A stretch of 24,000 bases of DNA, taken from the NCBI GenBank assembly GCA_000685825.1, contig JMKQ01000006.1; one strand, written 5' to 3'. Below, piece by piece: positions 1 through 24,000 of this stretch; positions within the stretch are counted from its first letter, which is position 1, and each line of letters opens with the position of its first letter. This stretch comes from Methylocystis sp. LW5 (GTDB taxonomy: Bacteria > Pseudomonadota > Alphaproteobacteria > Rhizobiales > Beijerinckiaceae). Below the pieces are notes generated by a model. The model had not been told where the DNA came from. It was given only the letters and a program-made list of their open reading frames with translations, and searched no databases. A program made the translations under genes and the position numbers.

Positions 1-1
1 G

Positions 2-355
2 CCTTGGTCGCGAGCGCATGTCGCCGAGCTGAAGCTGTTGCGCCGCGCACTGCGTGAGGAGCGCAAGCTCGCCATCTCCTACGCCGACGGCAAAGGCGCG
101 CGCACGAGGCGCGTCGTCTGGCCGGTCGCGCTGGGCTTTTTCGAATCCGCCCGCGTGCTCGTCGCCTGGTGCGAGCTGAGAGGCGATTTTCGCCATTTCC
201 GCGCGGATCGCATCGAGGCGGCGGAAATGCTGGAGGAGCGCCCGCCGCGCCGACGCCAGACGCTGCAAAAGGAGTGGCGTCGCTCGATGCTGACAGAATC
301 TGACAGCGTGACGGCTTATGGACGTGCGGCGTCCTCGACCACAAAAGGAAATTCC
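2..355 (+). CDS. YafY-family (HTH/WYL) transcriptional regulator, C-terminal part; 5' end lies outside the window and the 3' end is unresolved
   Basis: The frame is open from the window edge. The segment VVWPVALGFFESARVLVAWCELRGDFRHFRADRI...RRRQTLQKEWR matches the conserved C-terminal region of YafY/WYL regulators as I recall it. There is no in-frame stop before the GST ATG at 356. Confidence 0.55.
291..314 (+). promoter_or_regulatory. Three direct TGACRG repeats (TGACAG-n4-TGACAG-n2-TGACGG), candidate operator about 45-65 nt upstream of the GST start
   Basis: Read directly: tgacag aatc tgacag cg tgacgg. They lie in the 3' end of the regulator frame. A regulatory role is inferred only. Confidence 0.3.
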
Positions 356-985
356 ATGTCCGAGATCGTCTTCTACACCAATCCGCAATCGCGCGGCATG
401 ATCGTGCATTGGCTGCTCGAGGAGATCGGCGCGCCCTATTCCATCGAGATCGAGGAATATGGCACCTCGATCAAATCGCCCGAGTTCCTCGCGATCAATC
501 CAATGGGCAAGGTGCCGGCGATCCGCCACGGCGACAAGGTGGTGACGGAGGCCGCGGCCATCTGCGCCTATCTCGCCGATGCGTTTCCGCAAGCCGGCCT
601 CGCGCCGCCGACGGCCGAGCGCAGCGCCTATTATCGCTGGCTGTTCTTCGCCGCCGGCTGCGTGGAGCCGGCGATGAGCAATCATTCCGTCGGCTGGGAC
701 CCGGCCGCGGACAGGCAGCGGAGCTTCGGCTACGGCTCATACGCCGCCGTGCTGGACACTCTGGCGAAAGCGCTGGCGGGACGGCGCTATATCGCCGGCG
801 ACGCCTTCAGCGCGGCCGATGTCTATCTCGGCTCGATGATCGGCTTCGGCATGCGCTTCGGCGTGCTGGAGAAGCGGCCGGAGTTCGAAGCCTATTGGGG
901 CGGCCTGGAGAATCGCCCGGCGCGGCTGCGCGCGCTCGAGCAGAACGAGAAGCTCGCCGCGCGGCAGGCCTGGGCGCCGGCCTGA
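356..985 (+). CDS. Glutathione S-transferase family protein (209 aa)
   Basis: ATG at 356 follows aaagga. The N-terminal thioredoxin-like GST pattern is present (IVFYTNPQSRG...INPMGKVPAI...ESAAICAYL-like), followed by a helical C-terminal domain. Confidence 0.85.
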   Translation: MSEIVFYTNPQSRGMIVHWLLEEIGAPYSIEIEEYGTSIKSPEFLAINPMGKVPAIRHGDKVVTEAAAICAYLADAFPQAGLAPPTAERSAYYRWLFFAAGCVEPAMSNHSVGWDPAADRQRSFGYGSYAAVLDTLAKALAGRRYIAGDAFSAADVYLGSMIGFGMRFGVLEKRPEFEAYWGGLENRPARLRALEQNEKLAARQAWAPA

Positions 986-1114
986 GCCGGGGCGGGACGG
1001 CCCCGCCCCCGATGATTTCTGTCGAGAGCTCGGCGCAGGCGGCAATTTTTACGGGCGGAGCGGTTTGCCATGCGCTAGAAAGCTGCGGGGCGAAGCGCCA
1101 TCGAAGCGACAGAG

Positions 1115-2194
1115 ATGACGGAACCAGAACGCAGACCGCGCCCGCGCGCCTTCCGCCTCGACGGCGAGCAGATCGTTCCCCCCAAGAGCGCGAAGCCGCT
1201 GGAGGCGGAGCGAGTCCAGCCCAGCGTCTTCGAGGCGCAGATCGACGTCTTCGCGCTCGAGGCCGAGGCGGCGCCGCGCGGTTTCGTCGAGGGGGAGAAG
1301 GCGATCGAGGCCGCGCAGAAGCGCGGCGTGCTGCGCAGCATGCTGGTCTCCTGGGGCGGATTGTTCATCTCGGCCGTGGCGGGGCTGCTGTCGCTGGCCG
1401 GCGGCATGTGGCTCACCAATCTGGTCGAGGATCTCTTCGCGCATTCGGCCATGCTCGGAACTGTCGGGCTCGCGCTCGCCGGCCTGGCGCTCGTCGCCGC
1501 CGCGGCGATGCTGACCAAGGAGATCGCCGCCATCGCGCGGCAGAATCGCATCGCCAAGCTGCATATCGCCCTCGCCGATGCGCGGCTGCGCGACGACATC
1601 AAAGCCGCGCGCGAGCATGTGAAGGAGCTGTGCAAGCTCTATGAGGACCGCCCCGAAACCGGCCGGGCGCGCGCGCTGGTGCTGGAATTCTCGCAGCAGA
1701 TCATCGACGGGCGCGATCTCGTCGATCTCGCCGAGCGCCATCTCGCGCATCCGCTGGACGCGCAGGCGCGGCGCGAGATCGCCGACGCCTCCAAGCGCGT
1801 CTCCATCGTCACCACGGTCAGCCCACGCGCGCTGCTCGACGTTCTGTTCGTCGCCGCGCAGGCGATAAGGCTGATGCGCCGCATCGCCGAAATCTATGGC
1901 GGACGGCCGGGAATGCTGGGCTTCTTCAAGCTCGCGCGCTCGGTCGGCGCGCATCTCGCCATCACCGGCGGGCTCGCCATCGGCGATTCGCTGCTACAGC
2001 AGGTGGTCGGCCATGGCATCGCCGCCAAGCTCTCCGCCAAGCTCGGCGAGGGCGTGCTCAACGGCCTATTGACCGCGCGCGTCGGCCTCTCGGCCATGGC
2101 GGTCTGCCGGCCCATGCCCTTCAGCGCCGAAAAGCCGCCCGGCGTCGCCGATGTGGCGCCTTTCTTGTTCGGCGACCGCAGCAGCGGCGGCTGA
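1115..2194 (+). CDS. ycjF: YcjF-family (UPF0283/DUF697) inner-membrane protein
   Basis: 359-aa ORF with the typical RPRAFRLD N-terminus, two central TM helices and a long conserved C-terminal region (SPRALLDVLFV...IAEIYGGRPG...GLSAMAVCRPMPF). Confidence 0.8.
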   Translation: MTEPERRPRPRAFRLDGEQIVPPKSAKPLEAERVQPSVFEAQIDVFALEAEAAPRGFVEGEKAIEAAQKRGVLRSMLVSWGGLFISAVAGLLSLAGGMWLTNLVEDLFAHSAMLGTVGLALAGLALVAAAAMLTKEIAAIARQNRIAKLHIALADARLRDDIKAAREHVKELCKLYEDRPETGRARALVLEFSQQIIDGRDLVDLAERHLAHPLDAQARREIADASKRVSIVTTVSPRALLDVLFVAAQAIRLMRRIAEIYGGRPGMLGFFKLARSVGAHLAITGGLAIGDSLLQQVVGHGIAAKLSAKLGEGVLNGLLTARVGLSAMAVCRPMPFSAEKPPGVADVAPFLFGDRSSGG

Positions 2195-2236
2195 CGATAT
2201 GGCGGCGCGGATTTTCCCTCTCGAGAAGACAAACGG

Positions 2237-3037
2237 ATGAAGATCACCACCTGGAACATCAATTCCGTGCGCCTGCGCATGCCGATCGTCGCGCAATTCT
2301 TGAAGGAGCACGCGCCGGACGTCATCTGCCTGCAGGAGACCAAGTGCCGCAACGCCGAATTTCCCTATTCGGATTTTCGCGCGCTCGGCTATGAGCATTT
2401 CGCCATCAATGGCCAGAAGGGCTATCACGGCGTCGCCATCGTCTCGAAACAGCCGCTGGAGCTATTAGAGACGCGCGATTTCTGCGAGAAAGGCGACGCG
2501 CGCCATGTGTCGGTCGGCGTCCCCAATGGCGGGGCGCCGGTCACGATCCATAATTTCTACGTGCCGGCCGGCGGCGACGAGCCTAATCGCGAGATCAATC
2601 CGAAATTCGCCCATAAGCTCGATTTTCTGGACGAGATGGCGGAATGGATTCAGCGTGATCGCGTGACCGACGGCCGCGTCGTGCTGGTCGGCGACCTCAA
2701 TATCGCGCCGCTGGAGCAGGACGTCTGGAGCCATAAGGCGCTGCTCCAAGTGGTGAGCCACACGCCGATCGAGGTGGAGAAGCTCGGCCGCGTGGTCGAG
2801 GCCGGGCGCTGGATCGACACGATGCGCCGCTTCGTGCCCAAGGAGGAGAAGCTCTATACGTGGTGGAGCTATCGCGCCTCGGATTGGGAGAAATCCGACC
2901 GCGGCCGCCGGCTCGATCACATTTGGGCGAGCGAGGCGCTCTCCGGCGCGCTCGAGCAGATGCATGTGCTGCGCGAGGCGCGCAATTGGACGCGCCCCTC
3001 CGACCATGTGCCGGTGACGATCTCACTGGCGGTCTGA
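2237..3037 (+). CDS. xthA: Exodeoxyribonuclease III (AP endonuclease)
   Basis: MKITTWNINSVRLR...DVICLQETK...GDLNIAP...WSYR...RLDHIW...SDHVPV are hallmark ExoIII/EEP motifs. Length 266 aa. Confidence 0.95.
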   Translation: MKITTWNINSVRLRMPIVAQFLKEHAPDVICLQETKCRNAEFPYSDFRALGYEHFAINGQKGYHGVAIVSKQPLELLETRDFCEKGDARHVSVGVPNGGAPVTIHNFYVPAGGDEPNREINPKFAHKLDFLDEMAEWIQRDRVTDGRVVLVGDLNIAPLEQDVWSHKALLQVVSHTPIEVEKLGRVVEAGRWIDTMRRFVPKEEKLYTWWSYRASDWEKSDRGRRLDHIWASEALSGALEQMHVLREARNWTRPSDHVPVTISLAV

Positions 3038-3045
3038 AAACCGAG

Positions 3046-3564
3046 TCAGGCGTTGACCTGCGCTCGCAGCTCGGAGAGCGAGGCGAAGCGCCGCACGCGG
3101 CCCTCGCCGCGAATCTCGACCGAGCCGTCGGAAAACATCACATAGAGCGCGCCGCCATTCTCATAGCGGTCGACCTCGACCGGCTCCGCCTCGACATAGC
3201 GCTTGGGCGCATAGGCCTCGAAGCCAGGCGGCGGCGCCATGGCTGTCGGCGGGGCCATCGCCGGCGGCGGCTCCATCTCCGGCGCGAGGGCCGGCTGCGA
3301 AATCACGGGCGCCGGCGCGATGCGCGCCGCCTGCGGAGCGAATGTCGCGAGCGCATGGTCGAGACGCGACAGAGCGGCGACGATCGCCAAAGTCACCACG
3401 CCGCCCGAGAGAGCCACCGCGCCCGAGATGAACAGGCTCCAGCCGCGCTCGATCTGGATCTTGTCCCAGCCTTCGAACATCGCCGCCACGCCCCAAGTCG
3501 TGAGCGCGACGCCGAGCCCCAAGACGCCCCAACGCGTCAGCCGAAAGAACCAGACGCTCCGCAT
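3046..3564 (-). CDS. Hypothetical membrane protein with Pro/Ala-rich linker (172 aa)
   Basis: Internal ATG at 3564 is preceded by gaggaagagg. It has two predicted TM helices, a PAPV/PPPAMAPP linker and a small C-terminal domain. I recognise no family. Confidence 0.55.
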   Translation of the reverse strand: MRSVWFFRLTRWGVLGLGVALTTWGVAAMFEGWDKIQIERGWSLFISGAVALSGGVVTLAIVAALSRLDHALATFAPQAARIAPAPVISQPALAPEMEPPPAMAPPTAMAPPPGFEAYAPKRYVEAEPVEVDRYENGGALYVMFSDGSVEIRGEGRVRRFASLSELRAQVNA

Positions 3565-3911
3565 GTTCCGCCTCTTCCTCTCGCATGGCGACCGTGCAAC
3601 CGGCGACGAGATCACGCGCGAGAATCGTCGCCCGCCATCTGTTAGCACGCCCGCTCGCGGGTCGCGCCGACGGTTTTCGCCAAGCATTCCATGCACGCAT
3701 TCCGCGCGAGAATTCCGGCGCGAGTGTGGAGAAACGCCGCACGCGCCGTGACCGGCCCCCAAAGATGATATTCAACCCTTTAGAAAACAATATTTCTGCG
3801 TCGTAACGTCACATGGAATTCGGTGACGCCGATACAGACATCAATAATGGAGACCAATGTCTCCAGGAGGAAAGTCGGCAACGATCCGCCTATCTCAGGG
3901 GAGTCGAAACC

Positions 3912-4562
3912 ATGGATACGCGCTCATCGAGGCGTAATATATTCGCACTGAGCTTTCTCTTCGCTTTGGCGACAGCGGGTTCTGCTTTCGCGCATGGCGG
4001 GGTAAAGCTCGAGCAGGACGAATGCGTGACGACAGTCGGTCCGGTGAAGGTGCATTTCATCGGCTATCAGCGAAAAGGCGAGCCGGAGGAGTTCTGCGAC
4101 GACATCGCCCGGACCGGCCCGACGGTGATCGCGCTCACGGCCATCGATTCCGGTCGCCAGCCGGATTCCTACATGGCCCAGAATCGGGAGGCCGCTGCGC
4201 CTGCCGGCCCGGCCGTGGATGTACGCGACATCGCCATTGGCGTGCGCATCGTCAAGGACGGAAGCGACGCCGCGGCGCCGGAGTTCTACGCGCCGCCGAA
4301 GATTCATAACAACGCCACCATGACCTTCGAGCATGACTTCAAGGAGCCGGGAAATTATGTGGCCATCATCACCGTCGCCGATCGCGACGGGCATGAGTGG
4401 AGCTCGCGCTTTCCCTTCCGCGTCGGCGTGCTCAGCCTGTGGAACACGATCGAATATGTCCTCTACGGGATCGGCTTCCTCGGACTGACCGCCGGTCTGT
4501 GGCTGGTGGCCTGGCGGCGCGGAGCGCAGCCGGAGCAGACCGCCCTCCATCAGGCGGAATGA
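3912..4562 (+). CDS. PmoD/AmoD-family protein, orphan paralog (216 aa): signal peptide, cupredoxin-like periplasmic domain, C-terminal TM helix
   Basis: ATG at 3912 follows ggggag. The architecture and motifs parallel the operon PmoD: Cys38-x9-His48-x13-Cys62 versus Cys41-x9-His51-x13-Cys65, TFEHDFKEPGNY versus NFEHKFTEKGHF, and a C-terminal TM anchor. Confidence 0.75.
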   Translation: MDTRSSRRNIFALSFLFALATAGSAFAHGGVKLEQDECVTTVGPVKVHFIGYQRKGEPEEFCDDIARTGPTVIALTAIDSGRQPDSYMAQNREAAAPAGPAVDVRDIAIGVRIVKDGSDAAAPEFYAPPKIHNNATMTFEHDFKEPGNYVAIITVADRDGHEWSSRFPFRVGVLSLWNTIEYVLYGIGFLGLTAGLWLVAWRRGAQPEQTALHQAE

Positions 4563-4590
4563 CCACAGCCTCGCAGGCGAAATGACCACA

Positions 4591-4626
4591 GCCCGTCCGA
4601 TCGAAGATCGGGCGGGCTTTTTTCGC
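4591..4626 (+). terminator. Rho-independent terminator after the PmoD paralog
   Basis: 12-bp stem gcccgtccgatc/gatcgggcgggc (one G-U pair), loop gaa, then TTTTTT at 4618-4623. Confidence 0.75.
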
Positions 4627-4768
4627 GCCCGGAATGCGCTTGTCGTCCGAGCTTTGCACGAAAATTGTTAGACTGCGGCCGTGCGAGATTGCTTGGAGCC
4701 CTGCCGGGTTCTAGGTAGAGGCGAGCGGAGAATGCTGCGCTCGCGAACCCAAGTCAGGAGCAAGGAAT

Positions 4769-5368
4769 ATGAGCTTCACCCTTCCCGACCTTCCCTACGC
4801 CTATGATGCGCTGCAGCCCTATTTGTCGAAGGAATCCTTCGAGTATCATCACGACAAGCATCATGCGACCTATGTCACCAACGCCAATAATCTGATCAAA
4901 GGCACCGAGTTCGAGGGCAAGCCGATCGAGGAGATCATCGTCGCCTCCTACGGCAAGAACGTGCCGATCTTCAACAATGTGGCGCAGATCTACAACCACT
5001 CCGAATATTGGAAGTGGCTGAAGCCCAATGGCGGCGGCGCGATTCCCGCCAAGGTCGAGAAGGCGATCGTCGAGTCCTTCGGCTCGGTCGACAAGTTCAA
5101 GGAAGAGTTCCAGACCCAGGGTCTCGGCCAGTTCGGCTCGGGCTGGGTGTGGCTCGAGATCAAGGACGGCAAGCTCGCCGTGCGCAAGACCCCGAACGCC
5201 GAGAACCCGCTGGTGTTCGGCGCCAAGCCGCTGCTGGTCGCCGATGTGTGGGAGCACGCCTATTACATCGACTACCGCAATCGCCGCGCCGACTTCCTCA
5301 AGGCCTTCCTCGAGCATCTCGTGAATTGGGAATATGTCGAGGAGCTCTACGAGGCCGCGACGAAGTAA
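4769..5368 (+). CDS. sodB: Iron superoxide dismutase
   Basis: SFTLPDLPYAYDALQPY...HHDKHH...FNNVAQIYNH...DVWEHAYYIDYRN. The AQ before NH and an Ala rather than Gln before DVWEHAYY are Fe-type features. RBS aggag. Confidence 0.95.
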   Translation: MSFTLPDLPYAYDALQPYLSKESFEYHHDKHHATYVTNANNLIKGTEFEGKPIEEIIVASYGKNVPIFNNVAQIYNHSEYWKWLKPNGGGAIPAKVEKAIVESFGSVDKFKEEFQTQGLGQFGSGWVWLEIKDGKLAVRKTPNAENPLVFGAKPLLVADVWEHAYYIDYRNRRADFLKAFLEHLVNWEYVEELYEAATK

Positions 5369-5379
5369 GACAGTTTCAT

Positions 5380-5408
5380 ACGGCGGCGGCGCGATGCGTC
5401 GCCGCCGT
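5380..5408 (+). terminator. Hairpin after sodB, candidate terminator
   Basis: The stem acggcggcg/cgccgccgt extends to about 13 bp with a 3-nt loop. The downstream U-tract (caaataatctt) is weak. Confidence 0.4.
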
Positions 5409-5443
5409 CAAATAATCTTCTCACTGTCCTCTCGTCGAGAAGT

Positions 5444-5599
5444 TCAGTGCGCGCGCGGCAAATGCCAAAGCGCCACGAGGATGATTGCGGTCGCGAAGAT
5501 CGTCAGGCCGCCGAGCCTCGCGGTCACGCGCAATTCGAACGCGCGAAGGTCGGAGCGCAGGATCGATAGGTCGCGCTCGCGATTTGTCGCCTCGGCCAT
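5444..5599 (-). CDS. Small membrane protein (51 aa), not in the ORF track
   Basis: I translated MAEATNRERDLSILRSDLRAFELRVTARLGGLTIFATAIILVALWHLPRAH by hand. Third-position GC is high and there is one TM helix. Its ATG directly abuts the aatA stop (TAAATG). Confidence 0.4.
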   Translation of the reverse strand: MAEATNRERDLSILRSDLRAFELRVTARLGGLTIFATAIILVALWHLPRAH

Positions 5600-6838
<1,239 letters not shown>

Positions 6839-6979
6839 TCAGGTCGAAGATAGACGCGGCGGACGTGCGGGGCAATCGAAAATCAGCCCGCCGCCCCCGC
6901 GTCGAAACGAAGCGCTTAACCTCTCCTCCGTAGAATTGCGACGCTCGACTTCACCTCGAGCCGTGGAGAGGCGCGGAAC

Positions 6980-8215
6980 ATGTGGGAAAAGCTGTGCAGC
7001 GGCGATTGGCTCGACGAAGAGCGTCTGCGCGTCTATCCGGCGATGCTGCTCCTGCTCGCGATCGGCTGTGTCGCGGCCGTGCTGATGACGGCAAAGGGCC
7101 GCTTCGACGCCAATGGCCATCCGCTCGGCACGGATTTCAGCCAAGTGTGGGTCGCCGGCCTCGAGACCTTGCGCGGCCATCCGGAACAGCCCTTTGATCT
7201 TGCAAGCCACATCGCCGAGCAGCGCGCCGAATTCGGCGCCGGCAGCGACGTCTATGGCTGGCATTACCCGCCCTATTTCCTCGCCCCGGCGACGGCGCTC
7301 GCGCATCTTCCCTATCTCGAAGCGCTCGCCGTCTGGCAGATGACGACGCTCGCCCTCTATCTCATCGCCGTGCTCGCGCTCATGCATGGCGGCGCGGCGC
7401 CACCCGGGCGCGTCGCGCTTCTCGCGCTCGCCTTTCCGGCGACGCTCGTCAATCTCGGCCATGGGCAGAACGGCTTTTTGACCGCGGCCCTGCTCGGCTT
7501 CGGCTTTCTGGCGCTGCCGCGCCGGCCGGCGCTCGCCGGCCTCTGCTTCGCGCTGCTCGCTTATAAGCCGCAATTCGCGCTCGCGCTGCCGGTCGCGCTC
7601 ATCGTCGGCGGCCATTGGCGCGCGCTCGCTTCGGCCGCCGCCTCGCTCCTCGTGATGACGCTCGCCAGCCTCTTCTTCTTCGGCCCAGAAAGCTGGATCG
7701 CCTTTGTTCAGAATCTCGACGTCACGCGCGATCTCGTCGTCGAACGCGGCGCGGCCGGCTTTCCGAAAATCCAGAGCGTCTTCGCAGCGGCGCGCCTGCT
7801 CGGCGCCGATATAGCGACGGCCTATGCCGCGCAGACTCTGGCCACGGCGACGACTCTCGCCGCGCTCGTCTGGCTGTGGCGCAGCGGCGCCGATTATCGC
7901 GCCAAGGCCGCCGGCGCGATCGTCGCGACATTCCTCACGACGCCCTATTGTCTCGACTACGATATGACGGCGCTCGCGCCCGCCTTCGCGCTGCTCGTCT
8001 CCTTTGGGCTCGAACGCGGCTTCGGTCCCTATATGAAAAGCGCTCTCACCGCGGCTTTCATCATTCCGCTCGCGGCGCGCCCCGTGGCAACGGCGACGTC
8101 TCTGCCTCTCGGCGCGATCACAATGGCCGCATTGTTCGCGATAATTCTGTCAAATTCGCGCGAGGCATGTTTTCGCCACGCAGGCGCCACTGCGTCGCTA
8201 CGATCGCCGGCCTGA
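6980..8215 (+). CDS. Polytopic membrane protein, DUF2029 / glycosyltransferase family 87-like
   Basis: 411 aa with 10 or more hydrophobic helices. The N-terminal region GTDFSQVWVAG...YPPYFL resembles DUF2029 mannosyltransferase-like proteins. The assignment is from memory. Confidence 0.6.
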   Translation: MWEKLCSGDWLDEERLRVYPAMLLLLAIGCVAAVLMTAKGRFDANGHPLGTDFSQVWVAGLETLRGHPEQPFDLASHIAEQRAEFGAGSDVYGWHYPPYFLAPATALAHLPYLEALAVWQMTTLALYLIAVLALMHGGAAPPGRVALLALAFPATLVNLGHGQNGFLTAALLGFGFLALPRRPALAGLCFALLAYKPQFALALPVALIVGGHWRALASAAASLLVMTLASLFFFGPESWIAFVQNLDVTRDLVVERGAAGFPKIQSVFAAARLLGADIATAYAAQTLATATTLAALVWLWRSGADYRAKAAGAIVATFLTTPYCLDYDMTALAPAFALLVSFGLERGFGPYMKSALTAAFIIPLAARPVATATSLPLGAITMAALFAIILSNSREACFRHAGATASLRSPA

Positions 8216-8371
8216 CGACCACAAAAAATTCATCTCGCGAAAAAAACCGGCGCCCGCTGCTCGAGGCGTGAAACTTTTTGGCCGGCGCCGCCGTTTATCA
8301 TTCGCCGAGCGATCGTGGGAGCGGTCGCGACGCGTCGGACGTTCGGGGGAGCGTCCCGGAGAGGGTGCGTC

Positions 8372-8617
8372 ATGTCGTTGGTGGATAAGTTCGAAAACCG
8401 CATGGAGCCGGCTTTTACGCATAGCTTCGATCCGGAATCGGCGCGGCGTCAATTCAGGGTTTCTCTTTTCCTGGTCGCGGCAATGGCGCTCGCCGCCTTT
8501 ATCCTGGGCTTCGCTCTGCCGCTCAACGCCCCACGCAGCTCGCCGCCGACGCCCGCCGTCTCCTCCGACGCGAGCGATTTTTCCGGTCGCCTTCTCTCTT
8601 TGGATTCGGCCGACTGA
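8372..8617 (+). CDS. Hypothetical small membrane protein (81 aa)
   Basis: ATG at 8372 follows ggagagg. It has one TM helix (VSLFLVAAMALAAFILGFAL). No family recognised, and codon bias is only moderate. Confidence 0.35.
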   Translation: MSLVDKFENRMEPAFTHSFDPESARRQFRVSLFLVAAMALAAFILGFALPLNAPRSSPPTPAVSSDASDFSGRLLSLDSAD

Positions 8618-8678
8618 GCATAAAGAAGCGCGGCCCGGCAATGGCCGAACCGCGCGTCAGACCTCTACGTCTCCAGGG

Positions 8679-9293
8679 TCACTTCATATCCATGGACTTG
8701 TGATCGTCCTTGTGATCGTGATGGTCGTGATGGTCGTGGTGGTGCTCTTCAGCGCCGCCGGCCGGAGACGTCGTGCCGCCTTCCGGATGTGCCTTTTCCC
8801 ATCGCTGCATCGCCTCGGCGTCATGCGCATGCTTGGCGTCGGGCGCATCGACCGCCGCGTCGACCGTCACTTCACCCGCCTTCTCGAAGACGAGAACGAG
8901 TTCCATGCCCCAGCCGACGGGGTTGATCTTCTTGACCTCGGCGAGCACGACATGCGCGCCTTCGGGCGAGAGCGTCGTCGTCTTATTGGCCGCGATGGCG
9001 ATGCCGCCTTCCGCGATGGTGTGCTTGGCGTCGGCGTGCAAGGTAACCTTGCCGACGTTCGGCGATTTCACCGCAATGAGCTTGTCGGCGCCGCCCTTAT
9101 TGTGGACGAATGCGTAGAAATAGGCAGTGGTCTCGCCGTCCTTGGGCGCGCGCACCCAGGGATGCTCGATCGTCAGCTTGCCGAGCTCATATTCATGAGC
9201 CTGCGCCGCGCGCATCGGAGCCAAAACGCCGCACGCCGCGCCGCCCAATAGAGCGCCGCCAGCCGCCAACAGATCACGCCGCTTGATCATCAT
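8679..9293 (-). CDS. PCuAC (DUF461) periplasmic copper chaperone, His-type variant with His-rich C-terminal tail
   Basis: RBS aagggaga. Tat-like KRRDLL signal with predicted cleavage AQA|HEYELG. The PCuAC fold motif IEHPWVRAP is present. The canonical Met ligands are absent (LHADAKH and HVVLAEV where MxM/HxM are expected). The tail is EEHHHDHHDHHDHKDDHKSMDMK. Confidence 0.85.
   Translation of the reverse strand: MMIKRRDLLAAGGALLGGAACGVLAPMRAAQAHEYELGKLTIEHPWVRAPKDGETTAYFYAFVHNKGGADKLIAVKSPNVGKVTLHADAKHTIAEGGIAIAANKTTTLSPEGAHVVLAEVKKINPVGWGMELVLVFEKAGEVTVDAAVDAPDAKHAHDAEAMQRWEKAHPEGGTTSPAGGAEEHHHDHHDHHDHKDDHKSMDMK
8717..8743 (-). repeat. Three tandem 9-nt units (cgtgatggt, cgtgatggt, cgtggtggt) encoding the His/Asp-rich tail of PCuAC
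   Basis: Read directly from the sequence. In-frame triplet-multiple repeat inside the CDS. Confidence 0.8.
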
Positions 9294-9424
9294 GTGCGTT
9301 CTCCCTTACTTGCCCGACGAAAGCTCGTCGGCTGCATTCGTCGCTCTTTTCTCGGCGAGGCTCTCGCGGCCCCGTTCCGCCGCATCGCGACCATGCGACG
9401 AATTGCGCGCAACTCCTTCGCCGC

Positions 9425-11368
9425 TCAGTGCTGATGCGGCGAGACATAGACGATCGGCTCTTTCGCGGTCAGCGTGATCTGCGCCTTCAGCAGCGAGACC
9501 GCGCCGTCGTCGGTCCCGAAATGGCGGAAGCGGGCTCGAACATAGCCGGAGCGATCGATCAGAAAATGACCTTCCGGAATCTCATTGATGACCGGCTCGT
9601 CGAGATAATGATTGATGAGAGAATAAGTGAGCTCTGTGGCGTCCGGATGGCTCGGCGTCAGCGCGCTCGGATCATTCGGGCATTCGCCGAAATAATCGGT
9701 GACATGATGCGCGCCCATCGCCTTCACCGTCTCGGCGGCGACTTTCAGACTCGCGACACGATCGGCGAAATCCGCATCCTCCGGCTTGCACCGCGCGAAG
9801 GAGACGAGCGTCGGCACGCCGCGCAGCTTCTCGAGGTCGTCGATCTCGCCCTTGGGATCGTCCAGCGCGAAATTGGGCGCGACGAGCCAAGGGATGACGC
9901 CCTTCGGACTCAGGAAGCGCGACTGGTTGGAATTCGACAGAACGGTGAGAAAATTGATGAGGTCCCAGCGCTCGTCCTCGGTGACCGCGTCGCCGAAGGC
10001 CGGCATGACGCCGCTTTGTCCGCCATAGGTCAGCCAGTGAAAAATATCGCCGAGCGTATGCGTCGCGACATGCGGCGCGGTGAGATCGGCGGGCGGAACC
10101 TTGAGACCCTTGGCCATGGGTCCATTGCCCTCGCCGGTGACGCCGTGACAGGCGATGCAATTGGCCTGGAAGGTCTCATAGCCGCGCTTCACCGATGCCG
10201 CCGTGTAAGCGATGGGCGGGTCGGTATAGGTCTCGGGATAGGCCTGCACCGACAGTGAGACCGTGCCGCAGACCACCGCCGCCAGCGCCAGCGCCGAGGT
10301 CGAATATTTTCGCCAATCGCGGAGCTGCGGCAAAGGCGTGAGCCCCACGGCCGCGACGAGCGCCGGCCCGAACCAGGCGAGGCCGGCGACGACCGCCAGC
10401 GCCGCTCCGGCGACGCCCCATTGCCAAGTGGGATCGATCCAGGGCGTGACCTTGAGGCCCCATGTGCCGGCCCAAGTCACGCGGAAAGGAAGCGGCCAAT
10501 AGACGTTCGTCTCATGCGCCGCCGGCGTGATGGTGGCGATCCAGCCTGCGATGAACAAAAGGCCGAGCGCGCACGCGCCCTCGATGCCGCCGATCTTGCT
10601 GTACCAGGCGAAATCGAAGCCCTTCTTGGACTCGGCGAGCGTCAGATAGCGCGCGAGCGAGAGAGCGAGCAGCAGCGCTGCGCAGAGCAGAGCCAATTTG
10701 ACTGTGAGCAGTCGTCCGTAGGGCGTCGCCAGCATGAAGCCGAAGCTGCCGACCGTCTCCCATGCCAGGATGAGGCCGCTGATCAGCACGATCAGCATCG
10801 CGCCCTTGGCGATCATCGACCAGCGCTCGGCGAGACGCCAGGCGACCTCCGGCGGCTTTCCGCGGCCGGTGAACATCCAGTAGACGAGGCCGAGCAGGCC
10901 GCCGATCCAGGTGAGGCCCGCCAGTGTGTGGAAGGGGAAGCTCAGCTGCGTGTAGATCGGCAGGCTGTCGTCCACCGCATGGCCAGTGACAGACACGACC
11001 GCGAGCACGGCGAGCCCGAGCCCGAGCGTCGCGCGATCGAGCCAGAGATTGGAGATCCGCAGGCGCACCAGCGTCGCGACAGTGAAGACCGCCGCGAGAA
11101 TCTGCGTCGCCACCCAGGCCTTTCCGATCACCGTGCCGGAAATGAACTGCAGCAGCGCGTCGGCATCGACCGGACGGCCGGCGGGGATGATGGCGCGCGC
11201 CGTCGCCACGATGAGGCCGAAGCCGAACAGCAGGCGCAGGACCGCGGCGCCCGCGATCGCTTTTTTGAAGCGCTCGCCGTCCTCCTCTACGAGGCGCGGC
11301 AGCAGCAATAGTCCGACGGCGAGAGCGGAAAGAACGCTCTCCACGAAGCGAAGCGTCGCCAATTCCAT
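9425..11368 (-). CDS. copD: CopD-family copper-resistance membrane protein fused to a monohaem cytochrome c domain and a degenerate thioredoxin-fold domain (647 aa)
   Basis: Residues 1 to about 370 are polytopic and CopD-like. Residues about 385-478 carry C404-IAC-H408 plus GVMPAF (Met455), a class I cytochrome c pattern. Residues about 490-640 look redoxin-like (APNFALDDPKGEIDDLEKLRGVPTLVSFARC...GHFLIDRSGYV) but have a single Cys instead of CxxC. Confidence 0.85.
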   Translation of the reverse strand: MELATLRFVESVLSALAVGLLLLPRLVEEDGERFKKAIAGAAVLRLLFGFGLIVATARAIIPAGRPVDADALLQFISGTVIGKAWVATQILAAVFTVATLVRLRISNLWLDRATLGLGLAVLAVVSVTGHAVDDSLPIYTQLSFPFHTLAGLTWIGGLLGLVYWMFTGRGKPPEVAWRLAERWSMIAKGAMLIVLISGLILAWETVGSFGFMLATPYGRLLTVKLALLCAALLLALSLARYLTLAESKKGFDFAWYSKIGGIEGACALGLLFIAGWIATITPAAHETNVYWPLPFRVTWAGTWGLKVTPWIDPTWQWGVAGAALAVVAGLAWFGPALVAAVGLTPLPQLRDWRKYSTSALALAAVVCGTVSLSVQAYPETYTDPPIAYTAASVKRGYETFQANCIACHGVTGEGNGPMAKGLKVPPADLTAPHVATHTLGDIFHWLTYGGQSGVMPAFGDAVTEDERWDLINFLTVLSNSNQSRFLSPKGVIPWLVAPNFALDDPKGEIDDLEKLRGVPTLVSFARCKPEDADFADRVASLKVAAETVKAMGAHHVTDYFGECPNDPSALTPSHPDATELTYSLINHYLDEPVINEIPEGHFLIDRSGYVRARFRHFGTDDGAVSLLKAQITLTAKEPIVYVSPHQH

Positions 11369-11459
11369 TGATTTCGACTTCCGTTACGCTCGCGAGCACG
11401 GCGCGGCGCCCCGCCGATCGGCGCCGCCCGACATTTTTTAAAGCTGCTCTGAGCCAGAC

Positions 11460-11825
11460 TTAGTGAGCGTCCACCGTGAACTCGTATTTCCCCTCGACGA
11501 TGTGGCCATCCGAGGAGAGAACGCGATATTTCACGACATATTTGCCCGCCGCCAGATCTGGCGCGTCGAGCGTCAGCTCGCGCGGCTTGTCGGGCGCGCC
11601 CTTCGCGCCTTCGACGACGGTCTTGCCATTGGCGTCGAGGATCGCGATCGTCGAATAATTGGGCTCGACGCCGCCGCCGAAGCGCAGCTTCACGAGCTTC
11701 GGCGAAGCGGCGACGTGATCCTTCGCCGACGGAGAAGCGTCGACCAGAAAGGAATGAGCGAAGGCCGCGCCGGCGCTCATGCATAGAAATGCCGCCACGA
11801 GGCCGGCTCCGAACGTCATCTTCAT
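11460..11825 (-). CDS. copC: CopC periplasmic copper-binding protein (121 aa), Cu(II)-site-only type
   Basis: ATG at 11825 is 7 nt after aggagg. Predicted signal cleavage is AFA|HSFLVDASP, giving an N-terminal His. It has the SSDGH motif and no Met-rich Cu(I) loop. Confidence 0.9.
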   Translation of the reverse strand: MKMTFGAGLVAAFLCMSAGAAFAHSFLVDASPSAKDHVAASPKLVKLRFGGGVEPNYSTIAILDANGKTVVEGAKGAPDKPRELTLDAPDLAAGKYVVKYRVLSSDGHIVEGKYEFTVDAH

Positions 11826-11901
11826 CGTCGCTCCTCCTATATTATTTGCTTTTCGTATCATGATCTGGTCGGTCGGCCGCATCCGTTCAAGACGGTCGCG
11901 T

Positions 11902-12516
11902 TCACGACGACTTCAGCGCATCAGCAGGATCGGCAGCCTTCGGCTTGGTGTGGCTATGGCGCCAATAAGCGCCGACCATCAGCGCGATCAGCACGACGCC
12001 GAGCGCCTGCGGCACGAAGGACCACAGCGTCTGGCCGACCATGAATTTGAACTGCTGGGTCTCTTTCTCGCCATTCGCTCGGGTGAGCGTCACATAGCCG
12101 ATGAAATGACCCTTTTCGGTGAATTTGTGCTCGAAATTGAAGGTGCCGGTCCTGTAGAGCTTCGGCGGCAGATGAATGATGGTGAGCGGCTCGAGATCCG
12201 TATTGGCCGAGATCGGCGTCAGCGGATCGCGAATGATGCGCAGCTCGAGCGGCAGATCGCGAAAATCCGGATTGGCGATATCGAAAGTGAAGATGATCCG
12301 GCCGACGATCGGAATATGGTCGCAATATTGATCGCGTGCGCCTTCGGCCTCATAGGCCGTGATGTGGATCATGTCATAGCCGAACATGACCATGCACATA
12401 TTGTCCATGACCATCGCTTCCGGTCCGTCGCCGCCGGCGCGAGCCGGAGTAGCGGCAAAGGACGCGAAGAACAGCGCAAGCGCCAATAGACACGGTCTCA
12501 CGGATCGGACGATCAT
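11902..12516 (-). CDS. pmoD: PmoD, cupredoxin-like copper protein of the extended pmo operon (204 aa)
   Basis: RBS gggaggaagga. It has a signal peptide, the MCMVMFGYDMIH segment (C41, M42, M44, M49, H51), C65 and a C-terminal TM helix. Its position directly downstream of pmoCAB and upstream of copCD matches the described alphaproteobacterial arrangement. Confidence 0.9.
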   Translation of the reverse strand: MIVRSVRPCLLALALFFASFAATPARAGGDGPEAMVMDNMCMVMFGYDMIHITAYEAEGARDQYCDHIPIVGRIIFTFDIANPDFRDLPLELRIIRDPLTPISANTDLEPLTIIHLPPKLYRTGTFNFEHKFTEKGHFIGYVTLTRANGEKETQQFKFMVGQTLWSFVPQALGVVLIALMVGAYWRHSHTKPKAADPADALKSS

Positions 12517-12784
12517 CGCTTTCCTTCCTCCCGACCACGCGCGCCTCTAGGGTCGCCGCGTCGTCTTTTTTTTGCTTCGAGCTTCGAGAGAGCGAGATCG
12601 CCTCGCCCTCGCTTGTCCCGATTTTTCTTAGTGCAAAAAGGAATCGATTTGAAATCGCTATTTCGTCGACTTGCCGCAGCCCAGCTCATTCGTGCGAGAC
12701 CGCCGCCGGAGTGAGACTCTATGGATAAATTCTATGCGTGTTCGGGCGCGGACGCGACAATTTCTCCTGCGTCCAAACGCCGCA

Positions 12785-12803
12785 TATATCGCATTGCGAT
12801 ATA
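12785..12803. promoter_or_regulatory. Perfect 19-bp palindrome TATATCGCA-T-TGCGATATA in the pmoB-pmoD spacer, candidate operator
   Basis: Read directly. 9-bp arms in an AT-rich patch, about 270 nt upstream of the pmoD ATG and downstream of the pmoB terminator. Confidence 0.3.
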
Positions 12804-12842
12804 ACTGCTGCGTTCTTGCTCCGGGACGCGAAGCGCCCAATG

Positions 12843-12879
12843 CGCAAAAAGAAACCGGCCGGGCGCGAGGCCCGGCCGG
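12843..12879 (-). terminator. Rho-independent terminator of pmoCAB
   Basis: On the minus strand there is a perfect 10-bp GC stem ccggccgggc/gcccggccgg with a 5-nt loop, followed by TTTCTTTTTG. It starts 29 nt after the pmoB stop. Confidence 0.8.
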
Positions 12880-12907
12880 CGATATTTTCAGCCTTCAGAG
12901 AGTTCGA

Positions 12908-14203
12908 TCAGGGCATGTCGCCGGCGACGAACTTCGGAATGACCGGGCCGCCGATTTCGGTGGCGTAGCGCTTGCCCGACGGGCCGAAGAAGAACAGCAG
13001 ACCGCCGATCTGGCTGTCCGTGTCATAGGCGAGGTCGGAGAGACGCTCGATGTCCCAACGCGCGTCCTGCACCTTGATCTCGATCGTCTTCGTCTCACCC
13101 GGCGCGATCGGCGTCGGATCCGTCGACAGACCACGGTCCGCCAGCAGATAGTCGGGGAACTCCGGCTTCGTCGTGAACACGTCGGGGTTCAGGAAGCGGA
13201 GACCCGCCGCCGTATACTCGCCGAGCTTCAGCGGCTCATCCGTCTTGTTCGTGATCTTCACCTGAACCGTCAGCTCGCGGCCCGGCACCTTGTAGACGCC
13301 GCCCTTGAGATCCGCCGTCACGATCTTCGTGCCGACGCCCACAGTGCCTTCCTCGGTGATCGGCGTCAGCGGCTTCTGCAAGCCGGCCTGAAGCGGGATC
13401 GTGCGCGGGAAGGTGCTGTTGGTGACAGCGTAGCCGATGATCGTCGCCAGGATCGTCACCGCCAGAACGATAGCGCCGACGCGACGGTCGTCGTCACCGA
13501 TCTGCTCGTCTTCCTTGCCCTCGCTGACGCGCAGGTAGGAGGCGATGATGCCCTTCTTGAAGAACCAGTAGAGGATCCAGGCCGCAGCCGCGATCATCCA
13601 CGGGAAGTGCCAGGCATAGATGCGGTCGATGCCGTAGGTCTCGAGGTCCACGGTCGTGCCGTCCAGCAGCGTGACCGGGTCCTTGAAGTCGGCCATGTCG
13701 CCCTTGATCTCGATCCACTGGCCGGGTCCGATGATCGGGCCGCCGCCTTCGACGTTGATCTGCGCATGAACGTGCCAACGGCCCGCGCGGCGCGCCTTCA
13801 GGTCGATCTGGAACGCATAGTCCTTGCCGACCTCGAGCGAGACCGAACGCGGAGCGAACTGCTCGCCGATGAACTGAGCCGTGCGAACCAGAACCGGACC
13901 CGGCTCGCCGGCGTTCAGGAACGACGACTTCGGGTTCGCGACGGCCTGCGGCCAAGCCGAGAACACGTGCACCTTGCCCGAAAGCACCATCGACTCGTTG
14001 ACGTTCAGCGAGGTCTTCGACCACTTCACGTCATACCAGTTCAGCGTGCGCATGCGCAGGAACGCCTGCTGCGACTTCTCGCCATGCGCCGACGCCGGAG
14101 CGACGGAGCCCATCGTCGCGGCGACCGCAGCCGCCATGCCCAGGCCGAAGAGCCGAGCGACGCGTCCCGTCGCCAGCACGGCCATTCTCTCCAACAGTTT
14201 CAT
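12908..14203 (-). CDS. pmoB: Particulate methane monooxygenase subunit B (431 aa)
   Basis: ATG at 14203 follows gggagg. The signal peptide ends ASA|HGEKSQQAFLRMRTLNWYDV. The RWHVHAQ His pair is present, with two TM helices and a C-terminal cupredoxin domain. It is near-identical in pattern to type II methanotroph PmoB. Confidence 0.97.
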   Translation of the reverse strand: MKLLERMAVLATGRVARLFGLGMAAAVAATMGSVAPASAHGEKSQQAFLRMRTLNWYDVKWSKTSLNVNESMVLSGKVHVFSAWPQAVANPKSSFLNAGEPGPVLVRTAQFIGEQFAPRSVSLEVGKDYAFQIDLKARRAGRWHVHAQINVEGGGPIIGPGQWIEIKGDMADFKDPVTLLDGTTVDLETYGIDRIYAWHFPWMIAAAAWILYWFFKKGIIASYLRVSEGKEDEQIGDDDRRVGAIVLAVTILATIIGYAVTNSTFPRTIPLQAGLQKPLTPITEEGTVGVGTKIVTADLKGGVYKVPGRELTVQVKITNKTDEPLKLGEYTAAGLRFLNPDVFTTKPEFPDYLLADRGLSTDPTPIAPGETKTIEIKVQDARWDIERLSDLAYDTDSQIGGLLFFFGPSGKRYATEIGGPVIPKFVAGDMP

Positions 14204-14366
14204 GGAACAACCTCCCAAGTTTCTCTTCGCGGACCGGCCCGTCGGGCCGGATGTCCGCTGTCGTCCTTGCCGGAGCGGCTCGCTCCCGGGCTCTCTTGCA
14301 GGAGCCCTTCGCAGCCGCCCCTCCTCGCTTTGAGCGATCGCTCGATCCGTCCAGCCTTACGGCCGA

Positions 14367-15125
14367 TCAGATCTTGGTGATCACCTTCGTGGTGGAGTAC
14401 CACTTACCGACGAACCACCACAGGAAGTAGACGAGCATCGACACGAAGCCCGAGAAGAACGCGGCCACCGGCACGACGTCCTTACCGAAGGTGCGCAGCG
14501 TGCCGCGCTCGACCATGCGGATGTATTCCGGCATCGAGGTGCGGACGAAGTGGAGGCCGATCAGATCAGCCAGGGACATCAGCTGACCATGCTGCTCGGT
14601 CGCCTGATGGAAGGCGGCGATCGCCGGCCAGTTGTTCGGGTAGAACAGCAGACCCCAGCCCAGGGCGCCGACCACAGCCGTGATCACATAGGAGCCCGAC
14701 AGCAGCAGGATGATGTCCAGCCACAGGGCCGGAACGACCAGAGCCGACGGGAACACCAGGCTGATCGGGAAGTAGGTCCAGCCCCAGAAGTTCACATAGC
14801 GGTTGATCCACTCGCCGATGAGCAGACCCAGAACCGCGAAGGTCGCGCCGAACGGGAGACGGAAGTTCTCCCACAGGAACGCCTGAGCGGCGGCCGCGAA
14901 GGTCACGCCCAGGATCGGGATGACGGTCGGCCACATACGACGGTCTTTCCAGTCGACCCAGAAGTCCCAGTCGCCAGCCGTCAGCATGAAGTGAATATGA
15001 TAGCCGCCCAGCACTGCCAGAAACAGCAGCGTCAGAATCAGCCAATCGGAGGTCTTAACGCATCCCGCCGCTTCCGCGACAGAATGGAAAGGCCCGATTG
15101 CCCCCCCGCTCTTCGATGTAGACAT
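14367..15125 (-). CDS. pmoA: Particulate methane monooxygenase subunit A (252 aa)
   Basis: ATG at 15125 follows aaggaga. MSTSKSGGAIGPFHSVAEAAGCVKTSDW...GDWDFWVDWKDRRMWPTV...HFVRTSMPEYIRMVERGTLRTFGK is the classic PmoA sequence. Confidence 0.97.
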   Translation of the reverse strand: MSTSKSGGAIGPFHSVAEAAGCVKTSDWLILTLLFLAVLGGYHIHFMLTAGDWDFWVDWKDRRMWPTVIPILGVTFAAAAQAFLWENFRLPFGATFAVLGLLIGEWINRYVNFWGWTYFPISLVFPSALVVPALWLDIILLLSGSYVITAVVGALGWGLLFYPNNWPAIAAFHQATEQHGQLMSLADLIGLHFVRTSMPEYIRMVERGTLRTFGKDVVPVAAFFSGFVSMLVYFLWWFVGKWYSTTKVITKI

Positions 15126-15376
15126 CACTCTTCTCCTTGGTGTCTGTCCGCCCGGCGTCTTCGCGCCGGCGTCTCGAGACCTGCCTCCGGCTCTCTCGCG
15201 CCGGATTGTCCTTTGGAATTCGCCCCGCCGATCTCCCGCCGATCCCTCTCCGAAACCCCGTCCGAACCGCCGCCGCGCGGCCGTCCGGACGAAGCCTCGT
15301 TCCGGGAGCATTCGGAAAAATTCGCCGGAGGCGGCCGTCCGCGACACTGCGCGGGCGGCCGATATTCAGGCCGCTA

Positions 15377-16147
15377 TCAGCCGATCAGCGCCGCAACGCC
15401 GTCCTTGCCGAGCAGGCGCTTCACGCCAGCCAGGATCTGCAGGACGACGCCGAACACGCCCAGAGCCATCCAGCCGAAGAACACGAAGCCCCAATGCAGC
15501 GGAGCGACGAACAGCTCTTCCATGAACCAGAAGGTGTGGCCCCACTCGTTCAGGCCGACGTTCGGGATGATCATGAACGGGCCGATGGCCACGATCAGGA
15601 ACGCCAGCGAATAGCCGTGCGCGAAGAACGGAATGCGGGTCTTGGCGTAGAAGAACGAGCCCACGCCCATGATCGAGTAGATCGGGTAGCTGAGATAGAA
15701 CTCGATGATGTGCGACGGGGTGAAGTCCGTGTCGCGAATCACGGTCATGTGCCAGGTGCCGTCCTGCTCCGTGAAGAAGCTGGCGCCCCAGTAGATGGCC
15801 ACCGAGTAGACCGTCAGCCACTGCAGCAGCACGACGTGACGACGAAGCTCCTCACGCGGAGAAACCGCGTCGACATTGCGGTCGCGGGTCTTCCACAGAT
15901 AGCCGGCGAGGCCGAGACCGGCGACGAGCTCCAGCGGAATCTCCGTCCACAGCATCGTCAGCCAATACGTCTGGAACTCCGGAGCGAACGAGTCGAGACC
16001 CGCGCGCCAGCCGAAGATCTGCTCATAGATACGGATGAACAGGTAGAAAATGTTGAGGACGGCGATGCCGATCCACATGGTCTTCAGGTCCACGATGGCA
16101 TCTGAGCCGGCGGCTGCGCCGGCCGATGTCTCTGTCGTTACGCTCAT
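15377..16147 (-). CDS. pmoC: Particulate methane monooxygenase subunit C (256 aa)
   Basis: ATG at 16147 follows aggagg. FTEQDGTWHMTVIRDTDFTPSHIIEFY carries the conserved Asp/His/His metal site. The protein is polytopic. Confidence 0.97.
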   Translation of the reverse strand: MSVTTETSAGAAAGSDAIVDLKTMWIGIAVLNIFYLFIRIYEQIFGWRAGLDSFAPEFQTYWLTMLWTEIPLELVAGLGLAGYLWKTRDRNVDAVSPREELRRHVVLLQWLTVYSVAIYWGASFFTEQDGTWHMTVIRDTDFTPSHIIEFYLSYPIYSIMGVGSFFYAKTRIPFFAHGYSLAFLIVAIGPFMIIPNVGLNEWGHTFWFMEELFVAPLHWGFVFFGWMALGVFGVVLQILAGVKRLLGKDGVAALIG

Positions 16148-16475
16148 CTCAATTCCTCCTAAGTGCTCCCAGGGATTCTCGAAGCGTTTTCGCCGCGTCC
16201 CGCCTCCCTGCTCGGCACGCGCCTTCGTCTCCAACGGTTGATTGTCGTCGCTGCGGCCTCGTGCTCGACGAGCCGCTGTCCCGACCTCCCGCTCTCACCG
16301 CCCAGCGACCCCTCTCAAAAGGACCCGCCGACGGCATTTTTCTTCTTTGCTCGGAGACGAATTTTCTCGAAACCGCCGCGCGAAACGAAAGCCCCAGACC
16401 CCCCGGCGCCTCCCAGCGCCAAAACATCCAAAACGCCCTCGTTCGGCGAGCCGCAACCATTTCCGTTCCGCCTCG

Positions 16476-16504
16476 TAATGACAATATCCAATGGGGTAGG
16501 TCAA
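16476..16504 (-). promoter_or_regulatory. Candidate sigma70-type pmoC promoter: TTGACC-n17-TCATTA with an AT-rich upstream element
   Basis: The minus strand reads attctatagattatTTTGACCtaccccattggatattgTCATTAcg. It would give a leader of about 320 nt, consistent with the long pmoC 5' UTRs reported for type II methanotrophs. No transcription start data are available here. Confidence 0.35.
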
Positions 16505-16735
16505 AATAATCTATAGAATGGTATGAAGCACACGATCAGGCAGTTTATGCGGCGCCGCACTTTCGGGCGCTCCCACCCGCGGCCTTTGTCGCAGGCGCCC
16601 GATGACTCGGCAATAAATCCTTTTAATTCAGTGCTTATAAATTTCGGCAGCGCCCATAGATCAGGCGCCACAGCCTCGGGTAGCCCTCCCCATCCGGGCT
16701 GTGACAGAATGACTTGAGCCGCGGCGCGGCGCCGG

Positions 16736-18214
16736 TCAGCGGGCGGCTCTCGCCGGCTCCGGAACCACAGTATCCAACGCATTGCGCAGGTCTGCGGCGC
16801 CCTTGTCGCGCGCGGTGAGCGGCTCCAATCCGAAGCGCGTCTCGATCGTCGCCAGAATCGACGCGGTGTCATAGGTCGTGTGGTCGACGAATCCCTTTTT
16901 CGCGAAGGGCGATAGGATCAGCGTGGGCACGCGCGTTCCGGGGCCGAAGCGGTCGATTTGCGGCGGCGAGACATGATCCCAGGCGCCGCCGTTCTCGTCG
17001 GCGGTGACGATGACCAGCATGTCGTTCCAATTGGGGCTGCGCCGCAGCCGCGCGACAACATCGGCGAGATGCGCGTCGCCGGTCTTCAGATCGGCGTAAT
17101 TGGGATGCTCGTTGAATTTGCCGACCGGCTTGTAGAAGGACACGGCGGGCAGCGTCCCCGCCTCAGCCGCCGCGAAGAAATCCTCGGCGTCCTTCAGATG
17201 CTGCTCGCGCGCCGGCGTTCCGGGTCCGAAATTGGCGAAATAGACGAAAGGCTGGTGATGCGTCTGGAAATATTCCGGCGCCTCGCGCTGACGGATTCGT
17301 CCAGCCCGCATATCGTTCCAGCCGCCTGCGTACCACGCCCATGAGACGCCCTTTTCGGAGAGGCGATCGCCGATCGTCGGCTGCGTTTGCGGCGGCAGGC
17401 CGACGCCAGACGGCGCTTCGAGCGGCGAGAGCGGGGTCGGCGGCTGCATCGTGCTGACCACGAAGCCGTCACTGGTCACCGGCCCGGACTTTTTGTAGCG
17501 CGGCGGGCCGATACGAGCGCTCTTCGGCGAGTCGGCGGCGCGGGCGAGCAGGCCGGTGGCCTCGTCGACCTCGGCGATCAGCGACGGCGGCGCCGATGGA
17601 AAGGTCGGCGCGCAGGCGCAGACGAGGAACATGTGATTGACGAAGGAGCCGCCGAAGAAGCCGTGGAAGAAATGATCGGCGAGCGTGAACTCCTGCGCGA
17701 GGCGCCATTGCGCGAGCGAGCGGCCGTCGTAATAGCCCATCACCAAGCCGCCGGCGCCGGAAATGGCCGCGAAGCGATCCATCTTCCCGCCGTCGATCTG
17801 CTCCTTCTCCTGGAAGAAATCATGCGTCAGATCGGGCGTCTTCTCCGCATTGGGCAAAAATGCGTCGATCGCGAAAGGCGCATTGGGAAGAATGGCGGGA
17901 AAGCGGGCGTCGACGCCCTTATCGCCGCGGATCGGCGGCAATTCGCCGAAAGGCTTGCCGTCGATATCGACCTGGGCGAAGCGATCCGCGCCTATGCCGA
18001 GCCCATCGGCGCCGGGATAGAGGCCGAAGACATTATCGAAGCTGCGGTTTTCCGTGTAGATCACGACGATATGGCCGATGGCGGCGAAAGGGTTCCGCGC
18101 CTCCGCCAGCGCGGGGCCGACGAGGCCGCAGAGGAGCGGCAAGACCGACGCTCCGGCAAAAACGCGCGATCGGGTCGAAATTCGAGCGTGTGTCCAAATT
18201 GGTGAGAGATCCAT
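16736..18214 (-). CDS. Secreted phosphoesterase of the acid phosphatase AcpA / phospholipase C family (492 aa)
   Basis: Internal ATG at 18214 follows tggag. It has a signal peptide and the GHIVVIYTENRSFDNVFG motif typical of the phosphoesterase (PLC/AcpA) family, plus the C-terminal DENGGAWDHV motif. Confidence 0.8.
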   Translation of the reverse strand: MDLSPIWTHARISTRSRVFAGASVLPLLCGLVGPALAEARNPFAAIGHIVVIYTENRSFDNVFGLYPGADGLGIGADRFAQVDIDGKPFGELPPIRGDKGVDARFPAILPNAPFAIDAFLPNAEKTPDLTHDFFQEKEQIDGGKMDRFAAISGAGGLVMGYYDGRSLAQWRLAQEFTLADHFFHGFFGGSFVNHMFLVCACAPTFPSAPPSLIAEVDEATGLLARAADSPKSARIGPPRYKKSGPVTSDGFVVSTMQPPTPLSPLEAPSGVGLPPQTQPTIGDRLSEKGVSWAWYAGGWNDMRAGRIRQREAPEYFQTHHQPFVYFANFGPGTPAREQHLKDAEDFFAAAEAGTLPAVSFYKPVGKFNEHPNYADLKTGDAHLADVVARLRRSPNWNDMLVIVTADENGGAWDHVSPPQIDRFGPGTRVPTLILSPFAKKGFVDHTTYDTASILATIETRFGLEPLTARDKGAADLRNALDTVVPEPARAAR

Positions 18215-18341
18215 GGCGCGGCTCCAGTCGCAATAGCCTCGCCATAGGCGAGATGGGCGAAGGTAGAATGTCGCGAGCCATAGAAAAAGCCTCCGCGCAG
18301 TGATGCGCGGAGGCTCTGGTATCGTTGGCGCGAAAAGCGGC

Positions 18342-19406
18342 TCAGTGAGCGTGCTTGCCGGCGAGCTCCTGCTGCGGCTGAGGCGTCGCATTGGTGCGCC
18401 CCGGCAGGACCGGATATTCGACCTTGGGCTGATCGCCGGTCAGCGCGCCGAGGAAGGCGACGATGGCCGTGGTCTCGTCGGGCGCGAGCTCGACGCCGAG
18501 CTGCGACTTCGCCATGACATTGACCGCCTCCTCCAGCGTCCACACCTGGCCGGTGTGGAAGTAGGGAGCGCGCAGCGCGACATTGCGCAGCGGCGCGACG
18601 CGGAAGGAGAAGACGTCAGCCGGGCTCTTGGTGACGTTGAAACGGCCCTTGTCCGCTTCCGGCAGAATGGCCGCCGCCGGCTTCGCCACGGCGCCGAACT
18701 GCGTGTAATTGCCGCCGCCGACGTTCACGCCGTCGTGGCAGCCGCTACACCCCTTGTCCATGAAGAGGCGCAGGCCCTTCTTCTGCGTCGCGTCCAGCGC
18801 CGCCTCGTCGCCGCCGAGGAATTTGTCGAGGCGCGAGCCCGGCGTCACCAGCGTCGATTCGAAAGCCTCGATCGCCTTGGCGAAATTGTCGAAGTTGGCG
18901 GCCTTATTGTCGCCGGGGAAGGCCTTCTGGAAGGAAGCGACATAGCCCGGAATGCTGTTCAGCGTCGCCTCGACATTGGCGGGCGTATTGTTCATCTCCA
19001 CGCCGGCCTGCACCGGACCCTTGGCCTGGGCCTTCAGATCCTCGGCGCGGCCGTCCCAGAACTGGGCGACGTTGAACACGGCGTTGAGCACGGTCGGCGC
19101 GCGGCGCGGGCCTTTCTGCCAGCCGTGGCCGATAGAGGTCGAGCCGGCGTCGACGCCGCCGAGGCTCAGATTATGGCACGAGTTGCAGCTGATGAGCTGG
19201 CTCGAGGAGATGCGCGGATCGAAGAACAGCTGCTTGCCGAGCTCGATCTTGGCGGGTGTGAGGTCGTTGTTCTTCACGGCCTTGGCGGCGGCCGCCGGGG
19301 TGATCGGCTTGAAGACGGCGTTGGCGTCGCTCCGCAGATCGCCCGCGATAGCGGCGAACGGGAACAGCGCCATCACGCTCAGCGTGGCGATGAATGCACG
19401 TGACAT
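18342..19406 (-). CDS. ccpA: Di-haem cytochrome c peroxidase, canonical bacterial CcpA type (354 aa)
   Basis: ATG at 19406 follows ggaggag. It has a signal peptide, two CxxCH motifs (CNSCH, CSGCH), FWDGRA, and APYFHTGQVWTLEEAVNVMAKSQLG with the Met expected to ligate the high-potential haem. Confidence 0.9.
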   Translation of the reverse strand: MSRAFIATLSVMALFPFAAIAGDLRSDANAVFKPITPAAAAKAVKNNDLTPAKIELGKQLFFDPRISSSQLISCNSCHNLSLGGVDAGSTSIGHGWQKGPRRAPTVLNAVFNVAQFWDGRAEDLKAQAKGPVQAGVEMNNTPANVEATLNSIPGYVASFQKAFPGDNKAANFDNFAKAIEAFESTLVTPGSRLDKFLGGDEAALDATQKKGLRLFMDKGCSGCHDGVNVGGGNYTQFGAVAKPAAAILPEADKGRFNVTKSPADVFSFRVAPLRNVALRAPYFHTGQVWTLEEAVNVMAKSQLGVELAPDETTAIVAFLGALTGDQPKVEYPVLPGRTNATPQPQQELAGKHAH

Positions 19407-19570
19407 TTTCCGAGGGCTCCTCCGATTGGGAAACGAGCGTGCGCTGCGAAACAGCCTCGGCCCGAACCGCCGCCCGCCTACCACAAGCTGGGCTCTCGGG
19501 CAAAGGCAATAATGCAGGAAATTGCGAGAAATCATGTAATTGCAACTATAACTCTACTATTTTCTCGATT

Positions 19571-19588
19571 ATGTCGCTTTGGCGACAT
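19571..19588. promoter_or_regulatory. Palindrome ATGTCGC-TTTG-GCGACAT in the divergent ccpA / MauG-like intergenic region
   Basis: Read directly. Perfect 7-bp arms next to the most AT-rich stretch of the spacer (19511-19570). Function unknown. Confidence 0.25.
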
Positions 19589-19802
19589 CGTCTCCGTCGC
19601 AGTTATTGTTCTCGTCCCCGAACGCGGAAATATTTTTGCGCTGCACAGCTGCAGTTGCTGGCCGAGGCAAAGACAAAAGCCCGCCCCGAGCCATGAGAAG
19701 CCTTGCCGATCAGAAAAATTCCAGGCAGGATCATGGCCGTCGCGCCGATGAGAGAAGCGGGTCCATCCGACAGGGCGCGACGAAGACCTCGGGGAGGAAG
19801 AC

Positions 19803-20957
19803 ATGGCCGTGCGCAAGCGCGCCGCGACACTGCTCGCGGCAATGCTCAGTCTTTCGGGGCTTGGTTTCGCGAGCGTCGGTTTCGCCGAGCCGCTGGGCCT
19901 GCCCCCAGTCCCGATCCCACAGGACAATCCGCAGACCAGCGACAAGATCGCGCTCGGCAATCGTCTGTTCCACGATCTACGCTTTTCGTCCGACGGCACG
20001 GTCGCCTGCGCGACCTGTCACAAGGACGACCACGCCTTCACCGACAGCCCGTTGCGCACCTCCGAGGGGATTCGCGCCTCCGACGGAATCAGCAAGAAGA
20101 CCGGCACGCGCAATGCGCCGACGGTCATCAACTCCGCCTATTTCACGACGCTGTTCTGGGACGGACGCTCCGCCTCGCTCGAGGATCAGTCGCAGCATCC
20201 CTTCCTCAATCCTGTCGAGATGGGCCTGGCCACGCATGAGCCGATCCTCGCCATAGCGCGCTCCGATCCCTTTTATGTCGTGCTCTTCAAGAAGGCCTTC
20301 GGCAAGACCGGCGACGGCGTGACGATGGAGGAGGTGAAGAAGGCCATCGCCGCCTATGAGCGCACGATTATTTCCGGCGATTCGCCCTTCGACCGCTGGC
20401 GCTTCGGCAATGAGGAGAATGCGATATCGGAGGCCGCCAAGCGCGGCTTCGAGGTCTTCGTCGGCCAGGGGCGCTGCGTCTCCTGCCATGTGATCGAGCA
20501 GAATCAGGCGCTGTTCACCGATAATCGCTTCCACAATATCGGCGTCGGCATCAATCGCGCGCAATTCGACGTGCCTCGTCTCTCGGCGGAATTTCTGACC
20601 GCCAAGGCGAAAGGCGCGGACGTCGACAAGGCCGTGCTCACCGACCCCAAGACGTCCGAGCTCGGCCGTTTCGCCGTCACCGATCAGTTCGATGTGATCG
20701 GGGCCTTCAAGACGCCGACTCTACGCAATGTCGCAGTGACAGCGCCCTATATGCACGACGGCTCGCTGAAAACTCTGAAGGATGTCGTCAAGCACTATAA
20801 TAATGGCGGGCGCAGCGAGGGAGATCCGGCGCAGGTGAACGACTATCTCTCCGGCGGCATTCGCCCTCTGAATCTCACCGAGCAGCAGATGGACGATCTC
20901 GTCGCCTTCATGGAAACGCTCACCACGCCGGCCTATTTCGGCGCCAAAACGAGATGA
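19803..20957 (+). CDS. Di-haem cytochrome c peroxidase-family protein, MauG-like (384 aa)
   Basis: RBS ggaggaag. It has a signal peptide, CATCH and CVSCH haem motifs and FWDGRS. APYMHDGSLKTLKDVVKHYNNGG places Tyr exactly where the neighbouring CcpA has its Met ligand. Confidence 0.85.
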   Translation: MAVRKRAATLLAAMLSLSGLGFASVGFAEPLGLPPVPIPQDNPQTSDKIALGNRLFHDLRFSSDGTVACATCHKDDHAFTDSPLRTSEGIRASDGISKKTGTRNAPTVINSAYFTTLFWDGRSASLEDQSQHPFLNPVEMGLATHEPILAIARSDPFYVVLFKKAFGKTGDGVTMEEVKKAIAAYERTIISGDSPFDRWRFGNEENAISEAAKRGFEVFVGQGRCVSCHVIEQNQALFTDNRFHNIGVGINRAQFDVPRLSAEFLTAKAKGADVDKAVLTDPKTSELGRFAVTDQFDVIGAFKTPTLRNVAVTAPYMHDGSLKTLKDVVKHYNNGGRSEGDPAQVNDYLSGGIRPLNLTEQQMDDLVAFMETLTTPAYFGAKTR

Positions 20958-20997
20958 GCGCGCCGCGCCACGCGGTCACGATAAGGGAACCGAGCAG

Positions 20998-22071
20998 ATG
21001 AGCGAATTCATCACCAGGCGCAGCGTGCTGGCGGGAGCCGGCGCCAGCGCGGCGCTGACCACTCTGCCGATCAGCATGGTCACGCTCGCCTTCGGCGGCA
21101 CGCGCGAGGATTTCACCTTCACCTATATTTCCGACGCGCATATTCAGCAGATCAAAGGCGCGAGCTTCGTGCGCAATTGGGATCAGGGGCTGAAGCGCGC
21201 CGTCGCCGAGGCCAATCTGGTGAAGCCGGAATCCGATTTCGTCATCTTCGGCGGCGATCTCGCCCAGCTCGGCAAGCGCGAGGAGCTCGACCACGGCGCC
21301 GAGATTCTCTCCAAGCTGAAAGGCAAGCTGCACGCCGTCATGGGCGAGCATGATTATTATCTCGACCTCGGCGATTATTGGAGCAAGCTCTACGGTCCGC
21401 ATTATTACAGCTTCGACCATAAGGGCGTGCATTTCATCGTGCTGAACTCGATTTTGACCAGCGAGCAATGGACCTTCCATCGCTGGCCGACGGCCGAGCA
21501 GCGCATGCTGGAGATGGCGGGGCTCGACAATCCCAATGGCTCGCCCTTCATGGTCGGCGACAAGCAGCGCAAATGGCTCGCCAATGATCTCGCCAAGCTG
21601 GACAAGAAGACGCCGCTCGTCGTCTTCTCCCATTCGCCGCTGCAGAAGATCTACAAGGGCTGGAACTTTTGGACCGACGACGCCGAGGAGGTGCAGGCGC
21701 TGCTCGCGCCCTTCGACAGCGTCAACGTCATCTACGGCCATGTTCACCAGATTCAGTACAATCAGATCGGCAACATCAGCTTCAATTCGGTGATGGCCAC
21801 CGCTTGGCCCTGGCCCTATCCGCAGAGCTATGCGCAAGCCGAGAGCCATCTGCCCGTGCTCACCATTCCGATGAACCGCGCCGATCCTTTCTTCGAGCGC
21901 GACGCCACCGGCTGGCAGCTGATCGACATAGGCTCGGGCCGCGTCACCGCGCGCTATCAGCTCTGGGACAATGACCAGCGCACCGTCGCCTTCGATCACA
22001 AGGCCGGCCACCCGGTCGATATCGCCTATCAGGAGCCGACGCAGCACCGTCTGCCGCAAACCCATTATTGA
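20998..22071 (+). CDS. Tat-exported calcineurin-like metallophosphoesterase (357 aa)
   Basis: Twin-arginine signal ITRRSVLAGAGA. MPE motifs are SDAH, GGDL, GEHD (Glu where GNHD normally has Asn), FSHSP and YGHVH. It starts 40 nt after the MauG-like gene. Confidence 0.85.
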   Translation: MSEFITRRSVLAGAGASAALTTLPISMVTLAFGGTREDFTFTYISDAHIQQIKGASFVRNWDQGLKRAVAEANLVKPESDFVIFGGDLAQLGKREELDHGAEILSKLKGKLHAVMGEHDYYLDLGDYWSKLYGPHYYSFDHKGVHFIVLNSILTSEQWTFHRWPTAEQRMLEMAGLDNPNGSPFMVGDKQRKWLANDLAKLDKKTPLVVFSHSPLQKIYKGWNFWTDDAEEVQALLAPFDSVNVIYGHVHQIQYNQIGNISFNSVMATAWPWPYPQSYAQAESHLPVLTIPMNRADPFFERDATGWQLIDIGSGRVTARYQLWDNDQRTVAFDHKAGHPVDIAYQEPTQHRLPQTHY

Positions 22072-22083
22072 TCGGAGTTCGCC

Positions 22084-22485
22084 ATGCTTCGCTCGACCTT
22101 GCTTCTCGCTTTCGGTCTCGCCGCCTTCGGCGCGACGACAGCGCGCGCCGATGAATTCACCAAGACAGATGTCGAGCGCTATCAGAAGGAGTTCGAGCAG
22201 GTGGCGGCCAAGGGCCGCGAATTATGGACGAGCGGCGCGCTCGGGACCAATGGCGTCGCCTGCGCGCAATGCCATCCCAACGCCGCCAACACGCACCCAG
22301 AGACCTATCCCAAATTCCAGAAGCAGCTCGGCAAGGTGACGCAGCTCTTCGAGATGGTGAATTGGTGCATTCGCAATCCGCTGCAGGGAGCCAATCTTCC
22401 GCCGGACGATCCGCGCATGACGGCGCTCGTCTCCTACATCACTTTCGAGCGGCGCGGCGTGAAGCTCGCGCCCGGCCAGCATTGA
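22084..22485 (+). CDS. Periplasmic monohaem c-type cytochrome (133 aa), possibly SoxA/TsdA-like
   Basis: It has a signal peptide, a single CAQCH, and a downstream ...LFEMVNWCIRNPLQGANLPPDDPRMTALVSYI segment that resembles the SoxA-type cytochrome pattern from memory. It starts 12 nt after the MPE stop; RBS cggag. Confidence 0.75.
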   Translation: MLRSTLLLAFGLAAFGATTARADEFTKTDVERYQKEFEQVAAKGRELWTSGALGTNGVACAQCHPNAANTHPETYPKFQKQLGKVTQLFEMVNWCIRNPLQGANLPPDDPRMTALVSYITFERRGVKLAPGQH

Positions 22486-22496
22486 GGACAGGCGCC

Positions 22497-22754
22497 ATGC
22501 GGAAATCCTTTGCTCTCGCCCTGCCCGCTTTGCTGATCGCCGGCTCGGCCTTGGCCGCCGCGGGCGACCAGCCAGCCGATGCGCAGAACCTCACGGGCGC
22601 CTCCGCCCCGGCTCAGGCGGCGGCCGCGCCCTCCCCTTGCGCAGGCTGCGCGGGTCACGATTGCGCCAATTGTCCGATGGCCCTGGCCGCCGCCGTGCAG
22701 GCGGCGACCGGAACGGCGCAACCGCCAGCCCCGATCCGCTGCAACGTCGACTGA
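22497..22754 (+). CDS. Secreted Cys-rich mini-protein (85 aa), no family recognised
   Basis: ATG is 11 nt after the cytochrome stop, with gagga upstream. Sec-type signal MRKSFALALPALLIAGSALAAAG. The mature part is rich in Ala, Pro and Gln, with C-AG-C-AGHD-C-AN-C-PM and a fifth Cys 4 residues from the C-terminus. Confidence 0.55.
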   Translation: MRKSFALALPALLIAGSALAAAGDQPADAQNLTGASAPAQAAAAPSPCAGCAGHDCANCPMALAAAVQAATGTAQPPAPIRCNVD

Positions 22755-22850
22755 TACGAGTTCGGCAGAAGGTTCGGGGCGTTCCCCCTGCGAGCGGGGG
22801 GAAGGAAAGCGGCCAACGCCGCGCAAACCGATCAGATCGTATGAGTCGGG

Positions 22851-23126
22851 CTATTCGGACGGAGCCGCCGCCATTGCCGCTGCGGCGACGAGGGGAATGC
22901 CGAAAAAGCTCTCCTCATCCGAGCCGGCGGCCTTGTGCAGCTCGAAAGCGTCCGTCCAAACCGCCCTCTCCGTGTCATCGGCCGGGCGGTAGGTGCATTT
23001 GGCTTCGGCATTGCCGGCCTGAAGCCATTTCCTGCTATTGCGCACGAAGCGGTCGAGCGCTTTCTGATCGGTCGGGCGAATAACGCATCTGGGGACGCCA
23101 TCGACCAGGACGACTTGCGGCAGCAT
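22851..23126 (-). CDS. Hypothetical protein (91 aa)
   Basis: Internal ATG at 23126 follows ggaga. MLPQVVLVDGVPRCVIRPTDQKALDRFVRNSRKW...; no family recognised. Confidence 0.4.
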   Translation of the reverse strand: MLPQVVLVDGVPRCVIRPTDQKALDRFVRNSRKWLQAGNAEAKCTYRPADDTERAVWTDAFELHKAAGSDEESFFGIPLVAAAAMAAAPSE

Positions 23127-23251
23127 GTCCGATCTCCGACAAAGGGCCGGGCTCCCCGTGAAAGGGCCAGGACCCGTCTGATTGCTTGTCTCAGAATTAG
23201 ATAGCAATCGACATGCCATACCCAGACCGGCTCAGCCCAGACGCGTCCGGC

Positions 23252-23635
23252 TCAACCGATGAAGTCCTGCACCACATCGCCCAGAATGCGGTTCACATCG
23301 TCGATGGTGGAGACGTCGTAGCGCGTGGTTTTCTCGCCGGTCGCCTCGTCGTCGCGTTCGAATTTCGGATGGCCGAAGCGGATCGAGGTTCCCTCGATCT
23401 CGAAGGGCAGCGGCAGCGGCTCCTTCAGCGGGCGCGAGACGAAGAGCAGGCCCATCACCTTCTGCTCGACGGCGCTCGCCTTCAGCGCCAGCTCGACGCC
23501 GAATTTCGGCCCGATATCCTTTTTGATCGACTCGTCGAGGAAGGCGATCCAGCGGAAGAAACTGTCGAAATTGCGCCGCGCGGCGGCGAGCACCTGTTCT
23601 TCCGCCTTGGCGAGGCTCGCGCTCGGATCGCTCAT
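23252..23635 (-). CDS. Hypothetical cytoplasmic protein (127 aa)
   Basis: Clean ORF with non-repetitive composition, 67 nt downstream of panE on the same strand. No family recognised. Confidence 0.55.
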   Translation of the reverse strand: MSDPSASLAKAEEQVLAAARRNFDSFFRWIAFLDESIKKDIGPKFGVELALKASAVEQKVMGLLFVSRPLKEPLPLPFEIEGTSIRFGHPKFERDDEATGEKTTRYDVSTIDDVNRILGDVVQDFIG

Positions 23636-23702
23636 TGTCTCAAATCCCCGGTCTGCGGCGCCTTTCGCCGAAGAGGCCGAGATTTACGCGAAATCCGTGC
23701 CG

Positions 23703-24000
23703 TCAGCCGGCCGCGCGCCGGCTCGCCTCATAGGCCCGCACATGCGTCGCTGCGATCTCCAGCACCGGCGTCTCTAGCCTTGCCCGCTGCGCCCGCGCCA
23801 GCATGTCGCCGAGAATATGCTCGCCCTCCGTGCGCCCTCCCCGCTCGATGTCACGCAGCATGGAGGCTTTGAGAGCGGAGCCGCGCACGAATAATATAGA
23901 CAAGAGTTCCGGAAGCTCGGGCGACGGCGTCCAGCCCTCCGCGCGCGCGACGCTCTCGCATTCCGCGAGCAAAAGCCGGATGAGGCGCTCACCCGAGACT
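23703..24000 (-). CDS. panE: 2-dehydropantoate 2-reductase (ketopantoate reductase) C-terminal part; 5' end outside the window
   Basis: The frame stays open to the window edge. ...SMLRDIERGGRTEGEHILGDMLARA... matches the conserved ApbA/PanE C-terminal domain (the S-M-x-x-D and E-x-x-x-I-x-G pattern). Confidence 0.7.
   Translation of the reverse strand, partial: VSGERLIRLLLAECESVARAEGWTPSPELPELLSILFVRGSALKASMLRDIERGGRTEGEHILGDMLARAQRARLETPVLEIAATHVRAYEASRRAAG

Follow-up and report, generated by a model that had tools for sequence, protein, structure and literature searches.

Within a 24,000-nucleotide stretch of Methylocystis sp. LW5 DNA (hereafter the window, meaning that whole stretch), we found that three adjacent genes, encoding a di-haem enzyme (G1), a metallophosphoesterase-fold protein (G2; MPE) and a cytochrome c (G3), form a conserved unit whose arrangement is far beyond chance, and that the gene that follows them (G4) is a lineage-specific accessory gene outside this unit. 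As to function, we tentatively suggest that the cassette is a reductant:H2O2 oxidoreductase, peroxide-linked and probably sulfur-related, and neither a phosphatase nor a copper system. The features of the locus are as follows:

18342..19535, minus strand: canonical bacterial cytochrome c peroxidase (CCP; PF03150, 2.1e-55), divergent from G1
19536..19802, no strand: intergenic region separating G1 from the divergent, minus-strand canonical CCP gene; presumed operon promoter region
19803-20957, plus strand: G1, 384 aa, Sec-exported MauG/MbnH-like di-haem enzyme (PF03150)
20998-22071, plus strand: G2, 357 aa, Tat-exported binuclear MPE-fold protein (PF00149)
22084-22485, plus strand: G3, 133 aa, Sec-exported mono-haem SoxA/TsdA-type cytochrome c (PF21342)
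22497-22754, plus strand: G4, 85 aa, Sec-exported Cys-rich mini-protein, starting at an internal ATG of the listed ORF 22224-22754
22782..22803, plus strand: GC-rich hairpin 3' of G4, UUCCCCCUG-CGAG-CGGGGGGAA, from fold prediction, possible transcript end

The conserved triad and its accessory gene

The initial annotation had described four co-directional exported genes, and both coordinates and signals were exactly as claimed: G1 to G4 occupy 19803-22754 on the plus strand with intergenic gaps of 40, 12 and 11 nt (ORF positions), every product carries an export signal (those of G1, G3 and G4, of Sec type, were read directly from the sequences), and coding is supported by GC3 values of 0.79-0.83 in the assigned frames. 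What did not hold was the four-gene unit as such. In each of the 80 loci retrieved, which span about 11 phyla, the genes stand in the order G1-G2-G3 as far as the contig reaches, with median gaps of 37 and 16 nt (small gaps or 4-nt overlaps), whereas G4 proved to be lineage-specific. Across triad loci, identity was 56-69% for G1 (across phyla), 70-74% for G2 and 56-74% for G3, and an MPE relative is encoded in at least 497 species genomes. A full-text literature search found no published account of this gene set, in agreement with the earlier statement that no such system has been characterised.

G4 has a ribosome-binding site (GAGGA, 9 nt 5' of the ATG), contains the motif C48-x-G-C51-x-G-H54-D55-C56-A-x-C59-P60, ends in IRCNVD with a Cys three residues before the C-terminus, and gave zero family matches in Pfam or NCBIfam. 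Its conservation is limited to the Methylosinus clade (loci L005, L007, L008, L009 and L018), and stand-alone related genes, with the C-terminus TPCK, occur in bog metagenomes away from any triad. In Steroidobacteraceae the same slot holds a periplasmic rhodanese, which follows G3 in 8 loci and retains its active-site loop C-x-x-G-x-R; once each, G3 is followed by a Bcp peroxiredoxin (in L048) or by a DoxX protein (in L069), and in most lineages the slot is empty.

The hairpin downstream of G4 is devoid of a U tract, the folding of the surrounding region is not exceptional (z = -0.78), and terminator prediction called no plus-strand terminator there. Upstream, a search of 19536..19802 for a sigma-70-like site found none, and no FNR-like box was consistent across 39 Methylocystaceae intergenic regions. 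In contrast to other phyla, this region holds no regulator gene, nor does one adjoin the cassette in the window. The canonical CCP gene on its other side is a neighbour of the triad in nearly all Methylocystaceae loci and is absent from the other loci among the 80.

FUR-family genes lie directly upstream of the triad in at least 15 loci from at least seven phyla. Their best-matching families were PerR and, about equally often, Bacillus-type Fur, with every score below the curated cut-off; in comparison with reference sequences, the residue at the position of PerR Asp104 is Asp in 15 of 15, and the other four PerR ligand positions are retained as well. These putative PerR-type regulators, together with the cross-phylum conservation and a motif change in G2 described below, go beyond the initial annotation.

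Residues and relatives of the three core proteins

G1 matched PF03150 (CCP_MauG) at 4.7e-54 in the Pfam profile search, and carries two haem motifs, C69xxC72H73 and C225xxC228H229. Its Tyr332 aligns opposite MauG Tyr294 and is invariant in 80 homologues, as is Trp119, which bears out the earlier assignment of G1 as a MauG-type enzyme; the six-coordinate haem is predicted to have Tyr332 as its axial ligand. The canonical CCP next door has Met where G1 has Tyr ('AVNVMAKSQLG' opposite 'VVKHYNNGG'). The top PDB match of G1 was 6e1c, over the full length, whereas canonical CCPs align only to residue 229. Enzymes with a MauG-type His/Tyr haem normally are protein-oxidising and not peroxide-scavenging CCPs, and those characterised with known targets (MauG, MbnH) have genes that adjoin the genes of the proteins on which they act. 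The haem type of G1, as the usual mark of protein oxidisers, thus speaks against the oxidoreductase reading.

G2 matched PF00149 at 2.1e-11, so that both profiles named for checking in the initial annotation (PF03150 for G1, PF00149 for G2) were recovered. Its match to the TAT_signal profile was below threshold; the RR pair is invariant among homologues, and many of them carry a precomputed PF10518 match. Conserved motifs are D46-x-H48, G86-D87-x-x-Q90, G116-E117-H118-D119, H212 and G247-H248-x-H250. All MPE metal ligands and the hydrolytic residues His118 and Asp119 are intact, and since the latter are, G2 may have a hydrolase role. Motif III reads GEHD in place of the canonical GNHD, with E117 opposite Asn80 of GpdQ; this Asn to Glu change is invariant in the triad clade and present in at least 90% of sequences across three clades. 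The protein lacks Cys, ends in Q-x-H-[Y/F] in 81 of 82 sequences, and is strongly constrained (48% of alignment columns at least 97% identical; 82 sequences). The nearest solved relative is GpdQ, and identity to GpdQ, Rv0805, CpdA or purple acid phosphatases is only 13-16%. G2 is not SoxB-like, for it lacks both a SoxB and a 5'-nucleotidase domain and is most closely related to GpdQ, Rv0805 and purple acid phosphatases.

Remote Tat-exported relatives with a PGEHD motif are fused to electron-transfer domains, namely a type-1 Cu cupredoxin (P0212 family, all 120 best matches), CuA/COX2 (P0214), Rieske (P0222) or a CxxCH cytochrome domain (P0254). Because of these fusions, we argue that the MPE itself may be redox-coupled.

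G3 matched the SoxA/TsdA cytochrome domain (PF21342) at 2.3e-13, above the gathering score, and has a single haem motif, C60xxC63H64. In an alignment with the haem-1 domain of SoxA (1h31), its invariant Cys95 (N-W-C) falls opposite SoxA Cys114, and Cys95 is the predicted distal thiolate haem ligand. G3 also aligns to the haem-1 domain of TsdA, and its C-terminal residue is His in 78 of 78 sequences.

Proposed function and alternatives

A sister clade (37-41% identity) encodes the same pair of MPE and SoxA-like cytochrome, adjoining SoxY-SoxZ-(cyt c)-FCSD (flavocytochrome c sulfide dehydrogenase) in L090, L110, L111 and L112, and a cbb3-type oxidase operon in L088, L089 and L091. The MPE-cytochrome pair is the constant element and the variable partner a terminal oxidant-reducing enzyme, which argues that G1 fills this place in the triad. 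Under the oxidoreductase reading, G2 would be the substrate-converting subunit of a periplasmic enzyme, with a metal site that has the extra carboxylate of GEHD and would be put together in the cytoplasm, ahead of Tat export. G3 would serve as its one-electron partner and, in the triad clade, electrons would pass to G1 and be spent on H2O2; in many phyla, PerR-type repressors would make the cassette peroxide-inducible. The likeliest reductant would be reduced inorganic or thiol-bound sulfur (sulfite, thiosulfate or persulfide), and optional thiol proteins may act as sulfur carriers or donors, G4 in Methylosinus and rhodanese in Steroidobacteraceae. Since none of the 80 triad loci has SoxYZ or FCSD within 6 kb, the sulfur link of the triad clade rests on homology, on the family of G3 and on the rhodanese of one family. 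The AF2 models were of low confidence (pLDDT 63-67).

The initial annotation had suggested that G1 modifies the phosphoesterase or the mini-protein, and a maturation system of this kind is possible but doubtful on the present evidence. With H2O2 as oxidant, or with O2 and electrons supplied by G3, G1 would oxidise Trp or Tyr side chains of the MPE, G3 or G4, the modification possibly installing a protein-derived cofactor or metal ligand, with G3 as a later redox partner by analogy with amicyanin and methylamine dehydrogenase. Consistent with this, the Tyr ligand of MauG is present in G1, whose best-scoring models are those of MbnH (TIGR04039, 262 bits) and MauG (TIGR03791, 221 bits), both under their own equivalog cut-offs; G2 always comes next after G1, as MauG and MbnH are encoded beside their substrates; and G2 carries 10 Trp that never vary, an N60-W61-D62 insertion specific to its clade and the invariant C-terminal His-Tyr/Phe. 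The MauG/pre-methylamine dehydrogenase/amicyanin and MbnH/MbnP systems likewise share the di-haem CCP_MauG fold with a six-coordinate His/Tyr haem, an enzyme gene adjoining that of a periplasmic partner, and a small one-electron carrier in the cluster. Against this reading, sister MPE clades with the same invariant catalytic core lack a MauG-like gene in their vicinity, and the fold is therefore not generally dependent on such maturation; the conservation of G1 is unusually high for a transient maturase; and G4, absent from most triads and also found alone, cannot be a general substrate. The known MauG and MbnH partner types are missing at the locus, as stated earlier: the partner is a binuclear MPE-fold protein and not MauA/B or MbnP, and the carrier is a His/Cys cytochrome and not a cupredoxin.

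The other early suggestion, a resemblance to Sox logic, survives in part: the SoxA/TsdA-type cytochrome with its Cys, the rhodanese and the sister-clade SoxYZ/FCSD context fit it, and the MPE, being GpdQ/Rv0805-like, does not. In its full form, which we consider unlikely, G3 would oxidatively couple thiosulfate or sulfite to a carrier thiol (G4, rhodanese, or SoxY elsewhere), G2 would hydrolyse the terminal sulfonate like SoxB, and G1 would be a SoxX-like acceptor passing electrons to H2O2. The family and Cys ligand of G3 point this way, as do the full hydrolytic motif set and Tat export of a binuclear MPE-superfamily protein, the position of the sister-clade pair exactly beside SoxY-SoxZ with C-termini ending NGC[K/E/L], the Cys near a flexible C-terminus in G4 and its stand-alone relatives, and the thiol proteins as optional fourth genes, including rhodanese with an intact loop. 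Unlike Sox (SoxAX, SoxB, SoxYZ) and TsdA, however, G3 has a single haem with neither SoxX nor a second TsdA domain, G2 carries GEHD and is not SoxB/5'-nucleotidase-like, and the MauG-like enzyme has no Sox counterpart. Fusions of GEHD-type MPEs to redox domains make little sense for a pure hydrolase, and a carrier gene is absent near most triads.

A role in detoxifying reactive oxygen or nitrogen species appears less likely again. Here, a di-iron or di-manganese site of G2 would reduce or dismutate H2O2, superoxide, organic peroxides or NO with electrons from G3, G1 being a second peroxide reductase on the same cytochrome; rubrerythrin, or flavodiiron proteins built on a hydrolase fold, would be parallels. 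This would suit the upstream PerR-type regulators, the ECF sigma factor and zf-HC2 anti-sigma factor genes that adjoin the cupredoxin-fused relatives, the Bcp and canonical CCP neighbours, the extra carboxylate ligand of G2, and the fused electron-donor-type domains, as in periplasmic reductases. It leaves unexplained the sister-clade SoxYZ/FCSD context, the sulfur-type His/Cys cytochrome and the rhodanese, and gives no account of why a MauG-type enzyme and not a canonical CCP joins the pair.

Highly improbable is the reading that G2 is a routine phosphodiesterase, for phosphate scavenging or for cyclic nucleotides, that happens to adjoin unrelated cytochromes, or that the locus is a copper/pMMO accessory system: source annotations label the MPE CpdA or Icc, and AcpA-type acid phosphatase, pmoCAB, copC, copD and PCuAC genes lie in the window in a synteny that recurs in Methylocystaceae, but the CpdA model scored 35 bits against a 225-bit cut-off, no Pho box of the kind expected for a conventional phosphate enzyme was found anywhere in the window, all three core proteins are devoid of a copper-binding motif, the MPE relatives are fused to redox domains, and the strict linkage of the triad in phyla with neither pmo genes nor a phosphatase neighbour largely refutes it. 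The pmo locus does lie about 3.6 kb away as first noted (pmoC start at 16234, minus strand, 3.57 kb from G1), and the copper link proposed from it came down to synteny within Methylocystaceae. GpdQ, Rv0805 and CpdA (class III phosphodiesterases) and purple acid phosphatases are closest to G2 in sequence and fold, including the C-terminal beta-domain and alignable positions for all metal ligands; G2 differs in the Glu of motif III, in GDxxQ as motif II and in Tat export, and MPEs of the G2 type always come either with a cytochrome partner or as fusions with cupredoxin, CuA, Rieske or cytochrome c domains.

For the oxidoreductase that we favor, SorAB sulfite dehydrogenase and SoxCD would offer an analogy in architecture and not a homology: a catalytic subunit exported by Tat and a small c-type cytochrome exported by Sec together feed a terminal oxidase, and variants with fused and with unfused electron carriers exist. 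The cassette has no molybdenum cofactor domain, and its catalytic subunit would be of binuclear MPE fold. On the regulatory side, the ccp gene of Leptospira encodes a PerR-regulated bacterial cytochrome c peroxidase (PMC7567364), which is likewise periplasmic and di-haem and is controlled by a FUR-family repressor that senses peroxide. The Leptospira enzyme differs in having no Tyr ligand and no MPE or SoxA-like partners, and at the present locus a gene of its own, divergently transcribed, encodes the canonical CCP.

Conservation and regulation of the locus

The initial annotation had described a compact four-gene operon in this stretch of Methylocystis sp. LW5, and we recovered all four open reading frames, co-directional on the + strand and separated by gaps of 40, 12, and 11 nt. 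GC3 of the four genes in their assigned frames is 0.79-0.83, and G4, whose ATG lies inside the listed ORF 22224-22754, is preceded by a GAGGA ribosome-binding site. The export signals reported for every product were likewise found, Sec-type for G1, G3, and G4 (as read from sequence) and Tat for G2. A Methylosinus sporium locus (L005) matched the window at 98%.

Features of the operon and its neighbours in the window
19803-20957, +, G1, MauG/MbnH-like di-haem enzyme, 384 aa
20998-22071, +, G2, Tat-exported metallophosphoesterase (MPE), 357 aa
22084-22485, +, G3, SoxA/TsdA-type mono-haem cytochrome, 133 aa
22497-22754, +, G4, Cys-rich mini-protein, 85 aa
18342-19535, -, canonical di-haem cytochrome c peroxidase (CCP), divergent from G1, with Met where G1 has Tyr
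16736-18391, -, acid phosphatase of the AcpA/Burkholderia type (TIGR03397, 535 bits, above cut-off), between pmoC and the CCP gene
16234-12908, -, pmoCAB (15377-16234, 14367-15347, and 12908-14218)
11902-12516, -, 204-aa ORF with no Pfam match, after pmoCAB where pmoD is expected
11460-11882, -, CopC
9425-11368, -, CopD-cytochrome c fusion
8679-9293, -, PCuAC

The proposed synteny of the four genes stood in part: the order G1-G2-G3 was kept in all 80 fetched homologous loci where the contig was long enough, but G4 is lineage-specific. We refer to the conserved three genes as the triad. Its median gaps are 37 and 16 nt, with frequent 4-nt overlaps, and identity across phyla is 56-69% for G1, 70-74% for G2, and 56-74% for G3. 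Triad loci were found in Methylocystaceae, Steroidobacteraceae, Methylococcaceae, and Methylophilaceae, as well as in Acidobacteriota, Latescibacterota, Eisenbacteria, Hydrogenedentota, Methylomirabilota, Gemmatimonadales, Planctomycetota, Bdellovibrionales, Myxococcales, and Krumholzibacteriia; a genome scan counted at least 497 species genomes with a relative of G2. When all flanking ORFs were clustered, no other gene family recurred outside Methylocystaceae, regulators excepted. A link to copper and pMMO, suggested earlier from the position of the operon near pmoCAB, was rejected as a general property, since linkage to pmo is confined to Methylocystaceae. Two further features of these neighbourhoods were recorded: the divergent CCP-G1 pairing is kept in nearly all Methylocystaceae loci and not elsewhere, and synteny of the AcpA-type acid phosphatase extends to many Methylocystis/Methylosinus loci.

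In at least 15 loci from non-proteobacterial phyla, a FUR-family gene lies directly upstream of G1 on the same strand. Best matches of these genes were split between PerR and Bacillus-type Fur, all under curated cut-offs. PerR carries Asp where Fur has Glu, and in an alignment to PerR reference sequences, with family scores below the cut-offs, each of the 15 genes had Asp where B. subtilis PerR has Asp104. The equivalents of His37, Asp85, His91, and His93, placed from the same references, were also present in the 15, except for Glu at the Asp85 position in one locus (L059). Where such putative PerR-type genes adjoin the triad, its expression would be expected to respond to peroxide.

No regulator gene adjoins G1 in the window or in Methylocystaceae, and the upstream regions of 39 Methylocystaceae G1 genes contained no consistent FNR/FixK-like box. 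On the + strand of the window, neither sigma-70 promoters nor intrinsic terminators exceeded shuffle expectation; the hairpin after G4 is real and not exceptional. In Steroidobacteraceae and their relatives the triad is directly preceded, in the same orientation, by a different gene: a stand-alone ORF of about 104-170 aa as called (around 110 aa in Steroidobacteraceae), whose only recognisable part is a LysR-type helix-turn-helix, with no effector domain (L049, L057, L062, e.g., L062:4354-4686, L064, L067, L070, which is truncated, and L082). Family typing did not assign the Steroidobacteraceae genes to OxyR.

Predicted properties of the three conserved proteins

G1 matched PF03150 (CCP_MauG) at 4.7e-54, and its haem motifs C69xxCH and C225xxCH are invariant among homologues. 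Its best-scoring family models were MbnH (TIGR04039, 262.4 bits; cut-off 362.85) and MauG (TIGR03791, 220.6 bits; cut-off 443.85), each under its curated cut-off. The best solved relative, aligned over the full length, was 6e1c, deposited as 'Di-heme enzyme', which we take to be MbnH. The earlier reading of a MauG-type enzyme with a Tyr haem ligand agrees with the alignment: Tyr332 of G1 aligns to MauG Tyr294 and is invariant in 80 homologues, predicting ligation by this residue. A canonical CCP with a His/Met electron-transfer haem was considered for G1 and set aside, since Tyr replaces the Met of the neighbouring CCP; canonical CCPs aligned to residues 1-229 only, the N-terminal half. Consistent with the statement that known partner genes are missing, neither the window nor any of the 80 loci had mauA or mauB next to G1, and no MbnP partner was found, the only recurrent neighbours being the MPE, the cytochrome, and regulators.

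G2 matched PF00149 (calcineurin-like MPE) with 45 bits against a threshold of 21.5. The N-terminus of the window copy begins T-R-R-S-V-L and its TAT_signal match fell under the Pfam threshold; the RR pair is invariant in homologues, on many of which PF10518 is recorded. GpdQ was the top Foldseek match (E 1.9e-8) in a search based on AlphaFold2, whose two models are of low confidence (pLDDT 63 and 67), suited to fold assignment and not to active-site geometry, and unreliable in the C-terminal third. The G2 profile also matched GpdQ against the PDB (6.8e-14), and among solved structures GpdQ, Rv0805, and purple acid phosphatases lie closest. All metal-ligand positions are present. Motif III, however, reads invariantly G-E-H-D and not G-N-H-D/E (hence GEHD-MPE), with Glu117 aligning to GpdQ Asn80. 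The protein contains no Cys and 10 invariant Trp, and 48% of its columns are at least 97% identical. Public annotations name it 'CpdA/Icc/metallophosphoesterase'. The comparison to SoxB made in the initial annotation survived as far as the binuclear MPE metal motifs and the RR signal, but no SoxB family match was obtained; we discarded an assignment as SoxB itself because G2 lacks a SoxB/5'-nucleotidase-type sequence or C-terminal domain and GpdQ, Rv0805, and purple acid phosphatases are nearer.

G3 matched PF21342 (SoxA/TsdA cytochrome c domain) with 50.4 bits (gathering score 27), and scored 43.8 bits with the SoxA equivalog TIGR04484 (cut-off 110). It is a single 133-aa domain lacking the second haem domain of TsdA. 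Cys95, invariant in 78 sequences and the predicted ligand, lines up with Cys114, the thiolate ligand of haem 1 in SoxA (1h31). No SoxX-like gene occurs among the recurrent neighbours of triad loci.

The termini of these proteins also differ in conservation. G2 ends Q-x-H-[Y/F] (window 22068-22071) in 81 of 82 sequences from triad loci, and the last residue of G3 (window 22480-22485) is His in all 78, whereas the C-terminus of G1 is variable. Because the former are strictly conserved while that of G1 varies, the alignment suggests that the terminal residues of G2 and G3 are functional, perhaps as metal or haem ligands or as an interface.

Redox-domain fusions, the sister clade, and candidate functions

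A search of 1.84 billion cluster representatives for MPE relatives returned a tight family and more distant relatives. Several of the distant relatives retain both the Tat signal and P-G-E-H-D and carry a fused domain of pure electron-transfer type.

Domains fused to remote relatives of the MPE
Type-1 Cu cupredoxin (P0212), an architecture found in all 120 best homologues
CuA/COX2 domain (P0214)
Rieske domain (P0222)
CxxCH cytochrome domain (P0254)

Two Tat-exported cupredoxin fusions (L086:5117-8293 and L087:5534-8290) adjoin a divergent ECF sigma factor with a zf-HC2 anti-sigma factor. MPE-cupredoxin fusions form a large family in Gemmatimonadales and others.

A sister clade (37-41% identical; Mesorhizobium included) keeps the pair of MPE and SoxA-like cytochrome and has no MauG-like gene nearby. 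The Cys in N-W-C is retained, with a C-terminal G-K-Y, and ahead of the pair lies a gene for a cupredoxin-like/CarboxypepD_reg protein. What follows the pair is either a divergent operon for a cbb3-type oxidase, accompanied by genes for SCO1 and a P-type ATPase (L088, L089, and L091), or SoxY-SoxZ-(cytochrome c)-flavocytochrome c sulfide dehydrogenase (FCSD; L090, L110, L111, and L112). SoxYZ was within 6 kb in 4 of 7 sister-clade loci; the SoxY C-termini read N-G-C-[K/E/L] and not GGCGG. The latter clusters (L110:6646-11244, L111:6145-11179, L090:1-7688, and L112:2396-8720) resemble a non-canonical sulfur-oxidation system. In the oxidase loci (L088:5194-13146 and L091:6001-13623), CcoN is followed by CcoO fused to two more cytochrome c domains; DsbD_2 and a P-type ATPase are also present, and SCO1 is divergent. 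The L091 copies of CcoN and CcoO form one 1047-aa product. A partial match of this CcoO fusion to 'cytochrome 579' was judged to be a haem-motif match. Across all three MPE clades the metal ligands and Q90, E96, D123, W222, D228, and Q251 are invariant.

What we say about function is drawn from sequence, gene context, and fusions. What stays constant in these systems is an MPE with either a cytochrome of predicted thiolate ligation or a one-electron carrier fused to it; what varies is the terminal oxidant-reducing enzyme, either a cbb3 oxidase or, in the triad, a di-haem enzyme predicted to react with H2O2. From this division we infer that G2 may serve as catalytic subunit in a periplasmic oxidoreductase with G3 as its electron partner, and that G1 may consume H2O2 at the end of the chain. 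A tightly bound, redox-competent Fe/Mn pair would fit the Tat export of G2 and its extra carboxylate ligand. The flavodiiron site arose from the beta-lactamase fold by a His-to-Glu change, to which the Asn-to-Glu change of GEHD-MPEs would be a parallel by analogy only. As substrate, a sulfur compound is the leading candidate, based on the family of G3, the rhodanese genes found 3' of some triads, and the SoxYZ/FCSD genes beside the sister-clade pair; the link is indirect for the triad itself, because none of the 80 triad loci has SoxYZ or FCSD within 6 kb. In its full form our proposal is tentative, and we hold it with more doubt than confidence: GEHD-MPEs might be an unrecognised class of periplasmic redox enzymes and not hydrolases, in which a binuclear Fe/Mn site would, without molybdenum, oxidise thiol-bound sulfur or a sulfur oxyanion. 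The electrons would go to a cytochrome with a thiolate ligand or to a fused domain (cupredoxin, CuA, Rieske, or haem), and in the triad a MauG-type, bis-Fe(IV)-capable enzyme would couple this to H2O2 as a PerR-controlled peroxide sink in more than 10 phyla.

The chief competing reading gives G1 the role of maturing G2, much as MauG and MbnH act on their partners; the predicted His/Tyr haem of G1 and the strict adjacency of the two genes favour this, but it is weakened by sister clades that do without a MauG-type enzyme. It is possible that G2 is a SoxB-like hydrolase, because its His118 and Asp119 are intact, although such an activity would sit badly with the fusions to redox domains. Neither a conventional phosphatase nor a copper function is likely, because the whole window holds no match to the Pho box CTGTCAT-N4-CTGTCAT (up to 3 mismatches), leaving phosphate regulation unsupported, G2 scores far under the cut-off of the CpdA equivalog NF008359 (35.2 against 225 bits), and only Methylocystaceae show pmo linkage.

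A full-text literature search found no published description of the cassette; it is not described in the BthA superfamily-network paper (PMC6405878) and is absent from the Methylosinus phosphate, Sec-Tat (YkuE), and Leptospira PerR papers. We rate it as related to known MauG-type and Sox-type periplasmic systems. Should the redox proposal be correct, the metallophosphoesterase superfamily would gain a branch coupled to electron transfer, comparable to the flavodiiron reuse of the beta-lactamase fold, and MauG-type enzymes would have, besides the TTQ and MbnP systems, a partner of a third kind. It would also connect periplasmic sulfur chemistry with peroxide defence in at least 497 species genomes, among them those of methanotrophs, Acidobacteriota, Gemmatimonadota, and Latescibacterota, where the protein has so far been annotated only as 'CpdA/Icc', and the sister operon (MPE, SoxA-like cytochrome, SoxYZ, and FCSD) would be a non-canonical Sox variant that bears on sulfur-oxidation potential as read from genomes. 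Whatever the mechanism, the annotation results hold: the triad is the unit, the mini-protein lies outside it, and adjacency to pMMO/copper genes is lineage-specific.

Genes 3' of the cytochrome gene

The position after G3 is empty in most loci. In Steroidobacteraceae and one other lineage, a rhodanese with a signal peptide and an intact active-site loop begins 3 nt after G3. A Bcp peroxiredoxin follows G3 in one locus (L048) and a DoxX protein in another (L069). A 127-aa ORF (23252-23635, - strand; GC3 0.87; no Pfam or NCBIfam match) is conserved 3' of the operon in Methylosinus loci (L006-L009, L092, and L093).

G4 gave no family match in Pfam or NCBIfam. It was found in the Methylosinus lineage only (L005, L007, L008, L009, and L018), where the motif C-x-G-C-x-G-H-D-C-A-x-C-P is conserved and a Cys sits close to the C-terminus. 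We rejected it as an integral component, since within triads it is confined to one lineage and elsewhere it also occurs alone. Its stand-alone relatives (L095-L109, e.g., L095:3974-4243 and L097:3579-3833) are on bog metagenome contigs, far from any triad; they carry the motif GCAGCAGHDCANCP and a Cys near the C-terminus, ending for example in APCK or ATPCK. These stand-alone proteins are an unannotated family of small exported proteins, several of which are encoded between secE-nusG-rplK-rplA and NAD kinase/icd (isocitrate dehydrogenase).
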